Below, in pieces: positions 1 through 64,000 of a stretch of 64,000 nucleotides of DNA (position 1 is its first letter; the number at the start of each line of letters is the position of its first letter). This DNA comes from Terriglobia bacterium. GTDB taxonomy: Bacteria > Acidobacteriota > Terriglobia > JAJPHL01 > JAPKYU01. The position numbers and the translations under genes are program-made. The stretch lies in contig CBDCVK010000010.1 of the NCBI GenBank assembly GCA_965223005.1, forward strand, positions 416,001 through 480,000, given 5' to 3'. Under the pieces are notes generated by a model. It searched no databases. It had not been told where the DNA came from and saw nothing but the letters and a program-made list of their open reading frames with translations.

Positions 1-11
1 TTCGCCTTCAT
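1..11 (-). CDS. 5' end of a gene running off the window (downstream of gpgS-gpgP)
   Basis: ATG at 11..9 preceded by a GGAGG Shine-Dalgarno (20..16) on the minus strand; only 3 codons visible. Confidence 0.45.
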
Positions 12-247
12 GGCTCCTCCAGAGATGCCCAGTTGCCCAGGACAGGCTTCGAGGCGCTGGTATCGCCGGGAGAATACCTCAAAACGAGTTGCCGGTGACG
101 GCTCGTTTCACGGTTAGCTATTCCCTTTTTTCCACCATCAGATGAGGCTCTGGCCGGCTTGCCCGGGGCCTGAGAGCAGAGAATGGGAACGGCAGCAAGA
201 CCCGACTGAGCGCGCCAATGCTTTACTGGGGCTTCCCAGGGAGCCGG

Positions 248-1159
248 CTAAGCGACCTCTTCTGATGATGAGCAGTCTGGCGGCTGTGCCGCGGGGGGGG
301 GGCATCTGGCCAGCACGAGGTGCCGCTTGACCACTTCCAGGATGGCGTCGTTCCAGCCCTGGGGACCGGGAACATCGGTGAGGCGCGCTGTGGGGACCTT
401 GCGAAGCAACCGGGCAGCAGCGTCGCTAGCGGGGTTCTGTACCACAACGGGAATCTCAGCCTCCTGAAGAAGGGAGAGGTCATTGAGGCTGTCGCCCAGC
501 CCCACGGCGACAACCTTGCCCCAGGCCCGTTCGTAGAGCGACTTTAAGGTGCGAACGCCGAGGCCCTTGTCGGTGACGCCTGTCAGGTGGTTATAGCGCC
601 CTCCCCGGGTACAGCGCAGGCCGGCGCGGTGCAGGGCCTTGAACAGCCGGCTGCGGGCTGGCAGGCCGGAGTCCAGGATGCGGAACGGCTCGTCATATTC
701 GCGCAGCTTGGCCAGCCGAGCTACCATCAGGGAAAGCTTGCATTCCTTGGCTACTTCTTCAATCGTCATATCGCTGAAGCCCACTACCGGGATGTCCAAT
801 TCGTTGGCAACCCGGTGCAGGGTTTCCACCAGTCGGTAGTAGGGCAGGCCGAATTCCAGCACGTCATACCCAGCGATGGAACGCCCGTCGCTAATTGGGA
901 AAGGAAAGTACCTCCTAGGCAAAAAGAGCGCCCCACCGTTCTCGCTGAGAAAGGGATGGGCGACCTCCAAGTCTTGTTGCAGCATTTCAATCTCAGCGCG
1001 GGTCTTGCTGGAACATAACACCAGGGGAATCCCTTCCGTAGCCAGTAAGGCCAGCGCTTCGGCGGCGGGGGTAAAGGAGTACGACTCGTGGTCCAGCAAG
1101 GTGCCGTCCAGATCGGTGAAGACCACCAGGCGCTTCGCATTGTTCATCGGCGAGTTCAT
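248..1159 (-). CDS. gpgP: HAD-IIB mannosyl/glucosyl-3-phosphoglycerate phosphatase
   Basis: VFTDLDGTLLD motif I, CSSKT, ENGG, REYDEPF, LGDSLND motif; 4-nt overlap with the upstream synthase. Confidence 0.9.
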   Translation of the reverse strand: MNSPMNNAKRLVVFTDLDGTLLDHESYSFTPAAEALALLATEGIPLVLCSSKTRAEIEMLQQDLEVAHPFLSENGGALFLPRRYFPFPISDGRSIAGYDVLEFGLPYYRLVETLHRVANELDIPVVGFSDMTIEEVAKECKLSLMVARLAKLREYDEPFRILDSGLPARSRLFKALHRAGLRCTRGGRYNHLTGVTDKGLGVRTLKSLYERAWGKVVAVGLGDSLNDLSLLQEAEIPVVVQNPASDAAARLLRKVPTARLTDVPGPQGWNDAILEVVKRHLVLARCPPPAAQPPDCSSSEEVA

Positions 1160-2394
1160 CGGGTGGTGCCTCCCGCGTAGGTGGCAATTGCACTGTCCTG
1201 CTCCACCGCCTCGTGTAGCATGTCAAGGAAGTCCGGGATCGCTGACGTGATCCGATTCCAGTTGGGGATGAGGGGCACGCCGGTGGGGTCTTCCAGGTAT
1301 TGCTGGCCAGCGATCCTTAAGCCCCGGGAAAAGGTGGCCACGGCGCTCTCTTCCTCGTGCCGGTCGAACGAGAGGCTATTGATTGCCGCGTCAGCATAGT
1401 AGCGGGTTATGGTGTCCTGGGCGGTGCGGATGTAATGAACCTGGAGAGTGCGGAAGCCTCCTTCACTGAAGAGCACGCCTTCGGCGGCCAGGGTGCGGAG
1501 CAGAATCTTTCCGATGTCAATGGACATCCTCAACAAACCCTGTTGGGGGTCTTCGGCTGAGAGGCTTTGGTGTTTGTGGTCATAGTTTTCGCACAGTTCG
1601 GTCTGGCAGATGCGTTTGAGCGCACAGTTCCGATAGACTTCGGCCAGGACTCCAACTTCCAATCCCCAATCGCCGGGGATGCGGTTGACGCGTGCCAGAT
1701 CGGTCTTCATGGCAAATTCGCCGGCCAACGGGTAGCGAAAGCTGTCCAGGTATGCCAGGAAGGGGAGACGTCCGAAGATGGCTTGCAGAGAGCGGACCAG
1801 GGGAGTCACATACAGCCGGGTGACCCGGCCGTGCATCTTGGTGCTAACGCGCGAGTAGAAGCCCTTGCAAAATTCAAAGTCCAGGTTGGGGTTGGCCACC
1901 GGGTAGCACAGCCGGGCCAACAGCTCTCGGCTGTAGGTGGTAATGTCACAGTCGTGCAGGGCAATGACCTCGCCTGGACGATCGCTCAGCACGTACCCAT
2001 AGGCCATCCAGCAGGAGCGGCCTTTGCCATCTTCCCCCACTGGCAGTTCATGATCCCGCAATAATTGGTAAAGGGCCTGCAGGCGCGGCCCGTCGTTCCA
2101 AACGAACTTCACCGTTTGGGAAAAGCCGGCGAAGAACTGCTTGGCCTGCGCTAGCTCTTCAGCGGCGGTTCTGCCCAGTGTGACCACGATCTGGTCCAGG
2201 TAACGGACCGTCCGGAGTTCTTCAAGAATCTTCCCCATGGCCGGGCCGGAGAACTCCGAGAACAGGCAGGGCAGGACCAACGAAATCCGGTGACGCCGGC
2301 CGAAACGCTCCAGCTCGCTTTCCATTCTTTCCAGGTTTCCTGGACCTAGTCGGTGCAGTGTGGCGACGACGCCGGTCTGATAGAAATCAGCCAT
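1156..2394 (-). CDS. gpgS: glucosyl-3-phosphoglycerate synthase
   Basis: MADFYQTGVVATLH start with AAGGAG RBS; GKGRSCW, HDCD, HGRVTRL, FRYPLAGEF, DWGLE, YDHKHQ motifs typical of this family. Confidence 0.88.
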   Translation of the reverse strand: MADFYQTGVVATLHRLGPGNLERMESELERFGRRHRISLVLPCLFSEFSGPAMGKILEELRTVRYLDQIVVTLGRTAAEELAQAKQFFAGFSQTVKFVWNDGPRLQALYQLLRDHELPVGEDGKGRSCWMAYGYVLSDRPGEVIALHDCDITTYSRELLARLCYPVANPNLDFEFCKGFYSRVSTKMHGRVTRLYVTPLVRSLQAIFGRLPFLAYLDSFRYPLAGEFAMKTDLARVNRIPGDWGLEVGVLAEVYRNCALKRICQTELCENYDHKHQSLSAEDPQQGLLRMSIDIGKILLRTLAAEGVLFSEGGFRTLQVHYIRTAQDTITRYYADAAINSLSFDRHEEESAVATFSRGLRIAGQQYLEDPTGVPLIPNWNRITSAIPDFLDMLHEAVEQDSAIATYAGGTTR

Positions 2395-2599
2395 GACAGG
2401 CTCCTTGTTGCTCCAGCTGCTTACTCCCACCAGTCTAAGAAAGCTGAAGATTGGGGGGTATCGGGTCCGGACAGTATTTGACCGCCAAAAAGTATGTATA
2501 TGTATGTAAACGTGTCGGTAGCCTTCGCGGCCAGCTCCTCCCCGAGCCCGGTGCAGGAGACCTTTTGACCAGAGCCAGCGTCGGCGCTAAGATAGCGAC

Positions 2600-4109
2600 A
2601 TGCGACGGCTTCCCGGTGAGGGTCTGGCAGGCAGGACCGGCAGGTGGCTGCGCGACCGTCGTGCCTTTCTCAGGCACACTCTTGAGCGGCTGACCATCCG
2701 GGCAGCGCTGTTCCTGGGCTTCGGGTTGATCTTCGGCCTTTGGCTGATCTCCGGTTTCGACTTGGTGCGGCGCCTCGCGGAAGTCGAAAGCCGGGCATCC
2801 GCGATCAACGCGCGCTTTACCAAGAGCGAGGAGTTGCTGTTCACGGTGCGGGTCCAGGTGCTGCTGGGAGCCGTCTATGTGCGCGACGCTCTGCTGGATA
2901 TTGGTTTTGAGGAAGCGAATTACTATCGGTTCCTCCGAACGGTTGCAGGCAACCCGCACAGAGATCGATCAGGCGCTTCAAGAATATGTGCCGGTGATGG
3001 AATTGCCGGTCGAGCGAGAAAACTGGGCCGTACTGCAGAGCGAGATCGAGGACTATTGGAATGTGGTCTTGCCGGTACTCTCCTGGGATCCGACGCGCAA
3101 ATTCTTCGAAGCTCGCACCTTCCTGCGTCGTGAGGTGATTCCCAAGCGCGACATCATCATCAGCATTTCCGCGCGCATTCGGGCTTTAAATCGTGATGCC
3201 TTACAGCGACAACAGCAGGAACTGGCCCTCGTCTACCGCGAAATCCAGCACAAGATGTGGTGGACGAGCGGCCTGGCACTGCTGCTGGGCCTGGGCATTG
3301 CCTTCCTGGTGACTCACTACGCGGGGAGGCTGGAGAGCCGGATTCTTCAGCAGCATCTGCAGGACATCGAGAACAAGCGGGAGTTGCAACGGCTTTCCGC
3401 CCAACTGGTGCGCGCCCAGGAGGAGGAGCGGCGGAACATCGCCCGCGAGTTGCACGATGAAATCGGCCAGGCGCTGACCGCCATCAAGATGGAGTTGGCG
3501 CTGGCGGGGCGGCATTTGGACGTGCCCGGCAAGGCCCGGATGCCGCTGGAGGAGGCGCGGGCGATTGCCGACCGGGCGTTGCAGTCGGTGCGGGATCTCT
3601 CCCAGCTGTTGCATCCCAACATGCTGGACGACCTGGGCTTGCCCGACACTCTAAATTGGTATCTGCGCGGCTTCTCCAAGCGGACTGGCATCCGGGGGGA
3701 GCTCATCCACCAGAGGATGGAGGAAAGGCTGGCGCCGGAAGTCGAGGTGTGCGGGTATCGCATCGTACAGGAAGCGCTGACCAACGTGGCCCGACATGCG
3801 CAGGCCTCGCTTTGCCGCCTCTACCTGCAACGACTGCCCTACACGCTGCTGATCACGGTCGAAGACAACGGAAGGGGTTTTGATCCGCGGCGGTTGGAGA
3901 CGGCCAATCCGCGGCGCGGCTTGGGCCTGGTGGGAATTCGTGAGCGGGCCTCCGGATTGGGAGGAACCTTTCGCCTGGAGAGCAGTCCCGGCAGAGGCAC
4001 GCGCCTGTCGGTGGAGCTGCCGGTGCTGCCTGCCGCCGTTTCCAAGGAGGAGCCCGCAGCGGCCGAGGTGCCCACCCATAGCAAAGCAGTGCTTGCGGAT
4101 ACAGACTAG
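2600..4109 (+). pseudogene. NarX/UhpB-type (HisKA_3) membrane sensor histidine kinase, frameshifted near 2930-2936
   Basis: TM1 is in ORF 2600..3133; TM2, EERRNIARELHDEIGQ, QEALTNVARHA, EDNGRGF and GLGLVGIRER are in ORF 2877..4109; frames join at YYR/ERLQ. Confidence 0.8.
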
Positions 4110-4760
4110 ATGGCCAAACTTGGCATTTTGCTAGCCGACGACCACACCCTGATGCGCCAGGGCCTGCGGAAAATCCTGGAAGAGCGGCCTGACTGGGAGG
4201 TGGTGGGTGAAGCTGGCGACGGACGCGAAGCCGTTCGTCTGGCGCTGGAACACAGGCCCCATGTGGCCGTTCTGGACATTGCCATGCCCTTGCTGAACGG
4301 CATCGAAGCCACTGGCCAGATCACCCGCCGGGCACCCGAAGTGCGGGTGCTGATCCTGAGCATGTACTCGGACGAGGCTTACATCCTGCAAGTCTTGCAG
4401 GCGGGCGCCAAAGGCTACCTGCTGAAGGATTCCGCCGATGCCGACTTGATTCGGGCAGTGGCTGCCGTTGGGCAAGGCAAGTCGTTCTTCAGCCCGGCGG
4501 TGGCCAAGGTGATGCTGGACGATTATGTGCGCCATCTGGCCGAGCGGGGAATCACCGATCGCTACGATTCCCTGTCGGAACGGGAGCGGGAAATCTTTCA
4601 ACTGATTGCTGAGGGCCACAGCAACAAGGAGATGGCCGACCTGCTCTCGCTGAGTGTCAGCACCGTGGAAACCCACCGCGCCCACATCATGGAAAAGCTG
4701 GATGTGCACAGCACGGCGGAAATTGTTCTCTACGCGGTCCGCAAGGGCGTGATTTCCTAG
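4110..4760 (+). CDS. NarL/FixJ-family response regulator (REC + LuxR HTH)
   Basis: LLADDH, VLDIAMP, GYLLKD, LSEREREI...TVETHRAHIMEKL. Confidence 0.95.
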   Translation: MAKLGILLADDHTLMRQGLRKILEERPDWEVVGEAGDGREAVRLALEHRPHVAVLDIAMPLLNGIEATGQITRRAPEVRVLILSMYSDEAYILQVLQAGAKGYLLKDSADADLIRAVAAVGQGKSFFSPAVAKVMLDDYVRHLAERGITDRYDSLSEREREIFQLIAEGHSNKEMADLLSLSVSTVETHRAHIMEKLDVHSTAEIVLYAVRKGVIS

Positions 4761-5023
4761 CCGGCTGCAGAGGCGCGCTGGCCTTCGCGTTTCCTCAGGG
4801 TCGCGGTCCGGCGAAGTTGTTGCAGCGGCCGCGTTCCCCATGTCAAGAAGTGGTTCCTCCGAGCAATTCAGTAACCTGCTGGACTTCTGCGCAGAAAGGA
4901 CACAAAGTCGCACGCCGGCCGGAAAATGCTAGCCCGAGACGCAGTTTCCAGTAGGAAGATCACCTCTGGTGCCAGCCCTCGTGCGAGCACATTCGGCTCT
5001 GATGTCTGGGGAAACGGGAAGCA

Positions 5024-7075
5024 ATGCCTGAACTGAATTTCCTGCAGGATCTGCTGATTCTGTTCGGCCTCAGTATCGCGGTGGTGGTTGCGTTCCATCG
5101 CGCCAATCTGCCGCCGGTTGTGGGTTTCTTGATCACTGGGGTGGTCTGCGGGCCGTATGGGTTTGGATTGATCGACGGGGTCCACGAAGTTGAATTCCTT
5201 GCCGAGATTGGAGTTGTTCTCCTGCTGTTTACCGTGGGGATTGAGGTCTCCATCGAGAAACTGGTGCGTCTGCGGACCTTCCTGCTAGTGGGGGGTGGGC
5301 TTCAGGTGGCGCTGACACTGGCCGCCATCCTCGCACTGGCGCGCCTGTGGGGAATGAGCCTGGCGCTGGCCACCTATCTAGGCATGTTGGTTTCTCTGAG
5401 CAGCACGGTGATCGTGATGCGCCTGCTGGCCGACCGCGGGGAGCTGGACAGCCCTCACGGTCGAACGTCTCTGGGCATCCTCATTTTTCAAGACCTTTGC
5501 ATCGTCCCCATGCTCCTGCTGGCCCCTTTCTTGGCGGGACCGGGAGTAGAGGTGGCTGCCGTAGTCCTCGTTGCTGCCAAGGCGCTCGTGTTCGTGATCG
5601 CGGCTGTAGTCGGCGCCCGTTATCTGGTTCCCTGGTTGCTCCACAAGGTGGTCGAGACCCGAAAGCGCGAGGTCTTCCTTCTGACGATCATGCTGCTGTG
5701 CCTGGGTGCGGCCTGGGCGGCGGCCCAGGTTGGTATGTCACTGGCGTTGGGGGCCTTTATTGCTGGGCTGATCATCTCCGAATCGGAGTACAGCCACCAG
5801 GCGCTGGGCGAGGTGCTTCCCTTCCGAGAGGTGTTCAACAGCCTGTTCTTCATCTCCATTGGGATGCTATTTGACGTGCGCACCCTGCTCTTGTCCCCCG
5901 TGGCGGTCCTGGGAAGTGTGCTGGCGATTCTTGTGATAAAGGCCGGCGTGGCCGCCAGTGTGACGTTCGCTTTGGGCTTCTCCATGCGAGTGGCTGTGCT
6001 CACCGGCTTAGGGCTGGCACAAATCGGCGAGTTCTCGTTTGTGTTGTCCAAGGTGGGTCTGCAGGCGGGGCTGCTGGATGACCGCCTGAACCAGTTGTTC
6101 CTGGCTGTGGCGGTTGGCACGATGGCGCTGACCCCGGCGCTGGGCGCTGCCGCCCGCCGGCTGGCCGGCTGGCTGGACCCCCGCGTTCCCGGTCGTTGGG
6201 CGAGAGGCAGGGAGCTGCCGTTGGACGACGCGGACAAAGTGCGGCGGCTCGAAGATCACGTCGTCGTAATCGGCTACGGACTGAATGGGCGCAACTTGGC
6301 CCGTGTGCTGGAGCACGTTGGGATCCCGTTCGTCGTGCTGGAAATGAACCCGGCCGTCGCCAGGGCCGCTCGCGAGAAGCGTGTCCCGGTTGTCTACGGG
6401 GATGCGACGCACGCCGATCTTCTGCGCCATGTCGGCATTGAGAAGGCTCGGGTGGTAGTGGTCGCCATTTCCGATGCGGCGGCCAGTCGGCGCACTGCGG
6501 ACATCGCTCGCCGTCTAAATCCGGCAGCCTACATCATCGTGCGAAGCCGGTACTTGCAGGAAATGGAGCCGCTGGTGGCGGTCGGCGCCCACGAGGTGGT
6601 CCCGGAGGAGTTTGAGACTTCGATCGAGATCTTCTCCCGAGTCCTTCACCGATATCTCGTTCCAAGGGACATCATCGAGCGGTGCGTCGGTGAGGTTCGC
6701 CGGGACGGGTACGAAATGTTCCGGACGCTCTACGCGGCTCACCGCCCGGCCGAAGGGATGCAGCGGTTTCTCCGCAATTTGGCAATGGAGGTCTACCGAG
6801 TCGACTCCGGCAGCCGGGTCGTCGGCAAGCGGCTGGCGGAATCCGGAATCCGACAGAACACCGGGGCCACGGTCTTAGCCATCCAGCGGAGCGATGGGAA
6901 CTTGGTAGTGAATCCGGCGTCTAGTGAGGTGATGGGGGAAGAAGATAGAGTTCTGCTGCTGGGCCGGCCCGAGCAACTAGCCGCGGCGGCCGCGTTCTTT
7001 GTGAAGGATTCCGGGGCCGTGGCGGCACAGCCACCTCCCGATGATCCCCGAGACCCTCGCCTCCACAATACCTAG
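5024..7075 (+). CDS. CPA2/Kef-family K+/H+ antiporter with TrkA-N and TrkA-C domains
   Basis: Many TM segments, LAEIGVVLLLFTVGIE, SLSST, LIFQD, QIGEFSFV; C-terminal VIGYGLNG Rossmann fold and RCK-C. Confidence 0.92.
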   Translation: MPELNFLQDLLILFGLSIAVVVAFHRANLPPVVGFLITGVVCGPYGFGLIDGVHEVEFLAEIGVVLLLFTVGIEVSIEKLVRLRTFLLVGGGLQVALTLAAILALARLWGMSLALATYLGMLVSLSSTVIVMRLLADRGELDSPHGRTSLGILIFQDLCIVPMLLLAPFLAGPGVEVAAVVLVAAKALVFVIAAVVGARYLVPWLLHKVVETRKREVFLLTIMLLCLGAAWAAAQVGMSLALGAFIAGLIISESEYSHQALGEVLPFREVFNSLFFISIGMLFDVRTLLLSPVAVLGSVLAILVIKAGVAASVTFALGFSMRVAVLTGLGLAQIGEFSFVLSKVGLQAGLLDDRLNQLFLAVAVGTMALTPALGAAARRLAGWLDPRVPGRWARGRELPLDDADKVRRLEDHVVVIGYGLNGRNLARVLEHVGIPFVVLEMNPAVARAAREKRVPVVYGDATHADLLRHVGIEKARVVVVAISDAAASRRTADIARRLNPAAYIIVRSRYLQEMEPLVAVGAHEVVPEEFETSIEIFSRVLHRYLVPRDIIERCVGEVRRDGYEMFRTLYAAHRPAEGMQRFLRNLAMEVYRVDSGSRVVGKRLAESGIRQNTGATVLAIQRSDGNLVVNPASSEVMGEEDRVLLLGRPEQLAAAAAFFVKDSGAVAAQPPPDDPRDPRLHNT

Positions 7076-7185
7076 TTGCTGCCATGGCATGACCCCCTCT
7101 GCTTGGGGTAGCGGAATCCCATCGGCAAAATACAACTTCCACCCGATACCCGCCTCCCTCCCTTCAGAAGTACAATAAACCATAT

Positions 7186-8709
7186 ATGCATACCGAGGAA
7201 ACCCTAAGGAACACCGTTCTAGAGCGATTGAACGGCGGCAAGTTCGTGGTGGTTTCCAACCGGGAGCCGTTTGTCCACCGCTGGGAGGATGGGCGGATCG
7301 TTTGCCTGCAGCCGGCTAGTGGAGTGACCCGGGCCTTGGATCCCGTCCTGCGTGCGGCTCGCGGACTGTGGGTGGCCCACGGCAGCGGGGATGGGGACCG
7401 CGAGGTGGTGGACTTTCGGGACTTGATCGCCGTTCCTCCCAAGCGACCCCGATACACCCTCAAGCGCGTCTGGTTAAGCCAGGAACAGGAAGACCTGTAC
7501 TATTACGGCTTCGCGAACCAAGCCTTGTGGCCCTTGTGCCACGTTGTCTACCAGCGGCCAGTTTTTGAAGAAGCGCACTGGAAAGCTTACCAGGAGGTCA
7601 ATGCCCGGTTTGCTGACGCGATCGCCGAGGAGATTGGGGGGGAGCGCGCCTTTGTCTTCATCCAGGACTATCATCTGGCCTTGCTCTCGCGCATGATCAA
7701 GGAGCGTTGCCCGGACGCCATCACCGCGCAGTTTTGGCACATTCCCTGGCCGAATCCGGAGGTTTTCCGCATCTGCCCCTGGCAGGAGCAGATCCTGGAG
7801 GGATTGCTGGGCAACGACATCCTGGGCTTTCATCTCCGCTACCACTGCATGAATTTTTTGGACACGGTAGCCAGAGTTCTGGAGGCCCGAGTGGACAGCG
7901 AGCTGCGGGCGGTGATTTACGGTGGTGCAACCACGAAAGTGCGTTCCTTTCCGATCAGCGTGGACTTTGAGGCCATCCAGGAGGCAGCCGAGACAGCCGA
8001 AGTGTGTGCGGAGATGGGTCGGTTGCGCCAGCGCTTCCAACTCAGGGGCCAATTCGTGGCACTCGGTGTCGATCGGCTGGACTATACGAAGGGAATCGCA
8101 GAGCGGTTTCGGGCGGTGGATCGGTTTCTGATGAAGTACCCTGAATACCGGGGTCGGTTCACCCTGATGCAGGCAGGCGTCCCCACCCGGTCTCGCATTC
8201 CTCAGTACCAGCAGGTGGAAGAAGAACTGGAGCGGCTGGCCGAGGAGATTAACCACAGGCACCAGAGAGAGAGTTGGCAGCCCATCGTGTTCGTCAAAGA
8301 TCATTTTGATCCGGTCAGCCTATACGCCCTGTACCGTCTGGCCGACCTGTGCATCGTCAGCTCGCTGCACGACGGGATGAACCTGGTGGCCAAGGAATTT
8401 GTCAGCGCCCGTTTCGACGAAGCCGGGGTGCTGCTATTGAGTCCTTTCACCGGCGCCTCGCGAGAACTGCGCGAGGCCGTGCTGGTCAATCCCTACGCTA
8501 CCGACGAGTTTGCCGAAGCCATCCGGGGGGCCCTGGAAATGGACCCTGAGGAGGCGCGCCTGCGCATGCGGCAACTGCGACAGACGGTGGCGCGGGAAAA
8601 CATTTACTGCTGGGCTACTCGCATCGTGGAAAAGCTCTCCGATCTATCTGAGGAACTGGGCCATGCTGAGCCCTTGGGGGCTTTGGCTGCGGATATCGCG
8701 AGAGCTTGA
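7186..8709 (+). CDS. otsA: trehalose-6-phosphate synthase (GT20)
   Basis: VVSNREP, YYGFAN..LWPLCH, IQDYHL, HIPWP, GVDRLDYTKG, DGMNLVAKEF. Confidence 0.93.
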   Translation: MHTEETLRNTVLERLNGGKFVVVSNREPFVHRWEDGRIVCLQPASGVTRALDPVLRAARGLWVAHGSGDGDREVVDFRDLIAVPPKRPRYTLKRVWLSQEQEDLYYYGFANQALWPLCHVVYQRPVFEEAHWKAYQEVNARFADAIAEEIGGERAFVFIQDYHLALLSRMIKERCPDAITAQFWHIPWPNPEVFRICPWQEQILEGLLGNDILGFHLRYHCMNFLDTVARVLEARVDSELRAVIYGGATTKVRSFPISVDFEAIQEAAETAEVCAEMGRLRQRFQLRGQFVALGVDRLDYTKGIAERFRAVDRFLMKYPEYRGRFTLMQAGVPTRSRIPQYQQVEEELERLAEEINHRHQRESWQPIVFVKDHFDPVSLYALYRLADLCIVSSLHDGMNLVAKEFVSARFDEAGVLLLSPFTGASRELREAVLVNPYATDEFAEAIRGALEMDPEEARLRMRQLRQTVARENIYCWATRIVEKLSDLSEELGHAEPLGALAADIARA

Positions 8710-8960
8710 ACAACCCCCCCGCTGCTGTTACTCTTCGATTTCGACGGAAGGCTGGCTCCTAGTATGGAGCGGCCCCTCTGTGCTATTTTATTTTGGCGAC
8801 GACGTGGGCGATGAGCCGGCTTTCGCCGTGGTCTCGCAAGGAGGCTCCGCGGTGCGGGTCGGCAAGAGGGTGCGTAGTTCTCGCGCGCCTTTCTACCTGA
8901 CCAGTCCGGCTGACCCGTCCGGAGAAGCTCTCCGACTTTCTTCAGCGCGCTTGGAGCTGC
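8663..8960 (+). pseudogene. otsB: trehalose-6-phosphate phosphatase remnant (frameshift plus large internal deletion)
   Basis: LLLLFDFDGRLAP..ERP (HAD motif I, from 8722) followed almost directly, in another frame, by LFYFGDDVGDEPAF..SAVRVG (C-terminal motif); 3' end approximate. Confidence 0.8.
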
Positions 8961-9002
8961 CTGGTACGGAAACGGCCGCACAGGGACAGCGCGATCAGAC
9001 AG

Positions 9003-9683
9003 GTGCGAGGGGAGCAGGAGGCGTGGGAAAAAGCTGTGGTTGACGCGTTTCGCTTCTACACGGAATCCAACCTAGCCCTGTACACCCCCCGGCGGGCCGA
9101 CAGTCTTCGCTCCCTGCTGGAATGCATTCGGAAAGTCAGCGGGGCTTCCATCTTCTACCACTTTTTCCACGCCCTGCGGCGGCGGCACTTCACCACCTTC
9201 GAATACAAGAATGACTTCGCCCGCTGGGTGGTCATGAATTTCCAGGAGCCGCGCCTGGCCGAGCGGCTGGCGGTCATTGACCCCTTAGAGTTCGGCAGCG
9301 TGCGGGCCACGCGCGAGCGGTTGATCCGCTACCTGGAGGAGGCCGTCGGGAGCAGCGAGTACTCGGTGCGGGTCCGCGACGGCGAAGAATTTCGGTTTCT
9401 TACCTTGAAAAGCTTTGTCTTCCCCACCGGCCTGGTAGCCCACGATCTCCGCGAACTGGCTGCCTGCATCGAGCGGTCCAGCTTGAGCTCGTTGTTCTTT
9501 CACTTCATCGAGACGCGCCTGCGAATGGGCCTTCCCAGCAACGACTATTCCCTGTGGTTGGAAACTGTCTTCGGAGAGGGGGAACTGGCCGCGCAAATTA
9601 ATCGGCTGAGCCCCTACTTTCATAGCCTCCCTGAAGTGCGGAGCCGGATCGTCGAACTCGTACGACAGAGGTGCGGGACATGA
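9003..9683 (+). CDS. DUF5752-like protein, treT-associated
   Basis: Two internal repeats (SIFYHF..NDFARWV and SLFFHF..NDYSLWL); ATGA overlap with treT; start codon uncertain. Confidence 0.8.
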   Translation: MRGEQEAWEKAVVDAFRFYTESNLALYTPRRADSLRSLLECIRKVSGASIFYHFFHALRRRHFTTFEYKNDFARWVVMNFQEPRLAERLAVIDPLEFGSVRATRERLIRYLEEAVGSSEYSVRVRDGEEFRFLTLKSFVFPTGLVAHDLRELAACIERSSLSSLFFHFIETRLRMGLPSNDYSLWLETVFGEGELAAQINRLSPYFHSLPEVRSRIVELVRQRCGT

Positions 9684-10951
9684 GTGCGATTCGCCTGGAG
9701 GACTACGCCCCACTGGTCGGCGAAGGCGAACTCCACGACCTGCGGCTTCTGGCGGCTCCCTTGAAAGGGCTTCGAGTACAACACATCAACTCCACTGCGC
9801 TGGGGGGCGGCGTGGCCGAAATTCTGATGCGGCTGGTGCCACTGATGCGGGAATTAGGCTTGGATGCTTCCTGGACGGTTCTCGACGGCACCCCTGAGTT
9901 CTTCGAAGTGACGAAGGCGTTTCACAACGGGCTGCACGGGCAACCCACCCAGATCACGCTGCCCATGCTGCAATGTTACAAGCAAGTCCAGGAAAGTAAC
10001 TATGCCAAGGTGGATCCCAAGGCGGACGTCGTCGTGTTGCACGATCCTCAACCGGCGGGGCTGGCCGAAATGCGGACTGGGCATCCGGGCCGTTGGATCT
10101 GGCGCTGCCACATTGATCTCTCCGACGCGGATCCAATGGTCTGGGGTTTCCTTCGCCCCTACGTCGAACGTTGTAATGCGGCCCTCTTTCACCTGCCCGA
10201 GTATGCCCAGGAGTTGCACATTGAGCAGTACGTCATCCCACCGGCAATTGATCCGTTTTCCGAGAAGAACCGCGATCTCAATGAGAGTGAAATAACTCAT
10301 GTTTTGAAGAAATTCGGCATGGACCCGGGCCGCCCGATTGTAGCGCAGGTTTCGCGCTTTGATCGGCTCAAGGACCCCGTGGGAGTCATCCAGGCCTACC
10401 GGCAACTCGGCAGATGGGTGGATTGCCAGCTTCTGCTGGCTGGCGGGGCTGCGGCCGACGACCCGGAAGGCCAGGAGGTGCTCGCCGAGGTCCGGCAGCA
10501 GGTTGCTGAAGATCCCAATGTCTTCGTTTTGGATCTACCTCCGGACAGCCATTTTGAGATCAACGCCCTGCAGCGGGCCGCCACCGTGATCGTGCAAAAA
10601 TCCATCCGAGAAGGCTTTGGGTTGGTGGTAACTGAGGCGATGTGGAAATGCAAGCCGGTCATTGGCGGAAATGTCGGCGGCATCCGTCGACAGATCCTCC
10701 ACGGGGAAACAGGCTACCTGGTCAACACTATCGAGGGCACCGCCTGGTACTTGCGCGAATTGCTGGTCAATCGGGCTCTGGCGGCGCGCATGGGTGTCTT
10801 GGCGCAAGAATACGTTCGGACCAACGCACTCCTTCCCCAGTATCTGCAAAGCTGGCTCCTGGTTCTGCTTGGGTTGCACCAGCCCGGCGAGGGCATCCTG
10901 CCTTTGCGCGAAACCGTGCGCCCTGTGAAGCCACAAGAGCAAACTGCCTGA
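9680..10951 (+). CDS. treT: trehalose synthase TreT (GT4 glycosyltransferase)
   Basis: HINSTALGGGVAEIL, HDPQP, WRCHID, QVSRFDRLKDP, KSIREGFGLVVTEAMWK. Confidence 0.9.
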   Translation: MSAIRLEDYAPLVGEGELHDLRLLAAPLKGLRVQHINSTALGGGVAEILMRLVPLMRELGLDASWTVLDGTPEFFEVTKAFHNGLHGQPTQITLPMLQCYKQVQESNYAKVDPKADVVVLHDPQPAGLAEMRTGHPGRWIWRCHIDLSDADPMVWGFLRPYVERCNAALFHLPEYAQELHIEQYVIPPAIDPFSEKNRDLNESEITHVLKKFGMDPGRPIVAQVSRFDRLKDPVGVIQAYRQLGRWVDCQLLLAGGAAADDPEGQEVLAEVRQQVAEDPNVFVLDLPPDSHFEINALQRAATVIVQKSIREGFGLVVTEAMWKCKPVIGGNVGGIRRQILHGETGYLVNTIEGTAWYLRELLVNRALAARMGVLAQEYVRTNALLPQYLQSWLLVLLGLHQPGEGILPLRETVRPVKPQEQTA

Positions 10952-11057
10952 CTTGCGTTCTTAGGATGCCAGGCTAGGAAACCGGCTTTCCTCCTAGGCG
11001 CAACTCTAGGGCGGAGGCTGTGGCGTCGCCAGCGGGAAGTGAGAAGAGCGTGTAGCC

Positions 11058-11513
11058 TTAGCGCGTCCTGCGTTGGTTGAGGTTCCAGCGGATCATCAAT
11101 TCCAGACGCTTGGAGCTGGAGGGGAGGAAGGCCCCAGCCGGGCCCGGTGTCAAGCCCAGGTAGAGGTTGTGTTTGTACAACCCCACGTCCACCTTTCCAT
11201 CCAGAAAGCTGTGCAGGCGGAACCCCTTGTAGAGGTGGAAATAGTCGCGTTCGTAGGTAAAATTCTTGTAGCGGAAGTGTAAGGGCCGGATCAGTCCCCT
11301 CGAGCGTAACAGCCGATCCTCCTCGCTCCTGCGCCCGAAGTCTCCCAGGGCTCCGAACAACGAGCCGTCGCTCTTGGGGGTGTGAGGACGCCAGAACATT
11401 TGCACTCCGGCGGCGTCCTGGGCGTTTGCCAAGCTTTCCTCAGCCAGGCCTACCGGCGATGCCAACAGGGCAACCGCCGTAACAACCGTCAGCGTCCAAT
11501 AAGCCGACCCCAT
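11058..11513 (-). CDS. hypothetical exported protein
   Basis: GAAGGGAG RBS, signal peptide ending GLA-EE, aromatic-rich beta-strand-like C-terminal half. Confidence 0.6.
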   Translation of the reverse strand: MGSAYWTLTVVTAVALLASPVGLAEESLANAQDAAGVQMFWRPHTPKSDGSLFGALGDFGRRSEEDRLLRSRGLIRPLHFRYKNFTYERDYFHLYKGFRLHSFLDGKVDVGLYKHNLYLGLTPGPAGAFLPSSSKRLELMIRWNLNQRRTR

Positions 11514-11675
11514 GACTCCCCTTCAGATAGCTTTTGCCCTTGGATCTCCTCTGCGGAGTATACCACACCATCCCGTCCGCGTAGTTTTCAAAGTGGCTAG
11601 CCGAGTGTGCTCACAAAGCGATCTCTTTCTGGGTGTCTATTATGTTCCTGAATAGATGGCATCAGAGAAAGAGCC

Positions 11676-11705
11676 TTGACTCGCCGGGAGAGGGGATTGT
11701 ATAAA
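11676..11705 (+). promoter_or_regulatory. putative sigma70 promoter of glnA
   Basis: TTGACT-N18-TATAAA, followed by TAAGGAGG RBS. Confidence 0.55.
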
Positions 11706-11750
11706 CGACGGCCGCTTATCTCTGCTGCGAATTACCTAAGGAGGCTAGGT

Positions 11751-13169
11751 ATGGCCAAAACTCCCGACGATGTTCGGAAACTGGCAAAAGGCGCCGGGGC
11801 CCAAATTGTGGACTTCCGATTCGTAGACCTGCCCGGGGTGTGGCAGCATTTCTCCATCCCCGCTGAAGACCTCAGCGACGACCTGTTCGAAGAGGGCATC
11901 GGTTTCGATGGCTCCAGCATTCGCGGCTTCCAGCTCATCCAGGAAAGCGACATGCTGCTGGTCGCCGACCCGGAGACGGCTCAGATGGATCCCATCCTGG
12001 AGATTCCCACGCTGAACTTGATCTGCAACGTGAAGGACCCGGTGACGCTGCAGAGCTACACCCGCGATGCTCGCTATATCGCGCAGAAGGCGGAAAACCA
12101 CCTGAAGAGCACAGGAATCGCCGATGCCAGCTACTGGGGCCCAGAGGCGGAGTTCTATATCTTTGACGATGTCCGCTATGAGCAGAATGCACAGTCCGGC
12201 TATTACTTCATCGATTCCAAAGAGGGCATCTGGAACTCCGGTCGGGAGGAGAATCCCAACCTCGGCTACAAGCTACGCCATAAGGAGGGTTACTTCCCCG
12301 TGCCGCCGGCCGACAGCATGCAGGACATGCGCTCGGAAATCATCCTGAAACTGGCACAGGTGGGCGTTCCGGTTGAGGTGCATCACCACGAGGTGGGGAC
12401 CGCCGGCCAGGGCGAGATTGATATGAAGTACGGGCCCCTCACCAAGTTGGCTGACAGCATGATGTGGTACAAGTACATTATTCGCAACGTCGCCCGCAAG
12501 CACGGCAAGTCGGCCACCTTCATGCCCAAGCCCATATTTGGCGACAACGGTTCGGGCATGCACACCCACCAGAGCTTGTGGAAGAGTGGCAAGCCCTTGT
12601 TTGCCGGGGACCTCTACGGGGGGCTGAGCCAGATGGCCCTGTGGTACGCGGGCGGCCTGCTCAAGCACGCCGCAGTGCTGCTGGCCTTCTGCGCTCCGAC
12701 CACCAACTCCTACCGGCGCCTGGTGCCCGGATTCGAAGCACCGGTCAACCTGGCCTACTCACGCCGCAATCGCAGCGCGGCTGTCCGCATCCCGATGTAC
12801 TCGACCAGCCCCAAGGCTAAGCGAATCGAGTTCCGGCCTCCGGACCCCTCCGCCAACCCCTATCTCTGCTTTGCCGCGCAGTTGATGGCAGGTCTGGACG
12901 GAATCCAGAACCGGATCGATCCCGGCGAGCCGATTGACAAAGACCTCTACGACCTGGAACCGGAGGAAGCCGCCAAAATCCAGAGCACCCCGGGCTCTCT
13001 CGGCGAGGTGCTCGACTTGCTGGAGAAGGACCACGACTGGCTGCTGGCCGGCGATGTGTTCACGCCCGACGTGATCGAGTCCTGGCTCACCTATAAGCGC
13101 GAACGCGAACTGGCCCCGGTGAACCTGCGCCCCGTGCCCTACGAGTTCTTCCTCTATTACGATCTGTAA
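11751..13169 (+). CDS. glnA: glutamine synthetase type I
   Basis: [39 protein letters not shown], adenylylation-site DKDLYDL. Confidence 0.97.
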
Positions 13170-13202
13170 CTCTGGAGAAGTCTGGAGCAGCACGCTCGGT
13201 CG

Positions 13203-13230
13203 TCCCCGACCCGCCCAGGCGGGTCGGGGA
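13203..13230. terminator. GC-rich hairpin between convergent glnA and ldh
   Basis: TCCCCGACCCGCC-CA-GGCGGGTCGGGGA perfect inverted repeat; no clear U-tract. Confidence 0.55.
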
Positions 13231-13330
13231 GGGTCCAGACATTTGCCGAAAGGATTGTGCGCGGCTCTCCGCAAGCCCAGCGCACGTCTGCCCTGAGGGA
13301 GGCTTGAGGAGTGGAGGGAGCCTGGGTCTC

Positions 13331-14332
<1,002 letters not shown>

Positions 14333-14437
14333 GGAGCGGTCGTGAGGTGGTCGCCTGGGACCTTGCTCTTCACCTGCTCCGCTTCTCCATATTCGATTTC
14401 CTTGATTTCCAAGCAGGGATTTCCGGGCAGGCGACCT

Positions 14438-16957
14438 TCATCCGCGCACTACGATGTTCACCAGCTTGTTGGGGACGACAATGGTCCGGACCAGTTGCTT
14501 GCCGACCATGAACTGGGCCACGCGGGGGTCAGCCAGGGCCCGCTGCTCAATCTCCTCCTGGCTGGTGCCGGCTGCCGCGACCAGGCGGCTGCGCAAGCGT
14601 CCATTCACCTGCACCACGATTTCGAACTCCTCCTCCCTGGCCAGCTCGGCGATGTAGCTGGGCCAGGACTCCCGCAGGAGCAAGCCGTCGTGCCCCAGTA
14701 TACTCCGCAGTTCCTGCGCCAGGTAGGGAGCGAAGGGCGCCAGCAGCAGCACAAAGCTTTCGAGGGCTTCGCGCAACACGGCGGGGGAAAGCTGTTCCTC
14801 GGAGGCGTAGAGTTCGTTCAACAGTTCCATCAGCGCGGCGATGGAAGTGTTGAAGTGCCAGCGTTCCTCGAAGTCGTCGGTGATGCGGCGGATGGTCTGA
14901 TGGAGCCGGCGCTGCGTGGCCCGGTCGGCGACAGTTTGAGCCGCGGCGACCGGATTGCCGTCGTCGCGGACACGCCTGACTGCGGAAGTGGCGGGAACTT
15001 GGGGAGAAACTTGACCGCCGCAGGCCTTGTTGGCGTTGCGCACTGCGAAGCGGTAGGCCCGCTGCATGAAACGATCGATGCCCTCGATGCCTGATTCGTT
15101 CCAGTCCAGGTCTTTGGCCGGCGGAGCGGCGAACATCGTGTAGAGGCGGGTGGCATCGGCGCCGTAACGGGCCACCATCACGTCCGGGTCCACGACGTTG
15201 CCCTTCGACTTGGACATCTTGGCGCCTTCGCGGATGACCATGCCCTGGGTGAAGAGCCGTTCCACCGGCTCATCGTGGGTCACCAAACCCAGATCGCGCA
15301 TCATCTTCGCCCAGAAGCGGGAGTAGACTAGGTGCAGGATGGCGTGCTCGACACCGCCGATGTACTGCTCGATCGGGAACCAGTAGCTGACCGCACGCGG
15401 GTCTATGGGCCCATCGGCTTCCGCCGGGTTGGTATAGCGGTAGAAGTACCAGGACGAGTCCACGAAGGTGTCCATCGTATCGGTCTCGCGGCGTGCCGGG
15501 CCGGAGCAGCGCGGACAGTTGGTGCGCGCAAATTCGTCCACCCGCGCCAGTGGCGATTCCCCCGTCCCGGTGACGGTCACGTCCAGCGGCAGCACCACCG
15601 GCAGTTGCTCGTCAGGCACCGGAACGGTGCCACAGCTTGGGCAGTAAATGATGGGGATGGGAGTCCCCCAGTAGCGCTGGCGGGAGATGCCCCAGTCGCG
15701 GAGCCGGTAGGTGATGGTGCCCCGGCCGAACCCGTGCCGCTCGACGTGCTCGGTCATCCGCCGGATGGCCTGCTCTGAGGTGTGCCCGCTGAATTCGCCC
15801 GATTCCACCACTCGCCCGTACTCGGTGAAGGCCGCGCCCTCCCGGGGCTGCCCCTCCAGCGGCACAATCACCGTGCGGATGGGGATGCGGTATTTGGTGC
15901 AAAACTCGTAGTCGCGCGCATCGTGCGCCGGAACGGCCATGATGGCCCCGGTGCCGTACCCCATCAACACGAAATTGCCGATCCAGATTGGCAGCTGCTC
16001 TTCGTTAAAAGGATTGACTGCAAATTTTCCCGTGAAGACGCCTTCCTTCTCGAACTCGCCCTCTCCCTCGCCGCGACTGGCCACCAGCTTCTGCGCCTGG
16101 GCTCTCATGCCTGCGCTCCACGGGGTGTTGCCGATCAGCTTTTCCACCAGGGGATGTTCCGGGGCCAGCAGCACCGCGGTGGCGCCGTAGATCGTGTCCA
16201 GGCGGGTGGTGAAGATTTCGATGGCGGTCTCGCGATCGTCCGCCAGCCGGAACTGAATCTGGGCGCCCACCGAGCGGCCGATCCAGTTGCGCTGCATGGT
16301 CAGCACCTTTTCGGGCCAGCGCTTCAGCTTGCCGACGTCTTCCAGCAACTGGTCTGCGTAGTCGGTGATGCGCAGAAACCACTGCTCCAGTTCTTTCTCG
16401 CCGACTGCGGTGTCTTCGTGGCGCCAGCAGTTGCCGTCCTTGACCTGCTCGTTGGCCAGCACCGTCTGGCACTTCGGACACCAGTTCACCCGGCTGTGCT
16501 TGCGGTAGGCCAGGCCGCGCTCGTACATGCGAAGGAAAAACCACTGGTTCCAGCGGTAATATTCCGGCTCGCAGGTGGAGATTTCCTTACTCCAGTCGTA
16601 AGCAAACCCGAACCGGCGTAACTGCTGCTTCATGGACGTGATGTTGGCGCGCGTCCAGTTGCGGGGGTGGGTCTGGTTTTGGATGGCCGCGTTTTCCGCC
16701 GGCAGCCCGAAGGCGTCCCATCCCATCGGATGCAGCACGTTATGGCCGCGCATCCACTTGTAGCGCGCTAGTGCGTCACCGATCGAATAGTTGCGCACGT
16801 GCCCCATGTGGAGGGTGCCCGAGGGGTAGGGCAGCATCTCCAGCACGTAGTACTTCGGCCGGCTGGGGTCTGGCTCGGCCCGATACGGGTTTTCCTGCTC
16901 AAACCGCTTTTGCCACTTGGGCTCGATTTCCTGCGGGTTGTAGTCTCGCTCTGCCAT
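14438..16957 (-). CDS. leuS: leucine--tRNA ligase
   Basis: MLPYPSG.LHMGH, CP1 editing GYGTGAIMAVPAHD.RD, DTMDTFVDSSWY, KMSKS. Confidence 0.98.
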   Translation of the reverse strand: MAERDYNPQEIEPKWQKRFEQENPYRAEPDPSRPKYYVLEMLPYPSGTLHMGHVRNYSIGDALARYKWMRGHNVLHPMGWDAFGLPAENAAIQNQTHPRNWTRANITSMKQQLRRFGFAYDWSKEISTCEPEYYRWNQWFFLRMYERGLAYRKHSRVNWCPKCQTVLANEQVKDGNCWRHEDTAVGEKELEQWFLRITDYADQLLEDVGKLKRWPEKVLTMQRNWIGRSVGAQIQFRLADDRETAIEIFTTRLDTIYGATAVLLAPEHPLVEKLIGNTPWSAGMRAQAQKLVASRGEGEGEFEKEGVFTGKFAVNPFNEEQLPIWIGNFVLMGYGTGAIMAVPAHDARDYEFCTKYRIPIRTVIVPLEGQPREGAAFTEYGRVVESGEFSGHTSEQAIRRMTEHVERHGFGRGTITYRLRDWGISRQRYWGTPIPIIYCPSCGTVPVPDEQLPVVLPLDVTVTGTGESPLARVDEFARTNCPRCSGPARRETDTMDTFVDSSWYFYRYTNPAEADGPIDPRAVSYWFPIEQYIGGVEHAILHLVYSRFWAKMMRDLGLVTHDEPVERLFTQGMVIREGAKMSKSKGNVVDPDVMVARYGADATRLYTMFAAPPAKDLDWNESGIEGIDRFMQRAYRFAVRNANKACGGQVSPQVPATSAVRRVRDDGNPVAAAQTVADRATQRRLHQTIRRITDDFEERWHFNTSIAALMELLNELYASEEQLSPAVLREALESFVLLLAPFAPYLAQELRSILGHDGLLLRESWPSYIAELAREEEFEIVVQVNGRLRSRLVAAAGTSQEEIEQRALADPRVAQFMVGKQLVRTIVVPNKLVNIVVRG

Positions 16958-17056
16958 GCGCGTTTTGTGAAACCGTGCTCGCCTATCCGCAGATTTCGCA
17001 AGAACTGGACACGCAGGCCTTATCGTAATCTGCGCAATCTGCCGACGTACTCCAGC

Positions 17057-18019
17057 TCAATTCCTGAGCTCTCCTTTGTGAACTTTGTGTTTTTGTGTCT
17101 TCGTGTTGTCTTTTCCCAGCCGGACCAGGCGGCGCACGGTTTGCAGGTTCCGCAGATCGTCGCCTTCCCGCTCGATTGGGGTCTCCAGGATGAAGGCTTT
17201 GTTGCGCAACCGCGGGTGGTTCAGGATGCGGCGGAACCCGACCAAGCCGATGCCGCCGCGTCCGATGTGCTCGTGCCGGTCAGCGCGCGAGCCGAGCGCG
17301 GTGCGCGAGTCGTTCGTGTGGACCACGCGGACCGAGTCCAGGCCCACGGTCCGCTCCACATGGGCCTGCAGGTCAGCCAGGCCTTTCACCCTGGAGAGGT
17401 CGAAGCCGGCCTGGTAACAATGCGCCGTGTCCAGGCAGCAGCCGAGGGGCACGCCGTCGGTCAACTCCAGGATGGTGGGTAGCTCCTCGAAGTCGGACCC
17501 CAGCGTGCCTCCGCCCCCGGCGGTGTTCTCGAGCAACACGCGCAACCGGCCCGTTTTTCTTCCCCGTGCTGCCTCTTCCAGTCCTGTGATGAACCGAAGA
17601 AGGGCACTGCGGCGGTCGCTATTGCCCGCGCTTCCCGGATGCGTCACCAGATATTCCGCACCCAGGATCGCGGCGCGCTCCAGTTCCCCGCGGAAGGCTT
17701 CAATGGATTTTTGGCGAATCCGCGGGTCCGACGAGGCCAGGTTGATCAGGTAGTTGTCATGAATGACCAGCGGATAGAGGTCATAGGTTTCGCGCAACCG
17801 CCACAGGGAGCGCGCTTCGGCCGGATCCACTCGTGACTGCTTCCACTGGCGGGGGCTGGAGGAGAAAATCTGGAACGTGTTGCAACCGAGGTGGTGAGCG
17901 CGTTCGGCGGATTTTGAGAGCGCGCCCGCGATGGACGTATGAATGCCGATGCGCCGCCCGGCCACCGGGCCCGGCGGCGCTTGATTCTCCGGGATAGCAA
18001 TCGCCTCGGACAACCCCAC
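17057..18019 (-). CDS. nfo: endonuclease IV
   Basis: IGIHTS, H.NYLINL, HPGS, LENTAG, CLDTAH, H.NDS, DRHEHIG, ILETP; start uncertain. Confidence 0.93.
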   Translation of the reverse strand: MGLSEAIAIPENQAPPGPVAGRRIGIHTSIAGALSKSAERAHHLGCNTFQIFSSSPRQWKQSRVDPAEARSLWRLRETYDLYPLVIHDNYLINLASSDPRIRQKSIEAFRGELERAAILGAEYLVTHPGSAGNSDRRSALLRFITGLEEAARGRKTGRLRVLLENTAGGGGTLGSDFEELPTILELTDGVPLGCCLDTAHCYQAGFDLSRVKGLADLQAHVERTVGLDSVRVVHTNDSRTALGSRADRHEHIGRGGIGLVGFRRILNHPRLRNKAFILETPIEREGDDLRNLQTVRRLVRLGKDNTKTQKHKVHKGELRN

Positions 18020-18254
18020 CGCGCCTCTCCGTGCTCAGAAAAACATTCTCCGTATGTATATTAGCACGAACTCCGAACGACGGTGGCGCAGCGCTCCAAA
18101 GCAAGATGCTGCCATTCACCGACAGCTGAGCACGCAAAGCATGCCGGGACATGCACGGAGAGGCGCGCCCCCGGCCCGGCAGTTTCCACGATAAGTTCGA
18201 CGCCGACAGGCAAGGATGCCTGTCGCTACTGTATACTTTTTCTCTTGAGGGCAG

Positions 18255-20003
18255 ATGAAACGCAAGATTGAAGCCGTCCGGCTACTGTTCCCCTACCTGC
18301 GGCGCTACCGCTGGCGCTACGTGCCCGGCGTGTTGGCGCTGGTGGCCAATAACGTCGCTTGGCTGGCCATGCCGTTGCTGCTGAAGGCTGCCGTTGACAG
18401 CCTGACCCAGCCGCTCACCCATCAGACGCTGATGTTCTACGCGCTGGCGCTGATCGGGGTCGCCTGCGCCAAGGGTTTCTTCCAATACTGGATGCGCTGG
18501 ATCTTGATTGGCATCTCTCGCGACATCGAGTACGACCTGCGCAACGACCTGTTCCGGCACCTGGAGCGCCTCTCGCTCGCCTACTACCACCGCAACCGTA
18601 CCGGCGACATCATGGCGCGGGCCACCAACGACCTGAACGCCGCCCGCATGCTGCTCGGCCCCGGCATCATGTATTCGGCCAACACCCTGATGGTGATGGT
18701 CTTCGCGATGGCCATCATGCTGCGGCTGGACTGGCGGCTGACCTTGATGGCGTTCACGCCGGTTCCGGCCGTCACGCTGGCGGTGATCTACTTCGGCCGG
18801 CGCATCCACGACCGCTTTGAGCGCATCCAGGCCATGTTCAGCGAGCTGAGCGCCCGCGTGCAAGAGAACCTCTCCGGGATGCGGGTGGTGAAGGCGTATG
18901 CGCAGGAGGAGGCCGAAATCGCCCAGTTCCGCGCAGCCAGTCAGGAGTTCGTCAGGCACAACATCGGGCTGGTCAAGTTATGGGGGATGTTTTATCCGCT
19001 GCTGCAGGTGCTGATCGGGCTGGCGTTCGTGATCGTGCTATGGATGGGCGGGCTGGCGGTCGACGCGGGGCGCATCTCGCTCGGCTCGTTTGTGGCCTTC
19101 AACGTCTACCTGGTGCAGCTCACCTGGCCGATGATCGCGCTGGGCTGGGTGGTCAATCTGGCCGAGCGCGGCGCTGCATCCACCGGGCGCATCCGCCGAA
19201 TCCTGGAAGAGCCGGTCGAAATCGCTTCCCCTGAAGAACCGGCGCGGCTGGGCGAGATTCACGGCGCGATTGAGTTCCGCAACTTGAGCTTCACCTACAA
19301 CGGCCGGCCAGTGCTGCGCAACGTGAACCTGCGGATCCCCGCCGGCCAGACCGTGGCCGTCGTCGGCCACACCGGCTCGGGCAAAACCACGCTGGTGAAC
19401 TTGATCCCTCGTCTGTTCGATGCCCCGCCAGGCACCGTGCTGCTGGACGGCGTGGACATCCGCCGGTGGTCGCTGGAGGCGCTGCGGTGCCAGATCGGCT
19501 TCGTGCCTCAGGAAACGTTCCTGTTCAGCGACACTCTTCGGGAGAACATCGCCTTCGGAGCTCCAGAAGCTGAGGATGCCAGCGTGCGCTGGGCAGCCGA
19601 AGTCGCCGGGCTGCTGCCCGACGTCGAGGAGTTTCCCGAGAAGTTCCAGACGCTGGTCGGCGAGCGCGGCATCACCCTGAGCGGCGGGCAGAAGCAGCGC
19701 ACCGCCATCGCCCGCGCCCTGGTGCGAGACCCCCGCATTCTGGTGTTGGACGACGCGCTGTCCAGCGTGGACACCTACACCGAGGAGCGCATCCTGACCC
19801 GGCTGGCGGAAATGATGAAGGGGCGGACCTCCATTCTGATTTCGCACCGCGTCTCAACCGTCCGCGCCGCCGACTGGATCGTGGTGCTGGAGCAGGGGGA
19901 AATCGTCGAGAGCGGCACCCACGACGAGTTGCTTGCTCGTGGCGGCTATTACGCCGACCTCTATCAGAAGCAACTACTCGAGGAGGAACTAGAGAGAGCA
20001 TGA
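18255..20003 (+). CDS. ABC exporter, TMD-NBD fused subunit (MdlA/YheI-like)
   Basis: GHTGSGKT, LSGGQ, degenerate Walker B LVLDD, ISHR. Confidence 0.93.
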   Translation: MKRKIEAVRLLFPYLRRYRWRYVPGVLALVANNVAWLAMPLLLKAAVDSLTQPLTHQTLMFYALALIGVACAKGFFQYWMRWILIGISRDIEYDLRNDLFRHLERLSLAYYHRNRTGDIMARATNDLNAARMLLGPGIMYSANTLMVMVFAMAIMLRLDWRLTLMAFTPVPAVTLAVIYFGRRIHDRFERIQAMFSELSARVQENLSGMRVVKAYAQEEAEIAQFRAASQEFVRHNIGLVKLWGMFYPLLQVLIGLAFVIVLWMGGLAVDAGRISLGSFVAFNVYLVQLTWPMIALGWVVNLAERGAASTGRIRRILEEPVEIASPEEPARLGEIHGAIEFRNLSFTYNGRPVLRNVNLRIPAGQTVAVVGHTGSGKTTLVNLIPRLFDAPPGTVLLDGVDIRRWSLEALRCQIGFVPQETFLFSDTLRENIAFGAPEAEDASVRWAAEVAGLLPDVEEFPEKFQTLVGERGITLSGGQKQRTAIARALVRDPRILVLDDALSSVDTYTEERILTRLAEMMKGRTSILISHRVSTVRAADWIVVLEQGEIVESGTHDELLARGGYYADLYQKQLLEEELERA

Positions 20004-20006
20004 AAG

Positions 20007-20081
20007 CAGGTTCCAGGTTTCAGGTGTCAGGGTTTCGCGACAAAGGCTCGCCTGACACCTGACACCTGGCACCTGAAACCT
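20007..20081. repeat. inverted arrays of heptamer CAGGTGT / ACACCTG
   Basis: CAGGTTC CAGGTTT CAGGTGT CAGG ... CCTGACA CCTGACA CCTGGCA CCTGAAA CCT. Confidence 0.85.
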
Positions 20082-20086
20082 AAACA

Positions 20087-21970
20087 ATGAGCGGCCACCA
20101 CGAAGAAGAAGTCCTGGGCAAGGCGTACGACGCGCGCCTGATGAAGCGCCTGCTGCACTACCTGCGCCCCTACGTCTTCCTGGCGGCGCTGGCGCTGTTT
20201 GGCATCTTGGCGCACGCCGTCTTGCAGGCGGTGGGGCCCTTTCTAACGAAGGTGGCGGTGGACCGCTACCTGACCGAGTCGTCCGCCCAGCGCCTCACCT
20301 TTCTGGACGCCTACCTGAGCCCTGACACCTTCCGTGGCCTCACCCAGATTGCCATCCTCTACATTCTGGTTCTGGTGAGCTCCTTCGCCGTCGAGTTCTT
20401 GCAGACCTACACGATGCAACTGGCCGGACAGAAGGCGATGTTTGACCTGCGAATGCAGATTTTCGGCCACCTGCAGCGGCTGCACGTGGGCTTCTTTGAC
20501 CGCAATCCGGTCGGGCGGCTGGTGACCCGGCTGACGACCGACATTGACGCGCTCAACGAAATGTTCGCCTCAGGTGTGATCGCCATCTTCGGCGACTTCT
20601 TCACGCTGACGGCGATCATGGTGGTCATGCTGTGGCTGAATGTGCCACTGGCGCTGGTCACCTTCGCCGTGCTGCCCCTGATCGCGCTGGCCACCGCGCT
20701 GTTTCGCAAGCGGGTGCGTGATTCCTACCGGCGGATCCGCACCGCCATCGCGCGCATCAATGCGTATCTGCAGGAACACATCAGCGGCATGGCCGTGGTG
20801 CAACTGTCTAACCGGGAGGAGAAAAGCTTCCGGGAATTCGAGACAGTCAACCGGCGACACATGGGGGCTTTCAAGGACGCGATCTTCGCCCACGCCCTGT
20901 TCTACCCGACGGCGGAAATCCTGAGCGCCGTGGCCATCGGACTAGTTCTGTGGTACGGCGGGCTGCGAGTGTTGGACGAGACGCTGACGGTGGGGGTGGT
21001 GGTGGCGTTCATCCAATATGCGCAGCGCTTCTACCGGCCGATCATGGATTTGAGCGAGAAGTACAACATCCTGCAAGGGGCCATGGCCAGCGCCGAGCGC
21101 GTCTTTAAATTGCTGGATACCCCGGTGGAGGTGACCTCGCCGGTCACTCCTGTCCGCCTGGACCAGGTACAGGGACGAATTGAGTTCCGTAACGTCTGGT
21201 TTGCCTACCGAGGCGCGCCCAGCCGGCGATCGGAAAAGGTGCCGACGGGCGACGGCAACCCGCCCGCCGAGCCGGACTGGGTGCTGAAGGATGTTTCCTT
21301 CACCATCGAGCCTGGCGAAACGGTGGCCATTGTCGGGCACACCGGTGCGGGTAAGACCACCCTGAGCAGCCTGCTGCTGCGATTCTATGACGTGCAGCGC
21401 GGCCAGATCCTGCTGGACGGCGTGGATCTTCGCCAGTTGGAGCTGACCGAGCTGCGCCGCCTGTTCGGCGTCGTGCTCCAGGACCCGTTCCTGTTCTCCG
21501 GCACCGTGGAGCGCAACATCCGTCTGGGCAGCGAACATTTGGAGATGGGTGACCTGGAGGAGGCTGCCGAACAGGTGAACTTGGCCGACTTCATCCGCTC
21601 GCTGCCCGCCGGCTTCCACGCGGAGGTCCGCGAGCGTGGGGCGACGCTGTCGACCGGCCAGAAGCAGCTCATCAGCTTCGCCCGCGCGCTGGCGCACCGG
21701 CCGCGCATCCTGGTGCTGGACGAGGCCACCTCCAGCGTGGATACGGGAACCGAATTACGGGTGCGCGAGGCGCTCGGCCGCATGGTGATTGGCCGCACCT
21801 CGATCATCATCGCCCACCGGCTTTCCACCGTGCAGCGCGCCGATCGGATCCTGGTGATGCACAAGGGGCTGCTGCGCGAGTCCGGCACCCACCAGGAGTT
21901 GCTCGCCGTCCGCGGCATCTACTGGAAGCTCTACCAGTTGCAATATAGGGATCAGGAAGTCCGCGCTTGA
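20087..21970 (+). CDS. ABC exporter, TMD-NBD fused subunit (MdlB/YheH-like)
   Basis: GHTGAGKT, LSTGQ, LDEATSS, IAHRLST; heterodimer partner of the upstream gene. Confidence 0.93.
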   Translation: MSGHHEEEVLGKAYDARLMKRLLHYLRPYVFLAALALFGILAHAVLQAVGPFLTKVAVDRYLTESSAQRLTFLDAYLSPDTFRGLTQIAILYILVLVSSFAVEFLQTYTMQLAGQKAMFDLRMQIFGHLQRLHVGFFDRNPVGRLVTRLTTDIDALNEMFASGVIAIFGDFFTLTAIMVVMLWLNVPLALVTFAVLPLIALATALFRKRVRDSYRRIRTAIARINAYLQEHISGMAVVQLSNREEKSFREFETVNRRHMGAFKDAIFAHALFYPTAEILSAVAIGLVLWYGGLRVLDETLTVGVVVAFIQYAQRFYRPIMDLSEKYNILQGAMASAERVFKLLDTPVEVTSPVTPVRLDQVQGRIEFRNVWFAYRGAPSRRSEKVPTGDGNPPAEPDWVLKDVSFTIEPGETVAIVGHTGAGKTTLSSLLLRFYDVQRGQILLDGVDLRQLELTELRRLFGVVLQDPFLFSGTVERNIRLGSEHLEMGDLEEAAEQVNLADFIRSLPAGFHAEVRERGATLSTGQKQLISFARALAHRPRILVLDEATSSVDTGTELRVREALGRMVIGRTSIIIAHRLSTVQRADRILVMHKGLLRESGTHQELLAVRGIYWKLYQLQYRDQEVRA

Positions 21971-22022
21971 CGGGCTGCTTCCTCACCTTTGGCCAATGGC
22001 GGGCTCATCTGATAGTGCATAC

Positions 22023-22051
22023 TTGCGTCGGCAGCGTTTCCGTTGCATACT
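22023..22051 (+). promoter_or_regulatory. putative sigma70 promoter of nuoI
   Basis: TTGCGT-N17-CATACT ending 14 nt before the ATG. Confidence 0.45.
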
Positions 22052-22065
22052 AAAGCAGGTTAATA

Positions 22066-22551
22066 ATGGCCGAGAAGCTCACCAACGGCTTCCGCCTCTT
22101 GGAGTGGCTGCGGAAGATTTTCATGGTGGACCTGCTGAAAGGTCTGGCGGTCACCTTCCGATACCAACACCCAAAGAACATCTACACCGAGGAGTATCCG
22201 AAGGTCCGGCCGGAGGTGGCCGAGCGCTATCGCGGAGCGCCGCGGCTGAACATCAGCCCGGAGAATGGCGAGACGCTGTGCATTGCCTGCGACCTGTGCG
22301 CGCTGGCCTGCCCGGAGAACCTGATCGTAGTGGGCTGGCATCGCGAGGGTGGCAAGGGACGCAAGCTGCTGACCACCTTCATCTACGACACCTCCCGCTG
22401 CATGTTCTGCGGCCTCTGCGAAGACGCCTGCCCAACCGATGCGCTGGAATTGACCCAGGACTTTGAGCTGGCCAACTACACCCGCGAGGGCGCTATCTGG
22501 GACCGTCAGATACTAGAGGAAGGTCCGCGCCCGACCCAGTACACCCGCTGA
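22066..22551 (+). CDS. nuoI: NADH-quinone oxidoreductase subunit I (2x4Fe-4S), stand-alone
   Basis: GLAVTF..T.EYP...RYRG, CIACDLCALACP, CMFCGLCEDACPTDA. Confidence 0.88.
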   Translation: MAEKLTNGFRLLEWLRKIFMVDLLKGLAVTFRYQHPKNIYTEEYPKVRPEVAERYRGAPRLNISPENGETLCIACDLCALACPENLIVVGWHREGGKGRKLLTTFIYDTSRCMFCGLCEDACPTDALELTQDFELANYTREGAIWDRQILEEGPRPTQYTR

Positions 22552-22660
22552 AGCCTGCCCGCGCGGCTACCAGACCCAATTTTTTCGCTGCAAGGCAGGC
22601 AGAATTTAGGCTCTTGCGCGCGGGGGGCCGAGCAGTCAGCCCTGCCACAATTTACGGGAG

Positions 22661-22957
22661 GTGCTCTTGGTTCGCCACGTTGTGTTTTTCAAGTTCAAAG
22701 CGGATGTGAACGAAGCCGATCGGGCCGACGTCGTCGCCCGCCTGAAAGCGCTGCCGGAACGGGTTCCGGGAATTCTCAAACCGGAGGTTGGGGAAGACTT
22801 CATAAAGTCGCCGCGATCCTATGACGTCGCGCTCGTGTTTGGCTTCGAGGACCGAGCGGCGATGGACCGCTACCAGAAGCACCCCAACCATGTGTCGGTG
22901 GGCGAGCGGATCCGGCCATGCTGCGAATCCGTAGTGGCCGTCGACTACGAGATCTAG
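22661..22957 (+). CDS. Dabb (stress-responsive A/B barrel) protein
   Basis: VRHVVFFKFK, YQKHPNH, C-terminal AVDYE. Confidence 0.85.
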   Translation: MLLVRHVVFFKFKADVNEADRADVVARLKALPERVPGILKPEVGEDFIKSPRSYDVALVFGFEDRAAMDRYQKHPNHVSVGERIRPCCESVVAVDYEI

Positions 22958-23163
22958 CCGCAATTCTCCATCGCGTTGCGACCACCGCCTTCGAGGCGCC
23001 AATCAAGCGCAAACGCACCCGCTGGGCGCTGCGCAGTTCCTTTGCGTCCTGGCAGTTGGAAGATTCTGAGCCGCGAACGTCAGCGAAAGGTCCACCAGCG
23101 GGCAGGCGATTCCTCATCGGGGCGGTGGACGAGGCAGCGAAAACATGCTTTGATAGCGCCCGC

Positions 23164-24648
23164 ATGCCCTACGTCCTGGCACTGGATGAAGGTACGACCA
23201 CCACGCGGGCGATTCTATTTGACGAGCAGGGAGCCCAGCGAGCCATAGCCAGCCGGCCCATCCAGTGCCGGTATCCCCGCGAAGGTTGGGTCGAGCAGGA
23301 CGCCGAGCAAATCTGGGAGACGCAGCTAGAAGCCGCCCGCCAGGCGCTGGCCAGCGCCGGGGTCCAAGCGCGCGAGGTGGCCGCGCTGGGCATTAGCAAC
23401 CAGCGCGAGACCACTTTGCTTTGGGAACGCAAGAGCGGGCGCGCGGTGACCCCCGCCATTGTCTGGCAGGATCGCCGCACCGCTGACTTGTGCGAGCAAC
23501 TGCGGCGCGATGGACTGGAGGCGGAACTTACCCAGCGGAGCGGCCTGCTGGCCGACCCCTATTTCTCCGGCACCAAGCTACGATGGCTGCTGGACTCAGG
23601 ATCCGGCCTGCGTCAACGCGCGGTGGCCGGGGATCTGCTGTTCGGCACGGTGGACTCCTGGCTGCTCTACAAGCTGACCAAGGGGCGCCTGCACGTCACC
23701 GATGCCTCGAACGCCTCACGCACCCTGCTGTTTAACCTCAAGGAGCGCCGCTGGGACGAACGCCTGCTGGACATGCTCAAGGTGCCCGCCGAAGTACTGC
23801 CCTCGGTGCGCGGCTCCTCGGAGGTGTACGGGGAAAGCGATCCTGAATGGTTTGGAGGCCCCATTCCCATCGCCGGCATTGGCGGCGATCAGCAAACGGC
23901 GCTGTTCGGTCAGGCTTGCTTCCGGCCCGGCATGGCAAAAAACACCTACGGCACCGGCACGTTCCTGCTGCTGCACACTGGCAGCCAGCCGGTGCCGTCC
24001 CGCCACCGGCTGGTTTCCACCGTGGCCTGCGCTCCGGCAGGCCAGCGTGCCTATGCATTGGAAGGCAGCGTGTTTATGGCGGGCGCGGCACTGGATTGGA
24101 TGCGCGACACGCTGCGGCTGTTTCCCGACGCGGCTGCCAGCGTGGAGCTGGCGCAGTCAGTCGCCTCCAGCGGTGGCGTCTACGTGGTGCCGGCGTTTGT
24201 GGGTCTGGGCGCGCCTTACTGGGACCCGCACGCTCGCGGGGCCATCCTGGGCCTTTCGCGCGGCACCACCGCCGCCCACATCGCACGCGCCACGCTGGAA
24301 TCGATCGCCTATCAGACCCGGGACCTCGTAGAGGCCATGCAGCGCGACGCGCAGGTCGAAATCCGCGAATTGCGGGTGGATGGCGCCGCAGCCCGCAACG
24401 ACTTCCTGCTCCAATTTCAGGCTGACCTGTTGGGCGCCCGCGTCGTTCGCCCCGCCTACACTGAAACCACCGCGCTGGGCGCCGCCTACCTGGCGGGCCT
24501 GGCAGTGGGCGTCTGGAAAACCACTGACGAACTGGAAACGCTGTGGAAGCGGGAACGCATCTTTGAGCCGCGCCTGGACCCGGCCCGCCGCGAAGAACTC
24601 TACGCCGGCTGGAAGCAAGCCGTCGCCCGCGTGCTTTCCAGCGGTTAG
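23164..24648 (+). CDS. glpK: glycerol kinase
   Basis: LALDEGTT, NQRET, WQDRRT, PYFSGTK, GDQQ, KNTYGTG, GLGAPYW; true start at MPYV. Confidence 0.95.
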   Translation: MPYVLALDEGTTTTRAILFDEQGAQRAIASRPIQCRYPREGWVEQDAEQIWETQLEAARQALASAGVQAREVAALGISNQRETTLLWERKSGRAVTPAIVWQDRRTADLCEQLRRDGLEAELTQRSGLLADPYFSGTKLRWLLDSGSGLRQRAVAGDLLFGTVDSWLLYKLTKGRLHVTDASNASRTLLFNLKERRWDERLLDMLKVPAEVLPSVRGSSEVYGESDPEWFGGPIPIAGIGGDQQTALFGQACFRPGMAKNTYGTGTFLLLHTGSQPVPSRHRLVSTVACAPAGQRAYALEGSVFMAGAALDWMRDTLRLFPDAAASVELAQSVASSGGVYVVPAFVGLGAPYWDPHARGAILGLSRGTTAAHIARATLESIAYQTRDLVEAMQRDAQVEIRELRVDGAAARNDFLLQFQADLLGARVVRPAYTETTALGAAYLAGLAVGVWKTTDELETLWKRERIFEPRLDPARREELYAGWKQAVARVLSSG

Positions 24649-24692
24649 TGTGAGCCGCTCAGGAAAAAGCCGGTCACGCTATTGGCACGCTA

Positions 24693-25202
24693 TTAACGCC
24701 CGACGCGCCAGGCCAGGATGCCCACCAGCACCAGCTTGATCAGGTCCAGGAAGGTATAAGCGGCATGAAGCTTGCCGAAAGCGGCCATTTGCGGGGGAGG
24801 CGGGCTGCGTGGAACAAAATCCAGGGTGCGTCCGAGGCTGCTGATGGCCGGAGTAATGACGCCCAGCATCACCACTACCAGCACCAGCAGGAGGCCGGCG
24901 AGGGTGAGGTTGGCCGGAGTGCGCGGCGTTTGTCTTAGCAACAGCACTAGCACGGCCGCGCCCAACACCAGTTGCACAGCGCCCCAAAGGCGGAACAACC
25001 AGCGGTTGAACTCCGAAGCCAGGTGTCGGTAGACCGGGCGTCGCGCGGCTTCCGGAACGGAGAGCAGCGTTGGCGCCGCCTCCGGCGTCGGTCGGCTGAG
25101 CACGCGGTCCACGTTACGGAAGCTGACCGTAGCCACCAGCCAGATCAGCAACGTGCCACCCATCCAGGCCCCTAGAAGCAACAGGATCGGTTTGGTCGGC
25201 AC
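24693..25202 (-). CDS. DUF4149-like four-TM membrane protein
   Basis: Four hydrophobic segments and C-terminal FGKLH motif. Confidence 0.7.
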   Translation of the reverse strand: MPTKPILLLLGAWMGGTLLIWLVATVSFRNVDRVLSRPTPEAAPTLLSVPEAARRPVYRHLASEFNRWLFRLWGAVQLVLGAAVLVLLLRQTPRTPANLTLAGLLLVLVVVMLGVITPAISSLGRTLDFVPRSPPPPQMAAFGKLHAAYTFLDLIKLVLVGILAWRVGR

Positions 25203-25226
25203 CTGCGTTTTCCCGGCCCAAGCGGC

Positions 25227-25745
25227 TCAGAAGAATAAGTACTTCCGCCAGGCGGCGTCGGACCTGCCCATCTGGCGCATCAGATGGCGGCTGGTATGCA
25301 GAGTGAAGGAGCGTGGGCGGCCGATGAGCCTCATGGCCGCTTCCTCCGGCAGGCGGTCACCTTTCTGGTTGTTGCAGGGATGGCAGCAGGCCACCAGATT
25401 CTCCCAACTGGAATCGCCGCCCCGCGAGCGCGGAACAATGTGGTCCAGCGTCAATTCTGAGGCCGGAAAGGCCCCGCTGCAGAACTGGCAGGTGTTGCGG
25501 TCCCGCATCAGGATGTTCTTGCGTGACAGAGCCCGGCCCTGGAAAGGGATGCGCCGGTATCCCAATAGACGGATCACGGAGGGCACACGTACCCTGCGCG
25601 ACGGGGAGTGAAAGTAAGCTCGGCTTTCCTCCTCAGCGGAGGCCACGCCTTTCAGGATCAGCACCACGGCCCGGCGAGCGGCACAGACGTTGATGGGCTC
25701 GTAGGTGGCATTGAGAACGAGGACAGGAATGTGCAGCTCGCTCAT
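25227..25745 (-). CDS. HNH endonuclease (McrA-like, stand-alone)
   Basis: [45 protein letters not shown]. Confidence 0.9.
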
Positions 25746-26006
25746 TGAAATGGTTCAACTTTTCGCTTTGGAGTTGGGAAGGCGAAAGGCGAAGGCTGCA
25801 ACCGGCAGGCGTGGATCAGGCCCCGACCAGCGGGGCCTCAGACTTCGGAAATCCAGGACCTGCGTCATGACTCGGCCGTTTCTCCCAGCTTCCTAAGAAT
25901 CATAGCAGGAACGCCCCTTGGCGCTCAAGAGTGGCCGCCAGGAACGTGATGGACATTGGCCGGCCCCTGACGGGGGCGGAGCCCCCTCGTCCCGTTCCCC
26001 AATTAC

Positions 26007-26720
26007 TTATTCGGAGGCCAGCGCGCGGCGGCGATCCTCGGCATAAGCGGCAAGATTTCGGTTGGCGGAGACGATGGTTTCCAGGGCCTCGGCTACACCC
26101 GGCAGGGCGGGACCGGGAATCACCACGTACAACTCATCTTCGCTCAACCCCGTGTATACCCGGTTCCCGATGCAACCCAAACTGGTGACGGCGCCGGCAG
26201 CGGAAAGCGCGGCAGGCAGGGCCATGCACGTGGGCCGTCCCAGCGCCGGCAGCGAAGAGTTCGCACCGGCGCGTGCCGCCGCCTCGCTGAGCAACATGGC
26301 GGCCGCCGGCCGGCAGGCGAACAGGACCACCTGCGGGGCCGTAGGCGCGTCGGCCAGCGGCGAATAGAGGACCGCCGCAGGCGTCCGGGGTAAACGCGGA
26401 ATCCTCGGAATCTCGTCCAGGCTCAGGTAGCCCACCGAGGTCATCAGCCCCAGCGTCTCGTCCAGTTCCCGGGCGCGCTCCGGCGGAAGCTCGACGTTAT
26501 GGGTGTAGCTGCCCACCGCACAGTTGTAGTGGTCCGCCGGAACCGTGTAAAAGGTGCGCCCCTCAGCAGCCAGGCGCCAGAAGCTGCACCCGGAGGGCTC
26601 GCTCCCGCTGAACCTGGGAAGCTGAGTCGGTTCCTCGGGGAGAAAGCTCACTGCCACCGGCCTCCTGGTTAAGCCAAGCTGCTCGCAGAAGCGAAGCTCC
26701 AGTTCTTTTCTGTCACTCAT
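26007..26720 (-). CDS. DUF169-family Cys-motif protein
   Basis: PVAV, GC.FW, H.NC.VG, RPTC, SLGCIGNR.YT motifs. Confidence 0.8.
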   Translation of the reverse strand: MSDRKELELRFCEQLGLTRRPVAVSFLPEEPTQLPRFSGSEPSGCSFWRLAAEGRTFYTVPADHYNCAVGSYTHNVELPPERARELDETLGLMTSVGYLSLDEIPRIPRLPRTPAAVLYSPLADAPTAPQVVLFACRPAAAMLLSEAAARAGANSSLPALGRPTCMALPAALSAAGAVTSLGCIGNRVYTGLSEDELYVVIPGPALPGVAEALETIVSANRNLAAYAEDRRRALASE

Positions 26721-26751
26721 GCTCGTTGCCTCCTACTCCGCCCCCGGTCGC

Positions 26752-27087
26752 TTACGAGCTCAGCGCGTCAATCTTGGCGGCCAGAATGAAATCGCTTTCC
26801 GTCAGCCCGTCAATCTTGTGCGTCCAGATCTTGACCCCCACCTTGCCCCAGGCGAGAAAGATATCCGGGTGATGCCCCTGCTCTTCAGCCAGGTTTCCCA
26901 CCCGATTCACAAACTCCAAGGCGCTTCGGAAATCAGGGAAGCGGAAGGTTTTCTCGAGGTGGTGCTCCTCAACCACGCTCCAGCCGGGCACCTGTCGTTC
27001 GAGCCCCTCCAGTTCCGGCCCTTTGAGCGGCGGGACTCCGCCGCGACACGGTACGCAAGTCTTTGCGGCCAGTTCTGACACGTTCAT
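26752..27087 (-). CDS. phhB: pterin-4-alpha-carbinolamine dehydratase
   Basis: CVPCRGG, AEEQGHHPDI, WTHKIDGL..DFILAAKID; AGGAG RBS. Confidence 0.92.
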   Translation of the reverse strand: MNVSELAAKTCVPCRGGVPPLKGPELEGLERQVPGWSVVEEHHLEKTFRFPDFRSALEFVNRVGNLAEEQGHHPDIFLAWGKVGVKIWTHKIDGLTESDFILAAKIDALSS

Positions 27088-27254
27088 CCTCCTCTCCTGA
27101 ATACCAAGAATACCACGAAACGACAAAGGGGAAACGATGTGGCGCCCGGTCCCGATCTATGCTAGCTTGGAGTGGGCGTCCGGTCCCCTGGCCGCCACGG
27201 AAATACTGATTTCCGGAACCCTCAGGAAAGGCCGCAGCGAATAGCACACAGCCA

Positions 27255-27533
27255 ATGGCACACAAAGTAAAGTGCGTTAAGTTTCAGAAAGAGCTCCCCG
27301 GGTTAGACGCCCCGCCCTGGAGCGGCGAACTGGGGCAGCGGGTCTACGACAATGTCTCGCAGGATGCCTGGAAGCTGTGGCTGGAACACCTGAAGATGGT
27401 CATCAATGAATACCGGCTCTTCCCGGCCGATCCGGAAGCGCAGAAGCTCATCGAGGGGCAGATGGAGCAATTCTTTTTTGGCGAAGGAGCCGCCCTCCCA
27501 CCCGGTTACGTTCCACCCCAGGCCAAGAGCTGA
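27255..27533 (+). CDS. yggX: Fe(II)-trafficking / oxidative-damage protection protein
   Basis: V.CVK..ELPGL..PP..GELG.RV..NVS..AW..W...[13 protein letters not shown]. Confidence 0.9.
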
Positions 27534-27544
27534 GAAAGCAGCGC

Positions 27545-28810
27545 TTAGACAACTGCCAGCATCGGCGAGATCCGGAAGTGCAGGCGTCGGTGCGCTTCGC
27601 GCAACGCCTCCTCCACGGCCGCGGGCGAGGAAGCGCGGGCAAACAGGAAGCCCGGATAGCTGGCGCCCTCCGGCCAAGGCACCAGCTTCTGGTGCAGCTT
27701 GGCGGTAACGTGGACCTCTTCGACGCCTGGCACCCGCAAGGCGTCTTCCACTCCTTCCACTTCCTCGAAGACCCCGGCGCCGGGGATGGGAATCATCATG
27801 ACCCCTGCCGCTGCGCTTTCTCGGGCAATTCCGTCGAGCGACTCGCCCCGGGCGTTGCGGATAACCAGCTCCTCCAGCGACATCCCCGCACCGAAGCGGA
27901 GGGCGCGCGAGCAAAGGCCGCCGATGGGCCGCGCAGCCAAATCCAACACCCAAGGACCGCGGTCATTCAAGCGGAACTCGGCGTGCACAGGGCCGTGGAA
28001 CAGCCCCAGGGCGCGCACTGCGCGCTCCAAACACCCGGTCAGGGCTGCCTGCTCGCTCACCGGCAGTCGCGACGGGGTCACATAAATTGTCTCTTCGAAG
28101 TAGGGACCTTCCAACGGGTCAGGCTTGTCGAAGATGGCCAGAACCCGCAGCCTGCCCCGCCACATGAGCCCTTCCACCGCAAATTCGGACCCGGGAACAA
28201 ACTCCTCCACCAGAATCTGCTCGGTCTCAGCCTCCTTCTTCACCTGGATTTCGGGGCTAGCCAGCAGCGCGGCGATGCGGTGGAAAGCGGCCGCGAATTG
28301 CTCCGGGTTGTCAGCGCGAATGACGCCCCGGCTGGCGGCTAGCGACACAGGCTTCAGCACGCAGGGGAACGGGACGCAGGACACGCTCCCACCGTCGGCC
28401 GGAGGCGGCCCCTCGCGACAGGAATAGCAGGCATAGGCAGGCACGTTCAGCCCCGCTTCCTCGAACCGCTGCCGGGCAAGGAACTTGTTGTGGCAGGCTT
28501 CGGCCCCCTCGGGGCTGTGCCAGGTGATTCCCAGCGCGCGGCAGGCTACCGCAGCCGTCACTGTGGGCTTGTCGCCAACCGCCGCCATAGCCTGGATGGG
28601 ATGCTCGCGAGCGTAGCGGCAAATCTCATCGGCCGAGTGCGCAGGATCTTCAAAGTGCAGTGGCAGCGCAGCGTCCTGCCAGGGGTCTTCCAGCACGTGG
28701 CAGCGGTCGGTGCCCAACACCATCTCCAGTCCTAAGCCACGGGCCACTTCGGCAAACGCTTGCGTCTGGTAGCCGGTGGTGGTGGCGAGAAGAAGGAGCC
28801 TGGGCGTCAT
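27545..28810 (-). CDS. ATP-grasp ligase (L-amino-acid-ligase-like)
   Basis: NKFLAR, FPCVLKPVSLAASRGV, VEEFVPG.EFAVE, GPVHAEFR, AARPIGG. Confidence 0.88.
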   Translation of the reverse strand: MTPRLLLLATTTGYQTQAFAEVARGLGLEMVLGTDRCHVLEDPWQDAALPLHFEDPAHSADEICRYAREHPIQAMAAVGDKPTVTAAVACRALGITWHSPEGAEACHNKFLARQRFEEAGLNVPAYACYSCREGPPPADGGSVSCVPFPCVLKPVSLAASRGVIRADNPEQFAAAFHRIAALLASPEIQVKKEAETEQILVEEFVPGSEFAVEGLMWRGRLRVLAIFDKPDPLEGPYFEETIYVTPSRLPVSEQAALTGCLERAVRALGLFHGPVHAEFRLNDRGPWVLDLAARPIGGLCSRALRFGAGMSLEELVIRNARGESLDGIARESAAAGVMMIPIPGAGVFEEVEGVEDALRVPGVEEVHVTAKLHQKLVPWPEGASYPGFLFARASSPAAVEEALREAHRRLHFRISPMLAVV

Positions 28811-28834
28811 TGCTTGCTTCTTACAGGGCTTGCT

Positions 28835-30235
28835 TCATACAAGAGCAAACTGCTCTTCGGTGGGTTCGGCTCAACAGTACCAGGGCTCGTTCAGGTAGGG
28901 CACGGTAGTACGCTGATAGGGATCGGGAACTCGCAGCGGCTGCGTAGAAATGCCTGCCGCATCGTGAGCCAGCTCCCAGACTTGGGAGAAAATCGCCCGC
29001 CGCGAGTGGCCCTCCTTTTCGGCCTGCCAGACCCGTCGTTGGACTTGCTCACACAAGCGGGCCACACGTGGGTCGGGATGCTTCCAGCGGTAACTCAACG
29101 CGGCCTCGTCGAAGCCCCCAGCGACGAGATGCCGCACCTCCTCCAGTTCCAGCAGCCGTGAACCGGTGGGGATCAGCAGCCGGATGGCGAGCTGGACGGG
29201 CGCCACCTGCTCGACCAGCTTCAGCTCGTCCAGTACCGCCAGCAGGTCGCAGTAGCCCCGCAGCGTGATCCACGGCGTAAAGGCGACAAAGGTCGGCGCC
29301 AGCACAAGGCCGGTGCGCCGGCATAGCTCCACGACGTCGTACAAATCGGCGCGGGTGTGCCCCTTGTCCAGCAGCTGCAATACGCGATCGTCCACCGATT
29401 CCACGGCGCTGGTAACAAACTGGCAGCCGGTTTCGGCCAGCACCGGCAGCGCGGCGGCGTGCTTCCGCAGGTGCTCCACCTTGGCGGTCACATCGTAGGT
29501 AAGCCGGGGAAACTCATGGTGCAGAGTTCGCACAATTTCCAGCGAATGCCTGACGCCGTTTAGGAAATCGGGGTCGCCGAAGGTGATGTGTTCGGCGCCC
29601 GCCGCGACCTGGCGGCGAATGTCCTCCAACACCACGTCCCGTTGCACCACCCGGAAGGCGCCGTTGTAGACCGGAACAACGGGGCAGTGGCGACAAAGGT
29701 GCTTGCAGCCGCGAGTGGCTTCGGTGTAGCCGACCGTACGCAGCTGCCCCTGGCCGTCGGTTAGCTGCGCGTAGGAGGACAACTCGGGCAGGCCGCTGCG
29801 GTCCGGCACGAGGAAAGTTTGGCGCGATAGCGAAACTAGCGGCTCTTTCTGCACACCCCGTCCGTCCGGCAGTTGCTCGAGCACGCGCACCAGGCCCCCT
29901 TCGAACTCACCCCCCAGAATCGTTTCAGCGCCCAGACCACGCAGGTAGCTTTCGTTGAGCGGCGCGTAGAGGCCGTAGAAGCAGAGGTGGGCGCGAGGGT
30001 TGAGGCGGCGAACAGTTTCCGCACCCCGCGCCGCTATGCGCGTCGCAGTGTGCATCGGCACGTAGAACGCCACCAGATTGGCCGAACGAACCGGCTCTTC
30101 CTGCAGCTTCTCCCGGGAAAGGTCCAGGCAGGTGACCGAAGCCCCGGCCTGTCGCAGCCAGGCAGCGGGCGAAGCCAGCCCGAAGGGCTGGCGCCCCAGC
30201 TCGTAGGTCGAAATGAGAACGACTTCCGGACTCAT
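28835..30235 (-). CDS. CUAEP-tail radical SAM selenoprotein with B12-binding-like N-domain (UGA at 28871-28873 read as Sec)
   Basis: RGCKHLCRHCP CxxxCxxC; N-terminal STYELGRQPFGLAS; in-frame readthrough gives EPWYC-U-AEPTEEQFALV* ending at TGA 28835-28837; alternative start 30268. Confidence 0.87.
28841..28857 (-). promoter_or_regulatory. candidate bacterial SECIS hairpin
   Basis: AAGAGCA-GUU-UGCUCUU perfect 7-bp stem with G in the loop, starting 13 nt 3' of the in-frame UGA. Confidence 0.7.
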
Positions 30236-30366
30236 GCGGCGGCGGCTCCCAGGCGCGCTCACATTCATGATACCAAAACCCGCGCTCGGCCTGCCGGGCG
30301 TACAGCAATTCCGGCCCACGGGGGTGGGCAAGAATTCTGCTTGCACTCTGAGGGCGGTCTCGATAT

Positions 30367-30383
30367 ACTTTGCGACACAAAGC
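30367..30383. promoter_or_regulatory. palindromic operator ACTTTG-N5-CAAAGC
   Basis: ACTTTGcgacaCAAAGC, 8 nt before ATG 30392. Confidence 0.65.
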
Positions 30384-30391
30384 TTGCAGCC

Positions 30392-31021
30392 ATGCCACCG
30401 GAACTGAACGAGGCACTGGAGCAGATCAGCGCGATCCGCGGGCACCTGGTGACTGCGGAAACCTTCCGCGGCTACCGGGCCGTGCCTGCTGCGGCTACTG
30501 GCGTAGTGGCGCTGCTGGCGGCGCTGGCGCAGCCGACGTTGGCCGGCGACCTGGTGGTTCAGCCTGTGCGGTACGTCATGCTTTGGGTGGGGGCTGCGGT
30601 GCTGTGCGCGGCCGGCGTTGGCGCGCAAATGCTGCTTGGCTATCTGAACTGTGCCTCAGCCCATCGGCGCGCCACCACGCGAATCGTGGTGGGGCAACTG
30701 CTGCCCTCGCTGACGGCCGGCGCGCTGCTGACCTGGATCCTGACCTGGCGGCAACCCGATTCGGTAGCCTTGTTGCCGGGCCTGTGGGCGATGCTGGTCA
30801 GCCTGGGCGTATTTGCCTCGCGGCGTCACCTGCCGCGAACCATCGGCTGGGTGGGCCTGTACTACTTGGTGTGTGGGGCCGCGATCCTGCACTACTTGCC
30901 CGGACGGGAAGCACTGGCACCGTGGGTGATGGGGGCAACCTTCGGCGTCGGCCAGTTGGCAGCCGCGCTGGTGCTCTACTGGAATCTGGAGAGAAATGGC
31001 TCGGAAGAGGAAGCAGTCTGA
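30392..31021 (+). CDS. six-TM membrane protein co-encoded with a wHTH regulator
   Basis: MPPELNEALEQISAIR..FRGY, LPGLW, MG.TFG.GQ motifs; overlaps regulator start. Confidence 0.75.
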   Translation: MPPELNEALEQISAIRGHLVTAETFRGYRAVPAAATGVVALLAALAQPTLAGDLVVQPVRYVMLWVGAAVLCAAGVGAQMLLGYLNCASAHRRATTRIVVGQLLPSLTAGALLTWILTWRQPDSVALLPGLWAMLVSLGVFASRRHLPRTIGWVGLYYLVCGAAILHYLPGREALAPWVMGATFGVGQLAAALVLYWNLERNGSEEEAV

Positions 31022-31424
31022 AACCCAACCGACCGGCGGACGCTTTGCCTACGAAGGCTTGGACCGGCTGCTGCACGAACGCGCGCGCCTGGGCATTCTG
31101 ACCACTCTGGCCACTCGCCCGGACGGCGTGCTGTTCTCTGACCTGAAGGAACTGTGCGCGCTCACCGACGGCAACCTCAGCCGCCACCTGCAGGTGCTGC
31201 ACGAGGCCGGCCTGGTCGAGGTCTGGAAGCGGTTTGAGAACCGGCGCCCGCAGACACTTTGCCGCCTCTCGCGGCAAGGGCGCGAGAGGTTCCTGGTTTA
31301 CTTGACGGTGTTGGAAGAGGTGGTGCAGGACGCGGCCGTGACTCGCAGGGCGCTGCTGAAGCATTCCCGCAAGCCCCGGAAGGGAGAGGCGTTGGCCGCC
31401 TCCAGCGGCTGGGTGCCGGCCTGA
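30996..31424 (+). CDS. winged-helix transcriptional regulator (ArsR/MarR-like, HTH_34 type)
   Basis: LDRLLHERARLGIL, F.DLK...LTDGNLSRHL..L. Confidence 0.88.
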   Translation: MARKRKQSETQPTGGRFAYEGLDRLLHERARLGILTTLATRPDGVLFSDLKELCALTDGNLSRHLQVLHEAGLVEVWKRFENRRPQTLCRLSRQGRERFLVYLTVLEEVVQDAAVTRRALLKHSRKPRKGEALAASSGWVPA

Positions 31425-31445
31425 GCAGTTTTTTTGTGGCATTTA

Positions 31446-31479
31446 ACTTTGTACTACAGAGGTCTACATAACGCAAAGT
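31446..31479. promoter_or_regulatory. second operator copy plus an extra half-site upstream of ispH
   Basis: ACTTTGtactaCAGAGG followed by ...CAAAGT. Confidence 0.55.
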
Positions 31480-31503
31480 ACATTCCCAACACGGAGGCTC
31501 TCA

Positions 31504-32358
31504 ATGCAAGTCATCCGCGCCGAGGCCATGGGACTCTGTTTCGGGGTTCGCGACGCGCTGGAATCCATCGCCGCAGTCCCCGACCCGCACCACGTCACCG
31601 TTTACGGTGAGCTGGTGCACAACGAGGAAGTGAACCGCCGGCTGGCGGAGCGCGGCTTTCGGCAGCTCACCGAGCACAGCCGGAAGCAGGCAGTGCCGGA
31701 AACGCCGGTAGTGCTGATCACCGCGCACGGCATCAGCAACGAGGAGCGCGCGCGGCTCGAGTCCACCGGCCGCCGCCTGCTGGACACCACCTGTCCCCTG
31801 GTGCGCCGGGCGCACCAGGCCGCGCTGCGACTGGATGCCGAAGGCTGCTTGGTGCTGGTGATCGGGCGCCGGGGGCATGTGGAAGTGCGGGGGCTGGTGG
31901 GGGACCTTCGTCGCTGCGAGGTGGTGGAATCGCCCGCCGAGGTCCGCAGCTACCCGGCCGAGCGGCTTGGGGTGATCTGCCAGACGACCACCCCTGATGC
32001 GCTGCTTCGCGCGGTGCTGCGTGCGGTGCAGGCCAAGAATCCCGCCACGCAGATCCGGTTCGTGGATACCGTTTGCCGTCCCACCCGTGAGCGGCAGCAG
32101 GCGCTCGAGCGCCTGTTGCCGGCTGTGGACGCCCTGGTGGTGGTGGGCGGCAAGAATTCGCGCAATACTCGGGAGTTAGCCGAAACGGCGCGCGCCCGGG
32201 GCGTCCGAACCCTACAGGTCCAGAGTGCGGCCGAGCTGCGCCCGGCCTGGTTCCAGGAGTACCACACGGTCGGACTGACGGCCGGGACCTCGACGCTCGA
32301 CGAAACCATCGAGGAAGTGCATCGCCGACTGTTGGCCCTGGCGGTCGAGGCCTACTAG
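31504..32358 (+). CDS. ispH: 4-hydroxy-3-methylbut-2-enyl diphosphate reductase
   Basis: GLCFGV, LVHN, TAHG, DTTCPLV, GHVEV, QTT, DTVC..T..RQ, VGG.NS.NT, GLTAGTST. Confidence 0.95.
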   Translation: MQVIRAEAMGLCFGVRDALESIAAVPDPHHVTVYGELVHNEEVNRRLAERGFRQLTEHSRKQAVPETPVVLITAHGISNEERARLESTGRRLLDTTCPLVRRAHQAALRLDAEGCLVLVIGRRGHVEVRGLVGDLRRCEVVESPAEVRSYPAERLGVICQTTTPDALLRAVLRAVQAKNPATQIRFVDTVCRPTRERQQALERLLPAVDALVVVGGKNSRNTRELAETARARGVRTLQVQSAAELRPAWFQEYHTVGLTAGTSTLDETIEEVHRRLLALAVEAY

Positions 32359-32468
32359 GAGCCATCCGCGTCCTCTTCCCGGAACTGCAACGACCCGTCC
32401 TCCGCTTCGCTGGCAGCCTCCTTCTGTCGCCTAGCAGCCCTGGGCAGTTGGGTTCACTGCTCGGCCGA

Positions 32469-32514
32469 AACAGCAGATCCATCCCTCCACTCAGGCGCTG
32501 AGCTCGGGATGACA
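32469..32514 (+). repeat. REP/MITE-like half element
   Basis: AACAGCAGATCC...CCCTCCACT...GCTCGGGATGACA between convergent genes; family resemblance from memory only. Confidence 0.4.
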
Positions 32515-32535
32515 GAGGAAGTGGATCGGTTGGTT

Positions 32536-33195
32536 CTACTTCTGCTCGCGGAGGACTTCGACCTTGGCCGCAGGCACCGTCAGCTTCATCAAACGCCCGC
32601 CCTCGTCCGCCCAGATCTGGATTTCAACCTGGCCGGTTTTCACCACAAGCTTGCGGAGCGACTGGTCATTTCCCTCATGCTGGACTCTGACCATGCCCGG
32701 GGCCGTTTCCTGCCGCACCAGCACGTCCATATGCTGGGTGCCACCCTTGATGAAATCGTACTGGCGGACTAGGAAGGTATAGTGGTGGAAGAAATTCGTG
32801 TCCAGGATCACCACGTTCTTAGGCAGGAAATAATCCATGCGCTGCGAGCCGCCTTCGGTCGTCCTGTATTGGGCGGTGGTCTTCTCCGGACCGAAGGCGA
32901 GGACGGCGGAGCCGCGCTTGGGCGATTTCTGGACACGCTTGTAGCTGATCGGCTCGATGCCGTTGCGCAGCACCAGAGTCGCGGTCTCCTTCATGCGCCC
33001 GACTCCTTCCGAGCTAATCTGCAGCTCGGCGGTTGCCCGTACGCCTTTGGCCGTGGAGGCGATCTCGAAGCGTTCGACGCCGATCTCCTTCCCGTCAGAA
33101 TAGATGCGGAACACCCCGCGGTCGCTCAGGGCTTGCTTCCCGAACAGCGGCCCCACCAGGCACAGCAGCAGGATCAATAGGAACTGTCGAGGCAT
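32536..33195 (-). CDS. exported beta-rich hypothetical protein
   Basis: Signal peptide MPRQFLLILLLCLVGPLFG; IG.E.F.I and W.DE.GRL.K motifs. Confidence 0.7.
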   Translation of the reverse strand: MPRQFLLILLLCLVGPLFGKQALSDRGVFRIYSDGKEIGVERFEIASTAKGVRATAELQISSEGVGRMKETATLVLRNGIEPISYKRVQKSPKRGSAVLAFGPEKTTAQYRTTEGGSQRMDYFLPKNVVILDTNFFHHYTFLVRQYDFIKGGTQHMDVLVRQETAPGMVRVQHEGNDQSLRKLVVKTGQVEIQIWADEGGRLMKLTVPAAKVEVLREQK

Positions 33196-33242
33196 AAGAA
33201 ATCCATAACCTGCATTGCAGCCACGCCCCTGGAAAGTGAACC

Positions 33243-33764
33243 TCATGCTCGTCTCCGTGCCGGCTGTGTTGCCAGGCCGTCCAGAATTTCTTTTACCACA
33301 CTTTCCGTAGCGCCCGTAGCCTCCACACGCAGGCGGGCCCGTGCATAGAATGGAATGCGCTCGCGATAGAGCGCCCGGAAGCGCTCCGGATCGCGGGCCA
33401 GAGGGCGATCGGTCCGGTGGCGTCGGCAACGTTCCAGCAGGAGTTCCGGCGGCCCGTCCAGCCAGACGGTGCACCCGCCCGACTCTTCCACCAGTTCCAC
33501 GTTTCGCGGCTGGGCAAACGCCCCGCCGCCAAGGGCCACCACTGCCGACGCTTCTGCTACCTCCGAGAGCAGCCGCTCTAGTTGTTGATGTTCCAACTCG
33601 CGAAAGGCGGCTTCCCCCTGCCGGTCAAAGATTTCGGGAATCGAGCAACCGGTAGCCGCTTCAATGCGGTCATCCAGATCCAGAAAGGGGCAATCCAGGC
33701 GCCGGGCCAGCGCCTGGCCCACCACGCTCTTGCCACTTCCCATGAAGCCGATTAGAAAAACCAC
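33243..33764 (-). CDS. aroK: shikimate kinase
   Basis: FLIGFMGSGKS, DLD, GEAAFRELE, LGGG, RPL; start (GTG) uncertain. Confidence 0.92.
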   Translation of the reverse strand: MVFLIGFMGSGKSVVGQALARRLDCPFLDLDDRIEAATGCSIPEIFDRQGEAAFRELEHQQLERLLSEVAEASAVVALGGGAFAQPRNVELVEESGGCTVWLDGPPELLLERCRRHRTDRPLARDPERFRALYRERIPFYARARLRVEATGATESVVKEILDGLATQPARRRA

Positions 33765-33767
33765 TGA

Positions 33768-33837
33768 GTCCAAGACCCAAAGTCTAAGGTCCAACGTCCA
33801 ACGCCACGTTCTTCGGCACAAGCCCTGGACCTTGGAC
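33768..33837. repeat. inverted heptamer arrays GTCCAAG / CTTGGAC
   Basis: GTCCAAG ACCCAAA GTCTAAG GTCCAAC GTCCAAC ... CCTGGAC CTTGGAC. Confidence 0.75.
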
Positions 33838-36194
33838 TATTTCAGGACCGCCTTCCCCATGCCCGCATTGTTTCCAAGATCATAGGCCCGTAGCACCACC
33901 AGGTGTTCCCCGGGGTTGAGGTTCTCTACCCGGAGAACAAAATCTTCCAGGCGCGAGTCCACAATCCCGTCCTGGGAATAGACCGGCAGCCAGGGGCCGG
34001 CGTCCACTGAGTATTCCGCACGTTGCAAGACCGAGGCGGCGTCCGTCACCCGGAATTGCACCTCCGCTGCACTCCCTTTCCGTTGCTTCGTCAGGAGCCG
34101 GACCTGAGGCGGCGTGTTGTCAATCAAAAACGGCGCGCTCCGCTCCTCTGCGCTGCGGGCGGTCTGGGGCGGATTGCCCTGAGCATCGGAAGCGACCAGG
34201 CGAACCTGGTACTTGCCGTCCGGCAGGCTTTCCGGCTCCGGCTGGAAGCGGAACCTGTACAGGTTCTTTTTCAGCAGCTTCCATTGGGTTTCGCCCTCGC
34301 CCCGGATGTAGAGGTTGAAGCTCATCCGGTCGCCGTCCGGGTCTTCAGCCTGCCAGGCGATTGTGATGTTGGGTTGGGGGGCCCTACTCTGAGCCGGACC
34401 GGGTTTGGGCGTGGACACCTGAGGTGCTCCGCGTTTCTGCGAAGCGGTGACGGTGTCCCGTACGACCACCACCATGGGCTCGGTGCTCGCACGCGCAGCA
34501 GCGGGCGCGGCGAGCGAAGCAGCCTGGGGCACCGACGCGGGTAGCATGGCCCGAGCCACCTTGACGGAGCGGATGATCGGCGCCCGGTTTTGCGGAAGGT
34601 AGGCTACGGAAACTTCTTCCAGGCTGGGCGAGCGTCCCTCGGCAGAGCGGAGCACCACCTTCCACTGCAGATATCGGGCAGGCGGACTCTTCACCTGTTG
34701 GTCGAACAGGTCCTCCCGGCCACCCACGGCACCAGGGTCGGAGGTCTGCGTCCACTCACTCCAGGTGTGGTCTGGGGTGGAAGAATTACCGCTGCGGGTG
34801 AGGAACTCGACACGCGTGCCGGCCGGCACCCCGGCGCGCCAACTGAGCTTCCCCCAGCGGGAAATCCGGCCGGTGTCTTGCACCGGCGACTCGTAGGAAC
34901 CGTGCTTGTCGGGTGTGGTGCCCAGGCGGAACAGTTTGCCGAAATTGCTGGTGGCAACCAGCACGTCGGAGCCTCGGCGAAGCAGGCGCGTCGTCTGCTC
35001 TTCCTCGGTTTCCACCAGCAGTGTGGTTTGCTTCTCGGCGTTCAATTGGTAAACACGGCCCCGCTCGTCAGTGGAGAACAACAGGCCTTCGGCGGCCGGC
35101 AGGATGCCATAGACGCTCTCTCGCTCGGATCTCCACATCTCCTCCACACTGCCATCGGGGGCGACCCGGTAGATAGCGCTGCGAGTCACGCCGGGGAAAT
35201 GCACCCTCGGAGTGGCGAAGGTCGCAGCGGCGCTGGCCGCCTGCTGGGCCGCCCTCTCCGCCGCCTTGCGAGCCTCCTGCAACTTCTCCTTCTCCACTTG
35301 GCCCTCCGGGCCTGGGGAGGGAACAGCCTTTGCGCTGATGGTGACTGAGACCGCTGCGCTCTGGCCGCCGGAAACCACCGCGCCACCAGTGCTGCCCAGA
35401 CGGCGCTGCCCCCGGGCCATCGCCGCCGCCAGCACGCTGCCGTCCGGCCCGACGACCACGTTGTGGATTTCCTCCAGGGGCGCATCATAGAGCACAAACG
35501 CTTTTCCCGCAGGCGAGATGCGGTAGAGCAGCCCGTTGGGCTCGCTGCCGGCTACCAGCGCCTGTTCCAGCCCCAGCGCCAGCGACATGACGTGGGTCTG
35601 CTGAGTGTCGAAGAAAAGCGACCCGGTGCCGTCGGGCGAGACGCGGTAAATGCGGCCGCGGTCGCCGGTGCCGACGTAAAGCGTGCCTTCGGGGGTCACC
35701 ACCAACGCCCAGATGTACTTGGCCTGCGGGTTGAAGAACTCCTGCGCCTTGCCATCCGGCGAGACCTTGTAGACCTTGCCGTCCGGAGACGTACCGACGT
35801 AAAGGTTGTTGTCGCGGTCCACCGCCAGCGCAAACACGTCTGGCTCAGGTGCGTCAAAGAACTCCTGAGCCTTCATCTCCACATCCAGCTTGAACACTTT
35901 TCCCGCGTGGCCGGTGCCCAGGTAAAGGTTGCTGGCGCGGTCTTCGACCACGGCCCAAACCAACGCCTGGCCAGTAGAGAAAACTTCTTCCAGCCGGGGC
36001 GCCAGCGACAACTTACCGTCGCGGCTGAGGGAAACTCCGGTGAAGGTGCCGCGAGCAAACCTGGCGTAGGTCTCCATCTGCCAGAAAGTCGTGCCTGCCG
36101 GAAAAGCCGGCCAGGCAAGTGCCGTCGTCAGCAAGATGGCCACCAGGCAGCGGCGCGTCTGGACTGTCATTGGGGTGGTTGCAAACGCAGGCAT
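33837..36194 (-). CDS. exported beta-propeller protein with C-terminal FN3/Ig-like domains
   Basis: Signal peptide; repeated (W/F)AL..D..LYVGT..GKVYKV blades; W.AEDPDGD and IDNTPP. Confidence 0.8.
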   Translation of the reverse strand: MPAFATTPMTVQTRRCLVAILLTTALAWPAFPAGTTFWQMETYARFARGTFTGVSLSRDGKLSLAPRLEEVFSTGQALVWAVVEDRASNLYLGTGHAGKVFKLDVEMKAQEFFDAPEPDVFALAVDRDNNLYVGTSPDGKVYKVSPDGKAQEFFNPQAKYIWALVVTPEGTLYVGTGDRGRIYRVSPDGTGSLFFDTQQTHVMSLALGLEQALVAGSEPNGLLYRISPAGKAFVLYDAPLEEIHNVVVGPDGSVLAAAMARGQRRLGSTGGAVVSGGQSAAVSVTISAKAVPSPGPEGQVEKEKLQEARKAAERAAQQAASAAATFATPRVHFPGVTRSAIYRVAPDGSVEEMWRSERESVYGILPAAEGLLFSTDERGRVYQLNAEKQTTLLVETEEEQTTRLLRRGSDVLVATSNFGKLFRLGTTPDKHGSYESPVQDTGRISRWGKLSWRAGVPAGTRVEFLTRSGNSSTPDHTWSEWTQTSDPGAVGGREDLFDQQVKSPPARYLQWKVVLRSAEGRSPSLEEVSVAYLPQNRAPIIRSVKVARAMLPASVPQAASLAAPAAARASTEPMVVVVRDTVTASQKRGAPQVSTPKPGPAQSRAPQPNITIAWQAEDPDGDRMSFNLYIRGEGETQWKLLKKNLYRFRFQPEPESLPDGKYQVRLVASDAQGNPPQTARSAEERSAPFLIDNTPPQVRLLTKQRKGSAAEVQFRVTDAASVLQRAEYSVDAGPWLPVYSQDGIVDSRLEDFVLRVENLNPGEHLVVLRAYDLGNNAGMGKAVLK

Positions 36195-36340
36195 GACCGA
36201 AGCATGAATCTCAGGTTGGAGCCGAACTTGAGTGGCACCTAGGAAACAGCTTACGGTGGATTGGCTTGCTTGTCAAAAGCGGCGCGGATGAAAGCTGGAG
36301 AGCTTGCGCCCGTTGGTGACGCATCCGGCACGAGTAATAC

Positions 36341-37789
36341 TCACAACCCCAGGTCCTTCCACAGAGCGTCCACGCGGGCCTTCACTTCAGGACTCATCTT
36401 CATCTCATCGGGCCAGGGCCGGGTAAAACCTTCTGTGGGCCACTTGCGCGTGGCATCCACGCCCATCTTGGAGCCGTAGTTGGGCAGCCGGCTGGCGTGA
36501 TCCAGAGAATCAATGGGGCCGAAAGTGAACTGGATGTCGCGCTCCGGGTCAATGTGGTTCAGCGCCTTCCAGACCACTTCACGAGGATTCTGCACGTCCA
36601 CATCATGGTCCACCACCACGATGCACTTGGTGAACATGGCCTGCCCCAAGCCCCAGATGGCGCTCATGACCTTGCGCGCGTGGCCCGGATAGGACTTGCG
36701 CATGGCCACCAGCATCAGGTTGTGGAAGATGCCCTCGGCGGGCATGGACATGTCCACGATCTCGGGCAGTTGCAGCCGCATCAGCGGTAGGAAGATGCGC
36801 TCGATGGCGTGCCCCATCCAGAAATCTTCCATGGGAGGCGGGCCAACAATGGTGGTGGGGTAAATGGGTTCTTTGCGGTGGGTGATGCAGGTGATGTGGA
36901 ACACCGGGTATTGGTCGGCAAGCGAGTAGAAGCCGGTGTGATCACCGAAAGGCCCTTCGGTGCGCAGCTCATCCAGGCGCACGTAGCCTTCCAGCACGAT
37001 TTCGCTGTTGGCCGGCACCTCCAGGTCGACCGTTTCGCAGCGCACCAGCTCCACCGGCTTCTGGCGCAGGAAGCCGGCGAAGAGCAATTCGTCCAGATCC
37101 GGCGGCAGCGGCAGCACGCCGGAGAGCATCACCGCCGGGTCGCTGCCGATGGTTGCCGCCACTTCCATTGTTGAGCCGGCCCGGGCGGCTTGCGCCCGCC
37201 GGAAATGCTCCGCGCCGTGCTTGTGCAGTTGCCAGTGCATGGCGGTGGTGCGCTCGTCAAACACCTGCATGCGGTAGCAGCCGGCGTTGCGCTTGCCCGT
37301 TTCCGGGTTGCGGGAGAACACCACGGGGAAGGTAATGAAGCGGCCGGCATCTTGCGGCCAGCATTGGATGACGGGAAAATCCAGCACCGAGAAGTTGTCG
37401 CGTTCCACCACCTCCTTGCAGGGCCCGCTACGCACCGTACGGGGGAAGAAGGCGCCGATCTCCGCCAGCTTCGGCAGCATCTTGATCTTTTCCAGCAGGC
37501 CCGCTGGTGACTTGAAGTCCAGGTACTGGCGGATGCGGTCGGCCACCTGCTCCAGCGAGTCCACCTCCAGCGCCAGGTTCATGCGCCGGGCCGAGCCGAA
37601 GGTGTTGATCAGCACCGGGATCTGGTAGCCCTTGGGGTTTTCAAACAGCAGGGCCGGCCCGCCTTGCTTGCTGACGCGGTCGGTGATTTCGGCGATCTCC
37701 AGCACCGGGTCCACCTCCACCTCGATGCGCTTCAGCTCCCCGGCCTGTTCGAGCGCGCGGATGAACGCGCGTAAATTCTCGTATGCCAT
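36341..37789 (-). CDS. ubiD: UbiD-family (menaquinone pathway) prFMN decarboxylase
   Basis: GELKRI..EVDP.LEI, GPALLFENP, N.GCYR, EIVLEG, EGPFGDHTGFY, GPPPMED. Confidence 0.92.
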   Translation of the reverse strand: MAYENLRAFIRALEQAGELKRIEVEVDPVLEIAEITDRVSKQGGPALLFENPKGYQIPVLINTFGSARRMNLALEVDSLEQVADRIRQYLDFKSPAGLLEKIKMLPKLAEIGAFFPRTVRSGPCKEVVERDNFSVLDFPVIQCWPQDAGRFITFPVVFSRNPETGKRNAGCYRMQVFDERTTAMHWQLHKHGAEHFRRAQAARAGSTMEVAATIGSDPAVMLSGVLPLPPDLDELLFAGFLRQKPVELVRCETVDLEVPANSEIVLEGYVRLDELRTEGPFGDHTGFYSLADQYPVFHITCITHRKEPIYPTTIVGPPPMEDFWMGHAIERIFLPLMRLQLPEIVDMSMPAEGIFHNLMLVAMRKSYPGHARKVMSAIWGLGQAMFTKCIVVVDHDVDVQNPREVVWKALNHIDPERDIQFTFGPIDSLDHASRLPNYGSKMGVDATRKWPTEGFTRPWPDEMKMSPEVKARVDALWKDLGL

Positions 37790-38003
37790 ATCTTACTCAC
37801 GTGGAATGTAGGGCCCCATTATAGACGAGAGCGGCGGCTTGTCGTCTATCTGGCTAGGACCCTTTGCGCTAGCCCAAAGGCCTTCAGAAACATCGTAGGG
37901 GGCTTCATCCGTTCTGCAGTAATCTGTCAGTTTCATAGCCACCACGGTGTCGGAACTGCAGACGCGAACAGCGATGCAAGGCATGCAGCACCATCCGGAA
38001 AAG

Positions 38004-40532
38004 ATGAGTCGAAGACATTGGGCAGCGTTTGGCGCGCTCATGTTGACGGTTGCGTGTTTCTTTTGGCGCCACCTTTTTACGACTGACGTTCTATTCTACC
38101 GGGACATCTCTTACGCTCACTACCCGCGGGTCGCGGAGCTGCGTGCAATTGTGCACTCCGGGCTGCCACCTCTGTGGAACCCCTTCGAACACTTCGGGGA
38201 ATCTGTCATTGCCAACCCGAACTACCTGTTGTTCTACCCGACCACCTGGTTGGCCTGGGTGCTGCCACCAGCCTACGGTTTCAAGCTCCACTACGTGCTG
38301 CACTTCTTCTTGCTGGCGGCGGGCGCCTTCCTGCTGGCGCGGCGAATCGGGCTGAGGCCCGCCGCCTGCTACGCGGCCGGGGCGGTGTTCGTCTTCAGCG
38401 GTCCGGTCATGTCGCTGGGCAATTTCTACAACATGTTGGCGGCGGCGGCCTGGATGCCCTTGGCTATCCTGGCCGCCGACTACCAGATGCGGCGCGGCGG
38501 CTGGCTCGGAGCCGGGCTGTTTTCCGGCGCCCTCACGATGCAGTTGTTTGCCGGGGAGCCGCTGACCAGCATGGCCACAGTGGCGTTGGCGCTGGGGTGG
38601 GTGATGGGGTTCTATGCCGATTGGCGTGGCCCGATCCAGTCCATGGTCAATCGGGTCCTGGCCGGCCGCTTCCTGCTGGTCCTGCTGCTAACGGTCGGAC
38701 TTGCGGCTGTGCAACTGCTTCCCGCGTTGTGGCATCTGGGTAAAACGGACCGCCCGTCCCTTAGCTTCGAAGCCGGCTTCTTCTGGTCTCTGCACCCACT
38801 GAAGCTGCTGGACGTACTATTGCCGCGCTTTTGGGGAGACGCGCTTTCCCACTGGCATCTGCCCTGGCTCTACCTGGATGGCCGCGAGCCGCTGCTGTTA
38901 TCGCTGTTCATCGGAATTCTCCCAATTGGGCTCGCGCTGGTGGCCGTGCTGGTGGGCCGGGACCATTCTACGCGCCTGTGGCCGACGCGCTTCTGGGGGC
39001 TCACCGGTGCGGTGGCGCTGCTGATCGCGCTCGGGAGCTTCACGCCCTTTTCATACGTGCTCTATTACGTGCTGCCAGTCTTCCAGATCGTTCGGTTTCC
39101 GGTCAAGTTGCTGGTGCCGGTGGCGTTGGCCGTATCCCAACTGGCGGCGATCGGCATCGAGTACCTGGCGGTCGAAAAGCCGGGGGAACGGCAGGCTCGC
39201 CGCTTGCTGTGGCTGGGCGGCGGCGTGGTGGCTCTGGGGGTCGTCTGGCTGCTGCTGGCTGTTTATGCGCGGTTCCTGCCAGACGACGCCGTGCAGGCAG
39301 CCCGAAGGCTGGCCGAAATCCAGTTTCACCACACCCGCGTGCTCAACCTCCGGCCAGTGCTGGAGATGAATCATGCAGAAACCGTCGAACGCGCTGCGTT
39401 GTGGCTCACGTCGGTGATTGCGCAGCAATTGCCTCATGTATTGCTTCCAGTGCTGCTGATCGCTGCCTTGATCTTCTGCCGCTGGCCAGCATCTTCAGGT
39501 GTGAATCCCTGGCTGATAGCGGGCCGGTTTCGTTCGCTTCTGGTATGGCTCGCCGTCGCGGTCGGGGTCTTACTGTTAATGCTGAACCACCGGACGGTAA
39601 ATCCCGTCGCTCCTCGGCACTTTCTTGACTACCAACCACCCGTTCTGGAAAAGCTGAAGAGTCAAAGCCCGCCGCTGCGCGTCTTTGCGGAACCGCAGCC
39701 GGTTGTGCCGAATCTTCCTTCCCGGTTCCTTCTGCGGAATCCTTTGGATTTTCTGCCTGCCGCCGCCCAGTTGCCCTATACGCTCCGCCAGAGTCTGCAG
39801 ATCAGCGCGGGAACTCTGGGCGTAGAAAATAGCTACACCGCAGATGCGGAGATGCTCCTGCCGAAACCACACGCCCTCCTGAACAATCTGATCTATCTGA
39901 CCCCCCCGCCCAACATGCCGCTGGCGCGGCTGCTGGCCGCGGGTAGCGTCGAGTACGCCCTGTTACGCCACTGGGAGCCCAAGCCTGACGCCCGCTTCGC
40001 CCTGGTGGGAACGTTTCCGAATGAGACCCGCTTTCCCGTCAATGCCTATCGCGTGATGGACGCGCTGCCGCGCGCCTACCTGATTGCGGCTCACAAAGCC
40101 GAGCTGCTGCCAGCGGACGTGTCAGGCCTGGTCCGCCTGGCCTCGGATGAATTTGATCTCAGTACCCAGGTGATCCTGGAAAGCGACGCAGGAAACGCGC
40201 ACAAGTCACCGGGGCCAGCAGCCGGGGAGAAAGGACCTGCCGGCGAAGCCCGCATCTTGCATCGCGACGCGTTGCATGTCGAAGTCCAGGCGGTAGCGTT
40301 CGAGCCCGCCTACCTGGTGCTCACCGACAGCTACAATGAAGAGTGGCAGGTGAGTGTGGACGGCCGACCTGGCCGGATGCTGCGCGCGAATCTGATCTTT
40401 CGTGCCGTGCCGCTAACGCCCGGATCTCACCGGGTGATCTTCCGCTATCGGCCCCGATCACTGTATTGGGGAGTTGCAATCACGCTGGCCACGGCCGCGG
40501 CAATCGGGCTGCTCATCTGGCGGCGGAGGTAG
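38004..40532 (+). CDS. YfhO-family GT-C membrane glycosyltransferase
   Basis: RD after TM1, PLWNP..G, FYP, many TMs, C-terminal LVLTDSY..W.V.VDG..RAN.IFRAV..G.H.V.FRYRP; start uncertain. Confidence 0.82.
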   Translation: MSRRHWAAFGALMLTVACFFWRHLFTTDVLFYRDISYAHYPRVAELRAIVHSGLPPLWNPFEHFGESVIANPNYLLFYPTTWLAWVLPPAYGFKLHYVLHFFLLAAGAFLLARRIGLRPAACYAAGAVFVFSGPVMSLGNFYNMLAAAAWMPLAILAADYQMRRGGWLGAGLFSGALTMQLFAGEPLTSMATVALALGWVMGFYADWRGPIQSMVNRVLAGRFLLVLLLTVGLAAVQLLPALWHLGKTDRPSLSFEAGFFWSLHPLKLLDVLLPRFWGDALSHWHLPWLYLDGREPLLLSLFIGILPIGLALVAVLVGRDHSTRLWPTRFWGLTGAVALLIALGSFTPFSYVLYYVLPVFQIVRFPVKLLVPVALAVSQLAAIGIEYLAVEKPGERQARRLLWLGGGVVALGVVWLLLAVYARFLPDDAVQAARRLAEIQFHHTRVLNLRPVLEMNHAETVERAALWLTSVIAQQLPHVLLPVLLIAALIFCRWPASSGVNPWLIAGRFRSLLVWLAVAVGVLLLMLNHRTVNPVAPRHFLDYQPPVLEKLKSQSPPLRVFAEPQPVVPNLPSRFLLRNPLDFLPAAAQLPYTLRQSLQISAGTLGVENSYTADAEMLLPKPHALLNNLIYLTPPPNMPLARLLAAGSVEYALLRHWEPKPDARFALVGTFPNETRFPVNAYRVMDALPRAYLIAAHKAELLPADVSGLVRLASDEFDLSTQVILESDAGNAHKSPGPAAGEKGPAGEARILHRDALHVEVQAVAFEPAYLVLTDSYNEEWQVSVDGRPGRMLRANLIFRAVPLTPGSHRVIFRYRPRSLYWGVAITLATAAAIGLLIWRRR

Positions 40533-40561
40533 AAAACTTCACTAGGAAATTTCGCTATTCT

Positions 40562-41627
40562 TTACTCTTCTGGTTCTTCTGGCTCTTGGCGGGGTCGCTT
40601 TCGGCTGGGTGATCTGGGAGAGAACGACTCAGGGTTCGCCGCCAGCTTCTCCAGCAGTTCTTGAGGGATGTCGACAGTAATGCGCAATGTGCCCGCCTCC
40701 TGTTGCACGTCTAAAGTATTCAGAAGTTCGAGCGGTTCGGGGCGGTCGGAGGGAGCGCCCATGCGCATCGTCGCCAGGAAGCCACGCGCAAGGTCGTTCA
40801 GGGTGCCGGCATCCTGCTCGTTGCCGAAGGTGCCCTCGAGGAACAGTCGCAGCCCGGAGGTGACCTTGAGGGCGAAGGTGGTGGCTTCGATTCGCTGCAG
40901 CAGCTGAAACACATTGGCCTGCCCGGGCGGGGGATTACCAGCTGTCTTCAGCAAATCCCCAGTAGCGAGGGCGACGGCCCAAAGCTGGTTCTCAGACCCC
41001 AACTCTTGCAACTGCTCAACCAATTCACCATTGTTCAGCACGCTGGGGCCGGGTTCCAGCTTCAGGTCCAGCGCCTGCTTCACCGCCGATGTTGTGCCCA
41101 GCAGGATCGTCTGGTCGTCCAGCAGCACTGTCGTCACTGACTCGCTCTTAGAAAGCTCAGGGTCTTCCTTCTCCACCATCCAGATTTCGAAGCCTCGGTA
41201 GAGCTCCGGCGCATCAGACTTTTGCCGCAGGACCGCAGAAATTTTCGAGCGCTCGTACCGCGCCGTCACAACCACTAGACCCCTTACCGAGTCGGGCATC
41301 TCCCCCCCCGGGGAGGCTCCAGAACGCGCCCGTCACCCCTTTGAAGTCGCGCAACACATCCAAGCCAGTGTCAGCCTTAAAACTGCGGTACCCGGGGTCG
41401 TTCATTGCCTCCTCGGCGCGCGACCGCACAGTAGCAAAGGCAGCCGAGGAGAGCAGCCCGTCCAGGTCCAGGCCAAACAGGACGGTCGCCTCCGCCGGCA
41501 GGAGCCCCAGGTTGTTGTTCAGTTGGAAGGGATCTGCTGAGGCGGGCTGCTGGCTGCCGCGCCCCATCAGGAGACCTGTCACCGCTAGCAAAACAACGAG
41601 GATTGCGACAAAGGATTTGCGACGCAT
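40562..41627 (-). pseudogene. exported DUF3352-like protein split by a frameshift in a G8 run (41302-41309)
   Basis: Signal peptide and LLPAEA..G.D in ORF 41214..41666; continuation in ORF 40562..41299; junction CCCCGGGGGGGGAGATG. Confidence 0.7.
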
Positions 41628-41810
41628 GGAAACCTCACCTTCCCTCAAGTTTCGCCAGCCGCGCAAGCGCGGCTGGGTTGTGTTCCGTACCGTCTGCTAA
41701 TGATTCCCGAGATTCCGGCTCCTTATTCAGGTTCCTCTTTCTTTGGACTGAAATCCGCAATGCTGGTGTCTGGGCTGGCAAACGGGCCACAGGGGGTGCC
41801 CCCTCGGGGT

Positions 41811-42761
41811 TCAGCGCAATGCGGGGGTTGGCTGCTTGACGTTGATCGGCCAGAGCCAGCCGTGACGGTCAGGTTTCCGTCCCTCGATAATGGCGAAAAA
41901 TTCTTCCTGTAGCGCGCGAGTGATCGGGCCGCGATTCCCGCTGCCGATCGAAATCTTGTCCACCGAGCGCACTGGGGTAATTTCGACGGCGGTGCCGCTG
42001 AAAATGACCTCGTCGGCAATGTAGAGAGCCTCGCGCGGAATGACCTGCTCGACTACGGGAATGCCCAAGTCCCGCGCCAGCCGCAGCACGGTGTCCCGGG
42101 TGATACCGGGCAGAATTGCCGATGCCAGCGGAGGCGTGTGCATCGTCCCGTCTTTTACCACGAAGACGTTCTCCCCGCTCCCTTCGCTGATGAATCCGTT
42201 CACGTCCAGCGCGATGCCTTCGGCGTAGCCGTTGGCCATCGCCTCCATCCGGACCAACTGCGAGTTCATGTAGTTGGCGGCAGCTTTGGACATGGCAGGC
42301 AGGGTGTTGGGCGCCATCCGGGCCCAGGAGCTGATGCAAACGTCGGTGCCTTGCTCCAGCGCTTCTTTGCCCAGGTACTTGCCCCATTCCCAGCAGGCCA
42401 GAAACACCTCGACCGGGCAGTTGCCGGGGTACACTCCCATGTCGCCGTACCCGCGCAGCACGATGGGCCGCACGTAGCAGGCCTCCAGGCGGTTGACCCG
42501 CACCAGCTCCCGCATCGCTTCCGTCAGCTGCTCCCGTGAATGGCCGATTTGCATGCGGTAGATCTTGGCAGAGTTGAACAACCGCTCGACGTGCTCCTTC
42601 AAGCGGAAGATCGCCGGCCCGTTGGACGTGGCGTAGCACCGCATCCCCTCGAAGACCGCAGATCCGTAGTTCACCACATGGGACAGCACGTGGATCCGTG
42701 CCTCGTCCCAGGGGATGAACCGCCCGTCATGCCAGATCTTCTCGCTTTTCTTGACGGCCAT
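41811..42761 (-). CDS. ilvE: branched-chain amino acid aminotransferase
   Basis: [41 protein letters not shown]. Confidence 0.95.
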
Positions 42762-42946
42762 TCCTGGTTGGGTGTCCCTCTCGCCGAATCAGTATAGCAT
42801 TGAATCCAATGCTGTCAGGTAGTCCCAAGGAACCCGTCCGCGGCGGCCAGCACGAACAAGCGCGAAACGCGCTGCCTAGGCAGTGCATCTGTAAGATAGC
42901 CCCTGGGAAGCCGTTCGTGGCAGGATAGAAGCCCAGGAGAAAGATC

Positions 42947-44323
42947 ATGTCGCGATATCGCCCACTGCTCACCGTGCTGGTTGCTTTGGTCTTGGTGGCG
43001 CAGGTCCTGGCCGCTCGCACGCGCGTCAAACCGGGAATGAATTTCTTCTCCAAGCAACAGGAAATTCAGTTGGGCAAAGAGGCGGCCGCCGACCTGGAGC
43101 GCCAACTGTCGCTGGTCCGGGACCGATCAATGAACACCTACGTCAGCCAACTGGGACGACGCTTGGCCCGCTATTCGCCGGCGCCCAACTATCCCTACAC
43201 GTTCAAGGTGGTGCGCGACAAGCGGATCAATGCGTTCGCGCTGCCGGGCGGTCCGATCTACGTTCATACCGGAACGGTCGCGGCCGCCGAGAACGAGGGG
43301 CAACTGGCTGGAGTGATGGGACACGAGATCGCGCACGTAGCCCTGCGCCACGGAACGAACAACGCCTCCAAGGCGATGCTGGCGCAGATGCCGCTGGCAA
43401 TCCTGGGAGGAGTGATCGGCTCTGGGTCCCTCGTGGGACAGCTCGCAAGGTTCGGCATCGGCTTCGGCGCCAACTCTGTTCTGCTGAAATTTTCCCGGAA
43501 TGCGGAGCGCCAGGCCGACATCATCGGCACACAGATGCTTTTTGACGCGGGGTATGACCCGCAGGAGATGGCCCGCTTCTTCCAGAAATTGCAAGGCGAG
43601 AAGCGTGGCGGCTCGATCGAATTTCTCTCCAGCCACCCCAACCCGGGCAACCGGGTCGAGGGAGTGCGCAAGGAAATCAGCACGCTTGGGCCGCAGAAAT
43701 ATCAGGTGGCGGAGAATCCGGACTTCGGACGGGCCCGGTCGCGGGCCGTCCAGCTCAACCGGCAGCCGGCTGCCCGGCGCGAGCGCGACTTTGGCCACGA
43801 AGAGCGTGCTGAGCACCAGCACCCCCGCCTGCCCAGCCGCAATTTCCGCGTCTTTGACGCCGGCTGGTACCGCATCCAATACCCGGACAACTGGGAGGTC
43901 CACGGAAGGGGAACTTCGGCGCAGACTATCGCGCCGCGCGAAGGCATTGTGCGCTCGCGCGAGACCTCGGGAATCGCCTACGGCGCCCTGGTCAGCATCT
44001 TTGAACCAGAAACGGACGAAGATGGGCGCGTCAGCCTCCATCAGGCCAGCTCGCAACTGATCGAGCAGATCCAGCACAGCAACCCGGGGATGCGGGTGAT
44101 CAGGAGGAGGCAGCGAACTCGAGTCGGCCGCCAGCGGGCCGTTTCTCTGACGCTGCGGGGGCCCTCGCCGGTGCGCGGCGAAAACGAGCTGGACTGGCTG
44201 GTCTCGACGCTCCGCCCAGACGGGACGCTCTGGTACATCGTGTTTGTGGCTCCTGAGCAAGACTTCGGCGCTCTTCGTCCCACCTTCGAACAGATGTTGG
44301 ATTCGGTCCGCTTCCCCCGCTGA
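42947..44323 (+). CDS. M48-family metallopeptidase with C-terminal PsbP-like domain
   Basis: Signal peptide, INAFALPGG, HEIAH, FSR.AE.QAD, FLSSHP..NR. Confidence 0.9.
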   Translation: MSRYRPLLTVLVALVLVAQVLAARTRVKPGMNFFSKQQEIQLGKEAAADLERQLSLVRDRSMNTYVSQLGRRLARYSPAPNYPYTFKVVRDKRINAFALPGGPIYVHTGTVAAAENEGQLAGVMGHEIAHVALRHGTNNASKAMLAQMPLAILGGVIGSGSLVGQLARFGIGFGANSVLLKFSRNAERQADIIGTQMLFDAGYDPQEMARFFQKLQGEKRGGSIEFLSSHPNPGNRVEGVRKEISTLGPQKYQVAENPDFGRARSRAVQLNRQPAARRERDFGHEERAEHQHPRLPSRNFRVFDAGWYRIQYPDNWEVHGRGTSAQTIAPREGIVRSRETSGIAYGALVSIFEPETDEDGRVSLHQASSQLIEQIQHSNPGMRVIRRRQRTRVGRQRAVSLTLRGPSPVRGENELDWLVSTLRPDGTLWYIVFVAPEQDFGALRPTFEQMLDSVRFPR

Positions 44324-44383
44324 CCTTCAGCAAGCTGCTGAAAACCACAACGTGGGTCTTGCAGCGGCCTACTAATCGAACCT

Positions 44384-44418
44384 CAAAGCAACTTCTGTCA
44401 ACTCCAAAGCAACTTCTG
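44384..44418. repeat. 14-bp direct repeat CAAAGCAACTTCTG x2, 21-bp period
   Basis: Exact copies at 44384-44397 and 44405-44418. Confidence 0.8.
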
Positions 44419-44538
44419 CAAGCAACCGGGGTTTCTGTTTGTGAAGACCATCTTCTTCGGGAACACGCGGGTATGCACCTGGGATGGGATGGCTTCCAAC
44501 ATTTTGTAAAGAAAAATGACTTTGAGGGGAGATCGTCA

Positions 44539-45128
44539 ATGAAAACTAGGTTACTTGCCGTAGCGGCAGTGTGCTCGCTCCTGTTTTCGATTCCCATGGT
44601 TGCTCAGGACGAGCCCGCAACGGATCAAGGGAGACTGCTGGAAGCTGTCCAGCGCATCTTGGAGCTGACGGACTCGCAGGCCCAGGAATTAGCAGATTTG
44701 AGGCAGTCGCATCTCGAACAAGTACATGCTCTGTGGACGCAAATCCGGGAACTGGAACAGCAGAAGGCCGCACTGCTCAGCTCCGACAACCCGGAGCCCG
44801 GCCAGGTCGGAGCCATTGTGATTCAGCAGTTTGGGTTGAAGCAGCAGGTGCAGGCGGCGAATCAGTCTTATCATGAGGCCGCACTGGCTCTTTTGACGCC
44901 GGAACAGCAGGAGAAAGTGGCCAAATTCAGGAGGCCGTACACCTGGCACGCCAGGGAAGACCGTTAGCCGCATTCGGGCTTATCCACCCGCCCCGCCCGC
45001 ACCACTCTTTCAGGAGACTCCTGCGCCAGAGGTTTGGCCGGAGGTTTGGCCAGAGTTCTGCAATGCCGGGAGGGGAAGACCACACGGCGCCCGGGCCGGT
45101 TCCGTTCCGGCTATTCCCAACAAAGTGA
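44539..45128 (+). pseudogene. Spy/CpxP-like periplasmic protein with apparent 1-nt deletion near 44921
   Basis: GAGGGGAG RBS, signal peptide, LELTDSQ and LLTPEQQ LTxxQ motifs; helical C-terminus IQEAVHLARQ..AAFGLI is in the shifted frame. Confidence 0.65.
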
Positions 45129-45193
45129 GTCTCTAAAAGCGAGAGACCCGGGCAGGTGACTTTCGGCAATGCGCCTACCTCCGGACTCCAGTT

Positions 45194-46912
45194 TCATTTT
45201 TGGATAAGGAAATTGCCGATGGCCAGCGCGTCCACCCCGCTGGAGTAAAACACGCGCAGGGCTTCGCTGGGAGTTGCGGCCAGGGGAGCCCCCGGTTCAT
45301 TGAACGACGTATTGATCAGCACGGGATGGCCGGTCAGTTCGCCCACCCGCGTCAGCAGCTCGTGGTAGTGCTTGTTGCCCGCACGCGGTACGACGTGGAT
45401 GCGCGCCCGATCGCCGGCAAACGCCAGCCCGGGAACACTGGCCGCATCCTTGACCCGCGCCACGGAAGCCAGGTAAGCGGCTGGCGCAGGCCAGCGATAG
45501 TCAAAGTAGCGCGCGGCGGCCTCTTCGGTCACCGAAGCTGCAAGCGGCCTGAACGGCTCGCGGCGCTTGGTGTAGGCGTTCAGGTTCTCCTTCACCCAAT
45601 GATCCCGCGGGGCTGCCAGAACACTGCGGTGCCCCAGGGCCCGCGGCCCGAATTCGGCGGCCCCTTGAAACCAGCCCACAAACGAACCACCCGCAAGCAA
45701 CTCGGCTACGGCGCCCACTAGTTGTGGCATGGCCTGATGGCGATAGCGCAGTCGGCAGTTATCTAGGATGTCTTTAATCTCCTGCCCGGAGAAAGCGGGA
45801 CCCAGGCTGGCTGACAGCATGCAGCGCCGTAGGGAAACGCCGGCGGCCTGGGTGACGGCCATGGCCCCGCCAATGGCGCACCCCGCGTTGCCGGCGGCTG
45901 GTGGAACAAAACCGTCGCGGAAGCCAGTCCGTGTGGCCAGCGCGTCGGCCAGCAGGACGTTGAAGGCGACGCCGCCGCCAAGACACAGCGTTTCGGCGCC
46001 CGTGCGCTGGCGCCAGTGCTCGGCCAGCTCCACCAGCGCCGCTTCGACTTCCGATTGCAGGCTGGCGGCCAGATTAGCCCGCCAGCTTTGCGGCATCGCG
46101 GCGGCGGCGGTGACCGGACTTCTGGGTCGGCCCTTGGAGCGTGGTTGCAGTCCAATCGCCGAGAGGAACTTTTCCGAAAGCCGGACACGTCCGGAAGCGC
46201 TGGAGCTAAAGCAGTCGGCCTTCAGGCGCAGCTCGCCACGATGAAACGGCGCCAAGATGCGGCGAAAGACATCACCGAACTCAGGCTCCCCGGTGGTGCT
46301 CAGCCACACGGTGCGGTGGACATCGTCCGCCGGGTCCCAACCCAGCAACGCTGTGATTTCGCTGTAGAGCAATCCCAGCGAGTGGGGGAAGGTCCCGTCG
46401 GCCAGCGGCCGGATGCCATCGCCCTCGGCCAGTGCCACCTGGGCTGCCCGCATCGCCGAACCGCCGTCCAGGGTCAGCACCAGAGCGCGGTCGAACGTGC
46501 TGGGATAGTAAGCGTAGGCGGCGTGAGCGTAGTGGTGATCTACGGCTGTGAAGCGAGCCTTCGGGAACAATTCTCGCAGGGTGCGCAGGTCGCGCAACTC
46601 CAGCCGCGCCCGGTTCAGTCCAGCGATGCCGTGCAGGACCGAGGCCAGCGGGGCAATGGGAAACTTCCTGCCGCGAAAGACAAGTTCGCGCCCTAGCAAC
46701 CGCAGCGGTTGCAGGTCCACCGCGACAGCCTCCACATCGTCGGCCGTCGCTCCGGCTTTGTTCAGGCAGAAAGCAATGGCCTTGTTCGGCACGCCATGGG
46801 GACTGCGCCGCCCGATCAGCTTGGCTTCCTCGCAGGCCGCCAGAATCTCTCCGTCTCGCAACAGAGCCGCCGTGGCTTGGTGGGACAAGCCAGAGATTCC
46901 CAACACGAGCAT
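45194..46912 (-). CDS. NodU/CmcH-family carbamoyltransferase (atypical motifs)
   Basis: HHYAHA, FPHSLG..Y, LGGGVAFN, EFGPRALG.RS, KRREPFRP, LINTSFN. Confidence 0.88.
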   Translation of the reverse strand: MLVLGISGLSHQATAALLRDGEILAACEEAKLIGRRSPHGVPNKAIAFCLNKAGATADDVEAVAVDLQPLRLLGRELVFRGRKFPIAPLASVLHGIAGLNRARLELRDLRTLRELFPKARFTAVDHHYAHAAYAYYPSTFDRALVLTLDGGSAMRAAQVALAEGDGIRPLADGTFPHSLGLLYSEITALLGWDPADDVHRTVWLSTTGEPEFGDVFRRILAPFHRGELRLKADCFSSSASGRVRLSEKFLSAIGLQPRSKGRPRSPVTAAAAMPQSWRANLAASLQSEVEAALVELAEHWRQRTGAETLCLGGGVAFNVLLADALATRTGFRDGFVPPAAGNAGCAIGGAMAVTQAAGVSLRRCMLSASLGPAFSGQEIKDILDNCRLRYRHQAMPQLVGAVAELLAGGSFVGWFQGAAEFGPRALGHRSVLAAPRDHWVKENLNAYTKRREPFRPLAASVTEEAAARYFDYRWPAPAAYLASVARVKDAASVPGLAFAGDRARIHVVPRAGNKHYHELLTRVGELTGHPVLINTSFNEPGAPLAATPSEALRVFYSSGVDALAIGNFLIQK

Positions 46913-47022
46913 AGAGCTTAAGTGTATCAGGTGTCAGGGGCGCGGTTTCGGAGGCAAGCAGTAGGCAGCAGAAAATAGGTTGGTCTGCCTTCGGCCCGGC
47001 GCGTTCTGTTATTCTTCCTTGC

Positions 47023-47568
47023 ATGCACAGGCGCAAGCCCATCCGGCAAGCAAAGGTCCAGCGCTCTGAAGTGGTCTTCCGGGGCCGCGTGTTCTCTGTG
47101 ACCCGGGATACGGCGGTGGAGCCGGGCGGCAAGAAAGTCGTGCGGGAAATTGTGCGCCACTCCGGCTCGGCAGTGATTCTCCCGCACCACAGCGATGGTC
47201 GCCTGCTCCTGGTTCGGCAGTTCCGACTGGCTCCGCGACGGTTCCTGTGGGAGCTGGCGGCCGGGCGCATCGACGGCGGGGAAAGTCCGCTTCAGGCTGG
47301 ACGGCGCGAGCTACTGGAGGAAACTGGCTTCCGGGCCGCCCGCTGGAAGCTGCTGGCCGAGGTCTTTCCCAGCCCGGGTTTCGTGGACGAGAAAATGTGG
47401 CTGTTCCTGGCCGAAGGGCTGCGCCAGGGGCGTGCCCGCCCGGAACCCGATGAGCTGATCCGCAAGCGATGGTTTTCCCTTCCTCAGTTGGGAGAGTTGA
47501 TCCGGCGCGGCAAGATCCAGGACGGGAAAACTCTGCTGGGATATTTCTTACTGCGGAATCAAGGCTAG
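47023..47568 (+). CDS. NUDIX hydrolase (ADP-ribose pyrophosphatase-like)
   Basis: LVRQFR, ELAAGRIDGGESPLQAGRRELLEETG, SPGF.DE, DGKT. Confidence 0.9.
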   Translation: MHRRKPIRQAKVQRSEVVFRGRVFSVTRDTAVEPGGKKVVREIVRHSGSAVILPHHSDGRLLLVRQFRLAPRRFLWELAAGRIDGGESPLQAGRRELLEETGFRAARWKLLAEVFPSPGFVDEKMWLFLAEGLRQGRARPEPDELIRKRWFSLPQLGELIRRGKIQDGKTLLGYFLLRNQG

Positions 47569-47704
47569 CGAAATACGCTCAAGACTCACGGGTTTCCTCA
47601 GAAAGCCCATCCAACGCGCGTTTCGGCCATGGCCTGAGTCGAATGGAAGGGCTGACGGGGAGCGATCCGCCATTTTTCCCAGCCTCCCAGTGCGGAGGCC
47701 TCTC

Positions 47705-48913
47705 TCATTGTGTTTGCTTGACGGCCAGCACGGCATTGAGGCCTCCAAACGCGAAGGAGTTGGAAACGGCGGCCCGCACCAGCTGCTGGCGGGGCGTACC
47801 GGGCACGTAGTCCAGGTCGCATTCCGGGTCGGGCTTGGTGTAGTTGGCGGTGGGAGGGACGACACCGCAGTCCACCGCAAGCGCCGTGGCGATGAGTTCC
47901 AGCGCGCCGCTGGCCCCCATGGCGTGCCCGTGCATGGACTTGGTCGAGGAGATAGCCAGGGCGCGCGCATGCGGGCCGAATGCCTGCTTCAGGATCTGTG
48001 TTTCCCTGGGATCATTCAAGCGCGTCCCGGTGCCGTGGGCGTTCACGTAATCCACCGCTTCGGGCGCCAGCGCCGCCTGAGCCAGTGCGGTGCGTAGGGC
48101 GGCCACCGGACCCTCCAATCCCGGCTGCGTGATGTGACCGGCATCCGCGGTAGCTCCGTAGCCGGCCAGTTCCGCGTAAATGCGCGCGCCGCGCCGACGG
48201 GCGTGCTCCCACTCTTCCAGCACCAACACACCCGACCCTTCGCCCAAGACCATCCCCTGGCGGTCGGCACTAAACGGCCGGCACACCGGGGCCATCACGC
48301 GCATCGCTTCCCAGCACTTCATCACGCCGTAGCAGATGGGCGCGTCACTGCCGCCTGCCAGCATCCACTCGGCGCGCCCGGTCCGGATCATTTCAGCGGC
48401 CTCGCCCAGCGCGTGGGTGGCCGAAGCACAGGCGGTGGAGAAGGCCAAGACCGGCCCCGTCAAGCCAAATTCCATACTGAGTTGCGACGCGGCGGCGCCG
48501 TACATCAGGCGCGGAATGGTAAACGGGTGCAGGCGCTGGGCGTTGCGGCCATACAGTTCGTAATAGCGTTCGTCCTGGGTGAGTGCGCCACCGCTGCCAG
48601 TTCCCAAGGCGACCCCGGCGCGCCCATGATTGCTCTGGCTCGGCTCCAGGCCGGCGTCGTGCAAAGCTTCTGAAGCCGCCAGCAGAGCAAACTGTGCGAA
48701 CCGGTCCAGCAGGTCCAGCTTTTTCGGGGGAAAGTGGCTTGCCGGATCGTAGTTGGGAACTTCCGCGGCCACCGGTACCACCAGCCGCGACGGATCGAAC
48801 AGGCTGATGCGCCGCTCGGCGCTGCGGCCAGCCAGCAACCCCTGCCAAAATGCCGGCACGCCGCAACCCAGCGCCGAGACGCAACCCATCCCGGTAATCG
48901 CCACGCGGTTCAT
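47705..48913 (-). CDS. beta-ketoacyl-ACP synthase (FabF/NodE-like)
   Basis: TACAS (catalytic Cys), AHGTGT, KSMHGH, SNSFAFGG. Confidence 0.92.
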   Translation of the reverse strand: MNRVAITGMGCVSALGCGVPAFWQGLLAGRSAERRISLFDPSRLVVPVAAEVPNYDPASHFPPKKLDLLDRFAQFALLAASEALHDAGLEPSQSNHGRAGVALGTGSGGALTQDERYYELYGRNAQRLHPFTIPRLMYGAAASQLSMEFGLTGPVLAFSTACASATHALGEAAEMIRTGRAEWMLAGGSDAPICYGVMKCWEAMRVMAPVCRPFSADRQGMVLGEGSGVLVLEEWEHARRRGARIYAELAGYGATADAGHITQPGLEGPVAALRTALAQAALAPEAVDYVNAHGTGTRLNDPRETQILKQAFGPHARALAISSTKSMHGHAMGASGALELIATALAVDCGVVPPTANYTKPDPECDLDYVPGTPRQQLVRAAVSNSFAFGGLNAVLAVKQTQ

Positions 48914-48919
48914 TTCAAA

Positions 48920-49003
48920 ATCCAACGTTCCAAACCAAGGTCCAAGGTCAGGAACCCGGCTCGGAGCTTTCGACTTCAGGCTTTGGACTCTGGACCCCGG
49001 ACC
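48920..49003. repeat. inverted heptamer arrays (GTCCAAG / TTTGGAC type)
   Basis: ATCCAAC..CCAAG GTCCAAG GTCAGG ... TTTCGAC TTCAGGC TTTGGAC TCTGGAC CCCGGAC. Confidence 0.7.
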
Positions 49004-49259
49004 TGGCCTTCAGGACCTGCTGCAAGCCAGCCACCACCTGGCGCACGTCCTTCATCTGCTGCGCTACATGCTCCGGGATGGTGATATTAAACTCTTCCTC
49101 GAAAACGAACAACAGGCTGACCCCGTCCAGCGAATCAATACCCAGCTCTTCGAAGGTGGACTCCGGCGTCACGCGACCGGCGGGCAGCTTCTGTTGCGTG
49201 GTGATGATCGAGACCACCCGCGCGGTGAGTTCGGCTTCGCTGATCTCTAGGTGGCTCAT
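48948..49259 (-). CDS. acyl carrier protein
   Basis: ELGIDSLD phosphopantetheine site, EEEFNITIP; C-terminal tail encoded by heptamer repeats. Confidence 0.88.
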   Translation of the reverse strand: MSHLEISEAELTARVVSIITTQQKLPAGRVTPESTFEELGIDSLDGVSLLFVFEEEFNITIPEHVAQQMKDVRQVVAGLQQVLKARSGVQSPKPEVESSEPGS

Positions 49260-49404
49260 GAAAGCAATTCCGTGAGGCCTTCGGCAGCCACGTAAAGGAT
49301 CGTCGCGCTGATCCCTGCCGCCACTCCGGCCAGTTCCCCAGCCATGGGCGCTATTCTAGTGCGGTTCCAACCGAAACGGTCCATGTATTCTACCTAACCG
49401 GGAG

Positions 49405-49432
49405 CTTGGACTTTGGACATTGGAGCTTGGAC
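49405..49432. repeat. heptamer array CTTGGAC x4
   Basis: CTTGGAC TTTGGAC ATTGGAG CTTGGAC. Confidence 0.75.
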
Positions 49433-49440
49433 TGGATAGG

Positions 49441-50622
49441 ATGAACACCGACGCGCAGTCCGGAAACCCGCGTCCCGGTGATGCGCGGCCCGGCGCTGCG
49501 CTGCAACAAATGTTCCGCTTCGAGATCGTGGCTACCGATCCGCACACGCGCGCCCGTGCCGGACGCTTGCACACGCCCCACGGAACGGTCGAGACGCCGG
49601 TCTTCATGCCGGTAGGAACGCTGGGTACCGTCAAAGGCCTGACGCAGGAGGTGTTGGAGGAACTGGGAGCCGAGATTCTGCTGTGCAATACCTACCACCT
49701 CTACCTGCGGCCGGGCCACGACCGAATTCACAGCCTGGGCGGCCTGCACAGGTTCATGTCCTGGTCCCGTCCGATCGTCACTGACAGCGGGGGCTTCCAG
49801 GTGTTTTCGATGGCGGCCCTGCGCCGGCTCAGCGAGCAGGGGGTGACCTTCCGCTCGCACCTGGACGGCTCCGAACACTTCTTCTCGCCCGAATTTGCGC
49901 TGGAAGTTCAGAACGCTCTGGGAAGCGACATCGTTATGCCGCTAGACGACTGCACCGAGTTCCCGGTGAGTCACGAGCTGGCGCGCAAATCCATGGAGAT
50001 GACCCTGCGTTGGGCCGAGCGAAGTCGCAACCGCTGGCGGGAGCGTCCTGGGCCGGCAACCCTGTTCGGCATCATCCAAGGCAGCGTCTACCCAGACCTG
50101 CGCCGGGAATCGGCCGAGCGCACCGTAGAACTGGGCTTGGCCGGCTACGCCATCGGGGGGTTGTCGGTGGGCGAACCGCGCTCGCTCACTTTTGAGATGC
50201 TCGACGCTGCAGAGCCCTTGTTACCCCGCCACCAGCCCCGGTACATGATGGGAGCGGGCTCGCCGGAAGAACTGGCCGAGTACGTGGCTCTCGGGGTGGA
50301 CATGATGGACTGCGTGCTTCCCACCCGCAACGCCCGAAACGGGTTGCTGTTCACCTCGCAAGGACGCCTGATCATCCGCCATGCCTGCTACGCTGAGGAC
50401 CCCAAACCGCCCGACGAACGGTGCGGCTGCCCCGTGTGCCGTCGCTATTCGCGCGCCTACTTGCGGCACCTGTTTCTGTCGGGTGAAATTCTTTCCAGCG
50501 TGTTGAATACAATCCACAACTTGTACTTTTACCTTGACAGGATGCGCCAGATCCGGCACGCTATTTTGCTTGGAGGCTTTTCGGAATTCCTTGCAGTTGC
50601 GCGCTCACAATCGGAAGCTTAA
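49441..50622 (+). CDS. tgt: tRNA-guanine transglycosylase
   Basis: TPVFMPVGT, NTYHL, TDSGGFQ, LDDC, GGLSVGE, DCVLPTRNAR, C.CPVC..H zinc site. Confidence 0.96.
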   Translation: MNTDAQSGNPRPGDARPGAALQQMFRFEIVATDPHTRARAGRLHTPHGTVETPVFMPVGTLGTVKGLTQEVLEELGAEILLCNTYHLYLRPGHDRIHSLGGLHRFMSWSRPIVTDSGGFQVFSMAALRRLSEQGVTFRSHLDGSEHFFSPEFALEVQNALGSDIVMPLDDCTEFPVSHELARKSMEMTLRWAERSRNRWRERPGPATLFGIIQGSVYPDLRRESAERTVELGLAGYAIGGLSVGEPRSLTFEMLDAAEPLLPRHQPRYMMGAGSPEELAEYVALGVDMMDCVLPTRNARNGLLFTSQGRLIIRHACYAEDPKPPDERCGCPVCRRYSRAYLRHLFLSGEILSSVLNTIHNLYFYLDRMRQIRHAILLGGFSEFLAVARSQSEA

Positions 50623-50736
50623 GGTCTAGTTTCCCATCGCGGGCCGTGCGGGCTTGCCGGCAGACCAGTTGCAGACTTCCGTTAGGATCTGGCCCGCGTC
50701 CTGGCGGGAAGAGTCAAGCTCCACCTGAAATCTGGA

Positions 50737-51081
50737 ATGGATCGGGGACAAACAGGGTTGTTTGCGGGATTGACATTCTGGCTTCAAACAGGCGGGTTGG
50801 ACCAAATCCTCCGCGCGATGTTCCCTTTCTTCCTCATCTTTGGGATCTTTTATGTGCTGTTGTTTCTTCCCCAGCAGCGCCGCCAAAAGCAGCAAAGGGA
50901 GATGCTGGCGAATCTGAAGAACGGCGACCGCGTGATCACCACCGGCGGCATCCGCGGCACCATCGTGGGCCTCAAGGAAGATTGCATCCACCTCCGCGTG
51001 CCACCTCAGGACATCCGCCTGGAGGTCTCACGGGCCGCCGTGGCTGGCCTGGTGAGCGTCGAAGAGAAGAAATCCGGGTAG
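50737..51081 (+). CDS. yajC: preprotein translocase subunit YajC
   Basis: One TM, PQQRRQK, LKNGDRVITTGGIRG; tgt-yajC-secD-secF synteny. Confidence 0.93.
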   Translation: MDRGQTGLFAGLTFWLQTGGLDQILRAMFPFFLIFGIFYVLLFLPQQRRQKQQREMLANLKNGDRVITTGGIRGTIVGLKEDCIHLRVPPQDIRLEVSRAAVAGLVSVEEKKSG

Positions 51082-51091
51082 GTCTCGGCCA

Positions 51092-52702
51092 ATGAAACGG
51101 AACTTGGTTTACAGGACCCTCCTCATCGCAGCTGTGGTCCTGGCTTGCGTCGGGGGCATCTTCGGCCTGCCGAACAGTTGGGAGAAGGCCAAGGCGAATG
51201 CCGCCCAGCGAATCCGCCTGGGGCTGGACCTGAAAGGGGGCACGCACCTGATCCTCCAGGTACACGTGGAGGACGCGGTGAAGGCCGAAACAGATCAGAC
51301 CGTGGACCGGCTCAAGGAATTGCTGCGGCGGGGGGAAATCCGCTACGACGAAATTCACCACCCAGAAGGCACGACCCAGATCCTGGTGCGGGGCGTTCCT
51401 TCCGAACAAAGCAGAGAGTTTCGCGGTCTGCTGAACGACGAGCGGTTCAGTACGATCTGGGACTACGCTTCTGGCGCCAATAGCGAGTGGAGCCTGCGCA
51501 TGAAGCAAAGCGCGGTGCGCTCTATCCAGGATGATGCTGTGAAGCAGTCGGTGGAAACCATCCGTCGCCGTGTGGACGGGAAGGGCCTAAAGGAACCGGG
51601 CATCCAGCAGCATGGCCGAGGCGAGCACGAGATCCTAGTGCAGTTGCCCGGCGTGGATGATCCGGCCGAAGTGAAGGAGCTCATGCAGGAAACGGGGATG
51701 CTGGAGATCAAAGAAGTCAAGGACCAGCAAGCCTACTCCTCGCCGGAGAGAGCCCGGGCCGCCAAAGGCGGAGTGCTTCCGGGAGGATCCATCATCTTGA
51801 GGTCGGTGGAACGGAATGGGGCAGGTGCCGATAGCGGCGACCAGTGGTATATCGTGAGCCGGACCTCGATCATTACGGGCCGCGACCTACGCACCGCCCA
51901 GGTGGGCCGCGACGACTTTGGGCAACCGACGGTGAACTTCAGCATCAAGTCCGAAGGCGCACAACGCTTTGGGAGCTATACGGAGGCGAACGTCGGAAAC
52001 TACATGGCCGTGGTCCTGGACAACAAGATCTACAGCGTAGCCGAGATTAAGGATCGGATTGCTGACCAGGGGCAAATCACTGGCGGCTTTAACCTCGACC
52101 GAGCGCGCATTCTGGCCGAAGTGCTGAAGAGCGGGGCGCTGCCGGCCAGGATCAGCTACCTGGAAGAGCGCACGGTTGGGGCCTCCCTGGGGGCCGATTC
52201 CATCCGAAAAGGTTTCTTCTCGGCCCTGGTGGGCCTGGCGGCGATCGCGTTCTTGATGCTGCTTTACTATAAGTGGTCCGGGGTGAATGCCGTGGTGGCC
52301 CTGGCCCTGAACCTGCTCTTGGTGCTTGCCGCCCTGGCCTACTTTGGCGCCGTGCTCACACTGCCAGGAATCGCCGGATTAGTTCTGTTGATCGGCATGG
52401 CAGTGGATTCTAATGTCTTGATTTTCGAGCGCATACGAGAGGAACTGAGGGCCGGCAAGAATGTCCCGGCAGCGATCACGACCGGATTTGAGAAGGCTTT
52501 TCTTACGATCATTGACACCCACGTGACCACGGTGGTGGCCTGCGTATTTCTTGGCCTGCTCGGGAGTGGGCCAGTCCGTGGGTTTGCTGTGACTCTGGTC
52601 ATAGGACTCATGGCCAACGTGTTCACGGCCGTTTTCGTTTCCCGGACTATCTTCCTGTGGGGAGTGCATCGGGCCCGAGGGCAGCCAACTATCAGTATCT
52701 AG
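51092..52702 (+). CDS. secD: protein translocase subunit SecD
   Basis: LGLDLKGG, I.VQLPG, VG.SLG.DSI, TLPGIAG, GMAVDSNVLIFERIREE. Confidence 0.96.
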   Translation: MKRNLVYRTLLIAAVVLACVGGIFGLPNSWEKAKANAAQRIRLGLDLKGGTHLILQVHVEDAVKAETDQTVDRLKELLRRGEIRYDEIHHPEGTTQILVRGVPSEQSREFRGLLNDERFSTIWDYASGANSEWSLRMKQSAVRSIQDDAVKQSVETIRRRVDGKGLKEPGIQQHGRGEHEILVQLPGVDDPAEVKELMQETGMLEIKEVKDQQAYSSPERARAAKGGVLPGGSIILRSVERNGAGADSGDQWYIVSRTSIITGRDLRTAQVGRDDFGQPTVNFSIKSEGAQRFGSYTEANVGNYMAVVLDNKIYSVAEIKDRIADQGQITGGFNLDRARILAEVLKSGALPARISYLEERTVGASLGADSIRKGFFSALVGLAAIAFLMLLYYKWSGVNAVVALALNLLLVLAALAYFGAVLTLPGIAGLVLLIGMAVDSNVLIFERIREELRAGKNVPAAITTGFEKAFLTIIDTHVTTVVACVFLGLLGSGPVRGFAVTLVIGLMANVFTAVFVSRTIFLWGVHRARGQPTISI

Positions 52703-52854
52703 GGCAATATCTCAGGTAGCTTTGTGGAAGAACCTGCCCCTGGACAAATCCGCGGGTTTGGGAACATAATCAGGATCGCTGGTGTCTAGACTAAGTAGGG
52801 AGCGTGTGTTGGGAGGGTGAGCTGGGGGATCTGGGTAAAGGATCCTGGACGTAG

Positions 52855-54108
52855 ATGGAGCTTCTTCGGAACGCCAACTATAACTTCCTTGGCCGGAAGT
52901 GGGCTTTTGTTGCCGTGTCGCTTCTGCTAAGCCTGGGGGGACTTGCCTCCTTGTTGGTAAAGGGCGGTCCGCGGTACGGCATCGATTTCCGCGGCGGCAC
53001 CCTCGTGTACGTGAAGTTCCAGCAGCCGCCGTCTCTGGACCATCTCCGCAATTCGCTGAAAAAAAAGGGTTTGGGGGAGAGCACTATCCAACGCTATGGC
53101 CAGGCGCGGGAGAACGAGGTCATCATTGGCCTGGAGCAGAAAGAGGGCTTGGAGAAGAAAGAGCAGACTGGCGCGTCGCTAGATTCGGGCACGGACAATC
53201 CCCTGGAAAAGATGCGCGCAACCGTACTGGAGACCTTGCGCGAGACCTTCGCGGGCGATCAGGGACAGAAGGCCGACCTGAATAACATCGGACGGGATAC
53301 TCTGCTCAACCATTTGGTAGCGTTGGGACTGGGGGATCAGGAGGCGGCCAGCCTTGCGGATGGTATCCTCGACCGCCGGACAAGAAGGTCCGGATTGCTC
53401 GCTGGTGTCTCCGATTTGCGCGGCCTGCCCGGCCTGACGCCCCAGTTGGAGCAGACCATGACCCGCGAGTTCCTCTTTGCTCCCTATGCCGTCCGCAACG
53501 CCGAGTTTGTCGGCCCCAAGGTAGGCGCCACGCTTAGCCGTCAGGCCCTGTACGCCACCTTGTACGCGCTGACAGGCATGCTGATTTATATTGCTTTTCG
53601 ATTTGAGTTTGTGTATGGAGTGGCAGCAGTTATCGCTACATTGCACGATGTAATTATTACCATCGGGTTTCTCTCGTTGTTCAACATCGAGGTCAGCCTG
53701 ACGGTGGTGGCGGCGCTATTGACCCTGGTTGGCTTCTCCGTGAACGATTCGATCGTGGTTTTTGACCGGATCCGGGAAAACCTGAAGCTGATGCGGCGCG
53801 AGGGACTTGCCCAGGTCGTCAACCGGAGCATCAACCAAACCCTAAGCCGGACCATCTTGACCTCCGGTTTAACTTTTATTACAGTGCTTTCCTTGTTCTT
53901 GTTCGGCGGGGCCGTGTTGCATGGCTTCGCGTTCGTACTGGTCGTAGGCGTCTTAGTTGGGACCTACTCTTCCATTGGCATCGCCGCACCGATCGTGGTG
54001 GTCTGGCAGCAATGGCACGAGAGCCGCGGCGGCAGCGGCAGAGTAGTTACTTTGGAGAAGGCTCGGACCCGCGCAAAACCCAGAGTGAGCGCGGGCGTTA
54101 GAGCATAG
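52855..54108 (+). CDS. secF: protein translocase subunit SecF (enlarged periplasmic domain)
   Basis: GIDFRGG, VGPKVG, YIAFRF, HDV, GFSVNDSIVVFDRIREN, TLSRTILTS, GTYSS. Confidence 0.95.
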   Translation: MELLRNANYNFLGRKWAFVAVSLLLSLGGLASLLVKGGPRYGIDFRGGTLVYVKFQQPPSLDHLRNSLKKKGLGESTIQRYGQARENEVIIGLEQKEGLEKKEQTGASLDSGTDNPLEKMRATVLETLRETFAGDQGQKADLNNIGRDTLLNHLVALGLGDQEAASLADGILDRRTRRSGLLAGVSDLRGLPGLTPQLEQTMTREFLFAPYAVRNAEFVGPKVGATLSRQALYATLYALTGMLIYIAFRFEFVYGVAAVIATLHDVIITIGFLSLFNIEVSLTVVAALLTLVGFSVNDSIVVFDRIRENLKLMRREGLAQVVNRSINQTLSRTILTSGLTFITVLSLFLFGGAVLHGFAFVLVVGVLVGTYSSIGIAAPIVVVWQQWHESRGGSGRVVTLEKARTRAKPRVSAGVRA

Positions 54109-54143
54109 GTTTCGTCGTGGCGCGAAACCGGGGGGCGTAAGAC

Positions 54144-54887
54144 ATGTTTGAGCAAAGTTTGTTGGAGTTGGCGGAGATGGGCAAGACCAAGAAGCCTTAC
54201 ACCGTGCTGATCTCCACGATCTGCCAGTGTTTTCTCGTCGGGATTCTGATCCTGATCCCGTTGATTTACACGGAGGCTCTGCCCGGTGGGGAACTGATGA
54301 CGTTTCTGGTGGCGCCACCGCCACCACCACCGCCTGTTGCTGACATCGCAGAGATTGTGAAGAAGATAATTCCGAAGGAATTTGATGCCGGACGCCTGCT
54401 CGCTCCCAAGGAGATTCCCGAGGAAATCGCGATCATCAAGGAAGAAGAGTTGCCTCCTCCCTCGGCCGCCGTGGCTGGCGTCGTTGGAGGTGTCCCTGGC
54501 GGTATCCCTGGTGGCACGCCGGGCGGGGTCATCGGCGGTATCATTAGCTCCACGCCCCTCGTGGCGCCGCCTCCCCCACCACCCAAGCCAGTAACCCCGA
54601 AGCGCATTCGCGTGGGCGGAAGTGTGCAAAAAGCCCGGTTGATCAACCAGCCTAGGCCACGCTATCCGCCTTTGGCGAAGCAGGCGCGCATCCAGGGGAC
54701 CGTGCAACTGGAGGCAGTCATCGCCAAGGACGGCACCATCCAGCAGCTGCGGGTGGTCAAAGGCCACCCCCTGCTGGTTCAGTCGGCACTCAATGCCGTG
54801 CGGCAGTGGCGCTACGCGGCGACCGTTTTGAATGGCCAACCGGTGGAAGTTGCCACCACCATTGATGTGATATTCACTCTGATGTAG
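54144..54887 (+). CDS. tonB: energy transducer TonB
   Basis: N-terminal TM, Pro-rich linker, GV.GG repeats, P.YPPLAKQARIQG.V..., AVRQWRY. Confidence 0.9.
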   Translation: MFEQSLLELAEMGKTKKPYTVLISTICQCFLVGILILIPLIYTEALPGGELMTFLVAPPPPPPPVADIAEIVKKIIPKEFDAGRLLAPKEIPEEIAIIKEEELPPPSAAVAGVVGGVPGGIPGGTPGGVIGGIISSTPLVAPPPPPPKPVTPKRIRVGGSVQKARLINQPRPRYPPLAKQARIQGTVQLEAVIAKDGTIQQLRVVKGHPLLVQSALNAVRQWRYAATVLNGQPVEVATTIDVIFTLM

Positions 54888-54998
54888 TGGCAGATTTGGC
54901 CGCAGGCGGAGGCAGTTGGCGATGTAGCCGCCCCGGCTCAGTTTTCGTTCCGTATTTTGAACATCGCACTCAACACCTGAAAGGGAGATAGAGAAACA

Positions 54999-55736
54999 AT
55001 GCTAACCGTTCATTTAAGTTCGTTGGCCCTGTGGCTGTTTCAGGGAGCCCCCATCGGATGGGACCTCATGTCGATGTGGAAACAGATGGGCTGGGGCGCC
55101 CGGGGGATCGGGATCGGGCTGTTCGTAATGTCCGCTTGGTCCATTGGCGTGATGATTGACCGATGGATCGCTTTTTCCGCGGCCCGGAAACAGTCCCGCC
55201 AGTTCGCACCGGCCGTGGCCGGGGCCTTGCGCGAAGGCAAGATTGACGAAGCCATCCACATTGCCGAGCGCCACAAGAAGAGTCACTTGGCCAAGGTGGT
55301 CACTGCCGGTCTGCAGGAATTTCAGGCGCACCAGCTAAGTGCGGAAATTCCCGGTGAAGAGATCGAGGCTTCCAAGCGGGCACTGGACCGCGCCGGGGCC
55401 ATTGTTCACGCCGAATTGAAACGCGGCCTGAGTGGCCTGGCTACGATCGGGTCGACCGCCCCCTTCGTGGGGCTCCTCGGCACCGTAGTGGGCATCATTA
55501 ACGCGTTTCGCGGAATTTCCGCTGAAAAGTCCACCGGCTTGGCGGCGGTGGCGGGTGGAATTGCCGAGGCCCTGGTGCTCACCGCGCTCGGCTTGTTCGT
55601 AGCCATTCCGGCCGTGTGGATGTACAACTACTTCACCACTAGGGTAGATGGCTTCGACGTGGAAATGGACAACAGCTCCAGTGAATTGATTGATTATTTC
55701 CTGAAGCGTTCGCAAGCCCGCGCGGCCCGGAAGTAG
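54999..55736 (+). CDS. exbB: MotA/TolQ/ExbB proton channel
   Basis: LATIGSTAPFVGLLGTV.GI, GIAEAL..TA.GL.VAIPA. Confidence 0.92.
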   Translation: MLTVHLSSLALWLFQGAPIGWDLMSMWKQMGWGARGIGIGLFVMSAWSIGVMIDRWIAFSAARKQSRQFAPAVAGALREGKIDEAIHIAERHKKSHLAKVVTAGLQEFQAHQLSAEIPGEEIEASKRALDRAGAIVHAELKRGLSGLATIGSTAPFVGLLGTVVGIINAFRGISAEKSTGLAAVAGGIAEALVLTALGLFVAIPAVWMYNYFTTRVDGFDVEMDNSSSELIDYFLKRSQARAARK

Positions 55737-55804
55737 TAGCCGGCCGGCGGCGGTATGCTGCAAAAGCGCGACAGAACCCGACACGGGACCAAGGAGACAG
55801 TGTC

Positions 55805-56248
55805 ATGGCACTGACCAAACGCGTGAATGCGATGAATTCGGACATCAACGTCACCCCGATGGCGGACGTGATGTTGGTGCTTCTGATTATTTTCATGGTG
55901 ATTACGCCGATGCTGCAGAAAGGCGTCAGCGTGGACCTGGCTAGGACCAAAAACCCGCATGCAATGAAGGCTGCTGACAGGGACGATGCGATCGTGGTGG
56001 CCATCACCCGGGATGGCGCCATCTTTCTGCAACACCCCACGGGAGCGACCAAGGTTCGGGCCGAGACCTTGACCCCCACGGTGAAGGACCTGGTTTCGAA
56101 TCGTTTGGACAAAACGGTCTACATCAAGAGCGACGCCCGCGCCAAGTATAAGGATGTCGTGGACGTAGTAGACAATGTCCGGTCAGCCGGGGTCGACAAA
56201 CTGGGTATGCTCACGGAAAAGATTGATACGATTCCTAGCGGCGGCTAG
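55805..56248 (+). CDS. exbD: ExbD/TolR protein 1
   Basis: INVTPMADVMLVLLIIFMV, IKSD..Y..V. Confidence 0.9.
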   Translation: MALTKRVNAMNSDINVTPMADVMLVLLIIFMVITPMLQKGVSVDLARTKNPHAMKAADRDDAIVVAITRDGAIFLQHPTGATKVRAETLTPTVKDLVSNRLDKTVYIKSDARAKYKDVVDVVDNVRSAGVDKLGMLTEKIDTIPSGG

Positions 56249-56269
56249 TCGCCGTCGCTCGAGGATTTG

Positions 56270-56293
56270 CCCCTTGCTCTAGCCAGCAAGGGG
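56270..56293. other. intergenic hairpin between the two exbD genes
   Basis: CCCCTTGCT-ctagcc-AGCAAGGGG 9-bp stem. Confidence 0.5.
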
Positions 56294-56331
56294 GTCAGCC
56301 CGGATTTTAGGCTGGAGGAGGAAGAATCGTT

Positions 56332-56760
56332 ATGGCAATGGCGGTAGGCGAAAAAAAAGGAAACTTGTCCGACATCAACATCACACCGTTGATTGACGTT
56401 CTGCTGGTGCTGATTATCATCTTCATGGTAATCACCCCGCTGACACCCAAGGGGCTGGATGCGCTAGTGCCCCAGCCTAACCCGAATCCCACAGCTCCGC
56501 CACCCGACCAGGTGTCCCGTACCATTGTGATCCAGATCGACGCCAACAAGCAGTTGAGGATCAATCAGGAGGTGGTTAGCGAGAGGACTCTAGGGCCGCG
56601 CCTGGAAGACATCTTCAAGACCCGGGCCGAGCGCGTGGCGTTCGTCAAGGGCGATCCCAGCCTGGAGTGGCTCGAGGTCGCTCGTGTCATTGACATTGCC
56701 ACAGGCGCTGGCATTGACAAGGTTGGTCTGATCACGGCGAAGATCGAGGCAGGCGAATAG
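56332..56760 (+). CDS. exbD: ExbD/TolR protein 2
   Basis: INITPLIDVLLVLIIIFMV, VKGD. Confidence 0.9.
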   Translation: MAMAVGEKKGNLSDINITPLIDVLLVLIIIFMVITPLTPKGLDALVPQPNPNPTAPPPDQVSRTIVIQIDANKQLRINQEVVSERTLGPRLEDIFKTRAERVAFVKGDPSLEWLEVARVIDIATGAGIDKVGLITAKIEAGE

Positions 56761-56833
56761 CGAGTGACGGACGGCAGGAAACATTCCTGGGGCGGAAGCC
56801 TCCGACCCGGGAGAAGGTAGAAAGGGAGGAAAG

Positions 56834-57619
56834 ATGCGCCATCCTACCAAACTCAGCGCGTTGGCTGCGGTCCTGTTGGCGGCGCTGGTGGCCACTGGTT
56901 GTCAGCAGCTCAAGGCGCGCGACCAGCTCAACAAGGGTGTCCGGTCCTACAGGAGCGCGCGGTACCAAGAAGCCATCGAGCATTTCAAACGGGCGACCGA
57001 GCTGGACCCGAGTCTGCTCAATGCGCGGATCTATCTGGCGACCGCTTACGCCAACCAATTCATGCCTGGGGTGGACTCGGAAGAGAACATGCGGAACGGC
57101 GAGCAGGCGATCGTCGAATACCAGAGGGTGCTGAAGGTCGACCCCCAGAACGTCAACAGCGTGGCCGGAATTGCCAACATCTATCTCAACATGAAGAGGA
57201 TGGAGCAAGCCAAAGAGTGGTATCAGAAGCAAATCCAGATTAATCCTTCCGACCCGCAACCCTACTACTCGGTAGGCGTGATTGACTGGACCCAGACCTA
57301 CCAGCCTCGCATGGAAGTGAAGGCGGCGTTGGGAATTGGGCCCGACGAGCCCATCAAGGACCGCGAGGTCCGCGAGGACCTGTGCGAAAACAATATGCCG
57401 CTCATTGAGGAAGCCTTCACCATGTTGAACAAGGCCGTCGAGCTACGCCCCGACTATGACGACGCCATGGCCTACATCAACCTGATGTACCGCGAACAGG
57501 CCGACTGCCAGGCTTCTGAGGAAGCCCGCGCGGAAGACCTGAAGAAGGCTGACGAGTGGATCCAGAAGACGCTGGAAGTCAAGAAACAGAGAGCCGAGAA
57601 GACCGCCACGGGACAATAA
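56834..57619 (+). CDS. TPR-repeat lipoprotein
   Basis: Lipobox ATG-C; tandem TPRs (EAIEHFKRATELDP, YQRVLKVDP, KAVELRPDY). Confidence 0.85.
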   Translation: MRHPTKLSALAAVLLAALVATGCQQLKARDQLNKGVRSYRSARYQEAIEHFKRATELDPSLLNARIYLATAYANQFMPGVDSEENMRNGEQAIVEYQRVLKVDPQNVNSVAGIANIYLNMKRMEQAKEWYQKQIQINPSDPQPYYSVGVIDWTQTYQPRMEVKAALGIGPDEPIKDREVREDLCENNMPLIEEAFTMLNKAVELRPDYDDAMAYINLMYREQADCQASEEARAEDLKKADEWIQKTLEVKKQRAEKTATGQ

Positions 57620-57718
57620 GCACGCTGTTTCTTCTATAATTAGCCTTGCATCGGGTTTCCCGCGAGCAAGGCTATTGTTTTCTTCTTTCTCTGTAGTGGT
57701 TCGGAGCTGCGCCGCTTT

Positions 57719-59968
57719 ATGGAAAGCCCGGCCAAATCTTCGCAAACACTCCCGGAAAACGTTTCGCCGCTGGCGCGCTTCGAGGAGTTGCGGAAGCTGG
57801 TCCTGCAAAACCGTCCCCAGGACGATCTGGACCCGCTGCGGCGCGCTTATGACTTTTCGGCGCAGCACCACATGCGCCAGGTGCGGATGTCGGGAGAGCC
57901 CTACCTATCCCATCCACTGGAAGTCGCGTACCTGCTTGCAGAGATGAAACTGGACGTGGTCTGCGTCGCCACCGGACTGCTGCACGACATCCTGGAGGAC
58001 ACCGACGTGACCCCGGGGGAGCTGAGCGGGCAGTTTGGCCCGGAAGTCACACACCTGGTGGAGGGACTGACGAAGATCAGCCGGCTGGAGTTTTTTACCG
58101 CCGAGGTGCAGCAAGCCGAAAACGTGCGCAAGATGCTGCTGGCTATGGTGGATGACATCCGGGTGATCCTGATCAAATTGGCCGACAGGCTGCACAATAT
58201 GCGAACCTTGCAGTACCTCCCCCCGGACCGCCAGCAGGCCATTGCCCGCGAAACCATGGAGATTTATTCCCCGCTGGCGCACCGCCTGGGAATGAGCAAG
58301 GTGCGCGGCGAACTGGAGGACCTGGCCTTCAGTTATCTGGAACCGGCGGCCTCTCAGGAAATCCGGCAATCACTGGATTCCAAGCGTCGCGTCAATGAAG
58401 CCTTTCTCCATCAAGTGACCGTCACCCTGGAAGGCAAGATGAAGGAGCACGGCATTCCGGCGGTGGTGGAAGGGCGCATCAAGCGGATTTACAGCATCCA
58501 TCAAAAACTGCGTCGGCAGCACATCAGCCTGGATCAGGTGTATGACCTGACGGCCGTGCGTCTTCTCACCGAGTCGGTCAAGGACTGTTACGGCGCCCTC
58601 GGCGTCATTCACAACCTGTGGCGGCCGGTGCCGGGGCGAATCAAGGACTTCATTGCCATGCCTCGGCAGAACCTGTACCAATCACTACACACCTCGGTGA
58701 TCACGGAAACCGGCCAGACCTTCGAGGTGCAGATCCGCACCCACGAGATGCACCGGGGCGCCGAACTGGGGATTGCCGCCCACTGGAAGTACAAGGAGGG
58801 GAAAGTCTCCCCCGGCAAGGATACCCAGACGGCGCACGGCGGCGGGAGCGAGGACCAGCGCGTCGCCTGGCTCCGCCAGTTGGTGGAGTGGGCTCGCGAG
58901 ATGCAGGATCCCAGAGAATTTCTCTCTACGCTGAAAATTGATCTGTACCCGGAAGAGGTTTACACCTTTACACCGCGCGGCAAGGTGGTCACTCTGCCCC
59001 GCGAGGCGACCCCGCTGGATTTCGCCTACACGATCCACACCGAGGTCGGCCACTCCTGCATCGGAGCTAAGGTCAACGGGCGCATCGTCCCGCTCCGCTA
59101 CAAATTGCACAACGGTGATATTGTAGAAATTCTCACCCAACAGGGGCGCACTCCCAGCCGCGACTGGCTGAGCTTTGTCAAAACCTCCAAGGCCCGCAAC
59201 AAGATCCGCCACTGGTTGAACATCATCCAGCGCGAGCGGGCCATTGAAATCGGCAAGCGCCTGCTAGAAAAAGAATCCCGCAAGTACGAGGTAAGCCTTA
59301 AGAAGGTCAGTGAAGAAACCTACCAGAAGGTCGCGCAGGAGTATGGCTACAACAAGGCGGACGATCTGGTGGCCGCAATCGGCTTTGGCAAATACTCAGC
59401 CCGCCAAGTACTGGCCAAGCTGGCCCCCGAGCCCTTACAAGAGCGGTCGCTGGAAGAGATGGGCCGACCGCCGACTGTCAGGAAAGCGCCAGCAGCAGTC
59501 AGTTCCGAAGCAGAACCCATTGTCGTCCGCGGGGCCGAGGACCTGTTGGTGTATCGGGCCAAGTGTTGCAATCCCATCCTGGGCGAAGAGATTGTAGGGT
59601 ACGTCACCCGCGGCAAGGGCATTGCCGTGCATTCCAAGGCCTGTTCCAATGTGGCCAACCTGTTCTACGAACGGGAGCGTCAGATCGAAGTGGAATGGGC
59701 TGGTGACGCCCATCTCGCCGCCGCGTATCCTGTCAAGCTGATGATCTACGTGAAAGACCGTCCGGGCATGGTGCGGGACCTGACCTCGGTGATCGCCGAG
59801 GATAATACCAATATCCGGGATATTGGGGCGAAAGGTCACCCGGCCGAGGGTCAGGCCACCATTGACGTTACGATTGAGGTCGTCGACACCAGGCACCTGG
59901 ATCGGATTGTGGGAGCTATCCGCCGCGTGAGCGGTGTCCATGAAATCGAACGTGTCCTGAGAATGTGA
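57719..59968 (+). CDS. rel: bifunctional (p)ppGpp synthetase/hydrolase Rel
   Basis: SGEPY..HP, LLHD, KLADRLHN, RIKD, EVQIRT, TGS (FTPRG..DFAY.IH), KCCNP, ACT domain. Confidence 0.96.
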   Translation: MESPAKSSQTLPENVSPLARFEELRKLVLQNRPQDDLDPLRRAYDFSAQHHMRQVRMSGEPYLSHPLEVAYLLAEMKLDVVCVATGLLHDILEDTDVTPGELSGQFGPEVTHLVEGLTKISRLEFFTAEVQQAENVRKMLLAMVDDIRVILIKLADRLHNMRTLQYLPPDRQQAIARETMEIYSPLAHRLGMSKVRGELEDLAFSYLEPAASQEIRQSLDSKRRVNEAFLHQVTVTLEGKMKEHGIPAVVEGRIKRIYSIHQKLRRQHISLDQVYDLTAVRLLTESVKDCYGALGVIHNLWRPVPGRIKDFIAMPRQNLYQSLHTSVITETGQTFEVQIRTHEMHRGAELGIAAHWKYKEGKVSPGKDTQTAHGGGSEDQRVAWLRQLVEWAREMQDPREFLSTLKIDLYPEEVYTFTPRGKVVTLPREATPLDFAYTIHTEVGHSCIGAKVNGRIVPLRYKLHNGDIVEILTQQGRTPSRDWLSFVKTSKARNKIRHWLNIIQRERAIEIGKRLLEKESRKYEVSLKKVSEETYQKVAQEYGYNKADDLVAAIGFGKYSARQVLAKLAPEPLQERSLEEMGRPPTVRKAPAAVSSEAEPIVVRGAEDLLVYRAKCCNPILGEEIVGYVTRGKGIAVHSKACSNVANLFYERERQIEVEWAGDAHLAAAYPVKLMIYVKDRPGMVRDLTSVIAEDNTNIRDIGAKGHPAEGQATIDVTIEVVDTRHLDRIVGAIRRVSGVHEIERVLRM

Positions 59969-60049
59969 GGAATGCAACCGGCAGGCCAGTGGCGGCCAAT
60001 GGCCGGACGGTGACGGGCACCATTTCTTCTTGGCAGACGCAACCCCCGC

Positions 60050-60889
60050 TTGTTAGCATTCATCGTCGTGCCCGCACCACAACTCCGGCCCGGACAGGGC
60101 GATCTCTCCGAGGAATTGCGACAACGGTTGCGATGCATGGAACGTCGCGGCCCTTGGGAACTGGGCCTGGCGACCGCCTTGGGCGTGGCTCTGTTCGGCA
60201 TGCTGATTTCCGTAGTGCTGGACCGCGGGCAACTGCAGCTGGAGTACATCCGAATCCCCAGCGCGATGTTCTTCGCCGCGCTAACCCTGCTGTTATTGCT
60301 GGCCTGGCTGGCCCAGGATCTGACCAAGCGCGCCCAGATCGCTCAGCTCCAAATGATGGCGGAGATGCTGCAGCGCCACTTGCGCACCGAGCAGGCCCTT
60401 CGCGACCGGCTCACCGGCGTCTTCAACCGGGCTGCCCTGATGGAATCCGCCACCCATTACATGAATCGGGCGGAGCGCACAGGGGAACCGCTGGCACTGG
60501 TGGTCATGGATCTGGACCGCTTCCACGAGCTGAACAACAAGTTCGGGCATATCGCCGGCGATCTGGCCCTGGCCAGCTTTGCCCAGGTCCTGCAGGGTTC
60601 CACGCGCGGCTCCGACGTGACGGCCCGGTACGGCGGCGACGAGTTTGTGTTGCTGCTGGCTGAGACGACACGCGCCGGCGCGGAGGTGGTGGCTCGCCGT
60701 GTGGAAGAACAACTGCGCGCACACAATGCTCAGGCCGACGAAGGCCGCATTCCGCTGAGCTTCAGCGCCGGAACGGCAGTCTTCCAGAAGGGAATGGACT
60801 TCGAGGCCCTGTTTCGCTTGGCCGACCTGGACTTGCTTCGCCGCAAAGCCGAGCGCCGCGGCGCGGAAGTACCAGCCGCCAGGGACTAA
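60050..60889 (+). CDS. membrane-anchored diguanylate cyclase
   Basis: Two TMs, D.LTGVFNR, DLD.F..N..GH..GD, I-site RGSD, ARYGGDEF; start uncertain. Confidence 0.88.
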   Translation: MLAFIVVPAPQLRPGQGDLSEELRQRLRCMERRGPWELGLATALGVALFGMLISVVLDRGQLQLEYIRIPSAMFFAALTLLLLLAWLAQDLTKRAQIAQLQMMAEMLQRHLRTEQALRDRLTGVFNRAALMESATHYMNRAERTGEPLALVVMDLDRFHELNNKFGHIAGDLALASFAQVLQGSTRGSDVTARYGGDEFVLLLAETTRAGAEVVARRVEEQLRAHNAQADEGRIPLSFSAGTAVFQKGMDFEALFRLADLDLLRRKAERRGAEVPAARD

Positions 60890-60898
60890 GGGTTAGGA

Positions 60899-61411
60899 TC
60901 AAGCCGGCTTTTTCCCCACCAGCAGAGAGCGATTTTCCGGCAGGCGGTGCGCCTGGATCACGGCAAATCCGGCCGCCTCAAAACGTCCCGCCCATTCCTC
61001 CCCGCGTTCCTCCATAGTAGCCGGCTCAATGGAGGCATCGTCTGAGTGTGGATGCGGCTCGGCCATCAGGTAAAACAACCCCTCTGGCGTCAGCACCCGC
61101 AGCACATCGTGTAGGTCAAAGGGCCGGTCCATGGGGAAAGAGTGGCTGAGGGCTTTGGAAAAAAAATCCTGTTTCCAGGGAATTTCCGCAGCGCCGCCCG
61201 GCAGGAACATCACATTGTCCAGATTGCCGCCTCGGACGCGCGCCTTACGCACCCGATCCGGGGAAGAATCCATGGCCACCACCATGCCCTCGGGCGCCCG
61301 CGCCGCCAGGGCAACACTAAGCTCTCCCTGGCCACACTCCAGCTCCAGGATGCGGTCCCGAGGCTGAACCTGCATCAGGTTCAACAGGGCTTCTAGGAAG
61401 GATGGGGACAA
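60899..61411 (-). CDS. class I SAM-dependent methyltransferase
   Basis: ILELECGQG (variant motif I), VAMDSS, RVLTPEG; start uncertain. Confidence 0.75.
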   Translation of the reverse strand: MSPSFLEALLNLMQVQPRDRILELECGQGELSVALAARAPEGMVVAMDSSPDRVRKARVRGGNLDNVMFLPGGAAEIPWKQDFFSKALSHSFPMDRPFDLHDVLRVLTPEGLFYLMAEPHPHSDDASIEPATMEERGEEWAGRFEAAGFAVIQAHRLPENRSLLVGKKPA

Positions 61412-61436
61412 ACGATGGACGCGCGGCCTCCTGGCG

Positions 61437-63342
<1,906 letters not shown>

Positions 63343-63372
63343 ACTGTGTGCGTCCCACACCCAGCATTTCCT

Positions 63373-63378
63373 ATTATA
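63373..63378 (-). promoter_or_regulatory. -10 box upstream of DUF2203-thiC
   Basis: Perfect TATAAT 30 nt before ATG 63342; no convincing -35. Confidence 0.45.
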
Positions 63379-63424
63379 CAACCCCGTCTTCGAGAACCAC
63401 GTCGGTTTCGGGTTGGTCTCGAGC

Positions 63425-64000
63425 TTAACCCCCGATAAACACCATGGTCCGTTCCGGTTTCGCAAAATCCGGATCGTTGATGTGATGCCGCTCTTCCTTG
63501 AGCCGGGTCAGGCAGCAGATGAAGTCGGCGATCTCCCCATCGGAGGCGCCGCAGTGCAAGAGGGGCTTCACATCGTGGTCCCAGAGGGAGAACAGGCAGG
63601 TGCGGATCTTTCCATCCGCGGTCAGCCGAATGCGGCTGCACATGCTGCAGAACGGCATGGAAACCGGGGCCACCAGGCCGATTTCGCCGGGGCCGTCGGC
63701 GAAGCGGTACCTCAGAGCCGTCGAGCTGGGAGTGTCACGCCCGATGGGCACCAGCGGGTAGACCGCACGAATCTTTTCGATGACTTCACGGGCCGTCACC
63801 ACCAGTTCCCGCTTCCAGTTGCGGTCGGCACCCAGAGGCATGAACTCAATGAAACGGACGATGAGGCTCCACTCGCGGGCAAACGCCGCGAAATCCACTA
63901 CCTCATCGTCATTCAACCCACGGACCAGGACCACGTTGACCTTCACCGGTTCCAAGCCCGCGGCCTGAGCCGCCGCGATGCCCTTCAGCACGCGATCGTA
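63425..64000 (-). CDS. moaA: GTP 3',8-cyclase MoaA (5' truncated by window edge)
   Basis: VKVN.V..RG.ND, RFIEFMP, FCSMCSRIRLTADG..RTCL, C-terminal IGG. Confidence 0.93.
   Translation of the reverse strand, partial: YDRVLKGIAAAQAAGLEPVKVNVVLVRGLNDDEVVDFAAFAREWSLIVRFIEFMPLGADRNWKRELVVTAREVIEKIRAVYPLVPIGRDTPSSTALRYRFADGPGEIGLVAPVSMPFCSMCSRIRLTADGKIRTCLFSLWDHDVKPLLHCGASDGEIADFICCLTRLKEERHHINDPDFAKPERTMVFIGG

Follow-up and report, generated by a model that had tools for sequence, protein, structure and literature searches.

A predicted selenocysteine-tailed radical SAM enzyme of the CUAEP/CCAEP-tail family, encoded beside an L-amino-acid ligase gene in a Terriglobia bacterium

Introduction

No radical SAM enzyme other than ArsL is, to our knowledge, known to form a carbon-arsenic bond. 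As described in the available text of two preprints, ArsL cleaves SAM in a non-canonical way, producing an aminocarboxypropyl radical that is joined to As(III) to give the C-As bond of arsinothricin; the same text reports that the cysteines of a C-terminal RCCLKC motif bind As(III), and that deletion of this tail abolishes product formation and leaves SAM cleavage intact (bioRxiv 10.1101/2024.02.01.577332; bioRxiv 10.64898/2026.04.29.721666). Only six conserved cysteines are listed for ArsL in the accessible part of the more recent of these (bioRxiv 10.64898/2026.04.29.721666).

A second family of radical SAM proteins, catalogued as NF040546, is distinguished by a C-terminal CUAEP or CCAEP sequence. 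The available portion of Haft's 2022 preprint names this family in one sentence and calls it uncharacterised, and the terms 'NF040546' and 'CCAEP' are absent from the main text of a 2026 review (PMC13188914). Our literature searches on CUAEP, on ArsL together with selenocysteine, and on radical SAM selenoproteins, ATP-grasp and 3-amino-3-carboxypropyl found no functional characterisation of the family. Among amino-acid ligases, BL00235 of Bacillus licheniformis makes Met-Gly and Met-Met, according to Table 2 of PMC6920838.

Here, we analyzed a 64,000-nucleotide stretch of a Terriglobia bacterium genome (assembly GCA_965223005.1, contig CBDCVK010000010.1, positions 416,001 to 480,000), hereafter the window. 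It carries a radical SAM gene that is an ordinary member of NF040546, an already catalogued selenoprotein family, with a short tail of 11 residues.

Results

A radical SAM gene of the window continues past an in-frame TGA

The features of the locus are collected in Table 1. In the tail region, the minus strand reads CCC TGG TAC TGT TGA GCC GAA CCC ACC GAA GAG CAG TTT GCT CTT GTA TGA, which, with the first TGA taken as selenocysteine (U), translates as ...EPWYC-U-AEPTEEQFALV and ends at a second TGA (28837..28835). This is exactly the tail that an earlier note on this DNA had proposed, and its estimate of a 24-nt gap between the second stop and the ATG of the next gene (28810) is likewise correct. 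In the list of open reading frames, the corresponding frame has 585 codons and terminates at 28871.

Table 1. Coordinates of the features discussed, numbered from the first letter of the window.
Feature	Position	Strand	Remarks
Radical SAM selenoprotein gene, CUAEP/CCAEP-tail family	28835..30235	-	NF040546, 633 bits against a cut-off of 500; Pfam Radical_SAM
In-frame TGA, predicted selenocysteine, residue 455 of 466	28873..28871	-	Directly after an invariant Cys; TGA or Cys column in relatives
Eleven codons past the predicted Sec codon, AEPTEEQFALV	28838..28870	-	AEP protein-constrained; the rest doubles as SECIS
SECIS-like hairpin AAGAGC-AGUUU-GCUCUU	28857..28841	-	Six conserved bp and an optional A-U closing pair; stem begins 13 nt after the TGA
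ATP-grasp gene, L-amino-acid-ligase type	27545..28810	-	24 nt downstream, same operon; Pfam ATP-grasp_4, LAL_C2, ATPgrasp_N
YggX-type Fe(2+)-trafficking protein gene	27255..27533	+	Convergent with the operon; Pfam Iron_traffic, 124 bits
DUF169 gene	26007..26720	-	Weaker associate of the module; Pfam DUF169

The start codon is likely the ATG at 30235, which gives a protein of 466 amino acids and has GGGAG 10 nt upstream; this assignment is based on homologues, which begin about 2-4 residues ahead of the sequence VVLISTYE. An ATG at 30268 is a possible alternative start, in whose 477-residue numbering C85 and C271 become C96 and C282. The long minus-strand open frame upstream of 30268 is probably noncoding, because a divergent plus-strand ORF (30370-31101, 243 codons) occupies that space. 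The start of this ORF is some 130-160 nt upstream of the radical SAM gene, and its product looks hydrophobic and matches no Pfam family. A scan of positions 27000-31600 for promoters and terminators gave nothing useful.

The product matches the NF040546 profile, entitled "CUAEP/CCAEP-tail radical SAM (seleno)protein", with 633.2 bits over profile positions 1-467 of 468 (curated cut-off, 500 bits), and the match continues past the TGA; a six-frame search of the genome with the same profile returned 627.7 bits, with one TGA inside the match. A family of this kind, with cysteine homologues, had been named in the earlier note. Pfam Radical_SAM matches with 45.6 bits, and the CX3CX2C motif of radical SAM enzymes is present as CKHLCRHC, with C177, C181 and C184 invariant in 31/31 aligned sequences. 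Two further cysteines, C85 and C271, are also invariant in these 31 sequences and are present in 77-78 of 78.

ArsL (NF040542) comes second, with 282.7 bits across profile positions 2-409 of 423, ahead of a third family at 42 bits. The ArsL score does not attain that family's cut-off of 450 bits, and the RCCLKC (CCxxC) motif of ArsL is absent: the tail of the window protein is CUAEP, and the ArsL profile match stops ahead of the tail. Judged by profile scores, ArsL is nevertheless by far the closest characterised family. The AlphaFold2 model of the protein has a pLDDT of 89.1; the tail is of low confidence, with residues 460-466 below 50. The solved folds nearest to the model are AprD4, TsrM, OxsB and MiaB, in which a Rossmann-like N-terminal domain is followed by a radical SAM barrel. 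A search of PDB sequences with the family profile gave no match, so that no ArsL-like structure is obtainable by sequence.

Relatives carry TGA or a cysteine codon in the same column

To examine the TGA in relatives, a scan of one genome per species was performed, which yielded 558 confirmed relatives, and the best 80 of these 558 loci were kept. They are mostly from Acidobacteriota, the rest belonging to Methylomirabilota/NC10, Chloroflexota, Gemmatimonadota, Latescibacterota, Verrucomicrobiota and Dormiibacterota, with one Nonomuraea. The family is thus large, and it is also present in 71 of 401 sampled genomes of the phylum.

Among these best 80 of 558 loci, the column of the window TGA holds TGA in 64 (including locus L077, whose variant motif WYC*VEP was added to the count by hand) and TGC or TGT in 14, and the tail was not located in two (L090 and L110). 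Of the 80, 77 have a C-terminal Cys-(Sec/Cys)-Ala-Glu-Pro motif, and the frame remains open past the codon, with AEP next, in TGA and Cys relatives, in agreement with the expectation of the earlier note that homologue tails would read C*AEP or CCAEP and be conserved past the TGA. C454, E457, P458 and the Sec/Cys column show no exception in the 31-sequence alignment, in which A456 and Q462 reach at least 90% conservation. At the DNA level, with columns counted from the U of the UGA, variation just past the TGA sits at third codon positions (columns 6, 9 and 12), while G7, A8, C10 and C11 are invariant, which is the signature of translated sequence.

Repeated switching between selenocysteine and cysteine is typical of selenoprotein families. 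On a FastTree phylogeny of 78 sequences, built with the tail columns left out, the Sec/Cys state needs at least seven changes, six of them forced by well-supported branches. In the phylum sample, 61 of the 71 matches have exactly one in-frame TGA, alongside seven full-length Cys forms and three partial matches. Taken alone, the 11-codon open extension after the stop is unremarkable and no more than expected by chance; the window TGA is predicted as selenocysteine because relatives have the same TGA or a Cys codon at that place. From this comparison, we consider it very probable that the UGA at 28873..28871 is read as selenocysteine, aided by a SECIS hairpin lying within the last eleven codons.

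Past the Sec/Cys codon, the tails come in two sizes (loci L032-L111). The shorter, which is that of the window, has about 11-12 residues; the longer has about 27 and terminates in ...AKEAL.QAEAFV.

A SECIS-like hairpin overlaps the codons of the tail

The earlier note had described a hairpin, AAGAGCA-GUU-UGCUCUU, starting 13 nt after the UGA, and it is found there, at 28857..28841. The perfect 7-bp stem described for it exists in the window, but the conserved stem has only 6 bp, with 28857-28852 paired to 28846-28841 around a 5-nt loop, AGUUU; the seventh pair, A23-U27, is formed in only 7 of the 25 distinct sequences of the window's class. A local fold of 26 nt yields the hairpin (-7.8 kcal/mol, z -2.1), whereas in a 71-nt context it is not the minimum-energy structure returned by RNAfold (z +0.57). 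The window's own hairpin, considered alone, is statistically unexceptional.

The hairpin gains its significance from the comparison with relatives. The 64 TGA-bearing tails, including that of the window, align without gaps over 45 nt and fall into two registers. The first, with 36 sequences, has a 7-bp stem, often with an internal A.C mismatch, and a 4-nt AGUU loop; the second, with 28 sequences including the window, has a 6-bp stem (columns 17-22 with 28-33) and a 5-nt AGUUN loop. Short tails mostly go with the 5-nt-loop register and long tails with the 4-nt-loop register. In the apical loop, the G at column 24 is invariant and the U at column 25 is conserved. In the window's class, 96% of cells are paired and three of the six pairs show compensatory changes (AU/GC/CG at 17-33 and 18-32, AU/GC at 20-30), which bears out the reading of the element as a bacterial SECIS-type hairpin. 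None of 500 shuffles matched the observed pairing or covariation in this class, and sliding the 3' arm by 1-3 columns lowers pairing to 41-54%.

The mean local folding energy is -10.2 kcal/mol in 52 distinct TGA forms versus -4.1 kcal/mol in 14 Cys forms, the sequences in this comparison being related to one another, so that its p-value is no more than indicative, and the hairpin is mostly lost in the Cys forms, being kept in three (L055, L075 and L083). In addition, peptide residues 5-10 past the Sec position covary (EE..AP/AL versus GD/RD..VP/AP) in a way that keeps the stem paired; they change in concert because the SECIS stem occupies those codons. The locus is therefore a clear case of dual coding, in which the same nucleotides specify peptide and SECIS stem. 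No Rfam family matched anywhere in the window at gathering thresholds, so that no curated SECIS or riboswitch model applies.

The genome encodes the machinery for selenocysteine insertion

The source genome (3.24 Mb in 10 contigs, 96% complete) contains the complete set of genes on which the proposed recoding depends, as the earlier note had anticipated: selA (551 bits), selB (341 bits), selD (357 bits) and tRNA-Sec (78.5 bits), all above their family cut-offs. The tRNA-Sec was also called by ARAGORN, with anticodon tca, and lies about 40 kb beyond the end of the window; ARAGORN found no tRNA in the 64-kb window itself. The selD gene (G000:C10:916629-917552, locus L010) contains one in-frame TGA, which makes it probable that the organism's selenophosphate synthetase, too, is a selenoprotein.

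The radical SAM gene is associated with a ligase and an iron-trafficking protein

The ATP-grasp gene downstream is of the L-amino-acid-ligase type, with Pfam matches to ATP-grasp_4 (118.6 bits), LAL_C2 (55.1 bits) and ATPgrasp_N (28.4 bits), all above cut-offs. Its closest solved homologue is BL00235 (PDB 3VOT), matched with 146 bits over residues 48-412. Of the best 80 of the 558 loci, 54 have a ligase homologue in the 7-kb flanks of the radical SAM gene, 45 have a YggX gene near it, in two different arrangements, and nine have a DUF169 gene near it, directly after it in seven. Nothing informative on DUF169 was found in the literature. Two upstream gene clusters common to 35-36 loci match no Pfam family and are possibly shadow reading frames. 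Just past the DUF169 gene of the window lies a small ORF on the minus strand (25227-25745) encoding an HNH endonuclease (HNH_5, HNH), with no evident link to the module.

In 14 loci without a nearby ligase, the genes immediately beside the radical SAM gene differ for the most part from locus to locus (glutamate synthase-like, Fpg, arylsulfotransferase, TerC, GCS2 and integrase genes); YggX adjoins the radical SAM gene in L086 and DUF169 in L055. In a single case (L085:5126-6652, Nonomuraea sp., a Cys form), the adjoining gene is a divergent carboxylate-amine ligase of the GCS2 family. No methyltransferase, arsM-like or other, occurs among the gene clusters common to at least 8 of the 77 clustered loci; in a single locus (L109), the neighbourhood of the radical SAM gene includes a methyltransferase that looks unrelated.

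The association also holds at the level of whole genomes. Across 401 evenly sampled genomes of the phylum, with overlap counted by hand, the ligase is present in 81; 68 genomes have both genes, three the radical SAM gene alone and 13 the ligase alone, counts that overstate independence because the sampled genomes are related. Both genes are kept in several genomes (G279, G367, G082, G055 and G002) despite a separation of more than 700 kb on a single contig. The 13 ligase-only genomes include all four of family f27 (G024, unpublished; G286; G357; G389), which encode a close ligase homologue and gave no match to the radical SAM protein at E <= 1e-60; a different partner may serve the ligase in this family.

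We also considered whether the ligase is itself a selenoprotein, and this was rejected, since the 48 long tblastn matches are all free of in-frame stops. Three genomes of the phylum had been flagged with one TGA in the ligase; their tblastn alignments are stop-free, and the TGA may be located past the aligned region, close to the C-terminus.

Discussion

Proposed chemistry

Taken together, the locus is best explained, in our view, by a selenocysteine-tailed NF040546 enzyme with an ArsL-like mechanism, a reading to which we assign a probability of about 0.5. By analogy with ArsL, SAM would be cleaved on the [4Fe-4S] cluster bound by the CX3CX2C motif, giving a 3-amino-3-carboxypropyl radical. 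The acceptor of this radical would be a soft atom, whether arsenic, a different metalloid or a chalcogen, which the mobile Cys-Sec tail would hold, perhaps with the help of the invariant C85 and C271. The co-transcribed L-amino-acid ligase could then attach a second amino acid to the methionine-like amino acid so formed, and YggX could support the oxygen-sensitive Fe-S cluster. That ArsL-like chemistry and ligase coupling go together in this way is a tentative proposal, also made by analogy, which we rate somewhat below even. The methionine dipeptides made by BL00235 would fit a methionine-like (aminocarboxypropyl-X) substrate for the window ligase; this is only a hint.

Arsenic, another metalloid and sulfur are all candidates for the substrate atom. 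In the case of selenium, ten genomes with a Cys-form enzyme were considered. Seven of them have selD above the cut-off, whereas selD above the cut-off was not found in the other three: G375 (97% complete) and the genomes of L085 (Nonomuraea) and L055. It is therefore unlikely that selenium delivered as selenophosphate is an obligatory substrate; direct use of selenide is still compatible with these data. In one of the seven (G218:C2:120181-121105), two neighbouring frames share the selD match, one covering profile positions 1-222 and the other 222-309, and this gene is possibly decaying after loss of selenocysteine use.

The earlier note had suggested that the Cys-Sec pair forms a redox, metal(loid)-carrying or methyl-carrying arm. 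A redox or metal(loid)-carrying role is plausible by likeness to ArsL, whose tail binds arsenite. Nothing specific supports a methyl-carrying role; ArsL, the closest characterised relative, transfers an aminocarboxypropyl group and not methyl.

Alternative explanations

Comparable redox arms are known in the Gly-Cys-Sec-Gly sequence of mammalian thioredoxin reductase and in the C-terminal Cys pair of ribonucleotide reductases. The Cys-Sec tail could accordingly form a selenenylsulfide that carries reducing equivalents to a C85/C271 pair oxidised in each turnover, holding no atom of the substrate. The two cysteines, invariant here and absent from ArsL, would then have a function, the predicted flexibility of the tail (low pLDDT) would suit a shuttle, and the exchange of selenocysteine for cysteine is seen in redox selenoproteins. 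We consider this explanation unlikely, given that no thioredoxin, reductase or other redox partner is found among the conserved neighbours and that the cysteine tail of ArsL, as far as the available text of the ArsL preprints describes it, binds substrate and has no redox role.

Sulfur is donated from sacrificial or auxiliary clusters in LipA, BioB and MiaB. It is conceivable that C85, C271, C454 and U455 ligate a second Fe-S(e) cluster, which would donate S or Se to the aminocarboxypropyl or substrate radical and be rebuilt by YggX. The recurrence of this iron-handling protein with the module, in two arrangements and in 45 of the best 80 of 558 loci, is consistent with such a role, as is the presence among the structural matches of MiaB and RimO, whose N-terminal domain bears an auxiliary cluster. 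The N-terminal domain of the window enzyme lacks the three-cysteine pattern of the methylthiotransferases, and we know of no precedent for adjacent Cys and Sec residues both ligating one cluster. Since the ArsL tail is moreover reported, in the available text on that enzyme, not to bind an auxiliary cluster, we regard the cluster explanation as improbable.

Finally, the gene callers' choice of this TGA as the end of the gene and the weakness of the hairpin in its 71-nt context might suggest a true stop after ...WYC, with the downstream conservation and hairpin forming an RNA element that might, for example, regulate the ligase gene, but this is hardly credible in view of the Cys codon followed by in-frame AEP in 14 of the best 80 of 558 relatives, the third-position variation past the TGA, the inclusion of the tail in the curated NF040546 model and the full selenocysteine machinery of the genome.

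Implications

For annotation, the predicted readthrough means that gene callers shorten the protein by 12 residues, the correct product being a 466-residue selenoprotein, and the truncation at the TGA removes what is probably a substrate-binding or redox arm. Carrying the ArsL-like reading further, it is possible, though on balance we doubt it, that the radical SAM enzyme, ligase and YggX together make an undescribed metalloid or chalcogen methionine-like amino acid, through ArsL-type bond formation on a selenolate arm, which would be released as a dipeptide and would be a relative of arsinothricin, serving as a metabolite or antimetabolite widespread among soil bacteria. If this inferred chemistry is true, soil bacteria would harbor an undiscovered class of organo-metalloid or organo-chalcogen amino acids.

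Comparison with described systems

The hairpin lies directly downstream of the UGA and has G and U in its apical loop, in a geometry that we take to resemble that of the E. coli fdhF-type SECIS; it differs in that the family stem is short (6-7 bp), has no bulged U and occurs in two registers. The ligase has in BL00235, which makes dipeptides with N-terminal methionine, its closest solved relative, although the relationship is distant. With NF040546, the window enzyme shares a full-length match above the cut-off, the CX3CX2C motif, the Cys-Sec-Ala-Glu-Pro C-terminus and the occurrence of Sec or Cys in relatives, and nothing of substance sets it apart.

The window enzyme and ArsL share the same layout, the catalytic region is almost entirely matched, and both end in a thiol-rich C-terminal tail. 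The tails themselves do not align, being CU-AEP in the window enzyme and RCCLKC in ArsL, and the partner conserved in the loci compared is an amino-acid ligase in place of ArsM. The window family has, in addition, two extra invariant cysteines, C85 and C271, with no conserved counterparts in ArsL, and the active-site chemistry of the window enzyme may therefore differ from that of its closest characterised relative.
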